This document shows positions 1 to 64,000 of a stretch of 64,000 nt of DNA, piece after piece. A program made the translations under genes and the position numbers. A model generated the notes under the pieces. That model was not told the origin of the DNA, made no database searches, and was given only the letters and a program-made list of their open reading frames with translations. How positions within the stretch are numbered: the stretch's first letter is position 1; each line of letters starts with the position of its first letter. This stretch comes from Deltaproteobacteria bacterium (GTDB lineage Bacteria; Desulfobacterota; GWC2-55-46): contig JACRNO010000060.1 in NCBI GenBank assembly GCA_016234855.1, positions 9,595 through 73,594 on the forward strand. Direction: 5' to 3'.

Positions 1-121
1 TCATTATGGAGCCTTTGCCGAACTGCTTTTCTATCTGGCTTATGGCCAGTTCCAGCGCCTTGCCCTTTTCCGAAGCAATCTTTGTGTCCTTGTCCCTGGT
101 CTCGGTCGTAGTTGCCATCTG
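1..121 (-). CDS. recA: Recombinase RecA, N-terminal 40 aa only (gene continues off the left edge)
   Basis: Reverse complement of 1..121 translates MATTTETRDKDTKIASEKGKALELAISQIEKQFGKGSIM. The QIEKQFGKGSIM block is the conserved RecA N-terminus. ATG at 119-121 with GGGGGAG Shine-Dalgarno upstream. Frame is open to the window edge. Confidence 0.8.
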
Positions 122-313
122 CTCTCCCCCTGTCTGAATGCTCTGCGGCAGACCGCCAAAGACGGACGCCTTAAATGGATGTTTCCTTACCAACAAGAGC
201 CCCGCTCTTCTTGTGTGCTAACGTTATGATTTTAGCGCCAAAAGCCCCATGACTTTTCAAGCCGCCCGTATGATATCCGTGTTTTTTTCAGCGGCATGAT
301 TAGAATTATCCAT

Positions 314-601
314 GGAAGCTCTGATTAATTCCCTAACTCGTCTTTGCGAGCGTAGCGAAGCAATCTCGTATCTTATGCAAATCAGCAAGTTACGAGATGT
401 AAATTATCCGCGAAAAACTACGGATAATTTACAAGTAAGGAATGGTCATTTGTATTCGCTTTTTTCGTCACGCAAAAAGCCGCGTGGTGAAAAAAGCTGT
501 GCTTGTCGCTTCGTCGCTTGTGCGCTAACGTTATGTCTTTAGCGCCTTTGGCGACAAAAGCGCTCCCCGCAAAGACAAAAAACGAATTAATCAGAGGTTC
601 C
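314..601. mobile_element. MITE-like element copy 1 (TIR GGAAGCTCTGATTAATTCC / GAATTAATCAGAGGTTCC)
   Basis: Terminal inverted repeats at 314-332 and 584-601. Internal modules are shared with other copies (GCGCTAACGTTATGTCTTTAGCGCC, GAGCGTAGCGAAGCAATCTCGTA...CAAGTTACGAGAT). No ORF of transposase size. Confidence 0.6.
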
Positions 602-651
602 CTATATCAATACGCGCCGGCAAAGTAAACCGGCGTCTTTGCCGCAATCCG

Positions 652-1251
652 TCACCCGCCAAATCCTACCCGGGCAATCGGCGTATGCACCGGCCCTTTT
701 GGCGTAAGCACGCTCTTGAAAAAGACCAGCTCCGCTGCCGGAAACTCAACCCGCAGCGCCGGTTGCAGTTCGTTGACGACCCTGCTCAGATCCTGAGACT
801 CGGCGATAGAGCGCGCCCGGCAGAGCGTTATATGGGGCCTGTACCTGACCGTCTCCCTGTCAATGCCGAGACCAACGAGCCTGTCTTCGATATCCGCATG
901 GAGCCTTGAGAGTGCGCCTTCGTCCTTGATGCCGACCCACGCCACCCTCGGACTCCTTAACGAGGGGAAACCGCCGACGCCCTCGGCCACGAGCGTAAAG
1001 GGGCGCACCGCGGCGCAGGCGGTCTCAAGGGCCCGGGCTATACCCGGGGCCGCGGACTCGTCAACGTTACCGAGAAACTTTACGGTAAGGTGAATAGAGT
1101 CCTTCTCAGGCAGATTCAGCCCGCGCATCCTCCCGGCGATGAGCGTCTGTATCTCGCGCAGCTTCTCTTTCAACTCGTCTGATATCTCTATGGCTATGAA
1201 GGCTCGTATAGTGCCTGATGTCATCTCGTTTTTTTGTATAGAGGACGTCAC
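652..1251 (-). CDS. thpR: RNA 2',3'-cyclic phosphodiesterase / 2'-5' RNA ligase (LigT/ThpR family)
   Basis: 199-aa ORF with two H-x-T/S-x motifs (HLTVKFLG and HITLCR) typical of the 2H phosphoesterase family. Start is ambiguous (GTG at 1251 or ATG at 1224). Confidence 0.75.
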   Translation of the reverse strand: MTSSIQKNEMTSGTIRAFIAIEISDELKEKLREIQTLIAGRMRGLNLPEKDSIHLTVKFLGNVDESAAPGIARALETACAAVRPFTLVAEGVGGFPSLRSPRVAWVGIKDEGALSRLHADIEDRLVGLGIDRETVRYRPHITLCRARSIAESQDLSRVVNELQPALRVEFPAAELVFFKSVLTPKGPVHTPIARVGFGG

Positions 1252-1317
1252 GGATGCGCATCCCCGCGCTCCCTTGCTTAAGGCGGGTTGCCTTAATGCA
1301 AAAAGGCTTCCGGGATG

Positions 1318-1806
1318 CTACCCCGCCAACGCCGCCTCTATCATATCCAACGCCGCTATCGCCGATTGACCCCTTATCCGGGCGCGCGTTCCGGCGAAGA
1401 AGAACTTTTGGACCCTGGCCTTGCCTTTAAAAGACAGGCCGATAAAGACGGTGCCGACCGGTTTACCCGGCCTTGCGCCGCCCGGGCCCGCGATGCCGGT
1501 TATGGAGACGCCCATCTGCGCGCCGAGGGCGCGCCTTACGCCATCGGCCATCTGCGCCGCGGTTTGGCTTGATACCGCCCCGTATGCCTTCAAGGTGGCG
1601 CCGGAGACGCCAAGCAGACGCGTCTTTACAAGGTCTTCATAGGCAATGACGCCGCCGATAAAATAAACGGAGCTGCCGGGTATCGCCGTAATCCAACTCG
1701 AAAGCAATCCGCCGGTGCATGACTCTGCCGTGGCCAGCCGGATGCCGTGACTGATAAGCAGACGACCTGCATTACGAGCCTTTCTTCTATAATTCAGAGC
1801 GACCAT
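1318..1806 (-). CDS. cinA: CinA C-terminal domain protein (nicotinamide-nucleotide amidohydrolase PncC-like)
   Basis: 162 aa. LATAESCTGGLL ... GVSITGIAGPGG motifs are characteristic of the CinA/PncC C-terminal domain. Lies between pgpA and recA, a common arrangement. Confidence 0.8.
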   Translation of the reverse strand: MVALNYRRKARNAGRLLISHGIRLATAESCTGGLLSSWITAIPGSSVYFIGGVIAYEDLVKTRLLGVSGATLKAYGAVSSQTAAQMADGVRRALGAQMGVSITGIAGPGGARPGKPVGTVFIGLSFKGKARVQKFFFAGTRARIRGQSAIAALDMIEAALAG

Positions 1807-2258
1807 GCGGCGGCCCTTATGATTATTTGTGCGAAAATGTTAGCATATACCCCTGCCGCCACATCGTCAAGGACAATTCCGGCCCCGCCGCCCATGCCCC
1901 TGTCTATGGAACTTACCGGCCAGGGTTTAAGGATATCAAAAAACCTGAAGAGAAGAAAGACCAATATTACGGTCTTTGAGCCGAACGGCACCATAAAGGA
2001 GGCTGTCATAAGGCCGCACACCTCGTCTATTACCACGCACTTCGGGTCTTTCTGACCGATTATGGCCGCGGCCCGGTGCGCAATGTATATTGATACGAGC
2101 GTCACAACAACGACAGCCGCCCCGTTCCAGTAGACGCCAGCGCCCGAGAGCAGCCAGACGGCCCCGACGCCCCAGAGCGTGCCAAGGCTGCCTGGCGCGG
2201 CCGGAGAGTAGCCGACAAAGGCGCCGGTGGCAAGAAATATTGTAAGTTTGTCTCTCAA
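1794..2258 (-). CDS. pgpA: Phosphatidylglycerophosphatase A
   Basis: 154-aa membrane protein with GSLGTLWG ... FRFFDILKPWP motifs of PgpA. Overlaps cinA by 13 nt. Predicted TTG start with no good SD, so the start is uncertain. Confidence 0.7.
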   Translation of the reverse strand: MRDKLTIFLATGAFVGYSPAAPGSLGTLWGVGAVWLLSGAGVYWNGAAVVVVTLVSIYIAHRAAAIIGQKDPKCVVIDEVCGLMTASFMVPFGSKTVILVFLLFRFFDILKPWPVSSIDRGMGGGAGIVLDDVAAGVYANIFAQIIIRAAAWSL

Positions 2259-2345
2259 TCGGTTATCGGTTGCTCGTTATCAATTATCCGTTATCAATTG
2301 AGATAAAAAACCTTTACTGATAACCGATTACAGATAACTGGTTAG
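2259..2345. repeat. Stutter hairpin S1 (TTATC/GATAA-unit arms)
   Basis: CGGTTATCGGTTGCTCGTTATCAATTATCCGTTATCAATTGAG...CTGATAACCGATTACAGATAACTGG. The arms are built of repeated GTTATC units and their complement. Lies between rodA and pgpA. Confidence 0.55.
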
Positions 2346-2579
2346 CAGGTTGCTGAAAAACTCGAATCTGGACAGGCTGCTCAAATCTTCCCATTGCAAT
2401 AATAAAGACGCAATGGGAACCCAGCCAGATGCTAGGCGTCGAGGAGCGACGAATGAGGCAAATCCCCCTCAGTCCCCCTTTTTCAAAGGGGGAAGTTACG
2501 CCGCAGTGAGGAGTCGGGGCACCCGCGCCAAGCGGCGCGGGTCGGACAACGACGCAGATGGGCGTTTTTCAGCAGCCTG
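2346..2579. repeat. 234-bp structured intergenic element flanked by 16-bp inverted repeats (candidate sRNA or second MITE family)
   Basis: GCAGGTTGCTGAAAAAC at 2346-2362 and GTTTTTCAGCAGCCTG at 2564-2579. Three internal GC-rich hairpins (CCCATTGC...GCAATGGG, CCCCCTTTTTCAAAGGGGG, CCCGCGCCAAGCGGCGCGGG). Immediately 3' of rodA. Confidence 0.45.
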
Positions 2580-3737
2580 TCAGAACATGTACCGCCTCAT
2601 CATGATGTTTATCAACAGCCCGGCCCCAATCATGCATGTTATCAAAAACGACCCGCCGTAGCTTATAAACGGCAGCGGCACGCCCACTACCGGCAGCACG
2701 CCGCAGACCATGCCGAGGTTTATGGTGACGTGCCAGAAAAACATGGATGTTATGCCGAGAGCGACAAGAAAACCGAACCTGTCCTTCGCGTTATTGGCGG
2801 CATTGAGCCCGGAAAATATAAGCGCCATAAAGAGACCGAGGACGACAAACGAGCCTGCCAGCCCCCACTCCTCGGCAAGTACCGCGAAGATAAAGTCCGT
2901 ATGATGCTCCGGCAGGAACATCAATTTGCCTTGCGTGCCGTGCATAAAACCCTTGCCCGCAAGCCCGCCTGAACCTATGGCAATCTTCGACTGCATGACG
3001 TGGTAGCCTGAGCCCAGGGTATCACGGCCCGGATAGAGGAACGAAAGGAGCCGCGCCTTCTGGTAAGGCTTGAGAAAACGCCAACCAACGGGTATCATCC
3101 CGGCGAACGTGATGACGAGGCCCGTCAGCGTCACCTTGTTTATCCTTACGACAATGGCCATGGTCCAGAATATCAGCCATAATATGATGGCGGTGCCCAG
3201 GTCCGGCTGTTTTACGATAAAGAGAAACGGCACGAGAAGAAGCAGCCCCGGCACTGCAAGGTCGCGCAGCGCAAGGCCTCTGGCCGGAAGCGGCCTGTCG
3301 CTGTAGTATTTCGCAAGGGCCACGACAAGGGCGAGCTTTGCAAGCTCGGACGGCTGAAGAGAAAAGAAACCGAGACTCAACCACCGTTTTGCGCCCGCGG
3401 TGGAGCGGCCGAGAAGGACGACCATGACAAGGAGACCCACGGACGAGCCCCAGAGCGCGTAACCGAACCTCTCAAGGAGCGAATAGTTGATGATAACGGC
3501 GGCAAGAAGACACCCCAGACCTATGAGTATCCAGTAAAAGTCCTTCCTGTATATCGTCTGCATGTGCGTGTAGGTGGCGCTGTAGACGCTCGCAAAACCC
3601 ACCGCCGCAAGGAGCAGTACCACGAAGAAGGTAGGCCAGTCAAAGTGTGTCAGTACCCGTCTGTCTATCATAAGAGACCTCTTGACGCATTCACGAATCA
3701 ACAAGGGAGTTGTCCATAAAACCCGCCCTGCCGTCAA
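2580..3737 (-). CDS. rodA: Peptidoglycan glycosyltransferase RodA (SEDS family)
   Basis: 385-aa polytopic membrane protein of the FtsW/RodA family. Overlaps the mrdA stop by 4 nt and sits downstream of mreBCD-mrdA, the canonical rod operon position. Confidence 0.85.
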   Translation of the reverse strand: MTAGRVLWTTPLLIRECVKRSLMIDRRVLTHFDWPTFFVVLLLAAVGFASVYSATYTHMQTIYRKDFYWILIGLGCLLAAVIINYSLLERFGYALWGSSVGLLVMVVLLGRSTAGAKRWLSLGFFSLQPSELAKLALVVALAKYYSDRPLPARGLALRDLAVPGLLLLVPFLFIVKQPDLGTAIILWLIFWTMAIVVRINKVTLTGLVITFAGMIPVGWRFLKPYQKARLLSFLYPGRDTLGSGYHVMQSKIAIGSGGLAGKGFMHGTQGKLMFLPEHHTDFIFAVLAEEWGLAGSFVVLGLFMALIFSGLNAANNAKDRFGFLVALGITSMFFWHVTINLGMVCGVLPVVGVPLPFISYGGSFLITCMIGAGLLINIMMRRYMF

Positions 3738-5632
3738 TCCGATATTGGTTGTTTTTCGTCACCTGCCGGCCCCGGGGTTGCCTCCTGCGGCACAGGGCCC
3801 TGCGGCGCGGCAGGAGGCTCGCCAAGATACGCCTTGATCACGGCGCGCGCCACGGGCGCGGCCGCCGAGGCCCCGAAGCCGCCGTGTTCGACGATAACGG
3901 CAACGGCGATCCTGGGGTCGTCATAAGGCGCAAAACCCGCAAACCACGCATGATCGCGGAACTTGTACTGTATCGACTTGACATCCTTCGTCCTCTCTAT
4001 CAATTTGGTGACCTGAGCGGTGCCGGTCTTGCCGGCAATCTTCAACCCGCTGGCCGCGAGAAAATGCGCGGTGCCGCCATCTTCATGCACGACCCCGAAC
4101 AGGGCTTCCCGCACATAGGCCAGATTTTCGAACGATATCGGCAAAGCGCCGGCCGCCACCGGGGTAAAGACCTGCGCCGGGCCGCCGTCCTGACGGGTTA
4201 TCTCCTCAACAAGCTGCGGTTGGTAGAGCGTGCCTCCGTTGGCTATGGCGGCGTATGCCGAGGCAAGCTGCAACGGGGTGACGAGCATATAACCCTGTCC
4301 CACCGAGACGGATATCGTCTCGCCCTCGTACCACCGCTTGCCGTAGGTCTTCTGCTTCCATTCGGGAGAAGGCACCAGCCCGCTCTTCTCGTTGGCAAGC
4401 CCGATTCCGGTGCGCGTCCCGAACCCGAACCCCTTGGCATACATGGCCAGCCTGTCTACGCCGAGCTTGAGACCCACCTGATAAAAGAATGTATCGGATG
4501 ATTCCACTATGGCCCTATGCACCCCTATTATACCGTGGCCTTCGGGCTTCCAGTCCCTGTAGCTGCGATTTGCGTACCTGAACGCAGGGCCTGAATATAT
4601 CCGCGTCTGCGGGGTTACCTCGCCTTCCTCAAGGGCCGCGGCGGCATGCAGCGGCTTGAAGGTGGACGCAGGCGGATAGAGGCCCTGTATCGCCCTGTTG
4701 TTCATGATATTGAGCGGGTTTCCGATAAGCGCGGCCCAGTCTTCGGTTGAGATACCCGTGGAGAGCTGATTCGGGTCAAAACCCGGGGTGCTTACCATGG
4801 CCAGCACCCTGCCGCTGGACGGCTCTATGGCCACTACCGCGCCGACGCTGCCGCGAAGCGCTTCCCACGCGGCCATCTGCGTCTCAAGGTCTATGGTGAG
4901 CCTGACGTCGCCGCCCGGACGGGGCGCCAGCCAATTGACGAGTTTTATCTTCCTGCCGAGCGCGTCGACTTCTATTTCCTTGCCGCCGTCGATACCGCGT
5001 ATCGCGGTCTCAAGCGATTTTTCCAACCCGTACTTGCCTATATAGTCGCCGAGGTTGTAACGATCTTCCGGCTTCGACTCAGACAGTTCCTTGTCGTTTA
5101 TCTCGCCGAGATAGCCTACGAGATGAGCGAACGCCTCCCCGTAGATATACAGTCTCTTCGGCGAGACCTCCAGTATGACGCCGGGCATCTCGAACTTGTA
5201 GGTCTCCACCTTGACCGTCTCCTCCCAGGTCAGCTCCTCTTTTAGCTTTATCGCCTGGAAGGGCGGACGACCCTTCGCCTTCTTTATCTTCTCGTCGATA
5301 TCAACCGGCTCGATATTGACGAGACGCTTGAGCATCTGTCTGGTCTGATCCCAGTCCTTTACGTCCTCAGGCACGAGATACAACTCGTAGCCTGGACGGT
5401 TGTCCGCGATCTTGAACCCGCCGCTGCTGTATATAACGCCGCGCGGAGCGGTAGACCTCAGAAGGCGGATGGAGTTATTCTGCGCAAGCTCGGCATACCT
5501 GTCGTAGTCCTTTACCTGCAGGAGCCACAGGCGCACGGCCAATATAAAAAAGGCCGCGCCCACTATTATCATGGCGGCGAAGACCCTTCTTTTGAGATCG
5601 ACCGGCTCCTTGTCCCCGAAGTATCCGCTCAA
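3734..5632 (-). CDS. mrdA: Penicillin-binding protein 2 (transpeptidase)
   Basis: 632 aa with N-terminal TM anchor, STFK (PASTFKP), SSD (SxN-like) and KTGTA motifs of class B PBPs. Overlaps mreD by 4 nt. Confidence 0.85.
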   Translation of the reverse strand: MSGYFGDKEPVDLKRRVFAAMIIVGAAFFILAVRLWLLQVKDYDRYAELAQNNSIRLLRSTAPRGVIYSSGGFKIADNRPGYELYLVPEDVKDWDQTRQMLKRLVNIEPVDIDEKIKKAKGRPPFQAIKLKEELTWEETVKVETYKFEMPGVILEVSPKRLYIYGEAFAHLVGYLGEINDKELSESKPEDRYNLGDYIGKYGLEKSLETAIRGIDGGKEIEVDALGRKIKLVNWLAPRPGGDVRLTIDLETQMAAWEALRGSVGAVVAIEPSSGRVLAMVSTPGFDPNQLSTGISTEDWAALIGNPLNIMNNRAIQGLYPPASTFKPLHAAAALEEGEVTPQTRIYSGPAFRYANRSYRDWKPEGHGIIGVHRAIVESSDTFFYQVGLKLGVDRLAMYAKGFGFGTRTGIGLANEKSGLVPSPEWKQKTYGKRWYEGETISVSVGQGYMLVTPLQLASAYAAIANGGTLYQPQLVEEITRQDGGPAQVFTPVAAGALPISFENLAYVREALFGVVHEDGGTAHFLAASGLKIAGKTGTAQVTKLIERTKDVKSIQYKFRDHAWFAGFAPYDDPRIAVAVIVEHGGFGASAAAPVARAVIKAYLGEPPAAPQGPVPQEATPGPAGDEKQPISD

Positions 5633-6120
5633 CTTATATCACCCTTGAACGACGACGTTACGACGCGCGCGGAAAGCCTCGACATGAGCACTATAGCCTT
5701 ATGCGCGCATATACCGGTCAGGATGGCCTGCATGAGCACGTCGACGAATATGCGGACATGCATACCGGCGGACGAGACTACCGCGTAGACGAGCGCGCCT
5801 TTGAGCACTACGGCTATAGCGGCCCCGCCCGAGCGCGTGAACGCGGTTGTAAAATGGAGCCTCTGCCCCGCAAGATGCACCAGCATGAAGACGACTATAT
5901 ACGCGAACGACGTCGAGCCTATGATGCCGCCGCACAGCACGTCGTCCATGTAACCGAGGACAAAGGCAAAGGCCGCGCCTTCGACCGACGGCCTTCTGAA
6001 CGCAAGGTAGAAGACCATCAAAAGCGGGATATCCGGCAGCGGGATGACGGAAAAGAGCGTGCTCTTGAACGCCATGAAGACCAGCGCAATCGGTATGAAT
6101 GCAAGTATCTCTTTTATCAT
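5629..6120 (-). CDS. mreD: Rod shape-determining protein MreD
   Basis: 163-aa hydrophobic protein immediately downstream of mreC. The call rests on position and size; the family has little sequence conservation. Confidence 0.65.
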   Translation of the reverse strand: MIKEILAFIPIALVFMAFKSTLFSVIPLPDIPLLMVFYLAFRRPSVEGAAFAFVLGYMDDVLCGGIIGSTSFAYIVVFMLVHLAGQRLHFTTAFTRSGGAAIAVVLKGALVYAVVSSAGMHVRIFVDVLMQAILTGICAHKAIVLMSRLSARVVTSSFKGDIS

Positions 6121-6164
6121 GGTCGTCGTTTACAGTCCGCCGCGCTCTTCAATGAAATGCGGGC

Positions 6165-7019
6165 TCAGTCCCTGGAATAAAAACCGGTGTCCGTTACAAC
6201 GGAGACCTCTTCGAGCGTCGAAAGCCTCATGGCCGGGCGCACCTCGATGGTCTTGAAGAAGTTGTCCTTGCTCTTTTCTATCTTCGATATCTCGCCCACG
6301 ACGAGCCCCTTCGGGAATATGCCGGTTATGCCGGATGTCAATATACGGTCGCCGACGCGCACGTCGTCGTCGAGCATGATATACTTGAGCGCAAGCCCGT
6401 CCGCGCCGTTGCCCTCGGCCACGCCCTTTATCCTCGTGCGCTCGACGAATACGTCTATATCGCTCCTGACGTCAATCGCGAGGAGCACCGTGGACGTCGA
6501 GGCGCCTGGCTCGATGACGCGCCCCATCACCCCTTCGGGAGAGATTACGGCAAGGTCCTTTACCATGCCGTCGGAGGCCCCCTTGTTTATGGTTACAGTG
6601 CGCGCCCAGAGGCCCCCGTCATAGGCGACTATGCCGGCCGCCGTGGAATGCCATGGCACCGCCTCCCGGTAGTTGAATAACTCGCGCAAACGGAGATTGA
6701 GCGCGACATCTTCTTTCAGACGGTCATTTTCGCTCCGAAGGGACTCGACCTGCTTTTTGAGTTCCGCATTCTCGTCATTGAGGCCTATAAGGAAGACATA
6801 ATGCGACCATGCCCCGGTAACGGTCGAACTCGTTCCGAGTATCAGCCTCTCCAACGGGGTTACGATAGCGGAAAGCGTCTGTCTGACGATATAGCCGCGC
6901 GGGACGTCCTTCTGGTATGTAAGCGCGAGGTGGAGCGAGTAGAGGGCAAGCAGGAACGAGACTAATATGAGATGATGTCTCTTTAAGAAAAGGCTTAACT
7001 TGCGTTCGGAGATACGCAT
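6165..7019 (-). CDS. mreC: Rod shape-determining protein MreC
   Basis: 284 aa with N-terminal TM, a coiled-coil segment (ENAELKKQVESLRSENDRLKEDV) and C-terminal beta domains. Downstream of mreB. Confidence 0.8.
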   Translation of the reverse strand: MRISERKLSLFLKRHHLILVSFLLALYSLHLALTYQKDVPRGYIVRQTLSAIVTPLERLILGTSSTVTGAWSHYVFLIGLNDENAELKKQVESLRSENDRLKEDVALNLRLRELFNYREAVPWHSTAAGIVAYDGGLWARTVTINKGASDGMVKDLAVISPEGVMGRVIEPGASTSTVLLAIDVRSDIDVFVERTRIKGVAEGNGADGLALKYIMLDDDVRVGDRILTSGITGIFPKGLVVGEISKIEKSKDNFFKTIEVRPAMRLSTLEEVSVVTDTGFYSRD

Positions 7020-7160
7020 GACGGTTTGATGGAGTATTTAAGAGTTAGCAGCCGGGCAAACCATAAAAAGAAGCGGGGAATCACGGCGCGGAACCGGAAG
7101 CCATAGACCGCGGGGTATCAAGCCTCACGCAGCGGCCTGCGGCCCCCGCCCATGCGCGTC

Positions 7161-8192
7161 CTAATCGGGTATCGTAACGTCGCGCAGCAGCCTTATCTCG
7201 TCCAGCACCTTGCCCGCGCCCTTGACGACACAGGTCAGCGGGTCGTCGGCCACGGTCACGGGCAGCTGGGTCTCTTCCCTGAGTATGACATCGAGGTTCT
7301 TGATGAGGGCGCCTCCGCCGGCAAGGACTATGCCCTTGTCAACGAGATCCGCCGCAAGCTCCGGCGGGGTCGTCTCAAGGACATGCTTTATCGCCTCTAT
7401 GAGCGAGTTGATAGGCTCGGCCAGGGCCTCCCTTATCTCGGAGCACTCTATCTCAAGGATGGTCGGGATGCCGGTTATCAGGTTGGAACCTTTAATCTCT
7501 ATCTTCGGGCGGCGGTCGTCCGGCATGGGAAGACCGATATCCATCTTGAGCGCCTCGGCAACGCCCGTGCCTATGGAAAGGTTGTACTTCCTCTTTATAT
7601 ACTGGACAAGCACCTCGTCGAGCTTATCGCCGCCGACCCTGATGGACTTGGCCTGAACTATGCCGGCAAGCGAGATGACCGCTATCTCGGAGGTGCCTCC
7701 GCCGATATCGACTATCATGTTGCCGGACGGCTCGGTTATCGGCAATCCCGCGCCTATGGCTGCGGCCATGGGCTCCTCGATGAGATATACCTCGGCCGCT
7801 CCGGCCGAATACGCCGACTCCTTAACCGCCCTCTTCTCGACCTGGGTTATGCCGGACGGCACGCCTATGACGATGCGCGGACGCACAAGCAGACGGCGGT
7901 TGTGCACCTTTGCGATAAAATACTTCAGCATCTCCTCGGTAATCTCAAAGTCGGCTATGACGCCGTCCTTGAGCGGCCTGATGGCCGCGATATTGCCCGG
8001 CGTGCGGCCAAGCATAGCCTTGGCCTCTTTGCCGACGGCCAGCACGCGCTTGCCCTTGCCGTCTTTCTTGACGGCGACGACCGACGGCTCGTTGATGACT
8101 ATGCCCTTGCCCTTGACGTATATAAGCGTCGAGGCCGTGCCGAGGTCTATTGCGAGGTCGTTTGAAAAGAACCCGAGTATGTAATTGAACAT
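7161..8192 (-). CDS. mreB: Rod shape-determining protein MreB (actin-like ATPase)
   Basis: 343 aa. N-terminus MFNYILGFFSNDLAIDLGTASTLIYVKGKGIVINEPSVVAV is near-identical to canonical MreB. Confidence 0.95.
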   Translation of the reverse strand: MFNYILGFFSNDLAIDLGTASTLIYVKGKGIVINEPSVVAVKKDGKGKRVLAVGKEAKAMLGRTPGNIAAIRPLKDGVIADFEITEEMLKYFIAKVHNRRLLVRPRIVIGVPSGITQVEKRAVKESAYSAGAAEVYLIEEPMAAAIGAGLPITEPSGNMIVDIGGGTSEIAVISLAGIVQAKSIRVGGDKLDEVLVQYIKRKYNLSIGTGVAEALKMDIGLPMPDDRRPKIEIKGSNLITGIPTILEIECSEIREALAEPINSLIEAIKHVLETTPPELAADLVDKGIVLAGGGALIKNLDVILREETQLPVTVADDPLTCVVKGAGKVLDEIRLLRDVTIPD

Positions 8193-8526
8193 GACTGCTC
8201 CTTATGCCGCTATAAAGACGTTTACGAACCACCTGACCTTAATATGAAAGCATAGCAGAAAATAATCAGGCAATGCAAGAATAAAATTGATAAAAAGATT
8301 GAATTTGACGCGCAATTTCATTATGATACAACTCTACGCCGTCTCGCGGGCGGGTTTACCGTGCCCGCGGCAGTCAGCCTTAACGGCCTGCGTCAAAAAA
8401 ATGAAACCGGCCGGGCGCCGCGCCCGCTCTCAAAGCTCGCCGATGCGTTGCGAAAGGTCTTCAACGGGAAACAGGCGGTTGTGGGATTACCGTTTCATGT
8501 GACATAAATATCGGAGGTATCAAGCA

Positions 8527-10446
8527 ATGCTTGAGAGCATCAGAAAGAGACAGAAATCCATCGTCATACTGGTCGCCTTCGCGGCCATCATCATCGTCTT
8601 CGTCTTCTGGGGGGTCGGGCCGGACGGCATGAAGAAGACCTCGGAGATGGCCGTGGCCGAAGTAAACGGCGAGACGATAAGCGGCAAGGAATACGCCGCC
8701 ATGTACAAGCGCCAGGTCGAATACTACAAGTCCATATTCAAGGGACAGTACAACGACGAGATGGCAAAGACCCTCCGGCTGAAGGAGAAGTCGCTCGACG
8801 TCCTCGTCAACAAGAGACTCGTGCTCAAGGACGCGGCTGACAGGGGCATGACCGTGACGGAGGCCGAGATGCAGGACTACATAAAGAACGTCGACGCATT
8901 CAAGAAGGACGGGGCCTTCGACCTGGCAACATACAGGCGGGTGCTTGACGCAAACCGGCTCACCCCGGCGGAATTCGAGCAGAACGTGCGGGGCGACATG
9001 CTCTACAACAAGATATACGCCGCGGAGACCAGGGACATAACGGTTACCGGCGCCGATATCAAAGAAGCCTACATGACGGAGAACAGGGAATTCTCCTACG
9101 ATTACGCCACAATCAACCCTGATAAATACGTTGCCAGGGTTCAGGTCACTGACGAGGAGGCAAAGAAGTTCATGCAGGAGAACGTCTCATCCTTCATGGA
9201 GCCGCTCAAACTCAACGCCTTCTACGTGAAGGCCGATATAGGCGCGTTCGAGAAGAAGGTCAAGGTCGACGGGGCCGAGATAAAGGAATATTACGAGAAG
9301 AACATCAAACAGTTCGAGATACCCGAGAGCGTGGCCGCAAGGCACATACTGATAAAGACGGACCCAACGGCCAAAGACCAAGCCAGGGACAAAGAGACAG
9401 CCAGGGCAAAGGCCGAAGAGATACTTAAAAAGGCTCAGGCTGGCGCGCCGTTCACCGAACTCGCAAAGAAGAACTCGGCGGACCTCTCGTCGGCAAGGCA
9501 GGGCGGAGACCTCGGCTGGTTCCAGAGGGGACAGATGGTAAAGCCCTTTGAAGACGCGGCCTTCTCTCTCAAAAAAGGAGAGACGAGCGGGTTAGTCGAG
9601 ACGGCCTTCGGTTTTCACATCATACAGGTCTACGACAAAAAAGAGCCTCAGGCCGCGCCGCTCAAAGAGGTCGAGGGACAGATAAAAAGTCTCCTCGCTA
9701 AAGAAAAGGCGTGGAAGACCGCCAGCGATATGATGGTGGCCCTGATAAAACCCTTAACCGACGCGAAGACGCCGGCCGAGCTCAGGAAGGCGGCAACGGA
9801 GCGCGGACTTAAGGGCATGGAGACGGGCCTTATCACGGAGGCCGACAGGAGCTCCGTGATATCGTCCGACGAAATCCTGCGTGGCAGCGCCTTCTCGCTG
9901 CGCCAGGGCGAGGTCTCAAGACCGCTTCAATCAAACCAGGCGTTCTATCTCATCAAGGCGATCGAGAGGATAGACCCGGCCGCACAGGACTTTGCAAAAG
10001 CGGCGCCGGTCATAAGGAACGCGCTTAAGGCAAGAAAAGCGGATGAACAGGCGTCCAGGGCCGCCGAAGAGCTCCTGAAGAAGGCCGTTGAAAAAAAGGA
10101 CCTTGCCACCGTTGCAAGGGACGCGGGCCTGAAGGTGGAACAGACCGGCCCGTTCAGCATGCAACAGGGCGTTATCAAGAAGCCCGGGTACTTTGTCAAG
10201 GACAAGCCAAAATTCTTCGAGGCCACAAAAGACGCGCCCTTCTACCCGGAAGTTGTGAAGGTCAAGGACGGCTATGCCGTCTTCAAGCTCAGAGACGTCA
10301 AGGATGCGAATATCGCCGGGCTTGAGAAGGTCAAAGCCGAACTTGAAAAGAACCTGCTCGCGAAGAAACAGAACGACGCCCTGGAGAAATGGATAAAAGG
10401 GCTTCGCGAGAAGGCGAAGATACAGATTCACCAAGATAGACTATAG
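8527..10446 (+). CDS. ppiD: Periplasmic chaperone / peptidyl-prolyl cis-trans isomerase PpiD-like (SurA N-domain plus PpiC-type rotamase domain)
   Basis: 639 aa with N-terminal TM helix. The parvulin domain region (ARHILIKTD ... [42 protein letters not shown]) matches the PpiC rotamase signature. GGAGG SD before the ATG. Confidence 0.8.
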
Positions 10447-10465
10447 CAGGATGCTGAAAATTTTT

Positions 10466-10497
10466 TGTGGCGTCAGGAGGAAACTCCTGACGCCACA
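10466..10497. repeat. GTCAGGAG-GAAA-CTCCTGAC hairpin (family copy H1)
   Basis: TGTGGCGTCAGGAG-GAAA-CTCCTGACGCCACA: 14-bp stem, GAAA tetraloop. 3' of ppiD and 5' of proS. Confidence 0.65.
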
Positions 10498-10545
10498 GTA
10501 ATGACGAGCCTTCGTTTCATACCAATATCACAGATGCGAGGTACT

Positions 10546-12261
10546 ATGCGCTTCTCCAGAATGCTGCTCCACACGCTCAAGGAATCACCGTCGGACGCCG
10601 ACGTCATAAGCCAAAAACTCATGATGCGCTCCGGCATGATACTCAAGGTCGCCGCCGGAATATACAACCTCCTGCCTCTGGGACTGCGCGTCATATCGAA
10701 GGTCGAGGGCATCGTGCGCGAGGAGATGAACCGCGCGGGCGCCCAGGAAGTCTCCATGCCCGTCGTCATGCCCGCGGAGCTCTGGAAGGAGAGCGGCAGA
10801 TGGGACGTCTACGGCAAGGAGCTCCTGCGGTTCAAGGACCGGCACGACAGGGAGTTCTGCCTCGGGCCGACGCACGAAGAGGTCATAACGGACATAGTGC
10901 GGCGCACGGTCCGCTCGTACCGCGAACTGCCCCTTAACATCTATCAGATACAGACGAAGTTCCGCGACGAGATACGCCCGCGCTTCGGCCTTATGCGCGG
11001 ACGCGAGTTCACCATGAAGGACGCCTACTCCTTCCACGCGACCGACGAATGCGCGGAGCGCGAGTACCGCAACATGTACGACGCATACTGCCGCATATTC
11101 GAGAGGTGCGGCCTGAAGTTCCGCGCCGTGGAGGCCGAGACCGGGGCCATAGGCGGCAGGTTCTCGCACGAGTTCATGGTGCTGGCCGAGACCGGCGAGG
11201 ACGCCATAGCCTCGTGCAACGCCTGCTCCTACGCCGCAAACACCGAGCGCGCCGAGATAAGGCCGCCTGAGACGGCCATTTCAAACGAACCCGCCGGACC
11301 CATCGAGGCCGTAAAGACACCCGGCAAAAAGACGGTCGAGGACGTGAGCGCGCTCTTGAAGGTGGCGCCCTCAAGGCTGATAAAGACCCTCATCTACGAG
11401 ACGGACAAGGGCGTCATAGTTGCGCTCGTGCGGGGCGATTACGAATTGAACGAGATGAAGCTCTGCCGCGCCATTGACGCGGAATGGGTCAAACTCGCCG
11501 ACGAAGAGACGGTACGGAAGACCACGAACGCGCCGTCCGGCTTTGCCGGGCCTGTCGGCCTCAAAGCGGATATATGGGCCGACCACGGCGTAAGAGGGAT
11601 GGTAAACGGCGTCACGGGCGCGAACGCGGCGGATGAGCACCTTATAAACGTGTGCGAGGGCCGTGACTTCGAGGCGCAATTCGCCGACCTTCGCGTGGTT
11701 GTTGCGGGAGACGCCTGCCCGCGCTGCAAAGGCGCTCTCGAAATATTTCGCGGCATAGAGGTCGGCCACATCTTCAAGCTCGGCACAAAGTACTCGTCCG
11801 CCCTGTCCGCTACCTTCCTTGACGAGACTGGAAAGGCCCAACCTTTCATCATGGGCTGCTACGGCATTGGCATAGGCAGAACGGCCGCGGCCGCCATCGA
11901 GCAGAACCACGACGAGGCGGGCATCATCTGGCCTGGCCCCCTGGCCCCGTTCTCGTGCGAGGTCGTGCCGGTAAACGTCGCGGACGAAGGCACGAAGAAG
12001 GCGGCTGAGGCGTTATACCATGCGCTACAAGAGGCCGGGTGCGAGACCCTGCTCGACGACCGCGACGAGCGGCCAGGCGTAAAGTTCAAGGACGCGGACC
12101 TTATCGGCATACCCGTGCGCGTGACCATAGGCGAACGCAACCTGAAACAGGGGCTTGTAGAGATAAAAGAGAGGCGGGCAAAAGAGGCCCGGCTTGTCAA
12201 AGTGGAAGATGCGGCTGCGGCGGTGATGGAGGCTTTGAAGACGAGATTACCAGGGTCGTAG
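10546..12261 (+). CDS. proS: Proline--tRNA ligase
   Basis: Class II aaRS motifs (FRDEIRPRFGLMRGREFTMKDAYSFH). The ORF track opens at 10465, but the first 80 nt are a GTCAGGAG hairpin repeat, so the ATG at 10546 (MRFSRMLLHTLKE) is the likelier start. Confidence 0.9.
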   Translation: MRFSRMLLHTLKESPSDADVISQKLMMRSGMILKVAAGIYNLLPLGLRVISKVEGIVREEMNRAGAQEVSMPVVMPAELWKESGRWDVYGKELLRFKDRHDREFCLGPTHEEVITDIVRRTVRSYRELPLNIYQIQTKFRDEIRPRFGLMRGREFTMKDAYSFHATDECAEREYRNMYDAYCRIFERCGLKFRAVEAETGAIGGRFSHEFMVLAETGEDAIASCNACSYAANTERAEIRPPETAISNEPAGPIEAVKTPGKKTVEDVSALLKVAPSRLIKTLIYETDKGVIVALVRGDYELNEMKLCRAIDAEWVKLADEETVRKTTNAPSGFAGPVGLKADIWADHGVRGMVNGVTGANAADEHLINVCEGRDFEAQFADLRVVVAGDACPRCKGALEIFRGIEVGHIFKLGTKYSSALSATFLDETGKAQPFIMGCYGIGIGRTAAAAIEQNHDEAGIIWPGPLAPFSCEVVPVNVADEGTKKAAEALYHALQEAGCETLLDDRDERPGVKFKDADLIGIPVRVTIGERNLKQGLVEIKERRAKEARLVKVEDAAAAVMEALKTRLPGS

Positions 12262-12283
12262 ATACTGTCTTGGTTGCCATCTA

Positions 12284-12452
12284 AATTTTGTCCCGCGTTT
12301 ATTGTCATTTCGACCGAAGGGAGAAATCTTAAGATTCCTCACATTTGATAAGTTACAAGACAAGATTCCTCGGTCGCTTGTGCGCTAACGTTATGTCTTT
12401 GGCGCCTTCGCTTCCTCGGAATGACAGCGAAATGTAATTAATCAGAGGTTCC
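12284..12452. mobile_element. MITE-like element copy 2 (one clear TIR, internal GTCATTTCG...CGGAATGACA palindrome)
   Basis: Right TIR TAATTAATCAGAGGTTCC at 12435-12452. Shares the CTTGTGCGCTAACGTTATGTCTTTGGCGCC module with copy 1 and with 13495-13520 and 44391-44430. Confidence 0.5.
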
Positions 12453-12458
12453 CTGAGA

Positions 12459-12617
12459 ATGCAAAAACTCATCGCATGGATAGGCGCTATTATCGTGAGC
12501 TCCATCGGTTGGTGGGTCGGCAGTCAGATAGGCCTGATGACGGCGGTGATACTCTCGGGCATAGGCACTGGCGTGGGGTTCTACTACGGCATGAAGCTCG
12601 CAAAAAGATGGCTATAG
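12459..12617 (+). CDS. Hypothetical small hydrophobic protein (52 aa, Gly-rich, two predicted TM segments)
   Basis: ATG ORF MQKLIAWIGAIIVSSIGWWVGSQIGLMTAVILSGIGTGVGFYYGMKLAKRWL, below the 60-aa track cutoff. GAGG 10 nt upstream is supplied by the terminal repeat of the adjacent MITE-like element. Confidence 0.35.
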   Translation: MQKLIAWIGAIIVSSIGWWVGSQIGLMTAVILSGIGTGVGFYYGMKLAKRWL

Positions 12618-12819
12618 CGCTGAATATTATTACATCCCGACAGATACCGCCCTGCAGTTCAGGACTTCATCCCCTGAGACGACCCGCAAAGAGAAATAAA
12701 TAACCTCAACAGGCCCGTGATGCGCCTAAACACTGGTTCGTTTCTCTACGGCCCGCCGAGACTTAAAAAAGGTCTATCGTCTCTCCACGCAAGCCTGCTT
12801 ACCATATAACCCCTTATTA

Positions 12820-13254
12820 TCAACACGCGGCCCCTCCTGACCATGAACAGGTGCCGTCAGTCAACATCGTAACCGTTCCGTGCGCCCCGGTTGAATTCGG
12901 GTTGGTGACGGAGACAATATAGGAGTCGGCTATCCCGCCGGCCCCTGCGGTAATTGTGAGGACATTGTCTTTACTAACGACAAAGTAGGCTGTGCCAATT
13001 GTAACAGACGAAGGGCCGGTGAGCGCAGGCAGGGCGAGATAAGTCTTCGCATCAACGAAATAGGCCTCTTCCTGTATAAGGGCGTTCCTTGCGTCGTTTA
13101 CCATGCTTGCATTTATGGCGCGTTCCTTGAACGCCGAGTACTGAGGGATGGCTATGCTTGCAAGAAGCGCAATAATCGCAACGACCATCAGAAGCTCGAT
13201 AAGCGTGAAACCGGCGTCCCTTGACTGCGAATGAGATGAGATTGACAACATCAT
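12820..13254 (-). CDS. Type IVa pilin-like protein (second, divergent pilin paralogue)
   Basis: Class III signal motif G/FTLIELLMVVAIIALLASIAIPQY with Glu5, plus a C-terminal Cys pair (DGTCSWSGGAAC). The track start is the TTG at 13305. The ATG at 13254 (MMLSISSHSQSRDAG|FTLIE, GGAG 6 nt upstream) is more plausible. The leader is atypical, with few basic residues. Confidence 0.75.
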   Translation of the reverse strand: MMLSISSHSQSRDAGFTLIELLMVVAIIALLASIAIPQYSAFKERAINASMVNDARNALIQEEAYFVDAKTYLALPALTGPSSVTIGTAYFVVSKDNVLTITAGAGGIADSYIVSVTNPNSTGAHGTVTMLTDGTCSWSGGAAC

Positions 13255-13303
13255 CCTCGGCTCCATAGAGGCAAAATGAAATATGACAAGACCCACATGT
13301 ACC

Positions 13304-13572
13304 AAGGAACTTCTGATTAATTATATTCTGCTGTCATTCTGAAGGAGTCCAGCACCACCTTGCGTCGCCAAGTTTAGTTTTGGCACGAACTTTTGTGATG
13401 GAAAGTGGTGCTGGACGACTGAAGAATCTCGTAACTATTTGATTTGCCAATAGACAAGATTCTTCCCCATTCGCTACGCTCAGGGCTAAAGGCGCAAAAA
13501 GCATAACGTTAGCGCACAAGGCTCACGCGCTCAGAATGACAGGCTCAGTAGAATAAATCAGAGGGTCCTTAA
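13304..13572. mobile_element. MITE-like element copy 3, abutting second pilin gene
   Basis: TIRs AAGGAACTTCTGATTAATTAT (13304-13324) and GAATAAATCAGAGGGTCCTTAA (13551-13572). Internal GTCATTCTGAAGGAG...CTCAGAATGACA palindrome and GCGCTAACGTTATGC module. Confidence 0.6.
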
Positions 13573-13820
13573 CAAAGCTTTGCTACATTCATGCCCGAGC
13601 AAGCCAAAAACTACATAATTATTCGGATATTCCATAAAAACATGCCACAGCATGTCGCCTCAATGACACTTTTTGCCTGATTTGACACACCTGGGAGTAA
13701 ATAACAGACCTGCACCTACAGATTAATACCACAAATTGACGCTATTGTCACATATATTTTGCAACAACTAAAAAATACCTTCATTTGCCATTAAGATATG
13801 ACACCCGCCAGGAAGAGAAC

Positions 13821-13857
13821 AAAAAAAACACCAAGGCAGGGTTCCCTGCCTTGGTGT
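13821..13857 (-). terminator. Intrinsic terminator downstream of pilA
   Basis: On the minus strand: CACCAAGGCAGGGAACCCTGCCTTGGTG hairpin followed by TTTTTTTT, 37 nt after the pilA stop. Confidence 0.8.
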
Positions 13858-13893
13858 CACGGGCCAGTCTCTAATCAAACCGGCTTCCGTCTA

Positions 13894-14364
13894 TTAGCAA
13901 ACGGCGGCGTTGGCATACGTGCAAACTCCGAGTTGGTTGTACGTAAGATCGCCGTAGGCGCCGGCAGTAGACGAACCTGAATTGGCGTTAGCAACAGTTA
14001 TGGTGAAGGTACCGGTGCCAAAAACACCTGCGGTTGTTGCTATGGTAACAGTATTGCCGAGGCTGACCTTGACAGAGTAGGTATTCAGCCTGGTCGCGCC
14101 GTTCCAAGTCATAATGGCAGGGCCAACGCCGCTTATGCCGTTCGCATCCATATAAGAGTTTTCGTCTGACATGGTTGCCTCGAGATTGGTCGCGGTATTC
14201 CTTGCGTCCGCTACCATCGACGCCCTTACGCCCCTCTCTCTGTAGGCCGAGAACTGCGGGATGGCGATTGCCGCGAGGATGGCGATAATCGCGACGACGA
14301 TGAGCAACTCGATGAGCGTAAAGCCTTCTTCATTCTTCTGTCTCTTAAGCATTTCCTTTAACAT
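13894..14364 (-). CDS. pilA: Type IVa major pilin PilA (Geobacter-type N-terminus, full length)
   Basis: 156 aa. MLKEMLKRQKNEEG|FTLIELLIVVAIIAILAAIAIPQFSAYRE closely resembles Geobacter/Desulfuromonadales PilA. C-terminal disulfide loop CTYANAAVC. Perfect AGGAGG SD 6 nt before the ATG. Sigma-54 promoter and intrinsic terminator flank the gene. Confidence 0.9.
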   Translation of the reverse strand: MLKEMLKRQKNEEGFTLIELLIVVAIIAILAAIAIPQFSAYRERGVRASMVADARNTATNLEATMSDENSYMDANGISGVGPAIMTWNGATRLNTYSVKVSLGNTVTIATTAGVFGTGTFTITVANANSGSSTAGAYGDLTYNQLGVCTYANAAVC

Positions 14365-14438
14365 GTGTGGCCTCCTTTTGCTTGTGCGTTTTGGCTCCGG
14401 CTAATGCCGGGATGCCGTGATATCCTACATATATAGAT

Positions 14439-14455
14439 TGCAATGCCCGTGCCAA
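14439..14455 (-). promoter_or_regulatory. Sigma-54 (RpoN) -24/-12 promoter of pilA
   Basis: Minus-strand reading gives TGGCAC-GGGCA-TTGCA, an exact match to the TGGCAC-N5-TTGCW consensus. It sits about 75 nt upstream of the pilA ATG. Confidence 0.8.
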
Positions 14456-14531
14456 CATGGCTTTTTGTTATAAATCAATAGGTTAGTTTAGAACTCCATA
14501 TGCATATTAAGCCTTGGGGTGCCGCTTATTG

Positions 14532-14566
14532 TCACCGAAGTGACAAAAATTGTCACTTCGGTGATG
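14532..14566 (-). promoter_or_regulatory. Tandem dyad (TGTCAC-N4-GTGACA twice) candidate PilR enhancer
   Basis: 33-bp perfect palindrome TCACCGAAGTGACAA-AAA-TTGTCACTTCGGTGA centred about 95 bp upstream of the sigma-54 -24 element. This geometry is typical for bacterial enhancer-binding proteins. Confidence 0.55.
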
Positions 14567-14613
14567 GAGTTAATCTGCGGCGCGCAAGACATAACCCCTC
14601 CCGGCCTCCCCTT

Positions 14614-14716
14614 AAATAAGGGGAGGAGAAAGACAACTCTCCCCCGAGACGGAGGGCAGGCAACCTCTGCAAGTTTGCTTAAATAAGGGGAGGAGAAAGA
14701 CAACTCTCCCCCTCTT
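14614..14716. repeat. Two 35-bp direct repeats CTTAAATAAGGGGAGGAGAAAGACAACTCTCCCCC (GGGGAG hairpin family)
   Basis: Copies at about 14614-14650 and 14681-14716, each containing CCCCTTAAATAAGGGG and GGAGAAAGACAACTCTCC hairpins. Related GGGGAG/CTCCCC hairpins occur at 37930-38010, 44290-44370 and 59040-59150. Confidence 0.6.
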
Positions 14717-14729
14717 TTTAAAGAGGGGG
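14707..14729 (-). terminator. Putative terminator hairpin after pilR
   Basis: CCCCCTCTTTTTAAAGAGGGGG perfect hairpin 20 nt downstream of the pilR stop. The T-tract is weak. Confidence 0.4.
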
Positions 14730-14748
14730 CCGGGGGGAGTTAATTGTA

Positions 14749-16158
14749 CTACTCCTCCCCCACCCCATATTTGCTCAGCTTATAGCGCATGGCGCGAAAC
14801 GACATGCCAAGAAGCTCGGCAGCCTTCTTCTTTGCCCCGCCAGTAACCTTCAATGCGTCCATAATGGCCGTCCGCTCGAACTCTTCAACGGTCTTTTCAA
14901 GGTCAAACCCTGCCCCCTCTTTCAAGCGCGCAGGCGTAAGCCCCACGCGCTCGGCTGTATCCCCCTGCCCGGCCGCCTTCGGGGCCTGGCGCGCATGCAG
15001 GGGCAGGCTCTCCACGGTAATCAGATCGGAAGGCTCAAGGGCAACGGCGCGCTCCATTATGTTTTCAAGCTCGCGCACGTTGCCCGGATAATCGTATTCC
15101 ATGAGCGCGGCCATCGCCGGCGCGGAGATTACGGTTATGGTCTTGCCCATATCCTTATTATACTTCTCAAGAAAGTGCCTCGCTAAAAGCGGGATATCTT
15201 CTTTACGCTCGCGTAAGGCCGGCATATCGATACGTATCACGTTCAACCTGTAGAAGAGGTCTTCCCTGAACCTGCCCGCCTTGACCTCGGCCTCGAGGTT
15301 CCTATTTGAGGCGGCAATGAGCCTTATATCGACCGGTACATCGACAGTGCCGCCGACCCTGCGAAACCGCCTCTCCTGTATAAAACGCAGGAGCTTGACC
15401 TGAAGGTGCAGAGGCATCTCGGTCAACTCGTCGAGGAAGAGCGTGCCGCCGTCCGCCTCCTCGGCCAGCCCCTGCTTATTGGCCACCGCCCCTGTGAACG
15501 CGCCTTTCTGATGACCGAAGAGCTCGCTCTCAAGGAGGTTCTCGGGTATGGCCCCGCAGTTGACCGCGACGAACGGCGCGTCTTTCCTGTCGCTCTCGTG
15601 CCATATCGCCCGCGCCGCGATCTCCTTGCCCGTGCCGGATTCCCCGGTGATAAAGACGTTGGTCTTGCCCTTTGCTATGCTTACGATAAGCTGATATACC
15701 TCAGTCATCCTCGGGCTTGCCCCCACCATGTTTGCAAACCCGAACCTGGCCTTGCAATCGTCCTTAAGCAGCTTGTTCTCGAGTTCAAGCCGCCTGAGCT
15801 TCAGGGCCTTACGGATATTGAGCTTTATCTCGTCCACGTTGAACGGCTTGGTGAAATAATCAAACGCGCCGGCCTTCATGGCCTCAACCGCGGTATCGAC
15901 CGAGGCATATGCGGTAATCATTATGACGATGGTCTCGGGGGCCAGTTCCTTGACGGCCTTGAGAAACTCCAGGCCCGTCATGCCGGGCATCTTTAGGTCC
16001 GTCAGCACGAGGTCGCATCTGTTCTCCCTGCAGAACTCAAGCGCGGCAGCGGGAGCCGGGAAACTGCGCGCCTCGTAGCCTTCCTTGCGGAGCATTATCT
16101 CCAGAAAATCCCGCATGTCTTTCTCGTCGTCTACTATTATAATCCTCGGCGCGCTCAT
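14749..16158 (-). CDS. pilR: Sigma-54-dependent response regulator PilR (NtrC family)
   Basis: 469 aa with a REC domain (IIIVDDEKDMRD...D...K), an AAA+ sigma-54 activator domain (GESGTGKE, ESELFGH) and a C-terminal HTH. Sits between pilS and pilA as in Geobacter and Pseudomonas. Confidence 0.9.
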   Translation of the reverse strand: MSAPRIIIVDDEKDMRDFLEIMLRKEGYEARSFPAPAAALEFCRENRCDLVLTDLKMPGMTGLEFLKAVKELAPETIVIMITAYASVDTAVEAMKAGAFDYFTKPFNVDEIKLNIRKALKLRRLELENKLLKDDCKARFGFANMVGASPRMTEVYQLIVSIAKGKTNVFITGESGTGKEIAARAIWHESDRKDAPFVAVNCGAIPENLLESELFGHQKGAFTGAVANKQGLAEEADGGTLFLDELTEMPLHLQVKLLRFIQERRFRRVGGTVDVPVDIRLIAASNRNLEAEVKAGRFREDLFYRLNVIRIDMPALRERKEDIPLLARHFLEKYNKDMGKTITVISAPAMAALMEYDYPGNVRELENIMERAVALEPSDLITVESLPLHARQAPKAAGQGDTAERVGLTPARLKEGAGFDLEKTVEEFERTAIMDALKVTGGAKKKAAELLGMSFRAMRYKLSKYGVGEE

Positions 16159-16214
16159 GGCCTTTGTCCTTAATACTTAAAATTGTTTGATAACGGCATA
16201 GCCAGGAGACACGA

Positions 16215-17930
16215 CTACGCCCCGACGGCGTCCTTCTTTCTGTTCGCATTCTCCGTCATCAATCCATGCAACGGCAGAAGTATCTTGAAGACCGTGCCGG
16301 AGCCGAGGCTGCTTCTGGCGTCGATTGTGCCCTCATGGCTCTCTATAATCCTGTGTATGATGGCAAGGCCGAGGCCAGTGCCGGTATCCTTGGTCGAAAA
16401 GAACGGGTCGAATATCCTCTTGAGGTCGTCCTGCTTGATGCCGCAGCCGGTATCCGTCACCAGCACCTCCGCATACGAGCGATGCGCGCCCCCGGACAGA
16501 CGGCTGTCCGCGGAATTGTCGTTATGCAATATCCTTGAAGTCAAGGTCAAGGTGCCGCCGTTCGGCATGGCATGGGCCGCGTTTACGAAAAGGTTCCAGA
16601 AGACCTGCCCTAACTGCCGCTCCAGGCCGTTGACGTACAACCCCTCGCCGAGGTTGCTTTTGATATTGATGCCGGCAGCCTCAGGGCTGTTTTCAAAGAC
16701 CTTTACCGTGCCCCTTATGACCGCGGCGAGATCGACCCTGTCTCTCTTGCCGGTGGCAGGTTTAGCGAAGAGCAGGTAGTCGGTTATGAGCTTATTGAGC
16801 CGTTCGGTCTCGCGCACCACTATCTCCATCAGATGGGCGTTATCTCCGCTCAGACGGAGTTCGTCACTGAGCACCTGTATGGAGCCGCTTATGGAGGCCA
16901 GCGGGTTTCTTATCTCATGCGCTATGCCTACGGAGAGTTCGCCAAGGGCCTTGAGCTTCTCGCTCACGCGAAGCCTTTCCTCCATCGCCTTTATCTGCGT
17001 CATATCCTCGAAGATGATAATGTAAGCGGCCTCCCCGCCCTCGCCCCTGGAGATGGTATACCCGATACATACCTCTACGCCGTCCTTTTTTCTGAAGTTC
17101 TTTTCCGCGCGAAGGCTCTCTCTGGGCGAATCGCCCGGGGCGCCCTGCATCATATCCGGGAATATCTCACGCGCGTCCTTGTAGTATACGTCGCGCAGGT
17201 TATACCCCGTAACATGGGTCGCCTCCTTGTTAAACGAGGTTATCCGCAATAGTTCGTCAACGGTCATTATGCCGCTCGTAATGTTCTCGACTATCAGACG
17301 ATTGAGACTCTCGAGTCTGTCGAAGTCTATCTCCTTCGCTTCAAGCCTCTTTTCGACCTTGGCCATTGACTCGGCAAGATAGCCTGCCAGATACGCAATA
17401 ATGAAATAAGCAAGGATATTCGTCGTTATGGTCGTAAATACGTCCGCCCACAAAGGCGCGGCCACGTGGACGCCGAAGACCTTGAATTTTGCGGGAAGCA
17501 CCCTATAGTAGTCAAGGTCTATCAATACGCCATAACAGATGGCGGAGAGGGCTGCCGCGTAAAGACCTCCGCGCTTATTAATGATAATGGCGCCGCCTAT
17601 GACGACCAACGGATAAAGGACGTGAAGATAGCTCTCCACCCCGCCGGTGATATATACGATAAGCGTTATCAGAAGGATATCCGCCGTGACCTGCATGTAG
17701 ACGAAGAGCTTGAGGTTGGCTATCCGCTTGAATACGATGGCATAGAAGATTGAGAAGAGACCGACAAGGACAACTATTGCATAGAGGGGCGTAAAATTGA
17801 TATCTGCGGTGGAGGAGGCCTTTATCTGAAACCACGAGGTTATGCTCAGGAACGCAAGCCCGAGGACAACCCTAAGCACCATCATGGCCAGGAGTTTAGC
17901 CCGGAACGCGCTTATGGGGCTTTCCTGCAT
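16215..17930 (-). CDS. pilS: Sensor histidine kinase PilS
   Basis: 571 aa with a multi-TM N-terminal domain, PAS-like region, HisKA (GIAHEIRNPLASI) and HATPase_c. Immediately upstream of pilR. Confidence 0.85.
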   Translation of the reverse strand: MQESPISAFRAKLLAMMVLRVVLGLAFLSITSWFQIKASSTADINFTPLYAIVVLVGLFSIFYAIVFKRIANLKLFVYMQVTADILLITLIVYITGGVESYLHVLYPLVVIGGAIIINKRGGLYAAALSAICYGVLIDLDYYRVLPAKFKVFGVHVAAPLWADVFTTITTNILAYFIIAYLAGYLAESMAKVEKRLEAKEIDFDRLESLNRLIVENITSGIMTVDELLRITSFNKEATHVTGYNLRDVYYKDAREIFPDMMQGAPGDSPRESLRAEKNFRKKDGVEVCIGYTISRGEGGEAAYIIIFEDMTQIKAMEERLRVSEKLKALGELSVGIAHEIRNPLASISGSIQVLSDELRLSGDNAHLMEIVVRETERLNKLITDYLLFAKPATGKRDRVDLAAVIRGTVKVFENSPEAAGINIKSNLGEGLYVNGLERQLGQVFWNLFVNAAHAMPNGGTLTLTSRILHNDNSADSRLSGGAHRSYAEVLVTDTGCGIKQDDLKRIFDPFFSTKDTGTGLGLAIIHRIIESHEGTIDARSSLGSGTVFKILLPLHGLMTENANRKKDAVGA

Positions 17931-17947
17931 ATCCCGGTTATCCCGCG

Positions 17948-19168
17948 CTATCCGGCCGCGCCGGCAAGAGCGAATATCGGCAGGTAAAGCGCTATAACCA
18001 ATCCGCCGACGGTGACGCCGAGGAATGCCATCAACATCGGCTCGATAAGGGAGGTCAGCGCCTCGACCGCCGAGTCAACCTCTTCTTCATAGAAGTCGGC
18101 AATCTTGTTGAGCATGGCGTCGAGCGCGCCGGTGGACTCACCGACGCCTATCATCTGCACGACCATGCCAGGGAAGACCTTGGACTCCGCAAGAGGCTCC
18201 GCAAGCGTCTTGCCCTGCGACAGACTTACACGCGCCTGCATGATGGCTTCTTTAATAATGGTATTGCCTGCGGTGTTGGCGACGATTTCAAGGGCCTCGA
18301 GGATGGGCACGCCGCTGGATAGCATGGTGCCGAGCGTCCTTGTAAAGCGGGCGGTGGAAGACTTTCTTACAAGATCGCCCATGACCGGGAGCTTCAGCAA
18401 TATGCTGTCAATAATCTTCTTGCCCTTAGGGGTTCCGTTGGCATGCTTGATGCCGAAAAAGACAGCCACGAGAAACCCGACAATTATATACCACTGGTGC
18501 TTGAGGAAGTTACTCATGTTAACGACCATCTGCGTGGGCAAAGGCAGCGCCTTGCCAAAACCTGCAAACATGCCCTCGAATATCGGCACGACGAAGATAA
18601 GGAGACCGGAGACGATAAGCGTGGCTATGACTATTACCGCCGTAGGATAGGTCATCGCGCTCTTGACCTTACTCTTTAGCTTCTCGGCCTTCTCAAGGAA
18701 GCCGGAGAGCCTTGCAAGGATGGTATCGAGGATACCGCCGACCTCGCCGGCGGCGACAAGGTTTACATAAAGGTTATCGAAGACCTTTGGGTGCTTTCTG
18801 AGAGAATCGGCAAAGGTTGCGCCGCCTTCAACCGAGTTCTTTACCTCGCCGATGACCCTTTTGAACTCCTTGTTTTCATTCTGGCTGCCCAGCAGGTCGA
18901 GACACTGGACAAGCGGCAGACCGGCGTCAATCATGGTGGCGAACTGACGGCTGAAAATAACGAGCTCTTTGGTGGGCACACCCCCGCCGGGCTTGAAACT
19001 CTTAAGCTTATCCATGAGGCCGCCGCCCACGCCCTTCTCAGTAACCGAGGTCGCGTTGATCTGCATCCTCTTGATGGTGGCGTTGGCTTGAGCAAGGGTT
19101 GCGGCCTCGACCTCGCCGCTGCGTGACTCTCCGGCGATATTCTTACCAGTGTATACGAATGTCGGCAT
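17948..19168 (-). CDS. pilC: Type IV pilus inner-membrane platform protein PilC (GspF family)
   Basis: Two GspF-like repeats with three TM segments. MPTFVYTGKN... is the conserved PilC start (ATG at 19166-19168). The track ORF is extended to 19228. Confidence 0.9.
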   Translation of the reverse strand: MPTFVYTGKNIAGESRSGEVEAATLAQANATIKRMQINATSVTEKGVGGGLMDKLKSFKPGGGVPTKELVIFSRQFATMIDAGLPLVQCLDLLGSQNENKEFKRVIGEVKNSVEGGATFADSLRKHPKVFDNLYVNLVAAGEVGGILDTILARLSGFLEKAEKLKSKVKSAMTYPTAVIVIATLIVSGLLIFVVPIFEGMFAGFGKALPLPTQMVVNMSNFLKHQWYIIVGFLVAVFFGIKHANGTPKGKKIIDSILLKLPVMGDLVRKSSTARFTRTLGTMLSSGVPILEALEIVANTAGNTIIKEAIMQARVSLSQGKTLAEPLAESKVFPGMVVQMIGVGESTGALDAMLNKIADFYEEEVDSAVEALTSLIEPMLMAFLGVTVGGLVIALYLPIFALAGAAG

Positions 19169-19393
19169 AGTTTTATCTTCTCGTTGGCCGCCCTCGATAT
19201 TCATAAAAACGAATATAAAGAGAAGCAATTATTGAAACTGTCGCCATTGTCATGAGCCGGACTCACGACGTCAAAAAAAATCTCAGTACCTGGGCGCGCC
19301 GTATAAAATCGTCTCTCACAACGGCATGCGATTGTAATTATATCACACTTTTGTCATTCATCAAACCCGGAGACTGAAAGCGGCATGCCGGCC

Positions 19394-20524
19394 CTACCTC
19401 ATTGGCGCGCCAGGCTTCACTATTCCGGCATTGGCAAGCATCTGTTTCAACTCATCCGGCTCGGAACTGCGCCCCATCGCCTCGTCCATGTTGATAAGCC
19501 GCCTGCCGACAAGATTGACGAGGCACTGGTTCATCGTCTGCATGCCGAACTTGGACTGACCGACCTGCATCTGGGAGTAGACCTGATGGACCTTATCCTC
19601 GCGGATGAGGTTCCTTATGGCGGCGTTAGGCACCATTATCTCCAACGCGACGCACCTGCCCTTGCCGTCGGCCCTCGGTATCAGGAGCTGCGAAAGCACG
19701 CCCTCGAGCACGAACGACAACTGCGCGCGAATCTGCGGCTGCTGGCCCGAAGGAAATACGTCGACGACCCTGTTTATCGTCTGAACGCATGAGTTCGTAT
19801 GCAGGGTGGCGAAGCACAGATGGCCCGTCTCGGCGACGGTCAGCGCGGTCTCTATGGTCTCGATATCGCGCAGCTCGCCGAGCAGGACGACGTCCGGGTC
19901 CTGACGCAATATATACTTGAGGGCCTTTTTAAAGGCATGTGTGTCATATCCCACCTCGCGTTGATTGACGAGCGCCTTCTTTGACGGATGGAGATATTCT
20001 ATCGGGTCTTCGACCGTAATGATATGCTCGTGCCTCTCCGAATTAATCTTGTCTATCATGGCGGCAAGCGTTGTCGTCTTGCCGCTGCCGGTGGGGCCGG
20101 TAACAAGGATTAGACCGCGCGGTTTTTTACAAAGTTCTTCGAGTATCGGCGGCAGGCCGAGTTCCGTAAAGGACTTTATCTGGAATGGAATAGTCCTGAA
20201 AACGCCTGCAACGGTGCCCCGTTGCACGAAAAGATTGCCCCTGAAACGGCTGAGGCCTTTGAGGCCGAAAGAGAAGTCAAGCTCATTTTCTTCTTCAAAT
20301 TTGTGTTTCTGCGTGTCCTGGAGAATCGTGTAGCATATCTGCTTCGTCTCAACGCCGCTTAGCACCGCCGCGCCGGGCACGGGCTGAAGCGAGCCGTGCA
20401 CGCGCATCCTCGGCGGGGAGTTTGCGGATAAGTGCAGGTCGGAGCCCCCCTTTTCTATCATAATTTTCAAGAGGTCCTGGAGATTGTACTTTGCTCCCCC
20501 GCCGCCTTCGACCGCCATTATCAA
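19394..20524 (-). CDS. pilT: Twitching motility ATPase PilT
   Basis: 376 aa. Walker A GPTGSGKTTT, Asp box and His box (ATLHTN) of PilT-class secretion ATPases, with no N-terminal GSPII extension. AAGGAG SD. Confidence 0.9.
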   Translation of the reverse strand: MIMAVEGGGGAKYNLQDLLKIMIEKGGSDLHLSANSPPRMRVHGSLQPVPGAAVLSGVETKQICYTILQDTQKHKFEEENELDFSFGLKGLSRFRGNLFVQRGTVAGVFRTIPFQIKSFTELGLPPILEELCKKPRGLILVTGPTGSGKTTTLAAMIDKINSERHEHIITVEDPIEYLHPSKKALVNQREVGYDTHAFKKALKYILRQDPDVVLLGELRDIETIETALTVAETGHLCFATLHTNSCVQTINRVVDVFPSGQQPQIRAQLSFVLEGVLSQLLIPRADGKGRCVALEIMVPNAAIRNLIREDKVHQVYSQMQVGQSKFGMQTMNQCLVNLVGRRLINMDEAMGRSSEPDELKQMLANAGIVKPGAPMR

Positions 20525-20587
20525 CTCCTTTCAAGAGAGACCGAGCAAGACCCGTCTCCACGGTATTGGGTCTATTTTAACCCGTAA

Positions 20588-20654
20588 GGACAGTGGTTAG
20601 TGATTAGTATCCACTATCCATTGTCCACTATCCACTAACCACTGTCCACTGTCC
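20588..20654. repeat. Stutter hairpin S2 (CCACTATCC-unit arms)
   Basis: GGACAGTGGTTAGTG...ATCCACTATCCATTGTCCACTATCCACTAACCACTGTCCACTGTCC, with a 15-bp stem GGACAGTGGTTAGTG/CACTAACCACTGTCC. Abuts the pilB stop codon, between pilB and pilT. Confidence 0.6.
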
Positions 20655-22358
20655 CTAATCGGCCATCGTCACCCTCATGATCTCTTCGATGGTGGAGACA
20701 CCCTCAAGCACCTTGGTGATACCGCTCATACGAAGCGTCTTCATCCCGTCTTTGATGGCAATCCTTTTAATCTCCGAGGTAGGGGCGCCGTTCAACACCG
20801 CCTCCTTCAGGGCATCCGTAAAAGGCATGACCTCGTAAAGCGCTATCCTGCCCTTGTACCCGCTTCCGTTGCACGTCGCGCACCCCGCGCCCTTGTAGAC
20901 CTCAACCCCGGCGTCTATAATGTCCTGCGCGACGCCGAAGGTCTTTAACAAGGCCTCGGACGGCTGTGGGGCCTTGACCTTGCAGTCCTTGCATACCTTA
21001 CGGGCGAGCCTCTGGGCCAGGATGAGGTTACATGCGGACGAGACGAGGAACGGTTCTATACCCATGTTAAGCAGCCTGTTAACGGTGCCCGGGGCGTCGT
21101 TCGTATGGAGAGTGGAAAGCACCAAATGACCCGTAAGCGCGGCCTTGACCGCGATCTCGGCCGTCTCATAGTCGCGTATCTCTCCGACCATGATAACGTC
21201 CGGGTCCTGACGCAGGAAGCTCCTCAGCGCCGCCGCGAAGTTCAGGCCGATATCGTCGTGCATCTGACACTGGTTTATGCCGCCGAGATTGAACTCGACT
21301 GGGTCTTCCGCGGTCGAGATATTCTCGCTCACCTTGTTAAGGTCTGAGAGGGCTGAATAAAGCGTCGTCGTCTTGCCGGAGCCGGTCGGGCCGGTGACGA
21401 GGCAGATGCCCCACGGCTTGTGGATGGCGTGCATGAAGTCGTCAAGGGCCTTCTGCTCGAAACCGAGCTTGGTCATGTCGAGCTGCAGGTTGCCCTTGTC
21501 GAGGAGACGCAAGACCGTCTTCTCGCCGAAGAGCGTCGGCAGCACGGAGACGCGGTAGTCCATCTCCTTGTTCTTGGCGAGCTTGAGCTTGATCCTGCCG
21601 TCCTGCGGCAGCCTGCGCTCGGCGATATCGAGATTGGCGATGATCTTTATCCTGGACGTGATGGCGTTTCTGAGCTTCATGGGAGGCTTCATCACCTCCT
21701 GAAGCACGCCGTCAATCCTGTAACGCACGCGGAAGGACTTTTCATAGGGCTCGATATGGATATCGGAGGCGTTCTTCTTGATGGCGTCGGTGAGTATCAT
21801 GTTGACGAGCTTGACGACAGGGGCGTCTTCAACGGCCTTCTTGAGGTCGTTGACGTCGACGTCGTCTTCCTCCCTGACGACCTCCATGTCGGTGTCTTCA
21901 AAATCGCCGAGCATGCCTTCGAGGTTGGCCTCCGGCGATTCATACTGCTTTTCAATGGCGGCCTTTATGGCGGCCTCGGAGGCGATAAGCGGCTCGACGT
22001 TGTAACCGGTAAGGAATTTTATGTCGTCGATTGCGAAGATGTTGGACGGGTCGGCCATGGCCATGACCAACGTGGAGCCGGTCCTGTTAACCGGTATTAT
22101 CTGGTACTTCTGACAGACGTCCTCAGGTATGAGCTTTACGATTTCAGGGTCGATTTCAGCGGCGGCAAGGTCGATGGTGGGTATCCCGTACTGCCTGCTC
22201 AAAAAGGCGGTCAGGTCTTTTTCGGTAATGAATCCGAGCTTGGTGAGATTAAGACCAAGCCGGCCACCGCTCATCTTCTGCTCATCAATAGCCTTTTTCA
22301 ACTGCTCGGCCGTAATAAGCCTCTCTCTAAGTAGTAGTTCGCCGATTCTATCCGCCAT
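20655..22358 (-). CDS. pilB: Type IV pilus assembly ATPase PilB
   Basis: 567 aa. GSPII N-domain, Walker A GPTGSGKTTT, tetracysteine motif (CKDC...CATCNGSG). Confidence 0.9.
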   Translation of the reverse strand: MADRIGELLLRERLITAEQLKKAIDEQKMSGGRLGLNLTKLGFITEKDLTAFLSRQYGIPTIDLAAAEIDPEIVKLIPEDVCQKYQIIPVNRTGSTLVMAMADPSNIFAIDDIKFLTGYNVEPLIASEAAIKAAIEKQYESPEANLEGMLGDFEDTDMEVVREEDDVDVNDLKKAVEDAPVVKLVNMILTDAIKKNASDIHIEPYEKSFRVRYRIDGVLQEVMKPPMKLRNAITSRIKIIANLDIAERRLPQDGRIKLKLAKNKEMDYRVSVLPTLFGEKTVLRLLDKGNLQLDMTKLGFEQKALDDFMHAIHKPWGICLVTGPTGSGKTTTLYSALSDLNKVSENISTAEDPVEFNLGGINQCQMHDDIGLNFAAALRSFLRQDPDVIMVGEIRDYETAEIAVKAALTGHLVLSTLHTNDAPGTVNRLLNMGIEPFLVSSACNLILAQRLARKVCKDCKVKAPQPSEALLKTFGVAQDIIDAGVEVYKGAGCATCNGSGYKGRIALYEVMPFTDALKEAVLNGAPTSEIKRIAIKDGMKTLRMSGITKVLEGVSTIEEIMRVTMAD

Positions 22359-22445
22359 TGCGAGCGCCTGAGAAGAAAATTTTATTTAGCAACAAGTAAC
22401 TATCATATAAAAAACAGCAAACTGTGTCAAGGTCTTTGCTGTGAT

Positions 22446-22596
22446 TTAAGGAAGCTCTGATTAATTCTGTTATTTGTCATTCCGAGGAGCGCTGTTGCGA
22501 CGAGGAATCTTGTAACTTGCTGAATTGCCTGCGAAACAAGATTTCTCGCTACGCTCGAAATGACAATTTGGTTGAATTAATCAGAGTTTCCTTAAT
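22446..22596. mobile_element. MITE-like element copy 4 (upstream of pilB)
   Basis: TIRs TTAAGGAAGCTCTGATTAATTC (22446-22467) and GAATTAATCAGAGTTTCCTTAA (22575-22596). Internal GTCATTCCGAGGAGCG...CGCTCGAAATGACA palindrome. Confidence 0.65.
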
Positions 22597-22659
22597 ATCG
22601 CCTGCGCGGGGCCCGGAGGCCTTATCGCGCGGCGGCCGTGACGGCTTGAACCAGGCCGG

Positions 22660-23082
22660 TTACGCGTACTTGCGCGCGGTATGGATGACCTCCTCGGCGA
22701 AGAAAGGTTTCCTGATATAAACGTCTATCATCCCCTCCTTTACCCCCTCGAATATGTACCTTTCCGCATCCCTGAAGTAGCCGGTAAAGAGGACGACATG
22801 CACGTCGCCGGCGGCCTGTTTTATCTTCCTGTAGGTCTCCAGCCCGTTCATCCCGGGCATGACCATGTCCATGAACACCAGGGAGTAACCGCCATGCTTC
22901 ATTTTCTCAAGCGCGGCGGCCCCGCTTGTGACGTAGGCGGCGGCAAAACCCGCGTCCTTTAACATCTCGGACATGCCTATCCCGACCGACTCCTCGTCAT
23001 CGACTATCAGAATCTTTTTCACCCTCTCTTTCTCGCTCAATGCAATATACCTCCTTTCGATAATTACCCGCATGCTCCTCAC
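22660..23082 (-). CDS. Single-domain response regulator (CheY-like receiver)
   Basis: ILIVDDEES...FMDMVMPGMNG...K receiver motifs with no output domain. Start could be at 23043. Confidence 0.75.
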   Translation of the reverse strand: MRSMRVIIERRYIALSEKERVKKILIVDDEESVGIGMSEMLKDAGFAAAYVTSGAAALEKMKHGGYSLVFMDMVMPGMNGLETYRKIKQAAGDVHVVLFTGYFRDAERYIFEGVKEGMIDVYIRKPFFAEEVIHTARKYA

Positions 23083-23255
23083 GAAGGGCGTGCCCGGTCA
23101 GGACAGGCCGCGGGGTGAGAGCCTTAGGAGTTATACTCGGCGGCCTGAAGGAGACCCGATAGGCCGGACGGCGCCCGGCAAACCGTGCTTTGCTTCAGAC
23201 TCATGGCTTGGGGCATACATGCAAACGTTTGTTCAAAACCTTCAACGCGAACGGC

Positions 23256-25217
23256 CTAAGGCACGGCCGTTGAATCGTCATGTACCGGCAGAAATATCCT
23301 GAAGACAGCCCCGGAACCCGGGGCGTTCGCGCCTTCTATGCGGCCGTTGTGCTCGTTCATTATAGATTGCGAAATGGAAAGACCGAGCCCGATATTGAGC
23401 CCGCCGCCCTTCTCCTTGGTGCTGAAGAACGGGTCGAACATCTTGTTTAACGCATCAGGCGATATGCCGGGACCGGTATCGCGTATCTCCGCCACCGCAT
23501 AGCGCGCGCCTGCCTCCTCTTTTTCGTATGTCGAGATGAATATCCTGCCCTTGCCGTGCATCGCGTCGCGCGCGTTCTTGATGATATTCAGCATCACCTC
23601 CATTATCTGCCCCTTGTTGGCGTATACCGGGGACAAATCCGCTTTGATATCCTTCACGATATCGATAGCGGAGGTCTTTATCTCCGAGATAAAGAGACAC
23701 AGCGTAGCGGTTATGACCTCGTTCAGCAATACCGGCGCAAAACCGGAACGGGCCGGTCTTGCATAAGCAAGCATGTCTTGGATGATATACTTGGAGCGCA
23801 CCGCCGCGTCCTTGACCTTTTCAAGGAAGTAGTACTTCGGGTCGTTCTTATCCGTCCTGGCCATCAGCACCTCGGTGATGCTGAGGATTCCGGCAATAGG
23901 GCTATTGAGCTCGTGCGCGATGCCTGCGCCCATCTCTCCAAGCGAGGTCATCTTGGCGGTCTGTATCAGCTTCGATTCGGAGTCCTTCAACCGGCCGTAT
24001 GCCGTCTCAAGTTCCTTGAGCGTGCTGCTGAGCGCATCGGTGCGCTCGGCCACGGTCTCCTCCAGTTCGCGTATGTTCCTGTTAAGGGTCTGTATGAATC
24101 CCTTCCTCTCCGTGGTGTCGCGCCATATCTCTATCATGTACTTCCTGCGCCCCAGTTCCAGCACCGAGGCCGCTATCTCCACTGAAGTAAGCATCCCGTT
24201 CTTTCCAAAGAGTTCCGCGTCGCGCAGATACCCCTTGCCGTCAAAGACCCATCTGTCAAACGCGGAGCCGTACTCGGCCTGACTGGCGTCGGGATAAAGC
24301 TCCTCGGAAGATATGACAAGGAGTTCCTCGCGTGAATACCCTGTAATCGCCACGGCCGCCGGATTCACGTCCACGAACCTCCTGGTCTCTATATCGATAA
24401 GGACTATCGCGTCAACGGCCATCTGCACGAGCTTGGTGTACTTCTCGTTAAGCTCGTTCAACCGGGTGGTGGCCTGCAGAAGGGACTCGGTCATACCGTC
24501 AAAGGCCGCGCCGAGATCCTCCAGTTCGTCGCCCGTCTTCAGGTTCAGACGGTATGACAGGTCGCCGGAGGCAAGCGCATCGACCCCGCCCTTGATGTAA
24601 TTGAGCGGCTTGAGCAGACAGTAGTTCACGGTGGCAAGAACGGCGACGAACGTGGCAACGAGTATGGCGCCGCCCCATATAAGAAAACTCCTGGTGTGAG
24701 CGCTGATTATATTCTCGTGGTCCTCGAAGTTCAGCCGCATCGATATGACGCCGGCGACGGCCCCCTCGGCGCCCGTGTGGCAGCGTATGCACGCGCGCTC
24801 AAGAAAGACCGGCGAGACGCGGCGCACGGAACTTACGCCGTCTCGTATCTTTTCAAAGACGTCGGATGAGACCCCGCCCAGCGCATCCCTGTCAAGCTCG
24901 TCGCGCGCCATTTCGTCCAACTCAGGCCCGTATTGCATGTCCAGCGCCGGACCGTGCAAGACCCTTATCTCGGCCACGCCGTTCATGGCGTTGAAGCGCT
25001 CGACTATAGCCCTGTTCTCTTCTCTGCCGCCGCCAAGCCGCATGGAGGTGTATAACTGGTCGAAAAGGGCGTTGCTTAGGCGCTCCGCCTCGTTTATCCC
25101 TATATGGCGCATGAGCCTGGTGTCGGAACCGACGTCAAAATATACGAGCATCAATATGCCGGCGAGCAATATTGCGCCGATTATCAGGTTGAATCTCTGC
25201 GAAAGCCTGAGTCTCAT
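23256..25217 (-). CDS. Sensor histidine kinase with periplasmic CxxCH heme-binding motif domain, HAMP, PAS, HisKA, HATPase
   Basis: 653 aa. Two TM helices bracket a ~150-aa periplasmic region containing CIRCH (CxxCH c-type heme attachment motif). HAMP follows TM2, then PAS, HisKA (HELNSPIAGI) and HATPase_c. Confidence 0.8.
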   Translation of the reverse strand: MRLRLSQRFNLIIGAILLAGILMLVYFDVGSDTRLMRHIGINEAERLSNALFDQLYTSMRLGGGREENRAIVERFNAMNGVAEIRVLHGPALDMQYGPELDEMARDELDRDALGGVSSDVFEKIRDGVSSVRRVSPVFLERACIRCHTGAEGAVAGVISMRLNFEDHENIISAHTRSFLIWGGAILVATFVAVLATVNYCLLKPLNYIKGGVDALASGDLSYRLNLKTGDELEDLGAAFDGMTESLLQATTRLNELNEKYTKLVQMAVDAIVLIDIETRRFVDVNPAAVAITGYSREELLVISSEELYPDASQAEYGSAFDRWVFDGKGYLRDAELFGKNGMLTSVEIAASVLELGRRKYMIEIWRDTTERKGFIQTLNRNIRELEETVAERTDALSSTLKELETAYGRLKDSESKLIQTAKMTSLGEMGAGIAHELNSPIAGILSITEVLMARTDKNDPKYYFLEKVKDAAVRSKYIIQDMLAYARPARSGFAPVLLNEVITATLCLFISEIKTSAIDIVKDIKADLSPVYANKGQIMEVMLNIIKNARDAMHGKGRIFISTYEKEEAGARYAVAEIRDTGPGISPDALNKMFDPFFSTKEKGGGLNIGLGLSISQSIMNEHNGRIEGANAPGSGAVFRIFLPVHDDSTAVP

Positions 25218-25398
25218 GGGGTTGGGTAATTGTGTTGATTAGAGTCGGAGGTGTTCAATCTCTTCGCCGGAAACTAAAAATATCATGGGTCGGGGATGGT
25301 TATGCTCATGAAGCGGTTATATTGAGATTTTATCGCGGTATACGGGTTTGTCAACAGACACAGGGACGCTGCCGGCGCCACTGCACGGTTTGCGCCCT

Positions 25399-25971
25399 TT
25401 AAACAGACCGGCCGGCCCCTCTGAAAAAGGCCACAAAGTAATCGATGCCCGACCATACCGTAAGTATCAGGGCGGCGGCAAATAACACGAGGCCTATGGA
25501 CTGAAAGTCCACCCCGAAGAAGGGGTAATGCAACAGGAGAGACACGATGGCGACTATCTGCATGAAGGTCTTCCACTTGCCGAGCCTTGAGGCCGCTATG
25601 ACCACCCCCATGTCCACGGCTATGGCGCGAAGCCCCGTGACCGCCATCTCCCGGCTTATGAGGATGGCGACGGCCCACGCGGGAATCCTGCCTGACGGGA
25701 TGAGCATTATGAGAACGGTGGTGATGATTATCTTGTCGGCAAGCGGGTCAAGGAACTTGCCCAGCGTGGTCACCGACGACCAGCGCCGCGCCAGATAGCC
25801 GTCGAGCCAGTCGGTCGCGCATACGAGCGCGAATATAGCGGCGGCCGCCACGCTTAACAACCTGTCCGGAGAAAGGAGCAATAAGACGAGCACGGGGGCG
25901 CATACAATCCTGATGACGGACAGGCTATTGGGAATATTCAGATAACGCACCTGAGTTTCAGACCGCATCAC
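25399..25971 (-). CDS. pgsA: CDP-diacylglycerol--glycerol-3-phosphate 3-phosphatidyltransferase
   Basis: CDP-alcohol phosphatidyltransferase motif DGYLARRW...G...DPLADKIII. 190-aa membrane protein. Confidence 0.8.
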   Translation of the reverse strand: MMRSETQVRYLNIPNSLSVIRIVCAPVLVLLLLSPDRLLSVAAAAIFALVCATDWLDGYLARRWSSVTTLGKFLDPLADKIIITTVLIMLIPSGRIPAWAVAILISREMAVTGLRAIAVDMGVVIAASRLGKWKTFMQIVAIVSLLLHYPFFGVDFQSIGLVLFAAALILTVWSGIDYFVAFFRGAGRSV

Positions 25972-25990
25972 GCTACCGATTTTGAGAAGA

Positions 25991-26653
25991 TTATTCCGCA
26001 GAGGCTTTATACTGCTTATGATACCGCGAGACGCGCTTCACATAATTGCGCGTCTCGGCGTACGGCGGCACCGAACCGTATCTGAGAACGGCGTTTTCTC
26101 CGGCGTTATAGGCGGCGACCGCCAGTTTGACGTCATAGGAGAATAGTTTGAGAAGATATTTGAGATAACGTATCCCTCCGTCTATATTCTCTTCGGGGTT
26201 GAAGACGTCGCTTACGCGATAGAGTTTAGCGGTATCCGGCATCAACTGCATAAGCCCCTTTGCGCCGGCGGTCGAGACGGCGTTGGCGTCAAAATCAGAC
26301 TCGGCCTTTACTATGGCCTTGGCAAGCAAAGGGTCGACGCCGTGCTTCAACGCGCTCCTGTTGATAATCTCGTCGTAGTTACCGCGTGAATACGTCTTGT
26401 CGGGGTGATAGACCGTCCCCTTCTCGCGCATCATCCAACGGTAATTCGCCGAGACCGGCACGTTGGTGAAATGTATCACCCCGGCCCGGTCGGTAAAACT
26501 GTAAAAATCGGCCCTAACGGCCGCGGCGGAGAAAAGGACCGCAATGGACGCCGCTATGAATATCCCCGATAACTTCATCTCTAACCACCCACAATAATAA
26601 AACCGGTCACGGCCGGAAGGACGCGCCAACGCCTTATATCCGTTCATACGCAT
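25991..26653 (-). CDS. Lytic transglycosylase domain protein (SLT family)
   Basis: Signal peptide plus SLT motifs ESDFDANAVSTAGAKGLMQLMP and AYNAGENAV. Confidence 0.75.
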   Translation of the reverse strand: MRMNGYKALARPSGRDRFYYCGWLEMKLSGIFIAASIAVLFSAAAVRADFYSFTDRAGVIHFTNVPVSANYRWMMREKGTVYHPDKTYSRGNYDEIINRSALKHGVDPLLAKAIVKAESDFDANAVSTAGAKGLMQLMPDTAKLYRVSDVFNPEENIDGGIRYLKYLLKLFSYDVKLAVAAYNAGENAVLRYGSVPPYAETRNYVKRVSRYHKQYKASAE

Positions 26654-26709
26654 GAGAAAAGGCCGCGCCTGCCGCGCGTATTGATTCTACCACGTATTTA
26701 GAGTCTACA

Positions 26710-28515
26710 ATGTGTTCTGCAAAAGGGCAAGTATTTTTATCACAAAAACCCGGATACGCGCATATTTTACGCCTGGCGCATGAAAGCGGGCCGCCAACTC
26801 ATACACTGTTGACAAAGACGCATATATGGCATATCGTAACTGTAACCCTGCTTAAGACGGAGAAGATATTGGAGATAAAGAGCGATTTCCTCGTTATCGG
26901 AAGCGGCATAGCGGGCCTGAGCTTCGCGCTCAAGGCCGCCAGCCACGGCACCGTAACCATACTCACAAAACGGGAGGTCCGCGAATCAGCCACCTTTTAT
27001 GCGCAAGGCGGCATCGCCTCGGTCACGAGCATGGAAGACACCTTCGAGGCGCATATAAAGGACACGCTCGACGCGGGCGCGGGGCTGTGCGCCAGAGACG
27101 TCGTCGAGCTTGTGGTGCGGGACGCGCCCGCGCGCATCCATGAACTTATCGAGCGCGGTGTGAACTTCACGTCCAGACAGACAGGGACAGGCATTGAACT
27201 CGACCTCGGCAGAGAAGGAGGGCATTCGAAAAGACGCATCGTCCACGCCGCCGACCTTACGGGCAAGGCCGTTGAAGACGCCCTCGTCAGCGAGATATTG
27301 GCTAACAAGAACATCACGGTCTACGAGAACCACATCGCCATCGACCTTATCCCCCACTCCAAATTCGTCAAAACGAAAACGCCTGAGCCCGGCGCCGAGA
27401 CCGTCTGGGGCGCCTACGCGCTGGACAAGACCACAGGCTCGATTCATGCCTTTGTTGCAAAGGCCACAATCATCGCCAGCGGCGGGGCGGGCAAGGTCTA
27501 CCTCTACACAAGTAACCCTGACATAGCCACGGGAGACGGCATCGCCATGGCATGGAGGGTCGGGGCCGAGATATCCAACATGGAGTTCATACAATTCCAT
27601 CCCACGTGCCTGTATCACTCAAAGGCCAAGAGCTTTCTTATCTCCGAGGCCGTGCGCGGCGAAGGCGGCATATTAAGGCTCTCCAACGGCGAGCCGTTCA
27701 TGAAAAGACACCACCCGATGGCCGACCTCGCCCCGCGCGACATCGTGGCCAGGGCCATAGACTACGAGCTCAAAAAGAGCGGCGACGACTGCGTCTATCT
27801 CGACATCAGCTTCAAACCGCCGGAGTTCATAAAGACCCGATTCCCGAACATACACAAGAAGTGCCTTGAGTTCGGCTACGACATGACTACGACGCCCCTG
27901 CCGGTGGTCCCGGCGGCCCACTACGTCTGCGGCGGGATAAAGACCGGCATGGACGGCGCAACGAACATCAACCGTCTCTACGCCATAGGCGAGGCCGCGT
28001 CAACCGGCCTGCACGGCGCAAACAGGCTCGCCTCGAATTCCCTCCTCGAGGCCCTGGTATTCGCGGCCAGGGCGAGCAGCCACGCCGCAAGCCTTGCCGC
28101 GCTCACGGGCGTGCTGCCGGATATACCGCAGTGGGAGGCAGGCGAGTCCGTGGTCAGCGACGAGGCCGTCGTCATAACTCAGAACTGGGACGAGATACGG
28201 CGATTCATGTGGAACTACGTCGGCATCGTCCGCACCGACAAGAGACTTGAACGGGCGTGGAGGAGGATGACGCTCCTCAAAAACGAGATAAACGAGTACT
28301 ACTGGAACTTCACGGTCACGAACAACCTCATCGAGCTGCGCAACATCGCCACGATTGCCGAGCTCATCATCCGCTCGGCCCAGTTGCGCAAGGAGTCGCG
28401 CGGCCTGCACTACAACCTCGACTGGCCTGAGCGCGACGACGCCAACTGGCGCGTTGATACGGTAATCAAAAGGACGGACAGAGACGACGCAAGGCATGGC
28501 GGGAACGGGCGATAG
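26710..28515 (+). CDS. nadB: L-aspartate oxidase
   Basis: FAD-binding [15 protein letters not shown] and [15 protein letters not shown]...HYVCGGI...[16 protein letters not shown] match NadB. The likely real start is the TTG at 26869 (GGAGAAG SD at 26858-26864), because there is no ATG between 26710 and the Rossmann fold. Confidence 0.85.
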
Positions 28516-28545
28516 ACCCGCCGCCTGCTGCGCGCTTTCTCTGTG

Positions 28546-28692
28546 CCGTCAGGAGTTTCCTCCTGACGGCGGTACCCGGCGGATGGCAGGAGGAAACTCC
28601 CGCCATCACACTAATTTTCAGTCCCGTCAGGAGTTTCCTCCTGACGGCGGTGCCCGGCATATGGCAGGAGGAAACTCCCGCCATCACATTAA
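28546..28692. repeat. Two 69-bp direct repeats (78-bp period), each a double hairpin of the GTCAGGAG family (H2)
   Basis: CCGTCAGGAGTTTCCTCCTGACGGCGGT(A/G)CCCGGC(GG/AT)ATGGCAGGAGGAAACTCCCGCCATCACA(C/T)TAA at 28546-28614 and 28624-28692. About 94% identical. Confidence 0.7.
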
Positions 28693-28930
28693 AGCCCCCC
28701 CTCACTCCTGTCAATCCATTCACATCATACACATTATGAGCAAGCAGCCAGACGACAACCCGCCGGGATAAATTCGGTTGACACTGTCCGGCATTAAGTA
28801 TATCCTTCTATATATCCATATAACAATTTGAAGGTAGCGGCCAAAAAAACAGGACTTGCATCTCCTATTTTTTTTGCTGAACAAAGTTTAGAAGCATATC
28901 CTCCTAATATAGCTTAAAGGGATAGCCGCC

Positions 28931-30982
28931 TTGAAGATAAAGCATAAATTCCTCGCCGTATTTATCGTACTCATCCTCCTGTCGCTCATAGCAACGAGCT
29001 ACGTCAACTTCTCCATCACAGAAGACGCGGTAGTGCAAAACGCGCTCAGGTCGATGAGCAACGACATCACGCTCATCTCGGCCGACGTGGATGCATTCCA
29101 TGAAAAGGCCAAGAGCGAACTCGTATTCGGGATAGAATACCCCGTGTTCAAGGAATACTTTTCGCTGAGCGAGACGAGGGCCGGGAAGAAATACGACAAG
29201 AACAACGTCCTTCAATTCAGCCCCGCCCAAAAGAGGCTTAAAGACAAACTCGACGCATGGACGCTTTTCATACAGAGCAAATTCCCCATCGCCGAGACAT
29301 GCCTCATCGACGCCCACGGCCAGGAACACACAAGGATAACCTACGGCAAGACCGCCGAGGCCGACGACTACTCGCACGACGAGAGCGCGGCGCCTTTCTT
29401 TGCCCCAACGCTCAAGCTCGCCAAAGGTGAGGTCTACGTCCAATCGCCGTATATGTCCGCGGACGCAAAGAGATGGGTCTTCGCCTATACGTCTCCGATT
29501 GTCCTTGACGACGGCACCAAACCGGCCTTCTACCACTTCGAGATACCGCTTGAATACTTTCAAAAACTCCTCGAAGGCAAGCACTCGGGCAGAACCCTTG
29601 TCATAGACCAATCCGGCCTCATAATCGCGGACAGCAGAAATAAGATAGATACCGTTCTTAAGCAGACCGGCAATCCCAAGGGCGGCGAAGAGAGGCTCAA
29701 GGACTATCTACCCGCCGTCGGCGGCATATCCGGTGACGCAAAATTCGCGAATCTTATAGACAAAATGCTGGCGGGTTCCGAAGGGACCGGCGTCTTTGCC
29801 GGCGACAACGAGGATATGTATCTCGCCTATAAAAAATTGTCGACCTTCGGCTGGAGGGTCGTGCAGATAAAATCCTACTCCGAGCTTCTCGAAGGCTCGT
29901 CATCGCTCGGGGCCATTAAACAGACGATTGCCGTCAGCGCGGTCATCGCCGTGATTGCGGCCATAATCATCACGTTCATCGTCTCGAACAGGATAACCAA
30001 GCCTCTCCTTGCGCTAACGAACGCCGCCCGGCACGTGGCCGAGGGAGACCTGAGCGTCAATCTGCCCACGATAACATCGAGGGACGAAGTCGCAAGCCTC
30101 CAATACGCCATGCAGAACATGATGGACAACCTCAAAAAGATGATTTCCGAGATCGAGGGCATCTCCAACCTTGTAGACGAGGCAAGCGTTGAAATAAAGG
30201 CCAACACCGTGAACATGGCCAACGGGATGGAGGACCAGGCCAACAAGTCAACGCAGATAGCCACCGCCTCGGAAGAGATGTCCGTCACCATCAACGAGAT
30301 AGCGCGCAACACGACGTCCATAACCGAGACCGCCGTAACGGCGACAGCGCTCGCCCACAACGGCGAAGGTATCGTCGCAAAATCCGTTGAAGAGGTCAAA
30401 ACGATTGCCGTGATGGTCGAAGACCTCGCTCAAAACATCAAGACGCTCGGCGGCCGCTCGGAGGAGATAGGCAACATCATCGACGTGATAAACGAAATAG
30501 CCGAGCAGACGAACCTGCTCGCCCTGAACGCGGCAATAGAGGCCGCGCGGGCCGGAGAACAGGGCCGCGGGTTCGCCGTAGTCGCCGACGAGGTAAGAAG
30601 GCTCTCGGAGAGGACGGCCAAGTCAACGCTTCAGATAGACGGGATGGTAAAGGCCATTCAGAGCGAGGTCCAATCCGCCGTAAAGGCCATGTCCGAGGGG
30701 ACAAAAAAAGCCGGGGCCGGGGTCAGGCTCTCATTCGAGGCCGGAAAGGCGCTGGGCGAGATAGTAGAGAGCGTGAAAGAGCTTCACGTAAAGGTCGAAC
30801 AGATCGCCACCGCTACGAACCAGCTCTCCAACGTCTCTGAGCAGATAAGCACGGACATAGGGATGGTTGCATCCGTATCAAAAGACACGAAAGACGGCAC
30901 GGAGATAGTAATCGGCTCGGCCTCGAAACTCACGGAACTTTCCAAGACCCTTCAAAGCGCCCTCTACCGTTTCAAGCTATAA
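28931..30982 (+). CDS. Methyl-accepting chemotaxis protein with periplasmic Cache-like sensor domain
   Basis: 683 aa. TM1, ~270-aa periplasmic domain, TM2, HAMP, and the conserved MA signalling domain ([35 protein letters not shown]). TTG start. Confidence 0.85.
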
Positions 30983-30989
30983 TCAAAGT

Positions 30990-31240
30990 CAAAGCCTTTT
31001 GTCATTCCCGAGGTCTTAGTCGGGAATCCAGTACGCATGAAGATAGAAAAAACTGGATTCCCGCCGGAGACACGCGGGAATGACGTATATCCGTAGCTCA
31101 GGCCAACAGGTCTGATACTGCGCGTCCAGCGCCCGTTGTTCAGGGCTAAACCCTGAGCGACACAAAATGAAATGCGTGTAGTCCAGACAGGCAGTCTGAG
31201 CCTGCGCTACTACAACGGAACGTAATTAATCAGGACTTCC
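30990..31240. repeat. One-ended MITE-related mosaic element
   Basis: Right TIR TAATTAATCAGGACTTCC at 31223-31240. Internal modules: GTCATTCCCGAGG...GGATTCCCGCC...CGCGGGAATGAC (shared with 60600-60690), CAGGGCTAAACCCTGAG and CAGGCAGTCTGAGCCTGC hairpins. No left TIR seen. Confidence 0.5.
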
Positions 31241-31323
31241 CTAACGCCCGGCTTCAACCGCGCAGGTTTCCAACCGCTCCTGCGGCGGCAGGCCGCGGTG
31301 GAATGCATGCCGGAAAGTTCGCG

Positions 31324-32415
31324 CTAAACCTTAACGGGCGTGGCGGGCCTCGGCAGGCTCGGCAGATGAAAGCGCATGGTGACGACCGTTCCCTTGCCCG
31401 GTGTGCTCTCGACGGTTATCTCGCCGCCGTGGTCCTGGATTATCCTGTAGGCGATGGTCAGGCCGAGTCCCGCGCCCTGGAACTTCGAGGTCTGAAACGG
31501 GTTGAATATCGTGCGCAGGTCGTCTTTGCCCATGCCGCAGCCGTTATCGCTGACGACAAGCAGCATGGTGTTGTCAAAGGTGGGTTTTGTCTCTATCTTT
31601 ATCTCGCCCTTCTTTTCGATTGCCTCCACCGAGTTCTGCAGGACATTGAAGACGGCCACGCGAAGATTGCCCGCATCCATGTCCATGGGCGGAGGCTGGG
31701 GCATCAGCTCGGTCTTTATGGTTATCTCCTTGCCCTCGTTATCTACAAACTCCCCGGCGTCCCGCACGGCCCCGGCGATGACGTTGTTTATATCCCCTTT
31801 GACGAGCGTGGAGACGAGTATCGTCTTGTACTCGTCAACCCTGTGAAGCATGCGCTCCAAGCGCTCGACCGACTTTATGATGCGCTCGGCATACTCCCTG
31901 TGCTGAGGGTCCGTCTCGTGCTCGTAGAGCCTTCGCGCCATGCCGCCTATGGCGGTCAGCGGGTTACGCACCTCGTGGGCGATGCCGTCAACCATCTCGC
32001 CGAGAGCGGCCATCTTCTCGGTCTCGCGCAGCTTCGTCTGAAGGGCGCGCATCCTCAAGAGAGACTTGACGCGCGCCGCGACCTCCTGCAGGCTGTATGG
32101 CTTGCTGATATAGTCCTCCGCCCCGACCTCAAGACCGAGGACCTTGTCCTCGACCTCGGCCTTGCCGGTGAGCATGATGACCGGCAGATAGCGGGTCTCC
32201 TCCCTTGACTTCAATCGGCGCAGCGTCTCATAGCCGTCCATCCTCGGCATCATGACGTCAAGGATGATAAGGTCGGGCGCGAATATCGGCACCTTCTGCA
32301 GTGCCTCTATCCCGTCTCTGGCCTTCTCAACCTCGTAGCCTACCCGCTCGAACTTCGCGCTAAGGAGCACCAGATTGACATCCTCGTCGTCCACTATGAG
32401 AATCCTCGGCCTCAT
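31324..32415 (-). CDS. Hybrid response-regulator/histidine kinase (REC-HisKA-HATPase_c)
   Basis: N-terminal receiver domain (ILIVDDEDVNL...DLIILDVMMPRMDG), HisKA (GIAHEVRNPLTAI) and HATPase_c. Start overlaps the upstream TPR lipoprotein gene by 4 nt. Confidence 0.8.
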   Translation of the reverse strand: MRPRILIVDDEDVNLVLLSAKFERVGYEVEKARDGIEALQKVPIFAPDLIILDVMMPRMDGYETLRRLKSREETRYLPVIMLTGKAEVEDKVLGLEVGAEDYISKPYSLQEVAARVKSLLRMRALQTKLRETEKMAALGEMVDGIAHEVRNPLTAIGGMARRLYEHETDPQHREYAERIIKSVERLERMLHRVDEYKTILVSTLVKGDINNVIAGAVRDAGEFVDNEGKEITIKTELMPQPPPMDMDAGNLRVAVFNVLQNSVEAIEKKGEIKIETKPTFDNTMLLVVSDNGCGMGKDDLRTIFNPFQTSKFQGAGLGLTIAYRIIQDHGGEITVESTPGKGTVVTMRFHLPSLPRPATPVKV

Positions 32416-33344
32416 CTCGCACCCATCCCTGACAAAGCATCCCTCAACTTCCGATAAAAAACGCCCTTATCCATGTTACCGGCGGCCTCGTTGATTGAAA
32501 TAAGTCCGTCCAGGGCGAAGGCCGCCTCCCTCGCCGTGCCGGAAGCGCTCGCCACCGCATAAAGCCTGTTGAGCGAGAATAACGCATCTTCTGTACGCCC
32601 GATCTTCATCTGTAGAGCCGATATCGAGACAAGGTCGGCCGCAAGCCTTGAGTTGTCCCCTGCCTCGCGGGACGTCTCGTAGGCGCGCTGGTAATAATCG
32701 AGCGCGGGGGCGTCGCTGCCTTCGCGGATATCCGCCTCGGCCAGCGCCCTGTACGAGTTCGCCGTCTCCGGCGCGTCGAGCGCACCCGCGTTCAACCTGA
32801 GCGCGTCAACAAGGACGGACTTCGCCGCGGCCGTCTTGCCTGAGGCGACGAGTATCGCCGCCTTGAGGTTCAGCCGGCCGCCGCTCTTCACGCCGAGACG
32901 TTGGTCAATGGCCAGGGCCGCCTCGATATGCGTCCACGCCGCGTCATGATTTCCGGTCAGGTAATCGGCCTTGGCAAGCGTTGCATAGGCCTCGGAAAGG
33001 TTCTTGTCGTCTTTGAGGAGCTGAGCGAGCGGGACAGCGTCCGCGAGCCAGGCCCGCGCCTCAATGTAGCCGCCAGTGACGACGGCGACCCTCGCAAGGT
33101 TGATAAGGTCAAGGAGTTCGCCCTCGCGGTTGTCAACCGACCTGTCAAGCCTGAGCGCTTCGGCAAAGGCCGAGCGCGCGCCGGCGTAATCGCCGATGCC
33201 GTAAGCATCCACGCCCGCAGCCTTCATCTCGTCGCCTTTTATATGTATGGGGGACGCCTTCTTTTTATCAACTGAGGCGCATCCTGTCAAGACCAAAAAT
33301 ATCGCGGCCAGCGCCAATATGGATATGTGATAACGACGCGTCAT
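32412..33344 (-). CDS. TPR-repeat lipoprotein
   Basis: Lipobox LVLTGC after a signal peptide, followed by multiple TPR-like Ala-rich repeats. Overlaps the mlaD-like stop by 4 nt. Confidence 0.65.
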   Translation of the reverse strand: MTRRYHISILALAAIFLVLTGCASVDKKKASPIHIKGDEMKAAGVDAYGIGDYAGARSAFAEALRLDRSVDNREGELLDLINLARVAVVTGGYIEARAWLADAVPLAQLLKDDKNLSEAYATLAKADYLTGNHDAAWTHIEAALAIDQRLGVKSGGRLNLKAAILVASGKTAAAKSVLVDALRLNAGALDAPETANSYRALAEADIREGSDAPALDYYQRAYETSREAGDNSRLAADLVSISALQMKIGRTEDALFSLNRLYAVASASGTAREAAFALDGLISINEAAGNMDKGVFYRKLRDALSGMGAR

Positions 33345-34351
33345 TTCACGGCCTCCGGCTTGACATCCGGCATCAATGTGCCAGGCGGATATGCGTCGAG
33401 CGGGAGAAGCTCAGGACGCTTTACCGGCTCCGGCGCTGTCAGGCTCCCTACCCACCCTTCCCTGACGCCCTTTATAAGCCCCTTGCCCTCGCTGGCGGCT
33501 GCGGAAGCGTCCGTGATAATCCCGCTTATCCGGGGGGTCTCCTTTGCAAGGGCGTTGCTGAGCGTCTTTACGTTCTCCATTGCATGGTCAAGCTTGCCCA
33601 CGGCCGCGTTGGCCTTCTCAAGTATGCCGTCCACCTTGCCGGCCGCTGGCGCAAGCCCCTCACTCAGGGTCTGGAGGTTCTTGCCTGTCTTGACAAACGA
33701 GTCCATGGCCGGCGTGGCGCGCGCGTCAAGGTTTACAACGAGTTGATTTATCGAGCCTACCGTCCGGTCTATGCCGCTGCGCGTCTGCCTCAGCTCGGCG
33801 GTAAACTCCCTGATATTCGTAATCGACGCCTTGAGGTCTCCCTTGGGGTCGTTGACGTAATGTATGATATCGGCGACCTCCTTGAGTATGGGCTTGGCCC
33901 CCTCTACAAGGGCCTCGATGCCGCCGCTCTTGACAAAGCCTATCTCGTCGCCGTCCTCCAGCACCCGGCCGCCGTCACCGCCGAGGGCTATCTCGATGAA
34001 CGCGTCGCCTATGAAACCCTCCTTGCCGAGCCCGGCCACGGAGTTGCTGCGCACCCACTTCTCGTACTTCTTGTTTATCTCAAGGGTCACCTTCACGCTG
34101 GCCGCCTCGGTCAGGTCGATCTTCTTCACCCTGCCAATCTTGAAGCCGGACAGCTCCACCGGCATGCCGACCTTGAACCCGGCCCCGCTCGCGGAGGTGA
34201 AGTATATCTGGTATTTATGCGTGAAGATATCCTTCTGTATGCCGATAAAGACGATGATGACGATTATCCCGGCCACGGCGGCCGCCACCAGCGCCCCTAT
34301 CTTGACCTCGAGGCCTTTAAACCTTTTATCTTTATCCGTATTCGCCGCCAT
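33341..34351 (-). CDS. mlaD: MCE/MlaD-family substrate-binding protein of ABC transporter
   Basis: N-terminal TM anchor plus MCE domain (IYFTSASGAGFKVGMPVELSGFKIGRVKKIDL) and a long helical C-terminal extension. Confidence 0.8.
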   Translation of the reverse strand: MAANTDKDKRFKGLEVKIGALVAAAVAGIIVIIVFIGIQKDIFTHKYQIYFTSASGAGFKVGMPVELSGFKIGRVKKIDLTEAASVKVTLEINKKYEKWVRSNSVAGLGKEGFIGDAFIEIALGGDGGRVLEDGDEIGFVKSGGIEALVEGAKPILKEVADIIHYVNDPKGDLKASITNIREFTAELRQTRSGIDRTVGSINQLVVNLDARATPAMDSFVKTGKNLQTLSEGLAPAAGKVDGILEKANAAVGKLDHAMENVKTLSNALAKETPRISGIITDASAAASEGKGLIKGVREGWVGSLTAPEPVKRPELLPLDAYPPGTLMPDVKPEAVK

Positions 34352-34396
34352 TTACAAAAACCCCTGTGGATTATACGCATAACGCGGAGCTGTCCG

Positions 34397-35086
34397 TCAC
34401 GCGGATGCGCCGTCTTCGGTTATCCTGTTGTTTTCTATCCGCAAGACCCTGTCGGGCTTGACAAAGGCCGCGTCGAACTTATCGGTTGACGTGACCAGCA
34501 GCAGCCTGGAGCCCGCGCCGGCGTGGTAACCCAATATCAACTCGAACAAACGCGCCCTCTCACCCGAGGTAAGCCCGTCGCCGAGGTTCTCGCAGATGAT
34601 TATCTCCGGGTCAAGGGCGAGAGAGCGCGCGATTGCAATCTGTTTTTTTGCATAGTTCGGCAGCGGCCCGGGCAGCTCCCACGGGTCTCCGGTAAACCCG
34701 GTGGAATCCAGAAGGCTGCGCGCCTTCTTCATGGCCTCGTCATGCGGCATATCCGTGTGATAAAGGAGCGGCAGCGCGCAGTTCTCGATGACCTTGAGGT
34801 TGCTTATCAGGGCGTTATCCTTGATGATGAGCCCAAGCCTGCAGCGCAGGGCGTTCAAGGCGCCGGCATCCAGCACTGAGATATCGTGACCGAGGACGCG
34901 GACAGTCCCCTTGTCCGGGCGCTCAACGCCCGCAAGCCAATTCAGGAAGAGGCTCTTGCCGGAGCCAAGCGGCGCCGCAAGGAAAACCTTCTCCCCGTTG
35001 CCGAGACTCAGATTAACGTCTTCGAATAGCAGGCGTCCGTCGCCGGAATAGGCGTATACGTTGGTTAACTCGACAAGCGCCGGCAC
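34397..35086 (-). CDS. MlaF-like ABC ATP-binding protein with degenerate catalytic motifs
   Basis: ABC fold in which Walker A is APLGSGKS, the signature LSGGQ is replaced by LPNYAK, and Walker B is IIICEN (no catalytic D-E). Probably non-hydrolytic. Confidence 0.7.
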   Translation of the reverse strand: MPALVELTNVYAYSGDGRLLFEDVNLSLGNGEKVFLAAPLGSGKSLFLNWLAGVERPDKGTVRVLGHDISVLDAGALNALRCRLGLIIKDNALISNLKVIENCALPLLYHTDMPHDEAMKKARSLLDSTGFTGDPWELPGPLPNYAKKQIAIARSLALDPEIIICENLGDGLTSGERARLFELILGYHAGAGSRLLLVTSTDKFDAAFVKPDRVLRIENNRITEDGASA

Positions 35087-35114
35087 ATATCACCGCCTGG
35101 CCGCGGCAGCGGCC

Positions 35115-35936
35115 TTACATGTAGAATATCGAAGTTATAACCGCGTCCAGAAAGAAAACGGATGTGAGGCTCCGCATGACGGCGCGGGTCGTCACCTGCG
35201 GTATCTGCGTTATGCTCTTTCTCACGAGAAGCCCCTGATACGAGCACACAGCGCCTATTATAAGTCCGAAGACGGCGCTCTTCAAGAGCGAAACGGCTAT
35301 GTCAAGCAGCCCCATCGCCTCAAGCAGGCTTGCGAAGTATGCGTGAAAGGTAACGCTGCCGCCGAAACCGGCCAGCACGAAACCGCCCACGATGGAGACG
35401 GCCTCGAAACAGAAGGTCAGCACCATGACGCTTACCGCCGTGCCGATTATCCTCGGGGCCACGAGATAACGCACAGGGTCTATGCCCATCAACTCAAGGG
35501 CGGTAAGCTCGCGGCCTATCTTCATGCTCCCGAGTTCCGCCGCAATGGCCGTGCCGCTCCGCGCTATCACTATGACGGCGGCAAAGACAGGCCCGGCCTC
35601 CCTGATAACGACCCAGACGAGAATCTTTCCGACAAGGGATTCGCCTCCGAGCCCCGGCAGTATCGAGAGCGCCTGGGCGACGACCACAAAACCGAGGATA
35701 AGGGCTATCCACGAGATGATGGGCACGGCCTCGTAACCGGTGAAGTAGACCTGCCTGAAAAAAACGTCCACGACCACCCTGCGCCCGCGCTTCATCCCTG
35801 TAAAGGCGGCGCTTAGCGCATAGATGATAAGGCTCCATACGGAGGAGACCTCTCTGGCTCGCGCAAGCGCGGCGCGCCCTATATATCCGAAGAGATTAAT
35901 CAAATGACAGACCCCAATCCGGTTGTTAAAAACCAA
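35115..35936 (-). CDS. mlaE: MlaE-family ABC transporter permease
   Basis: Polytopic membrane protein with MlaE motifs (QVYFTGYEAVPII...VVIREAGPVFAAVIVIARSGTAIAAELGSMKIGRELTALELMGIDP). Confidence 0.85.
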   Translation of the reverse strand: MVFNNRIGVCHLINLFGYIGRAALARAREVSSVWSLIIYALSAAFTGMKRGRRVVVDVFFRQVYFTGYEAVPIISWIALILGFVVVAQALSILPGLGGESLVGKILVWVVIREAGPVFAAVIVIARSGTAIAAELGSMKIGRELTALELMGIDPVRYLVAPRIIGTAVSVMVLTFCFEAVSIVGGFVLAGFGGSVTFHAYFASLLEAMGLLDIAVSLLKSAVFGLIIGAVCSYQGLLVRKSITQIPQVTTRAVMRSLTSVFFLDAVITSIFYM

Positions 35937-35999
35937 TCCCCCGTCACCCCGCTAATAGGGGCGCCGGGGGATAATCAGTATATGGGTGAGCGCCTCTGT

Positions 36000-36755
36000 C
36001 TAAAACTCGGCCTTTAGCGCGGCGTAAGGGCCTTTAAGCGTGAATGCGCCGAGGTTATTATCCTTCTCAAAATGGAACTTCAAGACCCTGTATCCGCCGG
36101 AGACCGAAAGAAACGCCGCCAGTTTCATGGTGACCGCCGCCTCGGCGTCATAGAGGTACTTGTCCGAAGCGACCTTGGCGCCCGTAGCCTCGGCGCTGAT
36201 GTTTATCAGATACGGCAGCCCGACCTGAAAGAGAAACCCCATTGTCGGCACCGCCACCTTCATCGACTTCGACTCGTTAAGCCCGGCGGACGGGGCGTTT
36301 ATGCCGGCGCTTATATCGAAATACTTTATATCGAAGATGTAGCCGGCCTTGTTGTTGAGCTTATCGACGGCGTCGTACTCCCATCCGAGACGATGGTAGT
36401 TCACCTTCAACTCGGACGTAACCGGGGTCGAGGCCGAATAGGTCTTGCCGTTAAAAACGACGCTCCTGGATATGGTCGCGGCAGCGTTCCACTTGAGCGG
36501 CACAAAGGAGTACCTTATCTTGTTGGAGGCGTCGCCGAGCGAAGCGCGCACCTCCCAGAATTTCTTCTTCTTCTCGAAACCAAGGTCGCCGACCGGATCC
36601 AAATTCGTGCCGTCGGAAGAGCCGTTGGATATCCTTATCTTGCTGTCGAAAGAGGTGAACCAGTACCTGCCCTCGACTGCTACAAGGGCCATGGCGTCCG
36701 AGGCGGCAAGAACAGCCATGACCGTCAGCAATAGGGTTATCAGAGTCTTCTTCAA
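36000..36755 (-). CDS. Putative outer-membrane beta-barrel protein
   Basis: TTG start at 36755 after an AGGAGG SD gives signal peptide MKKTLITLLLTVMAVLAASDAMA. Alternating amphipathic beta pattern and a C-terminal aromatic residue (…ALKAEF). The track ORF is extended to 36854. Confidence 0.6.
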   Translation of the reverse strand: MKKTLITLLLTVMAVLAASDAMALVAVEGRYWFTSFDSKIRISNGSSDGTNLDPVGDLGFEKKKKFWEVRASLGDASNKIRYSFVPLKWNAAATISRSVVFNGKTYSASTPVTSELKVNYHRLGWEYDAVDKLNNKAGYIFDIKYFDISAGINAPSAGLNESKSMKVAVPTMGFLFQVGLPYLINISAEATGAKVASDKYLYDAEAAVTMKLAAFLSVSGGYRVLKFHFEKDNNLGAFTLKGPYAALKAEF

Positions 36756-37017
36756 ACGTATGCCTCCTGAAGGATACAGGTAACGGCGGGGTTGGAAGAT
36801 ATCCGCCGTTCCTTCAACAACACCGCGCCAACACAGCTCGTCACTTTCGCCCACAGGTAAGAAGGCCGGGGCAGGCCTTAACCTGCCCCGGCCTGAAGGA
36901 CATTATCCGGTCTGATTCAGGAAAGACAAACACCCATGCCTCAATCAGCGCATCTGCCCAATGCCATTGCCGTTACAAAACTCCCCGCCGTTAAAAAAAA
37001 CAGAGCGGGAATTGAGC

Positions 37018-37860
37018 CTACTTGAGGACAAAGACGACCTTTGCGCCCTCAAGATAGTGGCTGTTCTGGTTCGACGTGAATATCGCGCTCGCGTCGTCCG
37101 GGCCGACCTCGACGTCGGTCGACTTGACGACCCCGCTTATCTTGACGACCGCCGGGTTTACCGCGCCGCGCTCGCCAAGCAGCGCCTTGGCCTTGCCCAC
37201 GTCATTCGTGTACTCGGCAGCGCCGCGCTCAACGAGGATATTCTGGGCGACCTTGGCCGGGTCGTATACGACCTCGCCGCTCTTTGTCATTACCCTGTTT
37301 ATAAGGGCCGGCTTGAACGGCTGCTCGCGCACGTCGAGTATCAGGCCGTCGTAATTGACCACAGCCGCAGGCGCGACAGGCGGCGCCATGTAAGGCGGGG
37401 CAGCCGAGGGCGCCATAAGCATCTGCGGCAATAGCGAGCCGACAAGGCCGTTGGAACCGGTCATGGGCATGGAGAGGTATACGATGGCAATCTCGCTTAC
37501 CGGGTCATAGACCTCTTTGACGACCTGCGCGCCCTTTACAAGGCCCTGTACCGTGGCCCTGATGGTGTCGGATGCCGCCGCAGCCGAGACGACGGTCGTC
37601 TCGCCGCTGATGGCTATGCCGTCAACCACCTCGGACAGCTCCCTTGCGGCCATTATCTTTGCGGCGCGCAGCGCCATAATCCTCTTCTGCGCGGGCGACA
37701 TCGGCCTGTCTGAGGGGGCCGCGCCCTCGCCCTTTACAACGAGCGCGCCGCTGACGAGCGCCTTGCCCGTGTCCCTGACCTCCTGCGGCATATCGGTTTG
37801 CGCCATAGCCGAGACGGCAAAAAGAAGAACGAATAACGGTATTAAAAGGAACTTTTTCAT
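37018..37860 (-). CDS. Secreted LPP20/FlgP-like domain protein
   Basis: Signal peptide MKKFLLIPLFVLLFAVSAMA. The region GKALVSG...AQKRIMALRAAKIMAARELSEVVDGIAISGETTV...ATVQGLVKGAQVV fits the LPP20-like pattern. Ala/Pro-rich linker and a C-terminal beta domain. Confidence 0.5.
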   Translation of the reverse strand: MKKFLLIPLFVLLFAVSAMAQTDMPQEVRDTGKALVSGALVVKGEGAAPSDRPMSPAQKRIMALRAAKIMAARELSEVVDGIAISGETTVVSAAAASDTIRATVQGLVKGAQVVKEVYDPVSEIAIVYLSMPMTGSNGLVGSLLPQMLMAPSAAPPYMAPPVAPAAVVNYDGLILDVREQPFKPALINRVMTKSGEVVYDPAKVAQNILVERGAAEYTNDVGKAKALLGERGAVNPAVVKISGVVKSTDVEVGPDDASAIFTSNQNSHYLEGAKVVFVLK

Positions 37861-38020
37861 CCATCGCCTCCTTGACAGTTAATTGCCCGCCCTATAAAAA
37901 AGCATGGGCGGCGGGATTCATGCTCCCCCTCATTTCAAAAAGAGAGGGCAAAACGCATCCCCTCTTTCAAGAGGGGAGGTTGATACTCCCCCCATTGAAA
38001 AAGGGGGGCCGGGGGGGATT

Positions 38021-39247
38021 TTAATTAATGTTTATCCTGTGCCTTAAAACCCTTATCGCGAGTATGGCCTCCGCGCCGTCAACGACCGCATCGGGGCGGA
38101 AGTCGCCGGAAAGCTCGGTCTCCATGATGCTGCGCGTCGTCACGCTCATGACGGCGTTATACCATGCGGCGGAAGGCGCGACGTCCGGGAACGGAGACTT
38201 GTCCTGCCCGAAATAGGCGCTGGCAAGCTTCTCGTCGCCCGTGAGCTTTATAAGGACGTCTTCGAGCACCATGGCGAACTGCTTGCGCGTGACCGGCTCA
38301 TCCGGCCTGAACAGATACGCCCGCGTGGTCTCGTCATATACAGGCTCAAGCCCGCGCACGCCCCACTTCATCAGGGTCAGTATCTCGCCCTTGAACGGGC
38401 TTGCCATCACGTCGGCAGGCGTAAAATCGGCCTTCATCTTTGCCAGGTTCGATTCGGACGGGATGCGCCCGGCGAAGAGCTTGTCGACCTTGAGCTCGTC
38501 GACCAGGAGTGCCGCCATGTCGGCGCGCGTCACTGACTCCTGCGTCGCTATGGTCTTACCCACGTCGCCGACGGTGATGCCGGCCATTGCCCTTACTATC
38601 TTGTCGGTCTTGTTCCAGTACTTCTCGGCAAGCGGCGCCCACCTGCTCGAGACCTTCTCGTTTATGACGTCAGCGAACCTGTCCCTTGCGGACTGGAAGA
38701 CCTTGCCCTCAAGATAGGCTCTGCCCATGTAATACATCGCCGCTTCCCTGCCGTCGTAGTAGAGGAGCTTTCTATCGTCCACCTTGAGCTTCATCGCCGC
38801 CTTGTAGTGGTCTTCGGCGTCGTTGAGCCACTTGCCGGGCTTAAGAAGCATGTCGCTGCGTATGGCCGCGACGTGATACGCAAACGCGTCCTCGTCGGTA
38901 TTTGCATTCTTCTCCGACGTCTTGAGCGACTCGGCAGCCTTGTCAGCGTCGACCTTCATATAAGCCGCGTCCTTCTGCGCCTTATACTTGGCAACGGCCT
39001 TCTCCGAGTTCACGATACCGAGGCCCGAATAGGCCGGGCCGAAGCCCTGTTCGCAGGTAATCGCCCTCTGGAACTTGCCTTCAGCCTCGTCTACATTGCC
39101 CTGCTCGACCAGCTCCATGCCCTTGAGATAATGATGCTGCGGGTTATCCTCCGGGGTAATACATTCGGACACGTGCTTGGCGCAGCCGGCCGATATCAGA
39201 AAAAGCAGCGCCAGGCCTATCAACGGGAACCTACCAATCTTAGTCAC
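38021..39247 (-). CDS. Lipoprotein with TPR-like N-terminal region and two SLH-like C-terminal repeats
   Basis: GTG start at 39247 after a GGAGG SD gives MTKIGRFPLIGLALLFLISAGC (lipobox). C-terminal FPDVAPSAAWYNAVMSV...VTRKQFAMVL and ESVTRADMAALLVDEL resemble S-layer-homology repeats. The SLH assignment is tentative. Confidence 0.5.
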   Translation of the reverse strand: MTKIGRFPLIGLALLFLISAGCAKHVSECITPEDNPQHHYLKGMELVEQGNVDEAEGKFQRAITCEQGFGPAYSGLGIVNSEKAVAKYKAQKDAAYMKVDADKAAESLKTSEKNANTDEDAFAYHVAAIRSDMLLKPGKWLNDAEDHYKAAMKLKVDDRKLLYYDGREAAMYYMGRAYLEGKVFQSARDRFADVINEKVSSRWAPLAEKYWNKTDKIVRAMAGITVGDVGKTIATQESVTRADMAALLVDELKVDKLFAGRIPSESNLAKMKADFTPADVMASPFKGEILTLMKWGVRGLEPVYDETTRAYLFRPDEPVTRKQFAMVLEDVLIKLTGDEKLASAYFGQDKSPFPDVAPSAAWYNAVMSVTTRSIMETELSGDFRPDAVVDGAEAILAIRVLRHRININ

Positions 39248-39282
39248 GTTTGCAACCTCCTTTATTTGATTACAACCTGAGA

Positions 39283-39370
39283 CTTGTATGTGGGATGTAG
39301 TATGTGGGATGTGGCAAAGTCTTCTATGCTTTCCGCCTTCCACTTCCCACATCCTACATCCCACCTCCCT
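39283..39370. repeat. Stutter hairpin S3 (TGTGGGATGT-unit arms)
   Basis: TGTGGGATGTAGTATGTGGGATGTGG...CCACTTCCCACATCCTACATCCCACC, about 26-bp imperfect arms. Intercistronic between the CsgG-like gene and the SLH-like lipoprotein gene. Confidence 0.6.
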
Positions 39371-39384
39371 TTTTTGCCTGAAAA

Positions 39385-40350
39385 CTACCGCGACTGCCGT
39401 ATCACGTCCCCTGCCTGAAAACCGCTCCCCGCGCGCACGGACGCCTCGGATATCTTCTCGTTCTGATGCGCCGTAAGCGTTATCTCGCCTATCTTCTTCT
39501 CGCGCTTGCCTATGACCCTTCCGGTATCCGGGTCAACGAGGTCCTGACCGGGACGGAGCACGTCGAATACCGAACCTTCCGGCAGACGGGACCTCATGCC
39601 GGCCTTGATTATTATGACGGAGCCGTCAACGGCAAGCACCCTGCCCTGGAACGGCTGCTGGTTGAGTTTTTCCACCATCCTCGTCATGGCCTTGGTAAGC
39701 GCATCGCGCAGCGCGCCCTCGCGAAGTCCCACGTCGGCCGTGGACTTTGAACCGAGACCCAGCACGCCCCCTGTCTTTTTCCTGTATTCGCCCATACCGG
39801 ATTCGGCGACGAGGCTCCTGCCGGTGGCCACGTCAACAAGGGCGTAGTCCACCTGTACGCGCGCAATCTGGGTCTTGCTCTGAGCGACCAGCACGTTGGA
39901 GCCTTCCTCAAGCTCGGAGTATGATGTGATGGAGCCTGATATCCTGTAATCCACCGACTCCATGCCCTCGGCCGCGTTCTTCAGCCCGGTCTTTACTGCC
40001 CCGGTCTGCTGCAGGGCTATCATCTTCTCCTGTGCGCGCATATCGTCGTCCGTAAGGCTTATCGGCTCGAGGCCGGACTTCTTCACGATGGTGCGCAGGA
40101 TATCGGTCGCGGCCTCGCCTATGCCAAGCACCCTGCCGGGCGTCTTGTTGGCGAACGTAAGTATCGCCACGTTATACTGCGGCCCGTTGTACTGCGCGCC
40201 CGCCTCTTCAAGTTTTCCGGTCTGACCGGTGACGCTGACGTCCTCCTTTACCGCTCCGGTTATGGTGGGCGAGCATGAGGCCGTTGAGATGAGCATTGCC
40301 GAGAGCACGGCCAGGAGGCCAAGATTCATCGATAACTTTCTTTTAGCCAT
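39385..40350 (-). CDS. CsgG-family outer-membrane lipoprotein (curli-secretion-channel-like)
   Basis: Lipobox LISTASCS. Motifs YNVAILTFANKT, ATDILRTIVKKSGLEPIS, VDYRISGSITSY and QVDYALVDVATGRSL parallel E. coli CsgG (KIFVSVYNIQDETG, LVTALKDS, ANIMVEGSIIGYE, NLRVVNVSTGEIL). Confidence 0.7.
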   Translation of the reverse strand: MAKRKLSMNLGLLAVLSAMLISTASCSPTITGAVKEDVSVTGQTGKLEEAGAQYNGPQYNVAILTFANKTPGRVLGIGEAATDILRTIVKKSGLEPISLTDDDMRAQEKMIALQQTGAVKTGLKNAAEGMESVDYRISGSITSYSELEEGSNVLVAQSKTQIARVQVDYALVDVATGRSLVAESGMGEYRKKTGGVLGLGSKSTADVGLREGALRDALTKAMTRMVEKLNQQPFQGRVLAVDGSVIIIKAGMRSRLPEGSVFDVLRPGQDLVDPDTGRVIGKREKKIGEITLTAHQNEKISEASVRAGSGFQAGDVIRQSR

Positions 40351-40509
40351 ATTTTCACCCCTTTAAATAATAACCCGGTTTTAACGGCCCGGACGGTCAG
40401 TGCCACCGTTTTAACGTAGCGCAGGCCTTCAGGCCTGCATCTGTAAAGTGAGAACAGCCCACCAAAACTACCAGTGAACCGAAATGATGGACAGCGCTAC
40501 CCTGCTTGA

Positions 40510-41289
40510 CTAACCGCCTGTCATCTCCCCTCTCGGGAAATCAGACATTATCCTGTCGAGCATCTCTGACGATTCAAAATACAAATGGACGCCGAAGGCC
40601 TGGGTTACAAGCTGCTCGCCGAGCGAGAAGAGGGCGGCGTTGCCAACGGACTTTTCATGATGGCTGTACGAGGTCTTCCAATCAGACAGGCCCGGCACGC
40701 CTGCAAGCCCAGGTATCGCACTGGATATCTCGTCGTCGCTCCTGTCCGTCACCTGGGAGAGCGCGGCTATGCCCGCGCCTATCTCGCCCGCGCTGTGTAT
40801 CTCGCTCTTGACCCCTGCGGCGCGCGACCAGACGACCGCGCCGGTCTTCACATCGACGAGCTTGAAACCGGCCCTGACCTTGTTGACGTTATAGACGCCC
40901 GTCGTTATCGTGTTAAAGTCCAGCAGATACCCGTACAGGAGATAATCAACCCCGAGTTCCGCGCCTATGGCCTGAGGGGTGGTCAGGTCGAGCTGAGCCC
41001 CGAGCGTTATGCCCATGCGGTCGGCCAGTATCCGGTCGACGTCCGCAAGCGGCAGGTTCCTGTAGCGGGCCTTGCGCATCCTTTCAATTGCCTGCTCGCG
41101 CACCATCTGCGGGCCGTCCACGTCGTTTGTCGCGTTATAGACGGGCAAGACGGCTACGGTGCGAACGAAACGTGCCTCATCCGGGTTGCCCTTGAACGCG
41201 GCACAGGCGCTCAAAACGGACGCCATGACACAGATTAGCAGGATATAAAAGGCGCCTGGCCGCCGCCTTGAGACGCCTCTATCCGCCAT
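40510..41289 (-). CDS. DUF799/GNA1162-like lipoprotein (CsgG-partner family)
   Basis: Lipobox SVLSAC. VAVLPVYNATND...GVDYLLYGYLLDF...GFKLVDVKTGAVVW fits the lipoprotein family that is found next to CsgG-like genes in many Proteobacteria. Assignment is from memory of the family pattern. Confidence 0.5.
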   Translation of the reverse strand: MADRGVSRRRPGAFYILLICVMASVLSACAAFKGNPDEARFVRTVAVLPVYNATNDVDGPQMVREQAIERMRKARYRNLPLADVDRILADRMGITLGAQLDLTTPQAIGAELGVDYLLYGYLLDFNTITTGVYNVNKVRAGFKLVDVKTGAVVWSRAAGVKSEIHSAGEIGAGIAALSQVTDRSDDEISSAIPGLAGVPGLSDWKTSYSHHEKSVGNAALFSLGEQLVTQAFGVHLYFESSEMLDRIMSDFPRGEMTGG

Positions 41290-41310
41290 CTACTCCCCTT
41301 GACAAAACAC

Positions 41311-41459
41311 TTAAGGAACCTCTGATTAATTCATTTCTTTTCTGTCATTCTGAGGAGCGAAGCGACGAAGAATCTCGTAACTTGTTGAATTTCTTAGAAG
41401 CGAGATTCTTCGCTTCGCTCAGAATGACACCATTGTGGAATTAATCAGAGGTTCCTTAA
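41311..41459. mobile_element. MITE-like element copy 6 (compact 149-bp archetype)
   Basis: Perfect TIRs TTAAGGAACCTCTGATTAATTC (41311-41332) and GAATTAATCAGAGGTTCCTTAA (41438-41459). Internal palindrome GTCATTCTGAGGAGCGAAGCGACGAAGAATCTCGTAACTTG...CGAGATTCTTCGCTTCGCTCAGAATGACA. Confidence 0.7.
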
Positions 41460-41532
41460 TAATATTAAAGCGTTACATCATGCGTCTTCTGATTGTTTCG
41501 CAGCAAGGCTCGGCGCGCCGCTGCCCCAGGCC

Positions 41533-42741
41533 TTACTGCCCCTGCATCACCGCGTCTATGGTATTCGCGGACGTGGACAATATCCTGATCCTCCCGTTCG
41601 GAAGCCTTGCAAGGTCGTCGGCAATCTGCTGGGCCGGGACCTTCACGTCAAGGTCGAATACGGCTGTGCCGTCTTCAAAACGCCGCTGGTATATATTGAC
41701 CACGCCTCTGATGTTTTTCTTGAGAATATTCTTGAAATCAGCCGTCTTCGTGTAATCGGCAAGGCCGGCAATCCTTATCGTGACCGTGTTGCCGCGTGTC
41801 CATTTGGCGATAATCTGCTCTATCAGCTTGTCCGCCGCCTCGGACGCGGCCCTTGCGGATGCGTCCACACCGCCGGAAGTCTTCGATATGTGCCTTGACG
41901 CCCCGTGCCCCTTTGCGCTGGCAAGCACCGTGCCATCATCCACGCGTATCACGTCAACGGAGATATCGGCAAGGTACGAGCCGATAGTTGAACCTGCAAG
42001 CCTCATCCCCTCGGTCACTACGGATTTTCCCTTGACCACGAGTTCGGCGTTCAGGCCGCGGCCAATCCTGCGCGCCCTGTCCCTGGAAAGCCCGGATGAC
42101 GAACCTCCAGGCACATCGGGCGAGGCTGAGATATCCACGACCTGAAACCCCTTGTTCAAAAAGACCTCTTTCATGGACGACTCAGCAGCCGGCATCTCGG
42201 AATCGTCGCCTTCGACAACGCGCAGGGTATCGTTATCAAGGCCAAGCCCCTTTTCAGTTATAAGAAAGAGTATGCGCGGCTTTTCGACCTTGACCATCAG
42301 GAGGCCCAACGCGTCGAGGTCGTTTCTTATCTCCCCCATAGCCACGGTCGCATGGACCGTAACCTGATAGGTATCCTGCACCTGTCCTTCCCTGAGGACG
42401 TTATAATCGCGCACGTAACCCTGCGTCTTCGTATATACGTTGTCGTTAAGCACCTGATAGTCCTGCACCATAGTCTCGGACGATACAAGCAGGCCCACGG
42501 CCTGCTCAACGGCCTTACGCAAGGCGTCGTTTACAGCCGCATCCCTCGCAACCAGGGTATTGCCGCCGGAGATGACGGCATAGCCCGTGGCATCGACCGT
42601 CTTAAGTTCGGGCGCATCCACGGCAAAAGCCGCCCCGCCAACCGCCATAAAAAAGAGAACGATGAGCGCGGCCGCAAGGACGCGAGCATGTGTTAACATC
42701 GCGGCGAAGTAACTGGTCTGAGCCATAGTCATATTATACAC
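41533..42741 (-). CDS. Secreted protein with two or three LPP20/FlgP-like repeats
   Basis: Signal peptide. Repeated modules of the form G(Y/S)AVISGG...ARDAAVNDALRKAVEQAVG...V...D, with a second at ELVVKGKSVVTEGMRLAGSTIGSYLADISVDVIRVDDG. 402 aa, no enzymatic motifs. Confidence 0.45.
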   Translation of the reverse strand: MYNMTMAQTSYFAAMLTHARVLAAALIVLFFMAVGGAAFAVDAPELKTVDATGYAVISGGNTLVARDAAVNDALRKAVEQAVGLLVSSETMVQDYQVLNDNVYTKTQGYVRDYNVLREGQVQDTYQVTVHATVAMGEIRNDLDALGLLMVKVEKPRILFLITEKGLGLDNDTLRVVEGDDSEMPAAESSMKEVFLNKGFQVVDISASPDVPGGSSSGLSRDRARRIGRGLNAELVVKGKSVVTEGMRLAGSTIGSYLADISVDVIRVDDGTVLASAKGHGASRHISKTSGGVDASARAASEAADKLIEQIIAKWTRGNTVTIRIAGLADYTKTADFKNILKKNIRGVVNIYQRRFEDGTAVFDLDVKVPAQQIADDLARLPNGRIRILSTSANTIDAVMQGQ

Positions 42742-42904
42742 CGTGTTGGATTGGTTTGCGCGGCCGGGACGTCAATTATTCACAAAAAAAAGCCGCAAGG
42801 GAAATCGTCTCTCATACGGATGGACAGCCTGTATTGCATATACCACAAACCACAGGCCAAGTCTATCTGAGAATGGGGGCGCAGGCAAGACCCGGCAGGG
42901 CCTC

Positions 42905-44071
42905 TCAGGGCCTGAAACCGTCCTTGATACGCCTTAACGTCTCAGGATTAAAGAGGATATCCAGCACCGTAAGCCCCAGGCCATTTACGCCTTCCATAAG
43001 CGCCCTGTGACCGTCAGGGGCGACGGTGGCGTCCGCAAACTCGCGGGTGTGGATATTTATACCTTCCCTGATGGGGATATGCGGGTGGATGGTGGGAACG
43101 ACCTGCGAGACGTTGCCGATATCCGACGAGCCGACGTGCGCCTCGGGCGGCTGAGGGTCTTCTTTAAGGCCAAGTTCGGCAAGCGCCCCCCTGTATACTT
43201 CGACAAAAGCCATGTTTATCTTCATGGGCGCGTTCATCTCGCCCTCTTCCTCGCACACGAGCCTGCACCCTGTGGCAAGGGCCGCGCCTTCGGCGCATTT
43301 TACGGCCTTGTCTCTGATTGTATAGAGCGCGGGCAGACTCCCTGCACGAACAAAGAACGCGGCAGAGGCCCTCTCAGGGATGATATTCGGCGCGCGCCCG
43401 CCGTCGGTTACTATGCCGTGGACGCGGATATCGCTTGCAAACTGCTGACGGAGCGCGTTGATGGAGTTAAATGTCTGGATTACCGCGTCAAGGGCGTTGA
43501 TTCCCTCTTCAGGATAGGCCGAGGCGTGGCTTGTGCGGCCAAGAAAGGTGAAGTTGAGCCTTATGAGGCCGAGGAAGTGCTTTACGATTGTGCGGCGCGA
43601 CGAGCCGTGCACCATCATGGCCGCGTCTATGCCCATAAAAAGCCCGGCCTTGAGCATCTCTACCTTGCCCTTGCCGAGTTCCTCGGCAGGGGTGCCCAAG
43701 ACGACGACCCTGCCGTGGTCAAACGGCTTTGGCAGTACGGAGGCAAGCGCGCAGGCCGCGCCGACCGAGGCCATGCCGGCTATGTTATGACCGCAGCCGT
43801 GGCCTATGCCGGGTAAAGCATCCATCTCGGCAAGCAGGGCAATGGACGGCGCGCCAGTGCCAAGGACGGCCCTGAACGCCGTCTCCATGCCCGCGACGCC
43901 GGACTCGACCGAGTAACCGGCCTTGGCCAGCATCCGCTGCATGGCCGCCGAGGTCTTATGCTCAAGAAGACCCGTCTCAGGGTTGGCGTGGAACTCGTCG
44001 CTTTGCGCCGTAATGGCCTGCCGAAGCGCGTCAGCGGCCTTTAAAAACCCGGTCTTGAGGTCGTCTCTCAT
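42905..44071 (-). CDS. M20-family amidohydrolase/peptidase
   Basis: GHGCGHNIAGMASVGAA and a downstream metal-ligand pattern fit M20D amidohydrolases (AbgB/hippurate hydrolase type). Start taken at the ATG at 44071 (MRDDLKTGFLK), because the track ORF N-terminus overlaps GTCAGGAG hairpins. Confidence 0.7.
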   Translation of the reverse strand: MRDDLKTGFLKAADALRQAITAQSDEFHANPETGLLEHKTSAAMQRMLAKAGYSVESGVAGMETAFRAVLGTGAPSIALLAEMDALPGIGHGCGHNIAGMASVGAACALASVLPKPFDHGRVVVLGTPAEELGKGKVEMLKAGLFMGIDAAMMVHGSSRRTIVKHFLGLIRLNFTFLGRTSHASAYPEEGINALDAVIQTFNSINALRQQFASDIRVHGIVTDGGRAPNIIPERASAAFFVRAGSLPALYTIRDKAVKCAEGAALATGCRLVCEEEGEMNAPMKINMAFVEVYRGALAELGLKEDPQPPEAHVGSSDIGNVSQVVPTIHPHIPIREGINIHTREFADATVAPDGHRALMEGVNGLGLTVLDILFNPETLRRIKDGFRP

Positions 44072-44123
44072 AAGGTGGGTGTCATAGATACCATTTAAGA
44101 AATGCCGTAATTGCAGCGTATCC

Positions 44124-44185
44124 GTGGCGTCAGGAGTTTTCTCCTGACGCCTTGCCGTGCGCCGTCGGGAGGAAACTCCCGACGG
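44124..44185. repeat. GTCAGGAG-family hairpins (H3, two adjacent)
   Basis: GTGGCGTCAGGAGTTTTCTCCTGACGCC and CCGTCGGGAGGAAACTCCCGACGG, at the 5' end of the amidohydrolase gene. Confidence 0.6.
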
Positions 44186-44194
44186 AACAAAAAT

Positions 44195-44440
44195 ACCGCA
44201 TATGCACAAATGTAGCGCAGACCTTTAGGTCTGCCGTTTCGGCAAAACTACATCAGGGCTAAAGCCCTAAGCTACAAACCCATCATTGCTGCACTTGTAG
44301 GAATCCAGCGCCCCCTCATCCCGGCCTTCTCCCCAAGGGGAGAAGGAGCAGAACCTCCTCTCCCCTTTGGGGAGGCGCCAAAGGCGCTAAAGACATAACG
44401 TTAGCGCACACGACACAACGTTAGCGCACGAGAGGATTGA
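44195..44440. repeat. Mosaic of shared intergenic modules
   Basis: Contains GTAGCGCAGACCTTTAGGTCTGCC, CAGGGCTAAAGCCCTAAGCTAC, CTCCCCAAGGGGAGAAGGAG/CTCCCCTTTGGGGAGG hairpins and two copies of the ACAACGTTAGCGCAC module. Lies upstream of pycB. Confidence 0.5.
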
Positions 44441-44467
44441 GGTGAGGGGCGGGCGCTACGTTGACTG

Positions 44468-46363
44468 CTACTCCTTCTCAACCTCTATCAGCGTCTCATC
44501 AGGATTGACTGAATCGCCTATCTTCACGTTTATCTTCCTGACGACGCCGTTTACCGGCGTATGGACCTCGTTCTCCATCTTCATGGCCTCGACGGTAAGG
44601 AGGGTGTCGCCTTCGGCAACGCGCGCGCCGACCGAAACCTTTATGGACGTGACCTTGCCCGGTATCGGCGTGGTGACGTCGCCTTCTTTCCTGGCCCTCG
44701 GACGAAGCGACTGCGGCACGGACGAGGCCTCGATTTCGCCCGCGGTGGACGGTATGACCTCGGTAAGGGATTCGACCATGACCTCTTCAAGACGGTTGTC
44801 GACCTTTATGAAGTACGGCCTCTTGCCGGTGACGCTGTCGCGGTGTCCGGCGCCGGCCACCTTTATCTTATAGTTCTCGCCGTGCACCGTGACGATGAAC
44901 TCGCTGGGCGCAAGATGCAACCCGGCAGGGGTCTGTGCGACCTTCTCGACAAGAGGCTCCGCAAGCGACTCAGGCTCAAGTTTGCCCGCATCGCGCTGCT
45001 CAAAAAACTCAATGGCAACGACTGGAAAGAGCGCGTAGGAGAGTATATCCTCTATTGTCTTGGCCTTGCCGTCAAGCTCGCGGGCAATCTTTTCAAGCTC
45101 CGGCTCAAGGAGGTCGGCCGGACGGCAGGTTATGGCCTTTTCATCGCCTATCGCCGCCTTCTTTGCGACCGCGTCAAGCGCCCCTGGAGGCCTTCCGTAA
45201 AGCCCCCTGAAGTAATTGCGCGTCTCGCTCGTTATGACCTTGTAGCGCTCGCCCATCAGGACGTTGAGCGTCGCCTGCGTGCCGACGACCTGAGAGGTCG
45301 GCGTAACAAGCGGCGGATAGCCCATGTCCTTTCTTACGCGCGGTATCTCCTCAAGCACGTCGTTCATCTTGTCGAGGGCGTTTTGCTCCTTCAACTGGTG
45401 CGCGAGATTGGATATCATGCCCCCGGGTATCTGCACCACGAGGGTCTTCGTGTTGATGGCCGTATACTCGCTCTCGAACTTCCTGTACTTTTTGCGCATC
45501 TCCCTGAAGTAATCGGCGATTTCCGACAGGAGCGAGAGGTCGAGCCCTGTGTCGAACTGCGTATCGCGCAAGGCCGCGACCATCGTTTCGGTCGGCGGCT
45601 GAGACGTGCCCGATGCCATGGACGATATGGCGCAGTCGATTATCTCCGCGCCGGCCTCCACGGCCTTCAGGTAACTCATCGCCGCAAGCCCTGAAGAGTC
45701 GTGGGTATGGACGTGTATCGGCAGCCTGACCTTCTGTTTGAGCTTGGTTACAAGCTCAAAGGCGGCCATAGGGGTCAGAAGCCCGGCCATGTCCTTGACG
45801 CAGATGGTATCCGCGCCCATGGATTCGAACTTCAGGGCCATATCGACAAACCCCTCCTGCGTGTGAACAGGCGAGGTCGTATAGCAGATGGTGGCCTCGA
45901 CGTGCGCCTTGGCGTCCTTTGCCGCCTTGAGCGCGACCTCGATATTGCGTATATCGTTAAGGGCGTCGAATATCCTGAAGATATCGATGCCGTTCTTCGC
46001 GGCGCGCTCAACGAACTTCCTTACCACGTCGTCGGGATAGTGCCTGTAGCCGACGAGGTTCTGCCCGCGCAAGAGCATCTGCAAACGGGTGTTCGGCAGG
46101 GCCTTACGCAACTGCTGAAGCCTGTCCCACGGGTCTTCCTTGAGGAACCGCAGACACGAGTCGAAGGTGGCCCCGCCCCAAACCTCAAGGCTCCAGTAAC
46201 CGGCCCTGTCGAGCATGGCTGCGGCCCCGAGCATATCCTGGGTCCGCATGCGCGTGGCAAGGAGCGACTGGTGCGAATCGCGAAGGACGGTATCGGTAAT
46301 CCGGGTCCGGCGTTCGTTCTTCTGATTATTCTTCGGCTTGTTCCTGCTGTTCGGCATATTCAC
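44468..46363 (-). CDS. pycB: Pyruvate carboxylase subunit B (carboxyltransferase plus biotinyl domain)
   Basis: 631 aa. TIM-barrel carboxyltransferase domain (ITDTVLRDSHQSLLATR) and C-terminal biotin attachment site EAMKMENE. Lies downstream of a biotin carboxylase gene. Confidence 0.85.
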   Translation of the reverse strand: MNMPNSRNKPKNNQKNERRTRITDTVLRDSHQSLLATRMRTQDMLGAAAMLDRAGYWSLEVWGGATFDSCLRFLKEDPWDRLQQLRKALPNTRLQMLLRGQNLVGYRHYPDDVVRKFVERAAKNGIDIFRIFDALNDIRNIEVALKAAKDAKAHVEATICYTTSPVHTQEGFVDMALKFESMGADTICVKDMAGLLTPMAAFELVTKLKQKVRLPIHVHTHDSSGLAAMSYLKAVEAGAEIIDCAISSMASGTSQPPTETMVAALRDTQFDTGLDLSLLSEIADYFREMRKKYRKFESEYTAINTKTLVVQIPGGMISNLAHQLKEQNALDKMNDVLEEIPRVRKDMGYPPLVTPTSQVVGTQATLNVLMGERYKVITSETRNYFRGLYGRPPGALDAVAKKAAIGDEKAITCRPADLLEPELEKIARELDGKAKTIEDILSYALFPVVAIEFFEQRDAGKLEPESLAEPLVEKVAQTPAGLHLAPSEFIVTVHGENYKIKVAGAGHRDSVTGKRPYFIKVDNRLEEVMVESLTEVIPSTAGEIEASSVPQSLRPRARKEGDVTTPIPGKVTSIKVSVGARVAEGDTLLTVEAMKMENEVHTPVNGVVRKINVKIGDSVNPDETLIEVEKE

Positions 46364-46391
46364 TCCGGCGCGGCATGTGTTAGCACATAAT

Positions 46392-46457
46392 AAGTTATCG
46401 GTTATCAGTTATCAGTAAATGTGTTTCCGTTTTACCGATAACCGATAACGGATAACC
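46392..46457. repeat. Stutter hairpin S4 (GTTATC-unit arms)
   Basis: AAGTTATCGGTTATCAGTTATCAG...CCGATAACCGATAACGGATAACC. Intercistronic between pycA and pycB. Confidence 0.6.
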
Positions 46458-46460
46458 AAT

Positions 46461-47879
46461 TCAGAACCCGTGGTGGGCGGCTATCGCGGCAGCCAGGGCC
46501 GCGACGACGTCCGTAGGCTCGCCGTATTCGTCATAGTCCATAAGTTCCGGCTTTCTGTCGATGTATCCCGTGTCAAAATTGCCCGCCTTGAAGTCCGGGT
46601 CTTTCATTATGTTCTTCAGGTAGAGTATCGTGGACTTCACCCCGCGTATGACGAACTCGTCGAGACACCTGTGCGTCCTCGCGACCACCTCTTCCCAGCT
46701 TGAGCCTCTTACGATGAGCTTGACCACGAGAGAATCGTAATGCGACGGCACGACGAAGTCCTTGTATATCGCCCCGTCTATGCGTACGCCAATGCCGCCT
46801 GGCGAATAATACGCCGTGACCTTGCCGAAGGACGGGAAAAAATTATTCTTCGGGTCTTCCGCGCAGATGCGGCATTCGATGGCGTAGCCGTTTATTCTGA
46901 CGTCCTCCTGCTTGAAGCCAAGGGGCTTGCCCGCGGCTATCTCTATCTGCTTTTTAACGAGGTCTATGCCGGTCGTCTCCTCGGTTATCCCGTGCTCGAC
47001 CTGTATCCTCGTGTTCATCTCAAGGAAGTAATAGTTCATCCCGGCGTCCACGAGAAACTCGACCGTGCCGGCGTTCGTGTAGTTTGCGGCGGCCGCCGCC
47101 TTTACCGCGTCCGCGCCCATGCGGCTGCGCAGGTCCTCATTGAGTATGAGCGAAGGCGTGATCTCGATGAGCTTCTGGTGGCGCCTCTGTATCGAGCAGT
47201 CGCGCTCGCCCAGATGGACTATATTGCCGTAATTGTCGGCGAGTATCTGGAACTCGACATGGTGCGGCCTTTCGATGTACTTCTCCAGAAAGACCGCCGA
47301 GGCGCCGAAGGCCGCGGCAGACTCGGTTTGCGCGCTGTTGAAGGATTTTATAAGCTCCGCCTCAGAGCGCGCCACGCGAAGCCCCCTGCCCCCGCCCCCG
47401 CCCGAGGCCTTTATCATCACGGGATATCCCATCTCCCTCGCAAAGGCCACGGCCTCGTCAACGTCCTTTACGGAACCCTCGGTGCCGGGCAGTATCGGCA
47501 CGCCGGCCTGCTTCATCATGCGGCGTGCGTTGACCTTATCGCCCATGTCCGAGATGGTCTTGGACGTGGGCCCGATAAAGGTTATGCCCTTTTTATCGCA
47601 CAACAGCGGAAAGCGCGGGTTCTCGGAGAGAAACCCGTAGCCCGGATGGATTGCCTCCACGCCTATCTTCTTCGCAAGGTCGACTATGCGATGGATATTG
47701 AGATAGCCCTGGATAGGCCCGGGCCCCACCATATAAGACTCGTCGGCCTTCTTCACATACAGCGAAGTCGCATCTTCCTCGGAATATATGGCGACGGTCG
47801 GGATATCAAGCTCCTTGCATGCCCTGATTACCCGCGTGGCTATCTCGCCCCTGTTTGCTATCAAGACCTTTTTAAACAT
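46461..47879 (-). CDS. pycA: Pyruvate carboxylase subunit A (biotin carboxylase)
   Basis: [26 protein letters not shown]... shows the ATP-grasp biotin carboxylase fold. Start taken at the ATG at 47879. Confidence 0.85.
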   Translation of the reverse strand: MFKKVLIANRGEIATRVIRACKELDIPTVAIYSEEDATSLYVKKADESYMVGPGPIQGYLNIHRIVDLAKKIGVEAIHPGYGFLSENPRFPLLCDKKGITFIGPTSKTISDMGDKVNARRMMKQAGVPILPGTEGSVKDVDEAVAFAREMGYPVMIKASGGGGGRGLRVARSEAELIKSFNSAQTESAAAFGASAVFLEKYIERPHHVEFQILADNYGNIVHLGERDCSIQRRHQKLIEITPSLILNEDLRSRMGADAVKAAAAANYTNAGTVEFLVDAGMNYYFLEMNTRIQVEHGITEETTGIDLVKKQIEIAAGKPLGFKQEDVRINGYAIECRICAEDPKNNFFPSFGKVTAYYSPGGIGVRIDGAIYKDFVVPSHYDSLVVKLIVRGSSWEEVVARTHRCLDEFVIRGVKSTILYLKNIMKDPDFKAGNFDTGYIDRKPELMDYDEYGEPTDVVAALAAAIAAHHGF

Positions 47880-48106
47880 ACCTGTATCCGGCCGTTGCCC
47901 CTGAAAAAGAGAGAACGGCATTTATTACCGCGTCCTTCGGACGCAGTTGTATCAGACAAAATATTAAGCCAAGATTACGTTAAAAAGTCAAGGAAAATGC
48001 GCTCCAAAACCGGCATTTGAAGGCCAAAAGATGAGACGCATGTGTAAATAACGGCTTGAGCCGGGATACACGGCTGAAAGGGCGCATAAGGGGAGTTAGA
48101 ACCGCC

Positions 48107-49639
48107 TCAACCGGACTCAGTTCCGGCCTTCAACCATTTCCTTACAAAGGCCGCCGCCTCCTTCTTCGTCCGCACCGCACCGGACTCGACCCCCTCTGCA
48201 ATCTTCGCCAATATCTTGCCGACAGCCGGGCCTTCGGCTACCCCAAAGGTCTTCATCACCTCCGCCCCGTTCATGACCGGCCCTGGAGGCTTTTTCAGAT
48301 AAGTCTCATAATAGAACCTGAACATCTCGCGGACGACGGCGCTAAGCTCCGGGTCCTGCCCGCCGCGCGTTGCATGGGCGTCCGCAAGGGCAAGGCAGAG
48401 GAGGTCAAGACCGAGGTCGGCCCCGACCGAGCGCAACAGGTGCGCCTTTGCGCGGGCCGAAGGACACACAAGGCCGGCGAGACCGAATACCCTGTGATGG
48501 CAGCGCACGAGGGTCGATATCGCCGCGCAGGCCCTGCTGCTGAATTTGAGACGACGGAGCGCCGCGGCGGTTGCTGCTGCCCCCTCGTGGTCGTGTCCGT
48601 AAAACCTGAGCCTGCCAGCTTCAATCGTCATGGCCGCTGGTTTGCCTATGTCGTGGAGAAGGACGGCGAGCATGAACCAGACAGAGCGCTTGACGCCGCC
48701 AACAGACCTTGCAAAGTGCCTCTTGAGGCGCGCATGGTACGGCCCGAAGCTCTCTTCGTCCATATTATCAAGGAGGAGTTCGGCCGCGTCCAGCGCCTTC
48801 AACGTGTGGCCGAGGATATCGTATCCTGCCAGGTCCTCCCAATCCTTCATCTGCGGGATTATTGCGCCTATCAGCCCCAGGTCATATAACGCCATGACCG
48901 AGGCCGACGCGCCTTTGCACTCTAATATGGCGACCAGTTCGGCGCGTATGCGTTCGACCGAGACATTCGCAAGGAGCCCGGCATCCGCCTTTATGAGCCG
49001 GACGGTATCATCCGTTATCGTCAACCCGTACTGAACGGCCAGACGCACGGCCCGGAGCATGCGCAAGGGGTCGTCTTTAAAGACCCGTTCGGACACGGCG
49101 GCCACGAGCCCGGCCTTCGCGTCCTCCATGCCGTTGCACGGGTCAATCACGCAAACCTGGCCACCGGCGGCGATCTCGCGCAGATCAACGGCCATCGCGT
49201 CGATTGTGAAGTCGCGGCCCCTCAGGTCGGCGACGATATCCGCTTTCACGCCAAACGCTTTAACCGGCGAAAGGTCGATAGTGACCTGACGGCCGCCCTT
49301 CCTGAAGACCACGCGATACGAGGGCGCTTCTTTATCGAGTATAAAGGCGGAACCCTTGAGCCGCCGGGCAATCGCTGCGGCAACGCGAGCGACGCCGCCC
49401 AATATCACAAAATCATAATCCGGCTGAGCGCGGCAACCGAGCATCAGGTTACGCACCACCCCGCCGACGAGATAAACCTTGAGACCGGCCCGGCCGCATA
49501 CGCTTGCTACCGCCTTCACTACCGAGTCATTGGCAATAAAGGCCGCTCCCGGGACCGGCTTTAAAAAAAAAGAGGCCGGTTTCGACCGGCCCCTGGCACG
49601 CAAGGATTTTTTAGTTTTGCTCTCATCCACGTCAAGCAC
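48107..49639 (-). CDS. cca: CCA tRNA nucleotidyltransferase / poly(A) polymerase family with HD domain
   Basis: Nucleotidyltransferase head motif LKVYLVGGVVRNLMLG...DYDF, followed by an HD phosphohydrolase region (HDIGK). Exact start uncertain. Confidence 0.75.
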   Translation of the reverse strand: MLDVDESKTKKSLRARGRSKPASFFLKPVPGAAFIANDSVVKAVASVCGRAGLKVYLVGGVVRNLMLGCRAQPDYDFVILGGVARVAAAIARRLKGSAFILDKEAPSYRVVFRKGGRQVTIDLSPVKAFGVKADIVADLRGRDFTIDAMAVDLREIAAGGQVCVIDPCNGMEDAKAGLVAAVSERVFKDDPLRMLRAVRLAVQYGLTITDDTVRLIKADAGLLANVSVERIRAELVAILECKGASASVMALYDLGLIGAIIPQMKDWEDLAGYDILGHTLKALDAAELLLDNMDEESFGPYHARLKRHFARSVGGVKRSVWFMLAVLLHDIGKPAAMTIEAGRLRFYGHDHEGAAATAAALRRLKFSSRACAAISTLVRCHHRVFGLAGLVCPSARAKAHLLRSVGADLGLDLLCLALADAHATRGGQDPELSAVVREMFRFYYETYLKKPPGPVMNGAEVMKTFGVAEGPAVGKILAKIAEGVESGAVRTKKEAAAFVRKWLKAGTESG

Positions 49640-49655
49640 CCATAAAAAACAATAC

Positions 49656-51944
49656 TCAGATCAGTTCCACCTCAAGCATACCGTCAGCCATGGGTATGGT
49701 ATGAACGGTCTCGGATATCATCCTGACCTTCTTGGCGGTCTCGCGGTAATCGGGGTCTACTGCGCTGACTGCCGCATAGAGTTTACCCGCCTCTTCAAAC
49801 TTTTCATCGGCCTCGTATGCAAGCGCAAGCTCGTACATCATACCCTTGCGCTCTTCGTCGCTCCTGCCGGTCACGCGCAAGCCCTTGGTGTAATACCCTA
49901 TCGCGTCTTCGTATTTACCCTCGGACATGGAGCACAGGGCCAGACGCGTATAACAATCGAACTCCAGGAGCGGGTCTTTGAGCGCAATCTTGAACTCCTT
50001 GACGGCCTCGCCGAGAAGCTCCATCTCCATATACGCTATGCCAAGATTGAAATGCGTCTCCGAGTCCTCCTTGTTGAGCTGATTGCCTATGCCGGTCTTG
50101 AACTCGTCGAATGCCTCCTTGGAACTACCCGCCCCCCATGAGCCCGCAAGGTCCGAGAGGGCGTCTTCCATGCCAAGCTCCTTGGAGAGATCGACGAACT
50201 CGTCGCCGGAGCCGGTCTGCCCGGCCTCGGCAACGCTTGCCGCTTCCGGCACGGCCCTGGTCTCGACGACCTCATCCGGCAGTTCCTCGACCATCTCAAG
50301 AGGTTCATGATGCTCAGTCATCTCGCTGATGGACTTCGTAAGGTCGTCATGCGTAAAGCCGGCCTGGGCAGGCGCTGCGGCTTCGTCCGTCTCAACATGT
50401 TCGGTGATAATCTCCTCTTCAATCTCCAGGGAAGTCTCTTCAACCGGGGCCGCTTCAATTGCCTCTTCAGGCGCGGCCTCTGGAACGTCCGCTATCTCGG
50501 GCTCCGTCTCGAAGACAATCTCTTCGGCAACCTCTTCTTCGTGCGCCGCTTCCGGCGCCACCTCGAAGACAATCTCTTCGGCAACCTCTTCTTCGTGCGC
50601 CGCTTCCGGCGCCACCTCGAAGACAATCTCTTCGGCGGCCTCTTCTTCAGGCGCGGAAGGCGTCACGGCCTCGGGCGCGCCCTTGGCTGATGCGCCAGCC
50701 GATACGTCCGCGGCGACGGCGCTGAGTATCGCGTCGACCTCGCGCTGGGCCGCGGCGCCAGGCATCTCAAACTCGACCTCCGTGGCCTTTACCCCGGAGA
50801 TATCCAATTCAAGGGCCCGCCCGCCGCCTTCTTCAACTGTCCCAGGCCCCTCTTCAACCTCAACCTCAAATAGAGGCTCGTGCGGCGCCTCCTCCTTACT
50901 CTTATCACCGCCAAGGTCAACGCTAAGCCCTGTCTCCGGAAATGAAATCATGGGCTCTTCTTCCGGCCTAAGGAGCGCGGGCGGCTCCGGAGTCTTTGAC
51001 GGCTCCCCGACCTCCGGGAAACTAATAAGCGGCATGCCTTGTTCCGGCACGGGCGGTTCGCTCAACTCGGGGAAACTGATAAGCGGCGCGGCATCCAACG
51101 GCTGTCTGGCCGGACCTTTCGCAACCGCTCCGGCCTTGTCCTTTGCCGGCTCCGGCCCCTTGCCAAGGTACTTAAGACAGTCCTCGTCCTTCGGAGAGAC
51201 CTCAAGAATGGCGTCGCAAACAGCCCTGGCGTTCTCGGCGTCGCGCCTCTCCACATAGACATTGAAAGCAGCCTTGGTGAATTTTAAAAACTTCTCGTCG
51301 TCGTGGCGCTTTTTATAAAGCTCGGACAGGCCCTTCAGTATGCGGATATCCTTGGGGTAGGTCTTGTAGAGGGTCGTAAACGTCTTCTCGGCCTTGTCGA
51401 GCTTGTCCTGCGCCATGTACTTCTTGAAGATGACGGCGTACTCGCCAAGGGCGTCGTTCTCAAAATTCAGCTTCTGATATAGCTCGGCGAGCTTCAGGCG
51501 GATGCCGATATTATCAGGGTCGATATCGAGCATCTCCTTGAGGAGCTGCATGACCTCGCCGGTCTTGCCCTTCTTCTCGAAACTGGAGACGAGCAGCGAG
51601 TACTCGCCTATTGCGTCGGATATCAGGCGCTGTTTGGCGTAGAGCTCCGCGAGCTTGTAGTGTATCTCGTAGTTGGTCTCCTCAAGCTTGAGCACCTGCT
51701 TGTAGACGGCGATGGCCTTGAGGTAGAAACCGCGCTGACTGTTGGCCTTGGCGACTTCCTTGTACTCCTCGATGGCCTCGGTCTTCTTGCCCATCTTGAC
51801 GTAGAGGTCGCCGACGCGGAGCCGGATGGAGATATCCTTAGGGTCGGAGTCGAACGCGGCCTTGTACTCAAGGATGGCCTTGTCCAGTGCGCCCTTTGCA
51901 AGGTGCGCCTGGGCGCGCTCCATTAATTTATCTTTAAGGGCCAT
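49656..51944 (-). CDS. TPR-repeat protein with central acidic Pro/Glu-rich region containing 19-aa tandem repeats
   Basis: N- and C-terminal TPR blocks. The centre has VAEEIVFEVAPEAAHEEE repeated about 2.5 times and a long low-complexity acidic tract. No TM or signal peptide. ATG at 51944 preferred over the GTG at 51974. Confidence 0.7.
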   Translation of the reverse strand: MALKDKLMERAQAHLAKGALDKAILEYKAAFDSDPKDISIRLRVGDLYVKMGKKTEAIEEYKEVAKANSQRGFYLKAIAVYKQVLKLEETNYEIHYKLAELYAKQRLISDAIGEYSLLVSSFEKKGKTGEVMQLLKEMLDIDPDNIGIRLKLAELYQKLNFENDALGEYAVIFKKYMAQDKLDKAEKTFTTLYKTYPKDIRILKGLSELYKKRHDDEKFLKFTKAAFNVYVERRDAENARAVCDAILEVSPKDEDCLKYLGKGPEPAKDKAGAVAKGPARQPLDAAPLISFPELSEPPVPEQGMPLISFPEVGEPSKTPEPPALLRPEEEPMISFPETGLSVDLGGDKSKEEAPHEPLFEVEVEEGPGTVEEGGGRALELDISGVKATEVEFEMPGAAAQREVDAILSAVAADVSAGASAKGAPEAVTPSAPEEEAAEEIVFEVAPEAAHEEEVAEEIVFEVAPEAAHEEEVAEEIVFETEPEIADVPEAAPEEAIEAAPVEETSLEIEEEIITEHVETDEAAAPAQAGFTHDDLTKSISEMTEHHEPLEMVEELPDEVVETRAVPEAASVAEAGQTGSGDEFVDLSKELGMEDALSDLAGSWGAGSSKEAFDEFKTGIGNQLNKEDSETHFNLGIAYMEMELLGEAVKEFKIALKDPLLEFDCYTRLALCSMSEGKYEDAIGYYTKGLRVTGRSDEERKGMMYELALAYEADEKFEEAGKLYAAVSAVDPDYRETAKKVRMISETVHTIPMADGMLEVELI
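50508..50655. repeat. 57-bp tandem repeat (about 2.6 units) inside the TPR/acidic protein gene
   Basis: TCGAAGACAATCTCTTCGGCAACCTCTTCTTCGTGCGCCGCTTCCGGCGCCACC repeated at 50508, 50565 and (partial) 50622. Encodes the 19-aa VAEEIVFEVAPEAAHEEE repeats. Confidence 0.8.
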
Positions 51945-52029
51945 AACCTCATCCGTAGTTGATACAAAATGCACCGTGAACCGGCGGGCCAGCGCAACCG
52001 CGCTGCTCCGCTTATCGCATAATTATCAT

Positions 52030-52180
52030 ATTAAGGAACCTCTGATTAATTCGCAAACGTATGTCATTCTGAGCGGAGCGAAGAATCTCGTATATAGGCA
52101 AATCAACAAGTTACGAGATTCTTCAGTCGCTGCGCTCCTTCAGAATGACAGTAGGACAGAATAAATCAGAGCTTCCTTAA
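52030..52180. mobile_element. MITE-like element copy 7
   Basis: TIRs TTAAGGAACCTCTGATTAATTC (52030-52051) and GAATAAATCAGAGCTTCCTTAA (52159-52180). Same internal GTCATTCTGAGCGGAGCGAAGAATCTCGTA...CAAGTTACGAGATTCTTC...CAGAATGACA palindrome. Confidence 0.7.
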
Positions 52181-52211
52181 CAGTCGCATGACCGGTTCGG
52201 CTGACAATCTC

Positions 52212-53027
52212 TTACGCGGCATCCACGGCAACGCCGTCGCCGCCTGCCAAAAGCCCGGTCTTTATATATTCCTCCGCCTCGCTCAAACGGCTCGGGGTGA
52301 ATTCAGCGCAAAGACCGCTCTCAAACCCTCTCACAAGGGTATTTGAAAAATCCGTAATATCAATATCGGCATGCTCACTCAAACCGGTCATCCTGTCCAT
52401 TAGTTCCGATGCCGCCTGTTGCCCGAAGACGGCCTCATGAAGACCGCGGTCGACCGTAAAGAGTATCGAGCCGTGCTGCAGGAAGGCGGTCCTGAAACGC
52501 CTCTGAGCGCTGCCCACGAGTTTCCTGTTGCCGACGGTCACCTCGTATCTCGAAGGCGAGTAAAAACACGCGGCCTTCGCCTTCTCCCCCGGCGTCGTCT
52601 TTTTCACCGCAGCGGCGAGATCGGCCTTTACGCCGGCCTTGCCCAGCGCCCCTATGATACAATTGCTTATGACGCGATACGCGCCGATGATGCCTTCCCT
52701 GAAGAGCGGATGTTCTGAAGGCGAGACAATGGAATAGGTAAGCTCCGCGGCGTGGATGACCGCCCTTCCGCCTGTCACCCTTCTGACCACGGGCAAGCCG
52801 CGCCCCTCAAGCGCGGCTGCGTCCTGATAACGGCCGATGGATACCGTAGGCTCACTCCACCCGTATATGCGCAAGACGGGCGTTGACGAAGAACCGCTCT
52901 CGACGCTCGTGACGAGCGCCGCGTCCACGGCCATGTTTACGCCGCCGCTTTGAGGCTCGTCCAGAATCAAACGCCATGCGCTGGCAGCAATCATTCGTTC
53001 CTCGCTAACAAGTTGCCGTCCGGCCAC
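52212..53027 (-). CDS. Lipoate-protein ligase A / BPL-LPL catalytic-domain protein
   Basis: VNMAVDAALV...PVLRIYGWSEPTVSIGRYQ...RRVTGGRAVIH is typical of LplA/LipB-family catalytic domains. Confidence 0.7.
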   Translation of the reverse strand: MAGRQLVSEERMIAASAWRLILDEPQSGGVNMAVDAALVTSVESGSSSTPVLRIYGWSEPTVSIGRYQDAAALEGRGLPVVRRVTGGRAVIHAAELTYSIVSPSEHPLFREGIIGAYRVISNCIIGALGKAGVKADLAAAVKKTTPGEKAKAACFYSPSRYEVTVGNRKLVGSAQRRFRTAFLQHGSILFTVDRGLHEAVFGQQAASELMDRMTGLSEHADIDITDFSNTLVRGFESGLCAEFTPSRLSEAEEYIKTGLLAGGDGVAVDAA

Positions 53028-53079
53028 CCGTCAAAGGCTGAAGATAAAATAGACGGACTTTCTTCATTGCATAACTGAT

Positions 53080-53103
53080 GGGTCAGGAGGAAACTCCTGA
53101 CCC
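53080..53103. repeat. GTCAGGAG-GAAA-CTCCTGAC hairpin (H4)
   Basis: GGGTCAGGAG-GAAA-CTCCTGACCC, between accC and the lipoate ligase-like gene. Confidence 0.6.
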
Positions 53104-53161
53104 ACACACATTGAAAATGACGGGGCCCGGCCAAAACAAGCAATGGTTATATTTATACAGA

Positions 53162-54496
53162 TTACGTGAATCTCGAAAGAAAATCAATGTCCGTATTGCC
53201 CGCTATGAAGTCATGGTCCTTCATTATCTTCAGATGCAGCGGGATATTGGTCTTTATGCCGGCGATATGAAACTCCTCGAGCGCCCTCGTCATCCTCGCT
53301 ATGGCATCCTCGCGCGTCTCGGCATGGACTATTAGCTTGGCAAGGAGGTTGTCGTAGTAAGGCGGTACGGTATAGCCGCAATAGATGGCGCTGTCAAGGC
53401 GCACGCCCGGCCCGCCCGGCGTTATGAGCTCTGTAATCTTCCCCGGGGACGGGACAAAGGTCTTGGGGTCTTCCGCGTTTATCCTGCACTCGATGGAGTG
53501 CCCCTTGAACCTGACGTCCTTCTGGCGAAGTTCAAGTTTATGGCCCGCGGCCACGCGAATCTGCTCCTTCAGGAGGTCGGTGCCGGTCACAAGTTCCGTG
53601 ACCGGGTGCTCGACCTGTATCCTCGTATTCATCTCCATGAAGTAGAAGGACTTGTTCTTGTCGAGGAGAAACTCGACCGTGCCGGCGTTCGTATACCCGA
53701 TGCCTTTGCAGAGCTTTACCGCGGCCTCGCCCATCTTCTGACGCAGCTTCGCGTCCACGGCCGTGGACGGCGACTCTTCGAGTATCTTCTGATGCCGCCT
53801 CTGTATGGAACATTCGCGTTCGCCCAGGTGTATGACGTTGCCGTGCTCGTCGGCCATGACCTGAATTTCGATATGCCTGGGGAGCTCGCAGAACCTCTCG
53901 ATGAATATCTCGCCGTCCCCGAAGGCCGACAGGGCCTCCATGCGAGCCATGTTGAAGGCGCTGGAGAGCGCGGCCTGCGTATGGACGAGCTTCATGCCGC
54001 GGCCTCCGCCGCCGGCGGCGGCCTTGATAAGAAGCGGAAAGCCTATCTTCTTCGAGACCTCATGGGCCTCTTTCTCGTCGGCCACGCCCTTGTTGCTCCA
54101 CGGCAACACCGGTATGCCAAGCTCCTCGGCCGTCTTCTTGGCCTGGACCTTGTTGCCCATGAGGCGCATAAGGGCCGAGGTCGGGCCGATAAACTTTATC
54201 CCGCACTTCTCGCAGGCCTCGGCAAAACCGGCGTTCTCGGCCAGAAAGCCGTAACCCGGGTGCACGGCCTCGGCATCGGCCACCTCCATCGAGCTTATGA
54301 TGGAGGTGATGTTCAGGTAACTGTCCGCGCTCCTGGCCGGCCCGATACAGATTGCCCCGTCCGCAAACCGCGTATGCAGGGCCTCTCTGTCGGCCTGAGA
54401 ATAGACGGCAAGCGTGCGTATGCCCATCTCCTTGCAGGCCCTGATTATCCTTACGGCTATCTCGCCTCTGTTGGCGATAAGAATCTTGTTGAACAT
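53162..54496 (-). CDS. accC: Acetyl-CoA carboxylase biotin carboxylase subunit
   Basis: [26 protein letters not shown]... Paired with an upstream accB. Start at the ATG at 54496. Confidence 0.9.
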
Positions 54497-54704
54497 CCGC
54501 ACCCCGTAATGCGCATCGGTCATGGCCGAGACCTTAATACGACGACATGGAAACTCTTCCAAACACGGCGCTCCGAGCGCCGGACGACAGCCGCCTTCAC
54601 AAACCCTGCCGCCTTAAAACATACCGATATCGGACACCGGCCATCCACGCAATAAAAAAACCCTTAATCCCGCTCTTTAAAGAGAGACCAAGGGGGCGCG
54701 GCCG

Positions 54705-55151
54705 TTACTTCGAGGCCTCGACATGGAAGAGCGGCTCGCCGTACTCGACGGGCTGGCCGTTTTCAACGAGGATGGATACTATCCTGCCCGCGTATTCGCT
54801 CTCGACCTCGTTCATCAGCTTCATCGCCTCGATTATGCACAGGGTCTGCCCGTTCTTTACTATGCCGCCCATCTCCACAAAAGGCGAGGCCTCGGGCGAG
54901 GCGGACCTGTAGAAGGTGCCTACCATGGGGGACGTGACCACCATGACATTATCCGGTTTGGCCGGGGCAGCCTCGACTACGGTCTTTGCAGGTGAAGGCG
55001 CGGTCACCGGCGCCGCATAAGCGGCCTCTTCTCTGGGAAGCACACACCCCCGCTTAATCCTGAGCTTACCCTTTTCTTCTTCGATATCTATCTCAACGAT
55101 ATCGGTATCCCGCAGGAACTTGTATAAGGCTTTAATATCCTTTATGTCCAT
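54705..55151 (-). CDS. accB: Acetyl-CoA carboxylase biotin carboxyl carrier protein
   Basis: 148 aa. Ala/Pro linker and C-terminal biotinyl domain with EAMKLMNE. Confidence 0.9.
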
Positions 55152-55204
55152 CTCTCCGTCCTTTTAGGTTGAACTCGAATTCAGACCCTTGATGATACGG
55201 TCCC

Positions 55205-56236
55205 TCAGATGCAGACCAACCCCTTGGGCGCTTTTGTTAATATCTCAAACCCGTCGGCAGTGACGAGCAGCATATCTTCTATCCTCACCCCGCCCCAGCC
55301 CGGTATATAGATACCGGGCTCGACGGTTATGACCATCCCCTCGGCGAGGACCTCCTTGCCGAAAGGGCCTATGCCGGGCCTCTCGTGTATCTCAAGACCC
55401 ACGCCGTGTCCCGTGCCGTGGCCGAAGTAAGCGCCGTAACCGGCCCCGTCGATATGCTCCCTTGCAACGCGGTCTATCTCCGCTGCGGCGACCCCGGGCC
55501 TTACCATCTCTATCGCGCGCATTTGCGCGTCCAAGACCGTTTGGTAGACCTCACGAACCCTGGCCGTCGCCCTTCCAATGCAATATGTGCGCGTACAGTC
55601 GGAATTGTATCCGTCAAATACCACGCCCATATCAACGACCACGAGTTCGCCATTTCTGATGCGCTTATCCGACGCCTTGCCGTGCGGCAGCGCGCCGCGC
55701 GGGCCTGAGGCCATTATGGTATCGAATGCCATGGCCTCGGCGCCGTCAGCCTTTGCCGCGGCCTCGACCGCCAAGGCGATATCACACTCCCTTGCCCCGG
55801 GCCTCAGCATACGCTCGACCACGCCGTAACAGCGGGTCAATATACGGACCGAGCGCCTTATGCGCTCGACCTCAAAAGGGTCTTTCTTCGAGCGCAACGC
55901 GTCCAAAAGCCCTGAGAAGGGTTTAAGCCTTACCCTGCCGAGCGCCTTCCGAAACCTGCCGCATGCGTCTACGGTCAGGTTGTCCGATTCAAAACCGATA
56001 AGACGCAGGCCATGCTCATCGGCAAGTTCCGCTATCGCCTCAAGCGGCTTTTTATATACCCTGATACCTGCGCCCTTTACCTCTGCGCGGGCCTGTGTAA
56101 CATATCTCGAATCCGTCAGGAACCAGTCCCGCTCGCGGCCGATAAGCAGATAGGCGCTGTCGCCTGTGAAACCACAGAGATAACGGATGTTCTTGATACC
56201 CGAGACGAGAAAACCGTCAAGGCCGCGCCGCGTCAT
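55205..56236 (-). CDS. M24-family Xaa-Pro aminopeptidase
   Basis: Pita-bread fold metal ligands (HGTGHGVGLEIHE) and N-terminal creatinase-like domain. This gene is commonly found near accB. Confidence 0.8.
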   Translation of the reverse strand: MTRRGLDGFLVSGIKNIRYLCGFTGDSAYLLIGRERDWFLTDSRYVTQARAEVKGAGIRVYKKPLEAIAELADEHGLRLIGFESDNLTVDACGRFRKALGRVRLKPFSGLLDALRSKKDPFEVERIRRSVRILTRCYGVVERMLRPGARECDIALAVEAAAKADGAEAMAFDTIMASGPRGALPHGKASDKRIRNGELVVVDMGVVFDGYNSDCTRTYCIGRATARVREVYQTVLDAQMRAIEMVRPGVAAAEIDRVAREHIDGAGYGAYFGHGTGHGVGLEIHERPGIGPFGKEVLAEGMVITVEPGIYIPGWGGVRIEDMLLVTADGFEILTKAPKGLVCI

Positions 56237-56283
56237 CTCGTTGCGAAAGGCCTTGCGTCTCCTGGCTATGCGGGGTTTGAGTA

Positions 56284-56649
56284 TTATACCAGAAGCTCCT
56301 TACGCACCTGATTGGCGGCCTTCCTGAGAAGATAGCGCGCGCGCCCGACGTTTGCCCCGCGCGCCACGGCAAGGGCGATAAAGTATTCGTCGCTGATGGT
56401 CCTGAGTATCACGTCGGTGCCGAGCGTCGTGACCACCACCTCTTCCACATGGCCGAGACTCAGAAGGCCTGATGCGTTTTTTATCTCGTCAAGCACCTTG
56501 CCGTACTCGATGCCCACGGTCTCCACGTCATATTCAAGGCTCTTGCCGACGTATTTGGCGACCGCCAGACCGTCTACCCCCATGATAGCGGTGGCTATCC
56601 CGTTACCACTTACATCTATAAGCTCTTTCAATATCCCCTGAAAAGACAT
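56284..56649 (-). CDS. Roadblock/LC7 domain protein (MglB-like)
   Basis: 121 aa, MSFQGILKELIDVSGNGIATAIMGVDGLAVA... fits the Roadblock/LC7 fold. AGGAGAAG SD before the ATG at 56649. Confidence 0.6.
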   Translation of the reverse strand: MSFQGILKELIDVSGNGIATAIMGVDGLAVAKYVGKSLEYDVETVGIEYGKVLDEIKNASGLLSLGHVEEVVVTTLGTDVILRTISDEYFIALAVARGANVGRARYLLRKAANQVRKELLV

Positions 56650-56731
56650 CTGGCTTCTCCTTTGCGGCAATGCGGCCGTCTACGCATGACGCGTCTGACC
56701 GGCCCGTGCGCGCCCCGCACGACAATCACAC

Positions 56732-56926
56732 TCAGGCCTTTTTCCTGCCCCGTTCAGCCAGGGCCTTCAATGTCCTGACCTTCTCCTCAAGGGCCGGATC
56801 GCCGGGGTGCGAATCCGAGAGTATCTTGTAGATGGTAAGGGCGTCTTCGCTATGCCCCTGCTTCTCGAATATCTCCGCCATGGTCTTTGTAAAAAAGATG
56901 TCGTCAGTCGCCTTTACCCCGCCCAC
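56732..56926 (-). CDS. Hypothetical small helical (TPR-like) protein
   Basis: 64-aa ORF with GTG start and GAGGT SD. Single helix-turn-helix TPR-like unit. Weak call. Confidence 0.3.
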   Translation of the reverse strand: MGGVKATDDIFFTKTMAEIFEKQGHSEDALTIYKILSDSHPGDPALEEKVRTLKALAERGRKKA

Positions 56927-57191
56927 GCCAATACCTCAATCTCTATAATGTGCCCATAAAAGCAGACTTGAAGGTCTGCGCTACGGCCAAGCACGATTTT
57001 CACCGATTACCTTAAAATTATTAAAGAATCAAGGCCAAGTCAAGGAGAAACTTGGGCCATAACCCTGGCGCGCCCGGCAGCCGCGCAAAAATACCGGAAC
57101 CGGCCTTAGCCCACCCGATACCCAGCCGTCCAAGCCCGGTGAAGAGTATATCATTAAACAAGAGAGTTAAAGAGAAAAATATCTCCCCTGC

Positions 57192-58280
57192 CTAAGACCG
57201 GCCTGACCTCATAAACCGGCGGTAAAAGCGGCTGATATCCCTCTCATCGACCTTTCGCATGACCACGCCTCCGATACCGGTAGACAGGATAAAACGGATG
57301 GCGCCTGAGGCAACCTTCTTATCGAGCCTGAGCGAGCGCATAACGACGCCAACCGGGATATCGCGCGCCCGGGCCGGCAGACCGCAGGCCTCCACAAGCG
57401 CGATAATACGGGCCGCGTCCGGCTCGGGGCACAGGCCGAGCTCTGCCGAAAACCCGGCAACCATGCACATGCCGACGGCGACGGCCTCACCGTGCAGATA
57501 ACGCCCGTACCCGGCGCCCGTCTCTATCGCATGGCCGAACGTATGGCCGAAGTTCAATATGGCGCGCAGTCCGCCCTCGCGCTCGTCAGCGGAAACGACC
57601 CCCGCCTTTATCCGGCACGAACGCTCTATGGCCTTTGCAAGCGGCCCGGAGCCTGGCGTAAGAAGGCGCTCGACGTTCGCCTCCAGATACGCAAAAAAAC
57701 CTTCGTCGACTATGACGCCGTATTTTATCACCTCGGCGAGGCCCGCGCGAAGTTGGCGCGGAGCGAGAGTCTTTAAGACAAGGGGGTCTATGAAGACGGC
57801 CTTCGGTTGATGAAAGGCGCCGATGAGGTTTTTGCCCCTTGGATGGTTTACACCGGTCTTTCCGCCGACAGAGCTGTCGACCTGCGCAAGCAGGGTGGTC
57901 GGCGCCTGAATATACGGCACCCCGCGCAGGAAGGTCGCCGCCGCAAACCCGGCCATGTCGCCGATTACACCGCCTCCAAGGGCCACCACGGGGCTCGTAC
58001 GCTCCATCCTGTGTCTGATAAGCCCGTCGTATATGCGCTGGGCGCACTCAAGCGTCTTATAGCCCTCGCCGTCAGGCAGGGTTATAACGAACGGGTCAAG
58101 ACCGGCCTCGCTCAAGGAAGCAATTACCGTCTGCGCATACAGAGCGCCTACGCGTCTGTTGGTCACGAGCGCGGCGCGGCCCTTAAGTCCGAGCTTCTTC
58201 AGATGAGCGCCGATAGTCCCGAGCGCGCCGTCCTTTATTATGATGGGATACGACCTGTCCCCGAGATCTACGTTTACCAT
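57192..58280 (-). CDS. aroB: 3-dehydroquinate synthase
   Basis: Glycine-rich NAD site GGGVIGDMAGFAA, the DSSVGGKTGVN motif and metal-binding His residues. Confidence 0.9.
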   Translation of the reverse strand: MVNVDLGDRSYPIIIKDGALGTIGAHLKKLGLKGRAALVTNRRVGALYAQTVIASLSEAGLDPFVITLPDGEGYKTLECAQRIYDGLIRHRMERTSPVVALGGGVIGDMAGFAAATFLRGVPYIQAPTTLLAQVDSSVGGKTGVNHPRGKNLIGAFHQPKAVFIDPLVLKTLAPRQLRAGLAEVIKYGVIVDEGFFAYLEANVERLLTPGSGPLAKAIERSCRIKAGVVSADEREGGLRAILNFGHTFGHAIETGAGYGRYLHGEAVAVGMCMVAGFSAELGLCPEPDAARIIALVEACGLPARARDIPVGVVMRSLRLDKKVASGAIRFILSTGIGGVVMRKVDERDISRFYRRFMRSGRS

Positions 58281-58299
58281 GCACACCCTGCCGGCACCT

Positions 58300-58470
58300 A
58301 AATGAAACTCTTATTAATTCCCAGGTCTGTCATTGCAAACTCAGAGCGCCTGTCTGGACTATACGGAGCGCATCTTTGCGCAGCTCAGGGCTTTAGCCCT
58401 GAATAGACGGCGCTGGACGCGGTATCAGGCCTGAAGGCCTGAGCTACACATATACGTCATTCCCGCTTAA
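58300..58470. repeat. Degenerate MITE-related mosaic (CTTATTAATTCCC end; GCGCAGCTCAGGGCTTTAGCCCTGA and CAGGCCTGAAGGCCTGAGCTAC modules)
   Basis: Shares hairpin modules with 31100-31200, 40385-40460 and 44210-44270. Confidence 0.4.
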
Positions 58471-58480
58471 ACAGAGCCTC

Positions 58481-59002
58481 CTAATTCAGCCCCCGCTCTT
58501 TCAAGAACCCCTTAATCCTTGCAACGACCTCAGCCATTGTCAAGCCGGTCGTATCGACGCTGAGATCGCAATCCCCGTAGGCCGAATCACGCTCGGCCAT
58601 CAGCCTCTCAATCGTATCGCGCCTCTTGGCGCCCGACAGAAGCGGCCTGGCCTCGGCCTTGCCGACCCTGTCGAGCATCTCGTCCACGGAGGCAGTCAGC
58701 AGAACGACCGTGCCCCAACGCCTGAGCGCGTCCCTGTTGGACTTTCTCAGCACGGCGCCGCCTCCAGTGGCAAGGACGCAGTTGGCGCCATACGCGCCGC
58801 TCACAACCTTTTCTATGGCCTCGGCCTCGAGCCTGCGAAACTCCGTTTCGCCGCCGGAGTTGAATATCTCCTTTATGCTTGCGCCTGAGGCCGTCTCGAT
58901 AATATCATCAAGGTCGAGGAACTCAAGCCCGCACTCCCGTGCAAGAATTTTACCGACCGACGACTTGCCAGTGCCCATGAAACCGGTAAGGATGATATTC
59001 AT
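58481..59002 (-). CDS. aroK: Shikimate kinase
   Basis: MNIILTGFMGTGKSSVGKILA (P-loop). About 173 aa. Start at the ATG at 59002. Confidence 0.9.
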   Translation of the reverse strand: MNIILTGFMGTGKSSVGKILARECGLEFLDLDDIIETASGASIKEIFNSGGETEFRRLEAEAIEKVVSGAYGANCVLATGGGAVLRKSNRDALRRWGTVVLLTASVDEMLDRVGKAEARPLLSGAKRRDTIERLMAERDSAYGDCDLSVDTTGLTMAEVVARIKGFLKERGLN

Positions 59003-59165
59003 TCGGAAAAGACCCATTTGAAAATCCCCACGACCCACGCCGCTTGGCGTGGGGACCCCGCCCCTTTTACAGGGGGGAGAAGGTTCAAGCCTCTTCCCTT
59101 TTAATCCCCCCTTTAGAAAGGGGGAGGTTCAGAGCCTTTCCTTTAACCCTCATCTTTTATGAAGT

Positions 59166-60365
59166 TCAGTATGCCGAGACCTGTTCGAGGTATCCCCTGT
59201 AATTCCTCGAAATCTCTTTCATCGAATCGCCCGCAAACTTATCGAGAAAGGCGGCCGCGGTCTCATAAGCCGCAACTGCCTCGGCAACCACTGCCGCGGC
59301 AGGCACCGCGCAGACGTCCGAGCGCTCGACGCTCGCTCGAAACGGCTCTTTAGAGCCTATATCGACCGAACGCAAGGGCTTATAGAGCGTCGGTATCGGC
59401 TTCATCACGGCGCGTATGACGAGCGGCTCGCCGTTCGACATCCCGCCCTCTATGCCGCCCGCGTTATTCGTCTTCCTGTAAAAGGCCGGAGATTGCGGCC
59501 ACCATAAGGCCCCGTGAGCAGCGGTCTTGCCATAGAATATCTCGTCGTGAACCTTTGAGCCGGGCAGGCTGCCGGCCCTGAAACCAACGCCCACCTCAAC
59601 GCCCTTGATAGCCTGTATGCTCATCATTGCAAGGGCGAACCTCGCGTCAAGCTTCCTGTCCCATTGGACGTGGCTGCCAAGTCCCGGGGGCACGCCCGTG
59701 ATAACGACTTCAAAGACGCCTCCGAGGCTGTCCCCGGCGGCCTTTGCCTTGTCAATGCGCGCCGTCATCTTTTTGGACGTCCCGGCATCCGGGCAGCGCA
59801 CCGGCGAGTCCTCGGCCGCTTCAAAAAAAGCCCCGGCATCCGCCTTTCCTTTCATAGACCACCTTACGCCGCCAATCTCCGTAACCCAGCTGAAGACCCT
59901 GATTCCGAAGGCGTCAAGGAGCCTTTTGGCAAAAGCGCCTACTGCCACCCTTGCGGCCGTCTCCCTTGCGCTCGAGCGCTCAAGTATGTTACGCAGGTCC
60001 CTGTGGCCATACTTCATGCCGCCGGGCAGGTCCGCATGACCGGGGCGCGGTCGCGTGACCATACGAGCGTCCTCAAGCACGTCGGGTATGGTAACGGCCA
60101 TCGCCTCAAGCCAGTTCTCCCAGTCCTTATTCCTTATGACGAGGGCAATCGGCGCGCCCGTGGTCTTGCCCCACCTGACGCCGGAGGTTATCTCAACGCG
60201 GTCGGTCTCGATTTTCATGCGGCCGCCGCGCCCGTACCCACCCTGGCGCCGCGCAAGATCGCGATTGACCGCCTGGGCGTCGATATCGAGACCCGCGGGC
60301 ATACCCTCGAGTATGGCCGTAAGCTCCCTGCCGTGTGATTCGCCTGATGTAAGGTATCTCAGCAT
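59166..60365 (-). CDS. aroC: Chorismate synthase
   Basis: [26 protein letters not shown]... is the canonical AroC N-terminus. 399 aa. Confidence 0.9.
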
Positions 60366-60395
60366 GTTTTTGATGTTTTTTTGAATAGTGTCAGG

Positions 60396-60690
60396 TTAAG
60401 GAAGCTCTGATTTATTCTGTCTTATTGTCATTCTGAAGGAGCGCAGCGACTGAAGAATCTCGTAACTTGTTGATTTGCCTATATACGAGATTCTTCGCGG
60501 AGTTTACCCTGAGCGAAAAACTGAGATTCTTCGCTTCGCTCAGAATGACATAGCGAAGGGCTCATAATGACATACGTTTGCAATTAATCAGAGCTTCCTT
60601 AACTCGAATTCGTCATTCCCGCGAACGCGGGAATCCAGAAATCACCAAGAGACTGGATTCCCGACTAAAGCATCGGGAATGACATTTATA
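60396..60690. mobile_element. MITE-like element copy 8 (composite: TIR-bounded unit 60396-60602 plus appended GTCATTCCCGCG...CGGGAATGACA module)
   Basis: TIRs TTAAGGAAGCTCTGATTTATTC and CAATTAATCAGAGCTTCCTTAA. The internal palindrome is duplicated/expanded. 60603-60690 carries the GGGAATCCAG...CTGGATTCCC module also seen at 30995-31090. Confidence 0.65.
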
Positions 60691-60756
60691 ATGTTTTTGG
60701 TAAAAAAAAGTGCATCCCTGACACAGGGATGCACTTTTTCTGACATTAATGCCGCA

Positions 60757-63585
60757 TCAGGCGGCCTTATCCTTGATTATCGTGGGAGTGATGAATATGA
60801 GGAGCTCCTTCTGATTATCCATGGTGTGTTTGTTCTTGAAGATCCAGCCGAGCAACGGGATATCCATCAGGTACGGGATGCCGCTCTCCGAATCATTCTT
60901 GTCGGATACGATGATGCCGCCGATAACCGTCGTCTCGCCGTCAAGGACCAAGACCTCTGTCGCGGCCTCTTTCTTGTTGATACTCGGAGCGCCGGACGAG
61001 GTCCTGAACGTGCCGATGGAGTTCCTCGACGCCTTGATCTTCATGAGCACGCTGCCGTCAGGCGTGATGTGCGGCGTGACGGTAAGGCTCAGGTTGGCGT
61101 CAATGAAGGTAGTCGCGGTGCCGCTTGCCGAGGTCGTCTCAAACGGGATGGACTCGCCCTGTTCTATCTTGGCTTCCTTGTTGTCAAGCGTAGTAACACG
61201 CGGACGCGATATCGTCTTCAACCGGCCCGACGCCTCGCCGGCCGAGAGACGAAGGTCCAGTATGAACGGGTTTGTGCCGTTCCTGCCCATAATAAAACCA
61301 AGCGCGCCGAGCGTATTGGTGGCTGGCAGGTTGACTGCATAGTTCGTTACGCCGGCATTAGTAGGCCATTCGGTCTTTACCGTATTCGGCACGCTGAGGT
61401 CGCCTGTTGTGGCGCCGTTCTGGCTGCTGAAATCAGTCTTGCCGCCGCCGTTAAGGTCGGCGGCTGTCTGACCATTCTGGGTAGTGCTGCCCATTGTGTT
61501 AGTACGCACGGAATCGCCAGCCAGCCTGTAGTCAAGCCCCCACTGTATGCCGAGGTCTCTCGTGAAGCTGGACTCGGCCTCCACGATGCGCGCCTCAATC
61601 TGCACCTGCGGTATCGCGTTATCAAGTTTGGCTATTAGTTTTTCAGCGTCCGCGATGCCCTGTTTGACATCCTTGATTATCAGCGTATTCGTCCTCTTCT
61701 CGCTCGTTACAGAGCCCCTGTCGCTGAGTACGGCCTTCACATGAGAGGAAAGGTCGGAGGCAGTGGCGAAGTTAACCGGGATAAACCTGATATCAAGCGG
61801 CTCGAGTTTCTCCTGCGCCTTTTTCGCTGCCAGCGCGGTGTCTTTCTCCTTGCGCAGCGTTGCCGTAGGCGCGACGCGGATGACGTTGCCAATCCTGGAT
61901 ACGCCAAGGTCCTTGCTCTTGAGCACGATATCGAAGACCTGGTCCCACGGGACGTTCTTAAGGCTCAGGGTAACCGTCCCCTTGACGTCGTCCGACGCTA
62001 TGATATTAAAGCTGCTGACCGTCGCCAAAAGCCTGAAGATATCATGTATATTGGCGTCAACCATGTCAATGTCTATCTTCTTGCCGGTAAATACCTTGGG
62101 CTTCTCGCCGGTCTCGGACTCTTCACCTGAATTTGACTCTATGCCCACGGTCACGTCGGGCTCCTGTTTCTTTTCGGCTTCAACGACCGCTGTATCTACA
62201 GACGCAGCAACCGCCGTCGTGAAATCCACGCTGACCGAGGTCTCAGACTCCGTAACCTCATATTTGGTCTTGCCAGCAAGCTTAACAAGGACACGCACGT
62301 CCTTGACCGGGGCCTCACTCTCCTGATAGGAACTCACGGCCAGTACAGGGGTATTTAATTTGGTAGCATCGAGCGTGCGTTTGAGATCATCCATGAGCGT
62401 TGCATTCATAAGGTCGAGCATAAGCGTCTTGCCGTCGGCAGACTCTTCAACCTTTATCTCCGTCTTGATAGACCTGACGACGGTCAACCTTCCGTTACCA
62501 TTAAGCTTTCTATAATCAACCAGCGTGACCTGCGCGCTGTCATCCTTTACCTTCTCGACGGGCACAGCCGCCGGCTCAACTGCTGGCGCAGGGGATACGG
62601 TCTGCTCCGGCGCCGCGGCCTTTGCCGCTACGGCAACGGCCGGCGCCGTGGCCGGAGCGGCCTGCTCAACCGCATTCGCGCCCATATTAAGAACAAGACC
62701 GGTCTCGGCTTTGGCTATGACGTATTTAGGCAGCTTCTTGTCGGAGGCATCCACAACAAGACGCACCTTGCCCTTGTGCGTGCCGACCCTCAGCGACTTG
62801 ACATACTTTTCATTCAGTTTAAAACTACTCTTACCGGTCATGTTCTTGATGCCCATGACGTCGATGACTATCCTCGCCGGGCTGTCAAGCGCGAACGCGT
62901 TATACTCGGCCGGCGCGCCGTTCATGGATATCGTAAGCACCGTATTGCCGGTTGCCGATGAAGAGCTTATGCCCGTGATGCCGGTTGCCGGCATTGCAGG
63001 CTCCTTTGCGACAGCCTCGACAGGCGCCGCGCCTTCCACCGGCGTGGCTACCTCTTCCGTATTAACGTCGGACGCCTTTGCGCTTGAAGCGGTCTCTTGC
63101 GGCTCGGAAGCGGGTTTTGAAAGGGTCACCAGGAGCATATTGGCTCCCGCCATAACCTTGTGGTCCACGCCCTCGTTCAACCCGAGCACCACGCGCCCGA
63201 TATTCATCCCCTCGGCCATGGGCTGCACGTTGACGTCCTTCACGAATTCATTCTTGACGTCTATGGGTGAGGAGATACGCGACATATCCACATTCGGCAT
63301 ATCTATTATAAGTCTCGGCGGATCATTCAGCTTGAAGACGGTATATTTAACGCTGCCGGTGGTGCTTATGATAACCCTTGTGCCGTCGCTGGAACCCCTT
63401 ACGCTCTCAACGGCGATTCTGTTATCGTCGGGCGTAGCCGCTGTCGCCTGATCAGCCTTGGCAGGCTGAGCATCTGCCGGCCCTTCGCTATCGGCCCCTA
63501 TCGTCGCACACCCCGTAAAAGCGAGAAAACCGCAAAGCGCAATACCGGCAAGAGCCGTTTTGTATCGGTTACCTGAGATATACAT
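60757..63585 (-). CDS. pilQ: Type IV pilus secretin PilQ with N-terminal AMIN domains and long Ala/Pro/Val-rich linkers
   Basis: Lipoprotein-like signal (ATG at 63585, GGAGG SD). Two AMIN-like beta domains, N0/N1 domains, and a C-terminal secretin domain (…VLVLDGETTVIGGI…SGIPYLMDIPLLGWIFKN…). Lies downstream of pilP. Confidence 0.85.
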   Translation of the reverse strand: MYISGNRYKTALAGIALCGFLAFTGCATIGADSEGPADAQPAKADQATAATPDDNRIAVESVRGSSDGTRVIISTTGSVKYTVFKLNDPPRLIIDMPNVDMSRISSPIDVKNEFVKDVNVQPMAEGMNIGRVVLGLNEGVDHKVMAGANMLLVTLSKPASEPQETASSAKASDVNTEEVATPVEGAAPVEAVAKEPAMPATGITGISSSSATGNTVLTISMNGAPAEYNAFALDSPARIVIDVMGIKNMTGKSSFKLNEKYVKSLRVGTHKGKVRLVVDASDKKLPKYVIAKAETGLVLNMGANAVEQAAPATAPAVAVAAKAAAPEQTVSPAPAVEPAAVPVEKVKDDSAQVTLVDYRKLNGNGRLTVVRSIKTEIKVEESADGKTLMLDLMNATLMDDLKRTLDATKLNTPVLAVSSYQESEAPVKDVRVLVKLAGKTKYEVTESETSVSVDFTTAVAASVDTAVVEAEKKQEPDVTVGIESNSGEESETGEKPKVFTGKKIDIDMVDANIHDIFRLLATVSSFNIIASDDVKGTVTLSLKNVPWDQVFDIVLKSKDLGVSRIGNVIRVAPTATLRKEKDTALAAKKAQEKLEPLDIRFIPVNFATASDLSSHVKAVLSDRGSVTSEKRTNTLIIKDVKQGIADAEKLIAKLDNAIPQVQIEARIVEAESSFTRDLGIQWGLDYRLAGDSVRTNTMGSTTQNGQTAADLNGGGKTDFSSQNGATTGDLSVPNTVKTEWPTNAGVTNYAVNLPATNTLGALGFIMGRNGTNPFILDLRLSAGEASGRLKTISRPRVTTLDNKEAKIEQGESIPFETTSASGTATTFIDANLSLTVTPHITPDGSVLMKIKASRNSIGTFRTSSGAPSINKKEAATEVLVLDGETTVIGGIIVSDKNDSESGIPYLMDIPLLGWIFKNKHTMDNQKELLIFITPTIIKDKAA

Positions 63586-63751
63586 AAAAAACCTCCATAG
63601 AATTGCGGATACTTCCACAAAGCTGAATCCGCCGGCCAATGTCGGATGTTAATTCCTTCTGGCTATATCGCGCATACAACCCTTCCTAAACATACACATC
63701 CGGACGTACGCGTCATAAACCGCCGCTGCCCGATTCGCAGCGCGAACGGGC

Positions 63752-64000
63752 TTACCGCGCCGGCTGGGCCGGCCTTTGGCTGCCGGACGACGGTCCCTTG
63801 CCCGGCGCTCCGCCAGGACGCGAACCGCCTTCCTGCTTTTCAGAGATACTCAATTCCACGTCATTGGTACTTGCCACATTGCCTTCGGCATCCTTAATAA
63901 TCTCTCTTACGGTTATGCCGGTCGTATCGATATGAACCACCTTTCCGCCATTAACGCCGACCTTGTCGCCAAGATGCACGATATATCTCTTGGCATCCGG
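63752..64000 (-). CDS. pilP: Type IV pilus assembly protein PilP, C-terminal part (runs off the right edge)
   Basis: The frame is open to the window end. Beta-rich C-terminal segment (GDKVGVNGGKVVHIDTTGITVRE) and Pro/Gly-rich tail immediately upstream of pilQ. The identity is inferred mainly from position. Confidence 0.55.
   Translation of the reverse strand, partial: PDAKRYIVHLGDKVGVNGGKVVHIDTTGITVREIIKDAEGNVASTNDVELSISEKQEGGSRPGGAPGKGPSSGSQRPAQPAR

Follow-up and report, generated by a model that had tools for sequence, protein, structure and literature searches.

The element at positions 39283-39370 is probably a lineage-specific paired inverted repeat of the heptamer GGGATGT, one of a class of heptamer hairpins, which would have arisen by slippage and would exert its effect on the RNA. 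It was studied within a 64,000-nt stretch of DNA (the window) that originates from a groundwater MAG labelled 'Deltaproteobacteria bacterium'. By architecture, the element belongs with other hairpins whose arms are heptamer repeats, a class located in the spacers between same-strand genes of this MAG and its relatives.

The element is located in a 137-nt spacer that separates a CsgG-like gene from a gene coding for a TPR/SLH-domain lipoprotein. The upstream gene (39385-40350, minus strand) encodes a 321-aa lipoprotein of the CsgG/HfaB family (PF03783), and its stop codon at 39385-39387 lies 15 nt ahead of the heptamer array. The downstream gene (38021-39247, minus strand) starts at GTG 39247 as established by comparison of orthologues, and its ribosome-binding site, AAGGAGG, is found at 39256-39262 on the minus strand, the element ending ~25 nt before this site on the sense mRNA. 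Both genes are part of a cluster that is syntenic in relatives and that comprises, in order, FlgT_N-like, GNA1162-like, CsgG-like and TPR/SLH genes followed by genes for two further envelope proteins. An earlier reading of the same DNA, made from the sequence only, had described these flanks correctly, including the CsgG-like stop, the ribosome-binding site of the next gene, the orientation of both genes on the minus strand, and a T6 run on the plus strand (39370-39375). We also considered a coding reading in which a frame opened by GTG 39364 continues in frame into the lipoprotein gene. In the orthologues, the start is the conserved GTG located behind AAGGAGG, and a standard lipoprotein signal peptide follows it (MTKIGRFPLIGLALLFLISAGC in the TPR/SLH gene, kept in orthologues); this reading was therefore rejected.

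A repeat search delineated two hairpin arms of 25 nt each at 39290-39314 and 39340-39364 that are 92% complementary (23/25) and enclose a 25-nt loop (39315-39339, caaagtcttctatgctttccgcctt) without repeat structure, which confirms the placement of the inverted-repeat hairpin reported earlier at 39283-39370. The plus strand of positions 39283-39375 reads cttGTATGTGGGATGTAGTATGTGGGATGTGGcaaagtcttctatgctttccgccttCCACTTCCCACATCCTACATCCCACCTCCCtttttt. The left arm (39286-39316) is G-rich on the plus strand and consists of ~4.7 units (GTATGTG GGATGTA GTATGTG GGATGTG G), while the right arm (39340-39369) is G-rich on the minus strand and consists of ~4.9 units (GGGAGGT GGGATGT AGGATGT GGGAAGT GG), the arrays measuring 33 and 34 nt, i.e. 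4.7 and 4.9 heptamer units. TRF assigned a period of 7 to both arms, with 3.9 copies of the unit ATGTGGG on the left (39288-39314) and 4.3 copies of CCACATC on the right (39340-39369). The left arm can also be read as a 13-nt direct repeat, GTATGTGGGATGT, that occurs twice at a 14-nt spacing (39286-39312). Hence, the sequence-only reading was right to see tandem arrays in the arms, but the repeated unit is a heptamer, GGGATGT on one strand and ACATCCC on the other, rather than a 10- or 12-mer. Each arm also includes a variant unit at the mirrored position, GTAGTAT / GTAGGAT, i.e. GTAG(T/G)AT, with a G-to-A change, and a 21-mer made of three GGGATGT units can be aligned to each arm with 2 mismatches. 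When up to 1 mismatch is allowed, TGTGGGATGT has 7 matches in the 64-kb window compared to 1.98 expected, and 5 of the 7 fall within the element, which is the only copy of the GGGATGT type in the window.

On the sense (minus-strand) mRNA, the right arm becomes the 5' arm and opens with GGGAGGU, which resembles a ribosome-binding site, and the left arm becomes the 3' arm, read as ACAUCCC-type units. The T6 run of the plus strand (39370-39375) corresponds to A6 on the sense mRNA and is positioned 5 nt beyond the end of the core stem. Furthermore, the segment that includes this run (39363-39376) forms a 14-nt imperfect direct repeat (12/14) with the region of the downstream ribosome-binding site (39255-39268; p ~0.03).

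To assess the strength of the fold, nearly the entire spacer (39250-39384, 135 nt) was folded and compared with 200 shuffles. The sense strand reached -47.8 kcal/mol (z = -6.63) and the plus strand -41.7 kcal/mol (z = -5.53), and none of the 200 shuffles equaled either value. As single-stranded DNA, the 93-nt core (39280-39372) reached -25.5 kcal/mol (z = -8.7). RNA folding, which the sequence-only reading had proposed as a check, thus revealed a very stable structure on both strands; the hairpin is real and far above chance. Neither arm contains four G3 tracts, as the minus-strand arm has three of them and the plus-strand arm two; therefore, a canonical three-tetrad G-quadruplex is unavailable and G-quadruplex formation is unlikely, leaving the hairpin as the dominant structure.

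An intrinsic (Rho-independent) terminator has a short G+C-rich stem, a loop of 3-8 nt and a U-tract located 0-2 nt from the stem on the transcribed strand. Neither strand of the element conforms to this description. The sense strand continues after the stem with CAUACAAGUCUCAGG and is devoid of a U-tract, while on the plus strand 5 unpaired nt (CUCCC) intervene between the stem and U6, and the loop spans 25 nt. A terminator scan called nothing at the element. Because the sense strand lacks a U-tract, the element is not an efficient intrinsic terminator, and the attenuation suggested earlier finds no support in the sequence of that strand. A canonical hairpin-plus-U site was called after the next gene, 1.3 kb downstream, where three such hairpins are clustered; therefore, this genome does use ordinary terminators. 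In Rfam 15, an E-value search with the spacer returned only matches to microRNA precursors, none of which scored above 26.5 bits, while the gathering scores of these models are 48-168, and a search of the whole window at the gathering threshold returned no match. Such weak microRNA-precursor scores are what any long hairpin gives.

Known types of repeats and recombination sites were also compared with the element. MITEs combine inverted repeats with target-site duplications and near-identical copies, and this identity was rejected, as flanking repeats are inconsistent and the element is present as a single copy in the window. Among 11 elements of the class whose flanking direct repeats were evaluated, two gave p ~0.03-0.04, one gave 0.056 and eight were not significant; with no consistent flanking-repeat signal in the class, transposition is not supported. 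A true MITE-like element is present elsewhere in the window (inverted-repeat pairs I3 and I4). REP/BIME elements are fixed palindromes of 20-40 nt that occur in hundreds of copies and are linked to RAYT transposases; within the 64 kb, the element did not display the copy number of a fixed palindrome present many times. Core sites of integron attC sites read RYYYAAC / GTTRRRY. An attC site was rejected as the arms do not fit these sequences and gene order is conserved across genomes. A string search of the literature for (GGGATGT)n retrieved nothing relevant, only unrelated eukaryotic papers.

An exact look-up of the CsgG-like protein of the window gave no record; the orthologous spacers were reached through homologues of this protein, and the identities given here are those of CsgG. 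In the closest relatives (L001 and L127, 85%), the edges of the spacer are kept (stop + GTTTT on one side, AAAxAAAGGAGGT..CAAACGTG on the other) while the ~85-nt core is unrelated and contains only small palindromes; the boundaries of the replacement relative to L001 are sharp. At 81% identity, the heptamer-armed hairpin of L004 is another one, in which GGTTATC x4.5 faces GATAACC x3.9. L005 (75%) has a plain GC hairpin after the stop. In L128 and L133/L134 (67-70%), ~10 nt separate the stop from the next start and there is no hairpin. Finally, L135-L139 (61-63%) have arms made of a hexamer repeat, (GGTTGA)n, and this hairpin has been kept by three species, between which two to three changes are compensatory. 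Conservation of the hairpin in related genomes had been set beforehand as a test by the sequence-only reading, and the comparison came out against it, the hairpin being absent from L001/L127 and different hairpins being found in L004 and L135-L139. The specific GGGATGT element is not conserved. Despite this, the junction between the csgG-like and TPR-SLH genes is repeatedly occupied by repeat-armed hairpins.

Since the content of the orthologous spacers differs at every junction examined, turnover is fast, and the element, which is lineage-specific, came to occupy the csgG-like/TPR-SLH spacer by recent gain or replacement. It is also dispensable, because close relatives lack it. Among independent assemblies of one species, no variation in copy number was observed between L126 and the window (0 mismatches in 2879 nt), or between L001 and both L002 and L003, pairs that possibly represent the same populations; slippage was thus not seen to be ongoing.

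Three sibling hairpins were found between minus-strand ORFs of the window, all without a T-run on either strand. The first one (2255-2345) is built from GTTATCN / NGATAAC units. The second one (20585-20660) has AGTGGAT / ATCCACT-type units and overlaps the stop of the gene at 20655-22358 (minus strand). The third one (46393-46457) has RGTTATC / GATAACY units and starts 3 nt past the stop of the gene at 46461-47921 (minus strand); the orthologous spacer of L004 measures only 24 nt and has no such hairpin. A period scan covering ~120 kb (the window, L001, L004 and L005) found an inverted partner in 7 of 12 tracts of period 7, compared to 3 of 74 tracts of periods 4-6 and 8-12. The same units recur at non-orthologous sites, GTTATCN at 9946, 11017 and 12405 of L004, the element at 11017 being bordered by an 8-bp flanking repeat, and AGTGGAT at 5597 of L001. 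A G-rich form, GGGAGGC, that resembles the GGGATGT element is found at another non-orthologous site, 6541 of L004. Strand selection acting on the RNA by way of G.U pairs was also considered. The sense fold is stronger than the antisense fold in 3 of the 4 elements of the window, and the reverse holds for 4 of the 5 elements tested in L135-L139. Given this inconsistent stability, selection at the level of RNA is not demonstrated.

The distribution of the unit itself was examined by scanning GTGGGATGTNGNATGTGGGA, a pattern that requires ~3 units, against 185,579 species genomes (596 Gb). At least 120 loci were found compared to ~17 expected by chance according to our own arithmetic. The matches listed include Bacteroidota, Planctomycetota/Phycisphaerae, Gemmatimonadota, Lentisphaerota, Chloroflexota, Thermaceae, Streptomyces and several Proteobacteria, as well as archaea (Methanoregulaceae, Methanosarcinales), and several of the genomes among them carry multiple loci. 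Arrays among the matches listed range from 4 to 39 units, 5 being the commonest length. At low-GC loci among these matches, 21% of the arrays lie in a stop-free frame compared to 58% of random positions, a depletion which indicates that the arrays are mostly non-coding. An inverted partner accompanies ~10% of the arrays among the matches listed; several of these paired arrays belong to Gemmatimonadota, where a T-run follows them.

How such an element came to be, and whether it does anything, can be read in several ways. A strong rival, though not the reading that we favor, is that the hairpin may be a neutral by-product of slippage and palindrome homogenization in a permissive spacer, any effect on the mRNA being incidental. 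The closest relative lacks the element and spacer content turns over at every operon junction; some relatives keep only ~10 nt between both genes, so nothing is needed there; sense and antisense stability follow no consistent direction; and no function emerged from published work on comparable repeats. However, the units that recur across genomes at non-orthologous sites are few in number rather than arbitrary heptamers, pairing is specific to period 7, a repeat-armed hairpin stands at the same junction in three lineages, and complementarity of the arms is maintained, the variant units being mirrored and a few changes compensatory, all of which argue against pure neutrality. A dedicated, conserved cis-regulatory RNA of the operon (attenuator or processing site) would be consistent with a stable stem-loop between two cistrons and with the presence of some hairpin at this junction in several lineages. 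Yet the spacer of the nearest relative (L001, L127) shares neither sequence nor structure homology with the element, no Rfam family matches it, the sense strand lacks a U-tract and identical architecture is found in unrelated spacers; such an RNA is decidedly unlikely. The earlier proposal of a dedicated element that partitions expression within the operon is not supported either, as the element is missing from the closest relative and replaced elsewhere, and its class populates unrelated spacers.

Read on the plus strand, the element could instead terminate an antisense RNA initiated at 39105-39150 and overlapping the start of the TPR/SLH gene together with its ribosome-binding site. This proposal draws on the T6 run at 39370-39375, which follows the C-rich arm on that strand, on two plus-strand promoter-like sites (39105-39132 and 39123-39150), and on the T-runs found after some (GGGATGT)n hairpins of Gemmatimonadota. 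The stem and U6 are nevertheless kept apart by the unpaired CUCCC, the 25-nt loop is too long for the criteria given above, and the terminator scan did not call the site. Moreover, the promoter matches are weak (9/12 positions, 6 sites versus 2.8 expected), the A/T run looks like a piece of a duplicated ribosome-binding-site segment, and T-runs are lacking on both strands of the sibling hairpins, making antisense termination extremely unlikely. A mobile element (MITE- or REP-like) or a DNA-level site (for a heptamer-binding protein, a cruciform or a G-quadruplex) is suggested by the sharp replacement boundaries relative to L001, by the 12/14 flanking direct repeat (p ~0.03) and the 8-bp repeat at 11017 of L004, and by the presence of the same unit families in different genomes. 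Furthermore, binding of IHF/HU or of a global regulator was proposed for similar paired sites (Aklujkar 2009, PMC2700814) and GGGAATC repeats form G-quadruplexes (Rehm 2015, PMC4692102). Against this, 8 of the 11 elements have no flanking direct repeats or only insignificant ones, the number of units per arm varies and the loops have nothing in common, which leaves no fixed sequence for such an element, and the GGGATGT unit type has one copy in 64 kb. In addition, a canonical three-tetrad G-quadruplex is precluded by the number of G3 tracts in each arm, and a 7-bp period does not match the helical repeat of DNA. We consider mobility or a DNA-level role very unlikely.

We thus favor the reading of the element as a lineage-specific member of the heptamer-hairpin class. 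A 7-nt unit would have been expanded by slippage, and inverted duplication or intrastrand template switching may have kept the arms mirrored, as suggested by the variant unit GTAG(T/G)AT located at the mirrored position in both. The 12/14 direct repeat that flanks the element hints at a duplication or insertion event. Slippage had been proposed by the sequence-only reading and is a reasonable origin for arms that are short tandem arrays; it also agrees with how heptanucleotide repeats are viewed in the literature (Mrazek 2007, as summarized in PMC4679880 and PMC4692102).

The mRNA of the operon would then carry a predicted stem-loop of 25-27 bp, with a stability of roughly -43 to -48 kcal/mol, located 15 nt after the csgG-like stop. 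Such a duplex would be a plausible substrate for RNase III and could block 3'-to-5' exonucleases. REP/BIME elements are among the intercistronic stem-loops that stabilize upstream mRNA, as exemplified by the malE-malF REP of E. coli. The most likely effect of the element would be a REP-like uncoupling of the stability of the upstream and downstream mRNA, and some effect on mRNA processing or stability would be plausible. A neutral, functionless element would account equally well for the loss in the closest relative. A further proposal, which we hold to be unlikely, is that repeat-armed hairpins constitute a selected, self-renewing module of operon junctions; it stems from the occupation of the same junction by GGGATGT, GGTTATC and GGTTGA hairpins in three lineages and from the recurrence of a few units across phyla (TAACNGA, and GGGATGT at its at least 120 loci). 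If true, it would imply either a slippage-tunable RNA structure that sets expression ratios, or a sequence-specific factor that recognizes heptamers and that binds RNA or DNA or mobilizes the repeats.

Considered by itself, the element is a repeat hairpin restricted to its lineage, with uncertain consequences. Its interest lies mainly in the wider pattern, in which few units recur, turnover is rapid, one junction is occupied again and again and (GGGATGT)n is very widely distributed. Heptamer repeats in inverted pairs have been described in Xanthomonas and Geobacter and never explained; the element is a clean example of them, and the window extends the class to uncultured groundwater Deltaproteobacteria, where a small recurring set of units, quick turnover at orthologous spacers and repeated occupation of one junction could be observed. 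If these hairpins modulate mRNA processing or stability, they would provide an evolvable means of tuning expression ratios within operons. If they do not, they would represent a mutational signature of slippage and palindrome homogenization that annotators should not mistake for terminators or small RNAs.

Among known systems, the element resembles REP/BIME in being an extragenic palindrome between cotranscribed genes, devoid of a U-tract, that would block 3' exonucleases, but differs from them in its arms, which are tandem heptamers of variable number. A second comparison is offered by TAACTGA, whose arrays of 2-6 heptamer units occupy intergenic positions shortly before start codons in marine Beggiatoaceae, cyanobacteria and Bacteroidetes, with one favored unit per genome (MacGregor 2015, PMC4679880). 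The GTTATCN siblings of the window and those of L004 use the TAACTGA unit, rotated and complementary (GATAACY / TAACNGA). In contrast, the element itself has a different unit, GGGATGT, and paired arms, whereas TAACTGA arrays are almost always unpaired, with one inverted case in 170 sets (MacGregor 2015, PMC4679880).

The G-rich heptamer repeats of Xanthomonas (GGGAATC) and Nostoc (GGGGAYT) are non-coding, lie between co-oriented ORFs near stop codons and show a preference for ~4 units (Rehm 2015, PMC4692102). Each Xanthomonas genome contains 70-75 convergent pairs with stem-loop potential for which no function was found, and G-quadruplex formation was shown for the GGGAATC repeats (Rehm 2015, PMC4692102). 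In Nostoc, the deletion of such repeats was tested in a preprint, in which a role is only speculated on. The element shares with these pairs a heptamer made of a G3 tract and 4 other bases, ~4-5 units per array, a position in non-coding DNA that separates co-oriented ORFs, not far from the upstream stop, opposite-strand arrays that face each other and can form a stem-loop, and length and sequence that vary between related genomes. Hence, G3 heptamers, about four units, convergent pairing and a non-coding position near a stop were all found here. The four G3 tracts were not, and the arms differ from the GGGAATC repeats in lacking what a canonical G-quadruplex requires. The unit (GGGATGT) and the host (an uncultured groundwater 'Deltaproteobacteria' MAG) also differ, and this genome additionally uses the non-G-rich families GTTATCN and AGTGGAT. 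Furthermore, orthologous sites seem to turn over faster here than in Xanthomonas, where a retention of 83% was reported for two species (Rehm 2015, PMC4692102).

The paired sites of Geobacter metallireducens (classes 1-3) are located on opposite strands at a variable distance and consist of 3-5 tandem repeats of 7-9 nt each, one pair lying between proB and proA; they were guessed to be binding sites for IHF/HU or a global regulator (Aklujkar 2009, PMC2700814). This architecture is present in the element, with its two arrays on opposite strands, 3-5 tandem units of 7-9 nt, and an intergenic location within an operon, where some of the Geobacter sites are also found. Likewise, the Geobacter sites are species-specific and absent from the sister species, and the element is lineage-specific. 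Their consensus sequences (GTTGCTYN, TCTCCGTS[Y] and MTYCTGA) differ from GGGATGT, and the resemblance is one of kind and not of sequence family. By analogy of structure, we regard the element as the same kind of object as the convergent GGGAATC pairs of Xanthomonas and the paired sites of G. metallireducens.

Three further hairpins within the window have arms made of period-7 tandem arrays, located at 2255-2345 (unit GTTATCN), 20585-20660 (AGTGGAT-type unit) and 46393-46457 (unit RGTTATC). All three lie between minus-strand genes, and in two of the three the upstream stop codon is only 0-3 nt away.

The heptamer hairpin itself is flanked by a 14-nt imperfect direct repeat (39255-39268 and 39363-39376, 12/14 matches; shuffle test, p ~0.03). 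Of the two copies, CAAAAAAGGGAGGU lies upstream on the mRNA and is a duplicate of the genuine ribosome-binding-site region, CAAAUAAAGGAGGU; a minimal start-stop, AUG-UAG, comes 4 nt after CAAAAAAGGGAGGU. Downstream of the TPR/SLH lipoprotein gene, three consecutive hairpin-plus-T-run sites were observed on the minus strand (37885-38020), and the terminator scan picked out one of them (37977-37958). These sites, and not the heptamer hairpin, for which the sequence-only reading had proposed attenuation as one possible role, are probably where the transcription unit terminates or is attenuated.

Relatives sharing 61-63% identity in the CsgG-like protein also carry a repeat-armed hairpin in the orthologous CsgG-lipoprotein spacer, with arms built from hexamer repeats, (GGTTGA)n (L135, 8096-8166; L138, 10932-10998; L139, 2814-2887). 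This hairpin is conserved across three species, between which there are a few compensatory changes. Further hexamer- or octamer-armed hairpins were found in the same lineage (L135, 11229-11288 and 14085-14158), one of which is followed by a T-run.

A scan of genome contigs revealed (GGGATGT)n arrays at at least 120 loci in bacteria of many phyla and in archaea of two families. Among the matches listed, most arrays are non-coding, several single genomes contain multiple loci, and array length ranges from 4 to 39 units with a mode of 5, the longest being located on a Zymobacter chromosome (L123, 5963-6238). Our literature search found no mention of the (GGGATGT)n repeat.

Other repeats and palindromes were observed in the window. 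A MITE-like element of ~150 bp with 22-bp terminal inverted repeats, TTAAGGAACCTCTGATTAATTC, is present in two copies (22446-22595 and 41311-41459). The second copy, which was the one read, also contains an internal palindrome beginning with GTCATTCTGAGCGAAGCGAAGAATCTCG and occupies the spacer between the FlgT_N-like and GNA1162-like genes, in the same operon as the heptamer hairpin. A family of palindromes of the CCGTCAGGAGTTTCCTCCTGACGG type (28542-28692 and 44128-44185) looks REP-like; 28546-28692 holds 1.9 copies of a 78-nt unit, and the related hairpins CCGTCGGGAGTTTCCTCCCGACGG and GCGTCAGGAGAAAACTCCTGACGC lie immediately upstream of the M20 peptidase gene. Small AGGCCT-based palindromes, GCAGGCCTGAAGGCCTGC (40421-40438) and AGGCCTTAAGGCCT (7686-7699 of L001, a relative's orthologous locus), occur in the same operon but in different spacers between genomes, and may represent a further family of short dispersed palindromes. 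A 54-nt tandem repeat at 50508-50648 (2.6 copies, 97% identity) is probably coding, as 54 is divisible by three.

The GTTATCN/NGATAAC unit of the hairpins at 46393-46457 and 2255-2345 is the rotated complement of TAACNGA. It also forms arrays in L004, another relative's orthologous locus (9946-9985, 11017-11100 and 12405-12425), where two unpaired arrays of this type run right up to the next gene's ribosome-binding site, CAAGGAG. TAACTGA direct repeats, which correspond to the TAACNGA heptamer, are known from Beggiatoaceae, cyanobacteria and Bacteroidetes (PMC4679880). The known range of this type of heptamer repeat now includes groundwater Deltaproteobacteria MAGs, in which (window and L004) the paired form predominates.

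Follow-up and report, generated by a model that had tools for sequence, protein, structure and literature searches.

What kind of repeat occupies positions 41311-41459, how it came to be there, and what its palindromic interior represents are the questions raised by this locus. The stretch is a near-perfect palindrome with complementary ends of 22 nt, and its neighbors are a FlgT_N-like gene and a GNA1162-like lipoprotein gene. The first-pass annotation had regarded it as one of at least eight copies of a non-autonomous MITE family mobilized in trans. We analyzed this family in the 64-kb stretch of DNA that contains the locus (hereafter the window; G+C, 52-60%), in other genomes and in metagenomes.

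The Repeat Family in the Window

The repeat family proved to be real, as had been claimed. The 20-mer TTAAGGAACYTCTGATTAAT showed 13 window matches at ≤3 mismatches compared with 0 expected from shuffles, and the 11-mer CTCTGATTAAT showed 14 compared with 0.74 expected. By reading each site and searching the window for paired ends, we found six complete copies of 141-288 bp, a seventh that is complete but degenerate, and two one-ended copies; these are listed here with the hairpin doublets and a palindrome mosaic (the NTS and SRM motifs are introduced below).

314..601, minus strand: MITE copy of 288 bp between ligT and recA, with both terminal repeats and flanks CCAT/CTAT
12300..12452, unstranded: one-ended copy between proS and a small conserved ORF, right terminal repeat at 12436-12452, flank CTGA
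13306..13568, plus strand: MITE copy of 263 bp immediately 5' of a pilin gene, flanks CCAA/TTAA
22446..22595, plus strand: MITE copy of 142 bp (22450-22591), TTAA duplication on each side, upstream of the pilB promoter-like site
31001..31084, unstranded: convergent NTS-like hairpin doublet (GTCATTCCCG...CGGGAATCCAG) without terminal repeats, adjoining element 31085-31240
31085..31240, unstranded: one-ended copy of a second subfamily, right terminal repeat at 31224-31240, flank CTAA
41311..41459, plus strand: the flagged MITE of 141 bp (41315-41455), perfect 18-bp terminal repeats, TTAA duplication
44195..44440, unstranded: not a MITE, an intergenic small-palindrome mosaic with module a at 44383-44407 and module c at 44253-44270, no terminal repeat
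52031..52180, minus strand: MITE copy of 142 bp (52035-52176), TTAA duplication, between TPR protein and lipoate ligase genes
58303..58481, unstranded: second subfamily, degenerate copy in the aroB/aroK spacer, terminal repeats with 3 and 4 mismatches
60396..60602, plus strand: MITE copy of 199 bp (60400-60598), TTAA duplication, at the pilQ/aroC junction
60611..60685, unstranded: hairpin doublet outside any MITE, in which 60611-60638 exactly matches the NTS consensus CGTCATTCCCGCGMAVGCGGGAATCYRG and the SRM pattern

The earlier count of eight copies thus holds for six two-ended elements, whereas those ending at 12452 and 31240 have the right end only; likewise, 58303-58481 is a degenerate relative as described, but 44195-44440 is a palindrome mosaic without a terminal repeat. 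All copies lie between Pfam-supported ORFs, in the spacers ligT/recA, proS/small ORF, two pilins, response regulator/pilB, MCP/hybrid kinase, FlgT_N-like/lipoprotein, TPR/lipoate ligase, aroB/aroK, and aroC/pilQ. No copy codes for protein or is long enough for a transposase, which agrees with the earlier description of them as intergenic and free of a transposase. The density, which had been called unusual, is indeed high (one per ~7-8 kb) but has precedents, such as the 711 ERIC copies in Photorhabdus (PMC10969869).

Identity between copies was 84-98% within the window, and 82-93% when window copies were compared with those of other genomes; the copies are thus no more alike within the genome than between genomes. 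Over the shared columns, the copy at 52035-52176 matched 60400-60598 at 98%, and its identity to one in locus L060 was 89%. A 200-bp metagenome copy (L205) has the size and layout of 60400-60598 and 88% identity to it over the aligned columns, which suggests that this longer variant was propagated as such. In the second subfamily, the interior of 31085-31240 recurs in 58303-58481 in inverted orientation.

Judged from where they lie, the optional modules that had been described as shuffled between copies are independent small palindromic repeats nested in or beside MITEs. We found GCGCTAACGTTATGTCTTTAGCGCC at 215, 522, 12382, 13491, and 44383, TCAGGGCTAAAGCCCTGA-like hairpins at 44253 and 58385, and CGTCAGGAG(TTTCC/GGAAAC)TCCTGACG in six places. 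These are separate small repeats that occur inside MITEs and also outside them (215, 44383, 44253, and 60611-60685). Such repeats enlarge the interior of copy 314-601 (399-432; module a at 522-546) and accompany a hairpin unit in copy 12300-12452 (module a at 12382-12406), which has no left terminal repeat; both arms of copy 13306-13568 are also enlarged by insertions, and in metagenome copies small inserts were located within hairpin loops. The small repeats are abundant in the syntenic relative L123 (see below), where their arrays resemble BIME or NIME mosaics.

Terminal Inverted Repeats and Target Duplications

As corrected here, the terminal inverted repeat reads GGAA(C/G)CTCTGATTAATTC (17-18 bp), and in the flagged copy the two ends are 100% complementary. 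TTAA had been taken as the end of this repeat; it is instead the 4-bp target duplication, and the repeat proper begins with GGAA. We scanned one genome per species (596 Gb) with GGAANCTCTGATTWATT, which returned at least 120 loci. Among the matches listed, these were mostly in gammaproteobacterial MAGs, and also in 'Deltaproteobacteria', Nitrospira, and the cultured Microbulbifer thermotolerans DSM 19189. Several hundred chance matches to a lone 17-mer are expected in 596 Gb; therefore, we relied only on paired ends. A literature search with the terminal-repeat string found nothing relevant.

Target-site duplications, which the first-pass annotation had proposed as a check, were clearly present. 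The listed loci and the window contained 72 short elements bounded by inverted ends, 71 of which had sufficient flank, and identical 4-bp flanks were observed in 36 of these 71 (TTAA 17, TTAG 6, CTAA 6, plus GTAG, ATAG, CTAT, and others), compared with 0 when the next 4 bp outward were used as a control. A second, independent metagenome set gave 32 of 50 compared with 0 in the control; this set was chosen by the terminal repeat plus GTCATT, and its composite frequency is therefore biased upward, whereas the pairing test is unbiased. Overall, among 121 elements of other genomes and metagenomes with TIRs at both ends, 68 had identical 4-bp flanks, compared with 0 in the control, and the MITE duplication types of both sets included TTAA (26), TTAG (16), CTAA (13), and CTAG (2). 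The pairs TTAG/TTAG, CTAA/CTAA, and GTAG/GTAG are direct and non-palindromic, which indicated that the tetranucleotide is a target duplication lying outside the inverted repeat. Among the six complete window copies, four are flanked by TTAA/TTAA, and the other two have imperfect flanks (CCAA/TTAA and CCAT/CTAT). The 4-bp flanks fit YTAR-like targets, and a 4-bp YTAR target duplication is typical of the IS5 group.

IS5-Type Elements with the Same Ends

A search for a transposase matching the ends had also been proposed by the annotation, and one was found in other genomes but not in the window or in loci of the same lineage (~100 kb of lineage). Five elements of 1179-1195 bp with the same ends (L047, L092, L024, L052, and L075) were flanked by CTAG or GTAG duplications, and each contained one ORF of 318-320 aa. 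The L047 protein, on which the profile scan of the five was carried out, matched Pfam DDE_Tnp_1 and DUF772 (7e-31 and 2e-20) and the NCBIfam model NF033581 'IS5 family transposase' (360 bits, compared with a cutoff of 140). An IS5-family transposase of a Klebsiella plasmid was 64% identical to the L047 protein, and its IS has the ends GGCAATGCTGATCAAG and a TTAA duplication. Homologues of the transposase included thousands of 318-aa relatives in metagenomes, often on ~1.2-kb contigs, and none in this search was attributable to the window lineage.

The IS and the MITEs have nothing in common past position 18, and MITEs elsewhere with the same ends have unrelated interiors; thus, only the ends are needed, and by its anatomy the family is of the 'ends only' MITE type. 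Several features expected of a MITE were observed, namely short and non-coding elements (nine copies of 141-288 bp), inverted ends, a target duplication, and ends shared with an IS (in other genomes). Features of an IS5-group source were also observed, with DDE_Tnp_1 and an N-terminal DUF772 in a protein of ~320 aa, an IS of 1.0-1.5 kb, and a YTAR-like 4-bp duplication. At the level of sequence, these data showed that the family is real and widespread and consists of IS5-group MITEs with 4-bp duplications.

The Hairpin Core and Its Covarying Stems

At the core of the main subfamily, two hairpin units converge, each built as GTC-ATTxy-loop-x'y'AAT-C, in which GTC is followed by a stem of ATT plus two variable bases, an 11-20-nt loop, the complementary stem, and C(T/C)(T/C)(G/A). 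The units include GTCATTCTGAG...AGAATCTCG and GTCATTGCGAG...GCAATCTC; the window contains 13 of them compared with 1.1 expected, and all are convergently paired except the partnerless unit at 12304. The inner palindrome GTCATTCTGAG...CTCAGAATGAC had been ascribed to every copy, which did not hold. Both arms of the flagged copy (41315-41455) are CT/AG-type hairpins, but those of copy 314-601 are of the GC type (GTCTTTGCGAG...), copy 22450-22591 has a CC/GG stem in the left arm and a TC/GA stem in the right arm, and the copies at 31240 and 58303 have other interiors. The unit at 12304-12331 in copy 12300-12452 is of the TC type.

The variable stem positions covary. In all retrieved DNA, with pairing not required for inclusion, zw was complementary to xy in 158 of 250 occurrences of GTCATTxy...zwAATC, compared with a permutation mean of 50.7 and maximum of 67, and the complementary stem types were GC (88), CC/GG (38), CT/AG (23), and TC/GA (5). 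A MAFFT alignment of nine cores shifted the covarying dinucleotides by one gap column, and the pairing was tested by anchored extraction instead. The stem type was the same in both arms in 36 of 38 elements. In copy 22450 the arms differ while each local stem is intact, which favors the local hairpin as the conserved unit. In addition, copies alike in ends, spacers, and centre (GTAACTTGYTGATTT) carry CT, GC, or TC stems; thus, the stem type has changed in a coordinated way within one family.

Relation to NTS/Ssn Motifs and GIY-YIG Genes

In Neisseria, dRS3 is part of a 28-nt hairpin, the NTS (CGTCATTCCCGCGMAVGCGGGAATCYRG), and 'Ssn-related motifs' (SRM) are found across phyla; SsnA, a 94-aa single-domain GIY-YIG nuclease whose genes are flanked by SRMs, cleaves single-stranded DNA at this motif and reduces transformation (Chenal et al. 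2025, PMC11893778). The units described here share with NTS, dRS3, and SRM the 5' (C)GTC, a hairpin starting with ATT, and the 3' ATCYNG (PMC11893778). Unlike SRMs, most of them have 5-bp stems, 11-20-nt loops, and the stem dinucleotides CT, GC, or TC, and their convergent doublets are packed between IS5-type ends with target duplications, an arrangement absent from that paper (PMC11893778). Only 60611-60638 gave a strict NTS/SRM match in 64 kb (0.42 expected for a looser pattern); the MITE arms and the other doublets keep the GTC-hairpin-ATC plan and flanks but fall outside the published SRM pattern, the MITE arms owing to a different stem dinucleotide (GC type) or to a loop of excessive length.

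The resemblance may extend to neighboring genes: as with SRMs (PMC11893778), the same unit type stands on both sides of ~97-aa single-domain GIY-YIG genes in metagenome contigs. In the metagenome locus L171, a hairpin unit and an inverted unit enclose a 98-aa GIY-YIG gene (PF01541, 50 bits), and 10 nt past the inverted unit there is an IS5-type right end with CTAA. Homologues selected by protein similarity only provided three other gene neighborhoods. All four neighborhoods (proteins of 97-98 aa) have GTCATTGCGAGCGNAGCGAAGCAATC units nearby, within ~150 bp of the gene in the three homologue neighborhoods; the units converge on the gene from both sides in three of the four, and P0243 has them upstream only. 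In one neighborhood the gene is 40 bp from an IS5-type end; another contains a 130-bp MITE with a TTAA duplication in the gene leader. An arm of window copy 314 (340-368) differs at one position from the units that flank the GIY-YIG genes. By size, single domain, and flanking motif, these genes appear to be Ssn-like; a PDB search with the protein gave a weak UPF0213 match only, and a regex search, which is a weak test, found no GIY-YIG ORF in the window or in same-lineage loci (~100 kb). From its motif plan, the core of the main subfamily was shown to be an NTS/Ssn-motif hairpin-pair design and not an IS remnant.

We consider it probable that the copies are MITEs with IS5-group ends only, which are moved in trans and whose core is a hairpin pair of NTS/Ssn design. 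It is conceivable, though we doubt it, that the hairpin doublet itself is the primary mobile unit (REPIN-like or derived from SRM-ssn-SRM), with an enzyme of its own, and that it entered into or beside IS5-type MITEs or solo ends secondarily, the terminal repeats being incidental. Such a history would account for the doublets without terminal repeats at 31001-31084 and 60611-60685 of the window, downstream of proS in L122, and at ~7460-7570 of L123, the last with a loop as in the MITE core. It would also fit the one-ended copies that carry a doublet in place of the missing end, the tandem hairpin units beside GIY-YIG genes, and the small inserts nested in hairpin loops. However, the 130-bp gammaproteobacterial/marine family and the 141-bp family appear alignable over their full length and share the long-loop/short-loop asymmetry of the arms and the GTAACTNGTTGATT centre, which argues for one composite ancestor that spread as a unit. 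Moreover, variants of greater length recur elsewhere with matching size and layout (60400 and L205), and the duplications bound the composite, not the doublet.

Occupancy among Syntenic Relatives

Presence or absence at orthologous loci, a further check proposed by the annotation, was addressed in the syntenic relatives L121 (GCA_016219025.1), L122 (JGI), and L123 (ENA). The gene order was kept in all three, and the occupied junctions differed. The ligT-recA spacer is 36 bp in L121 compared with ~530 bp in the window, where it holds the 288-bp copy. At the proS/small-ORF junction, the genes abut in L121, L122 has the hairpin doublet only, and the window has the one-ended copy. Conversely, L122 carries a 142-bp copy with TTAA duplications at 10472-10613 where the window is empty, and the mreD-mreC insert of L123 is ~290 bp compared with 44 bp in the window. 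The ProS proteins of the nearest relatives are 85-87% identical to that of the window, and at this distance no base-exact empty site could be aligned among them because the intergenic DNA is too diverged. A metagenome scan for the flagged copy's left flank, TTAA, and right flank gave no match, and BLAST of the window against the first 120 listed loci matched only MITEs and one M20 peptidase gene, which indicated that there is no close relative among these loci. Together with the 4-bp duplications and the IS with the same ends, the occupancy differences support the original reading of a non-autonomous MITE family, with mobilization in trans as its presumed mode of movement.

These data also bear on whether the copies are dead relics, that is, an ancient family now immobile in the lineage whose similarity is kept by gene conversion between palindromic repeats. 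We regard this as unlikely. The imperfect duplications of two of the six complete copies, the two copies lacking one end, the degenerate copy, and the lack of a transposase in the lineage (window and same-lineage loci, ~100 kb) are consistent with decay. However, four copies retain perfect TTAA duplications, both 18-bp ends of the flagged copy are perfect, one pair of copies reaches 98% identity, and relatives with 85-87% ProS identity are occupied at different junctions.

Folding, RNA, and Gene Expression

In single-strand folding, the element reached -48 kcal/mol (z = -14) when treated as DNA and -74 kcal/mol (z = -13) when treated as RNA, and a transcribed copy would fold into a very stable hairpin. 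Simple scans found no promoter-like or terminator-like sites inside the scanned copies, and the strong promoter-like site of pilB (22430-22402) lies between the MITE and pilB. Thus, the earlier statement that the copies are likely to influence expression is reduced to conjecture; by analogy with Correia and ERIC elements, an effect on gene expression is possible (PMC10969869). The window gave no Rfam match at gathering thresholds, and E-value scans of two copies returned sub-threshold generic hairpins only, with a weak WsnRNA46 match on the NTS doublet.

Very improbable, and rejected here on the absence of an Rfam match at the gathering threshold, is the idea that these are structured RNA genes or cis-regulatory RNA hairpins (terminators, RNase III sites, or sRNAs) kept for an RNA function: the predicted hairpin is very stable, the stems covary, and the copies are intergenic, several between co-directional genes, but they occur in either orientation relative to adjacent genes, the scanned copies have neither a T-tract terminator signature nor a promoter-like site, Rfam hairpin matches were sub-threshold only, and target duplications and IS-shared ends are unexpected for RNA genes.

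Comparison with Known Repeat Families

The Correia elements of Neisseria have a 26-bp terminal repeat of another sequence and duplicate TA. The end sequence here differs and the duplication is of 4 bp, and membership in that family was rejected for these reasons; furthermore, no promoter-like hexamers were found in the present copies, and a candidate transposase family was identified. The likenesses to Correia elements are the length of 100-200 bp, the intergenic location and comparable density, the long hairpin formed on transcription, and the sharing of a genome with dRS3/NTS hairpins (PMC2649163, PMC10969869). RUP, which is derived from IS630-Spn1 with IS630-type ends and a TA duplication, was rejected on account of the 4-bp duplication and the IS5-family transposase partner observed here.

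Closer are the IS5-related MITEs, that is, BrickBuilt, MITE293, and MITE700 of Porphyromonas gingivalis and ATR of Neisseria with ISNme1 (PMC4596501). Like these, the elements described here are short and non-coding and have only terminal repeats in common with an IS ('type II'), with many partial copies and an interior unrelated to the IS (PMC4596501). They differ in the terminal repeat (GGAASCTCTGATTAATTC here compared with GAGACCTTTGCA), in the regular 4-bp YTAR duplication, in a distribution that spans several phyla in MAGs and metagenomes, and in a core that is a hairpin doublet rather than a minisatellite (PMC4596501).

The inverted doublets of short hairpins and the small palindromes clustered in intergenic mosaics also recall REPINs/RAYT and BIME/NIME mosaics. 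In contrast to REPINs, the 5' motif is GTC and not of the GTAG type, the doublets are enclosed by DDE-transposon ends, and the gene associated with them encodes a GIY-YIG nuclease, with no Y1 (RAYT) gene seen. REPIN/RAYT membership was rejected by the 5' GTC motif and the GIY-YIG nuclease nature of the flanked gene.

Proposed Mechanism and Implications

For MITEs with IS5-group ends and a hairpin-pair core, the anatomy points to the following mechanism. An IS5-family DDE transposase, supplied in trans, would recognize the 17-18-bp GGAA(C/G)CTCTGATTAATTC and insert the element at YTAR-like tetranucleotides, mostly TTAA in the AT-rich spacers of an AT-poor genome, with duplication of the 4 bp. 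The core hairpins, when in single-stranded DNA, may be recognition or cleavage sites of a small GIY-YIG (Ssn-type) nuclease, and the MITE could then be a vehicle that spreads nuclease-target hairpins. Other short palindromic repeats have nested into or beside some copies and produce the modular look.

As a MITE family, these elements are of an ordinary kind, and the unusual part is the cargo. They add an undescribed and very widespread IS5-group MITE, whose carriers include many gamma- and 'delta'-proteobacterial MAGs of uncultured organisms, Nitrospira, and a single cultured strain, M. thermotolerans DSM 19189. For annotation, many short spurious ORFs and contig breaks in MAGs are accounted for by these elements. 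In addition, units with GC, CT, and TC stems are missed by the published SRM pattern, and Ssn-type repeats are probably undercounted.

For the rise of NTS/SRM hairpins to copy numbers in the hundreds within a genome, which has been left open (PMC11893778), MITE transposition offers a testable mechanism. As a possibility, and with more reserve than for the family itself, we propose that the IS5-type MITE serves as a vehicle for Ssn-target hairpins across gamma- and 'delta'-proteobacteria, the doublet possibly being a gene-less derivative of a hairpin-ssn-hairpin unit. If this were true, a DDE transposase would seed genomes with cleavage sites for a GIY-YIG single-stranded DNA nuclease that limits recombination of incoming DNA, and the multiplication of such hairpin repeats, left open by the Ssn paper (PMC11893778), would be explained.

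A Neisseria-Type Hairpin in the Uncultured Genome

By motif comparison, the Neisseria meningitidis NTS consensus was matched exactly in this uncultured "Deltaproteobacteria" MAG, within a hairpin doublet of the window:

60611-60638, NTS-matching hairpin, part of the doublet 60611-60685, at the pilQ/aroC junction

The NTS is a hairpin that contains dRS3 and is the target of the SsnA nuclease (PMC11893778). Hairpin units of the type found in the core of the window's MITEs were also observed close to genes for single-domain GIY-YIG nucleases of ~97 aa in metagenome loci (L171 590-886; L246-L260). These genes were often carried on very short contigs, which fits the expectation for repeated or mobile DNA.

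A Conserved Small ORF and Other Repeats

A small ORF of 53-63 aa, MQKLIAWIGAIIVSS...GFYYGMKLAKRWL, lies directly 3' of proS and is conserved in three related genomes, namely those of the window and its syntenic relatives L121 and L122:

window 12459-12650, small ORF
L121 11706-11867, small ORF
L122 10110-10298, small ORF

Its product is probably a membrane protein, and no Pfam match is on record for it.

Two further families of small palindromic repeats were observed in the window:

10471-10492, 28547-28568, 28625-28646, 44128-44149, 44163-44184 and 53081-53102, CGTCAGGAG(TTTCC or GGAAAC)TCCTGACG
215-239, 522-546, 12382-12406, 13491-13515 and 44383-44407, hairpin GCGCTAACGTTATGTCTTTAGCGCC

The first family, in which the syntenic relative L123 is also rich, forms a tandem pair of ~78-bp units at 28541-28688. 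The second, listed as a shuffled module in the first-pass annotation, occurs both within and outside MITEs, and an array of the related GGCGCCAAAGACAAACGATGGCGCAC is present in L123. At about 11290-11410, L123 also carries a tandem array of three units (GATGATTTAGGGATTCCAGCTTGCGGGAATGAC), whose head-to-tail repetition of half-hairpins resembles the NIME arrays of Neisseria.

Long hairpins were found just past the stop codons of three minus-strand genes:

39290-39364, long hairpin
20588-20647, long hairpin
46394-46449, long hairpin

Their stems consist of imperfect heptamer-like repeats (e.g., GTGGGATGTAGTATGTGGGATGTGG, GGTTAGTGATTAGT, and GTTATCGGTTATCAGT), and their position is terminator-like, yet they lack a T tract. 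The second pilin gene is separated from a 469-aa ORF (14749-16158) by a long spacer, in which two repeats were observed:

14532-14564, inverted repeat TTGTCACCGAAGTGACAAAAATTGTCACTTCGGTGA
14605-14725, direct repeat of about 35 bp, including CCTCCCCTTAAATAAGGGGAGG

Similar G- and C-tract palindromes, adjoining a sigma-54 activator, were observed at the corresponding place in L123.

A Cultured Carrier

Elements with MITE-type ends were observed in the cultured strain Microbulbifer thermotolerans DSM 19189 (L009 6608-6820 and L018 5877-6066, loci from the TIR scan); one of them, although its interior is unrelated, is bounded by perfect ends and a TTAA duplication. This strain is a possible host for experiments.
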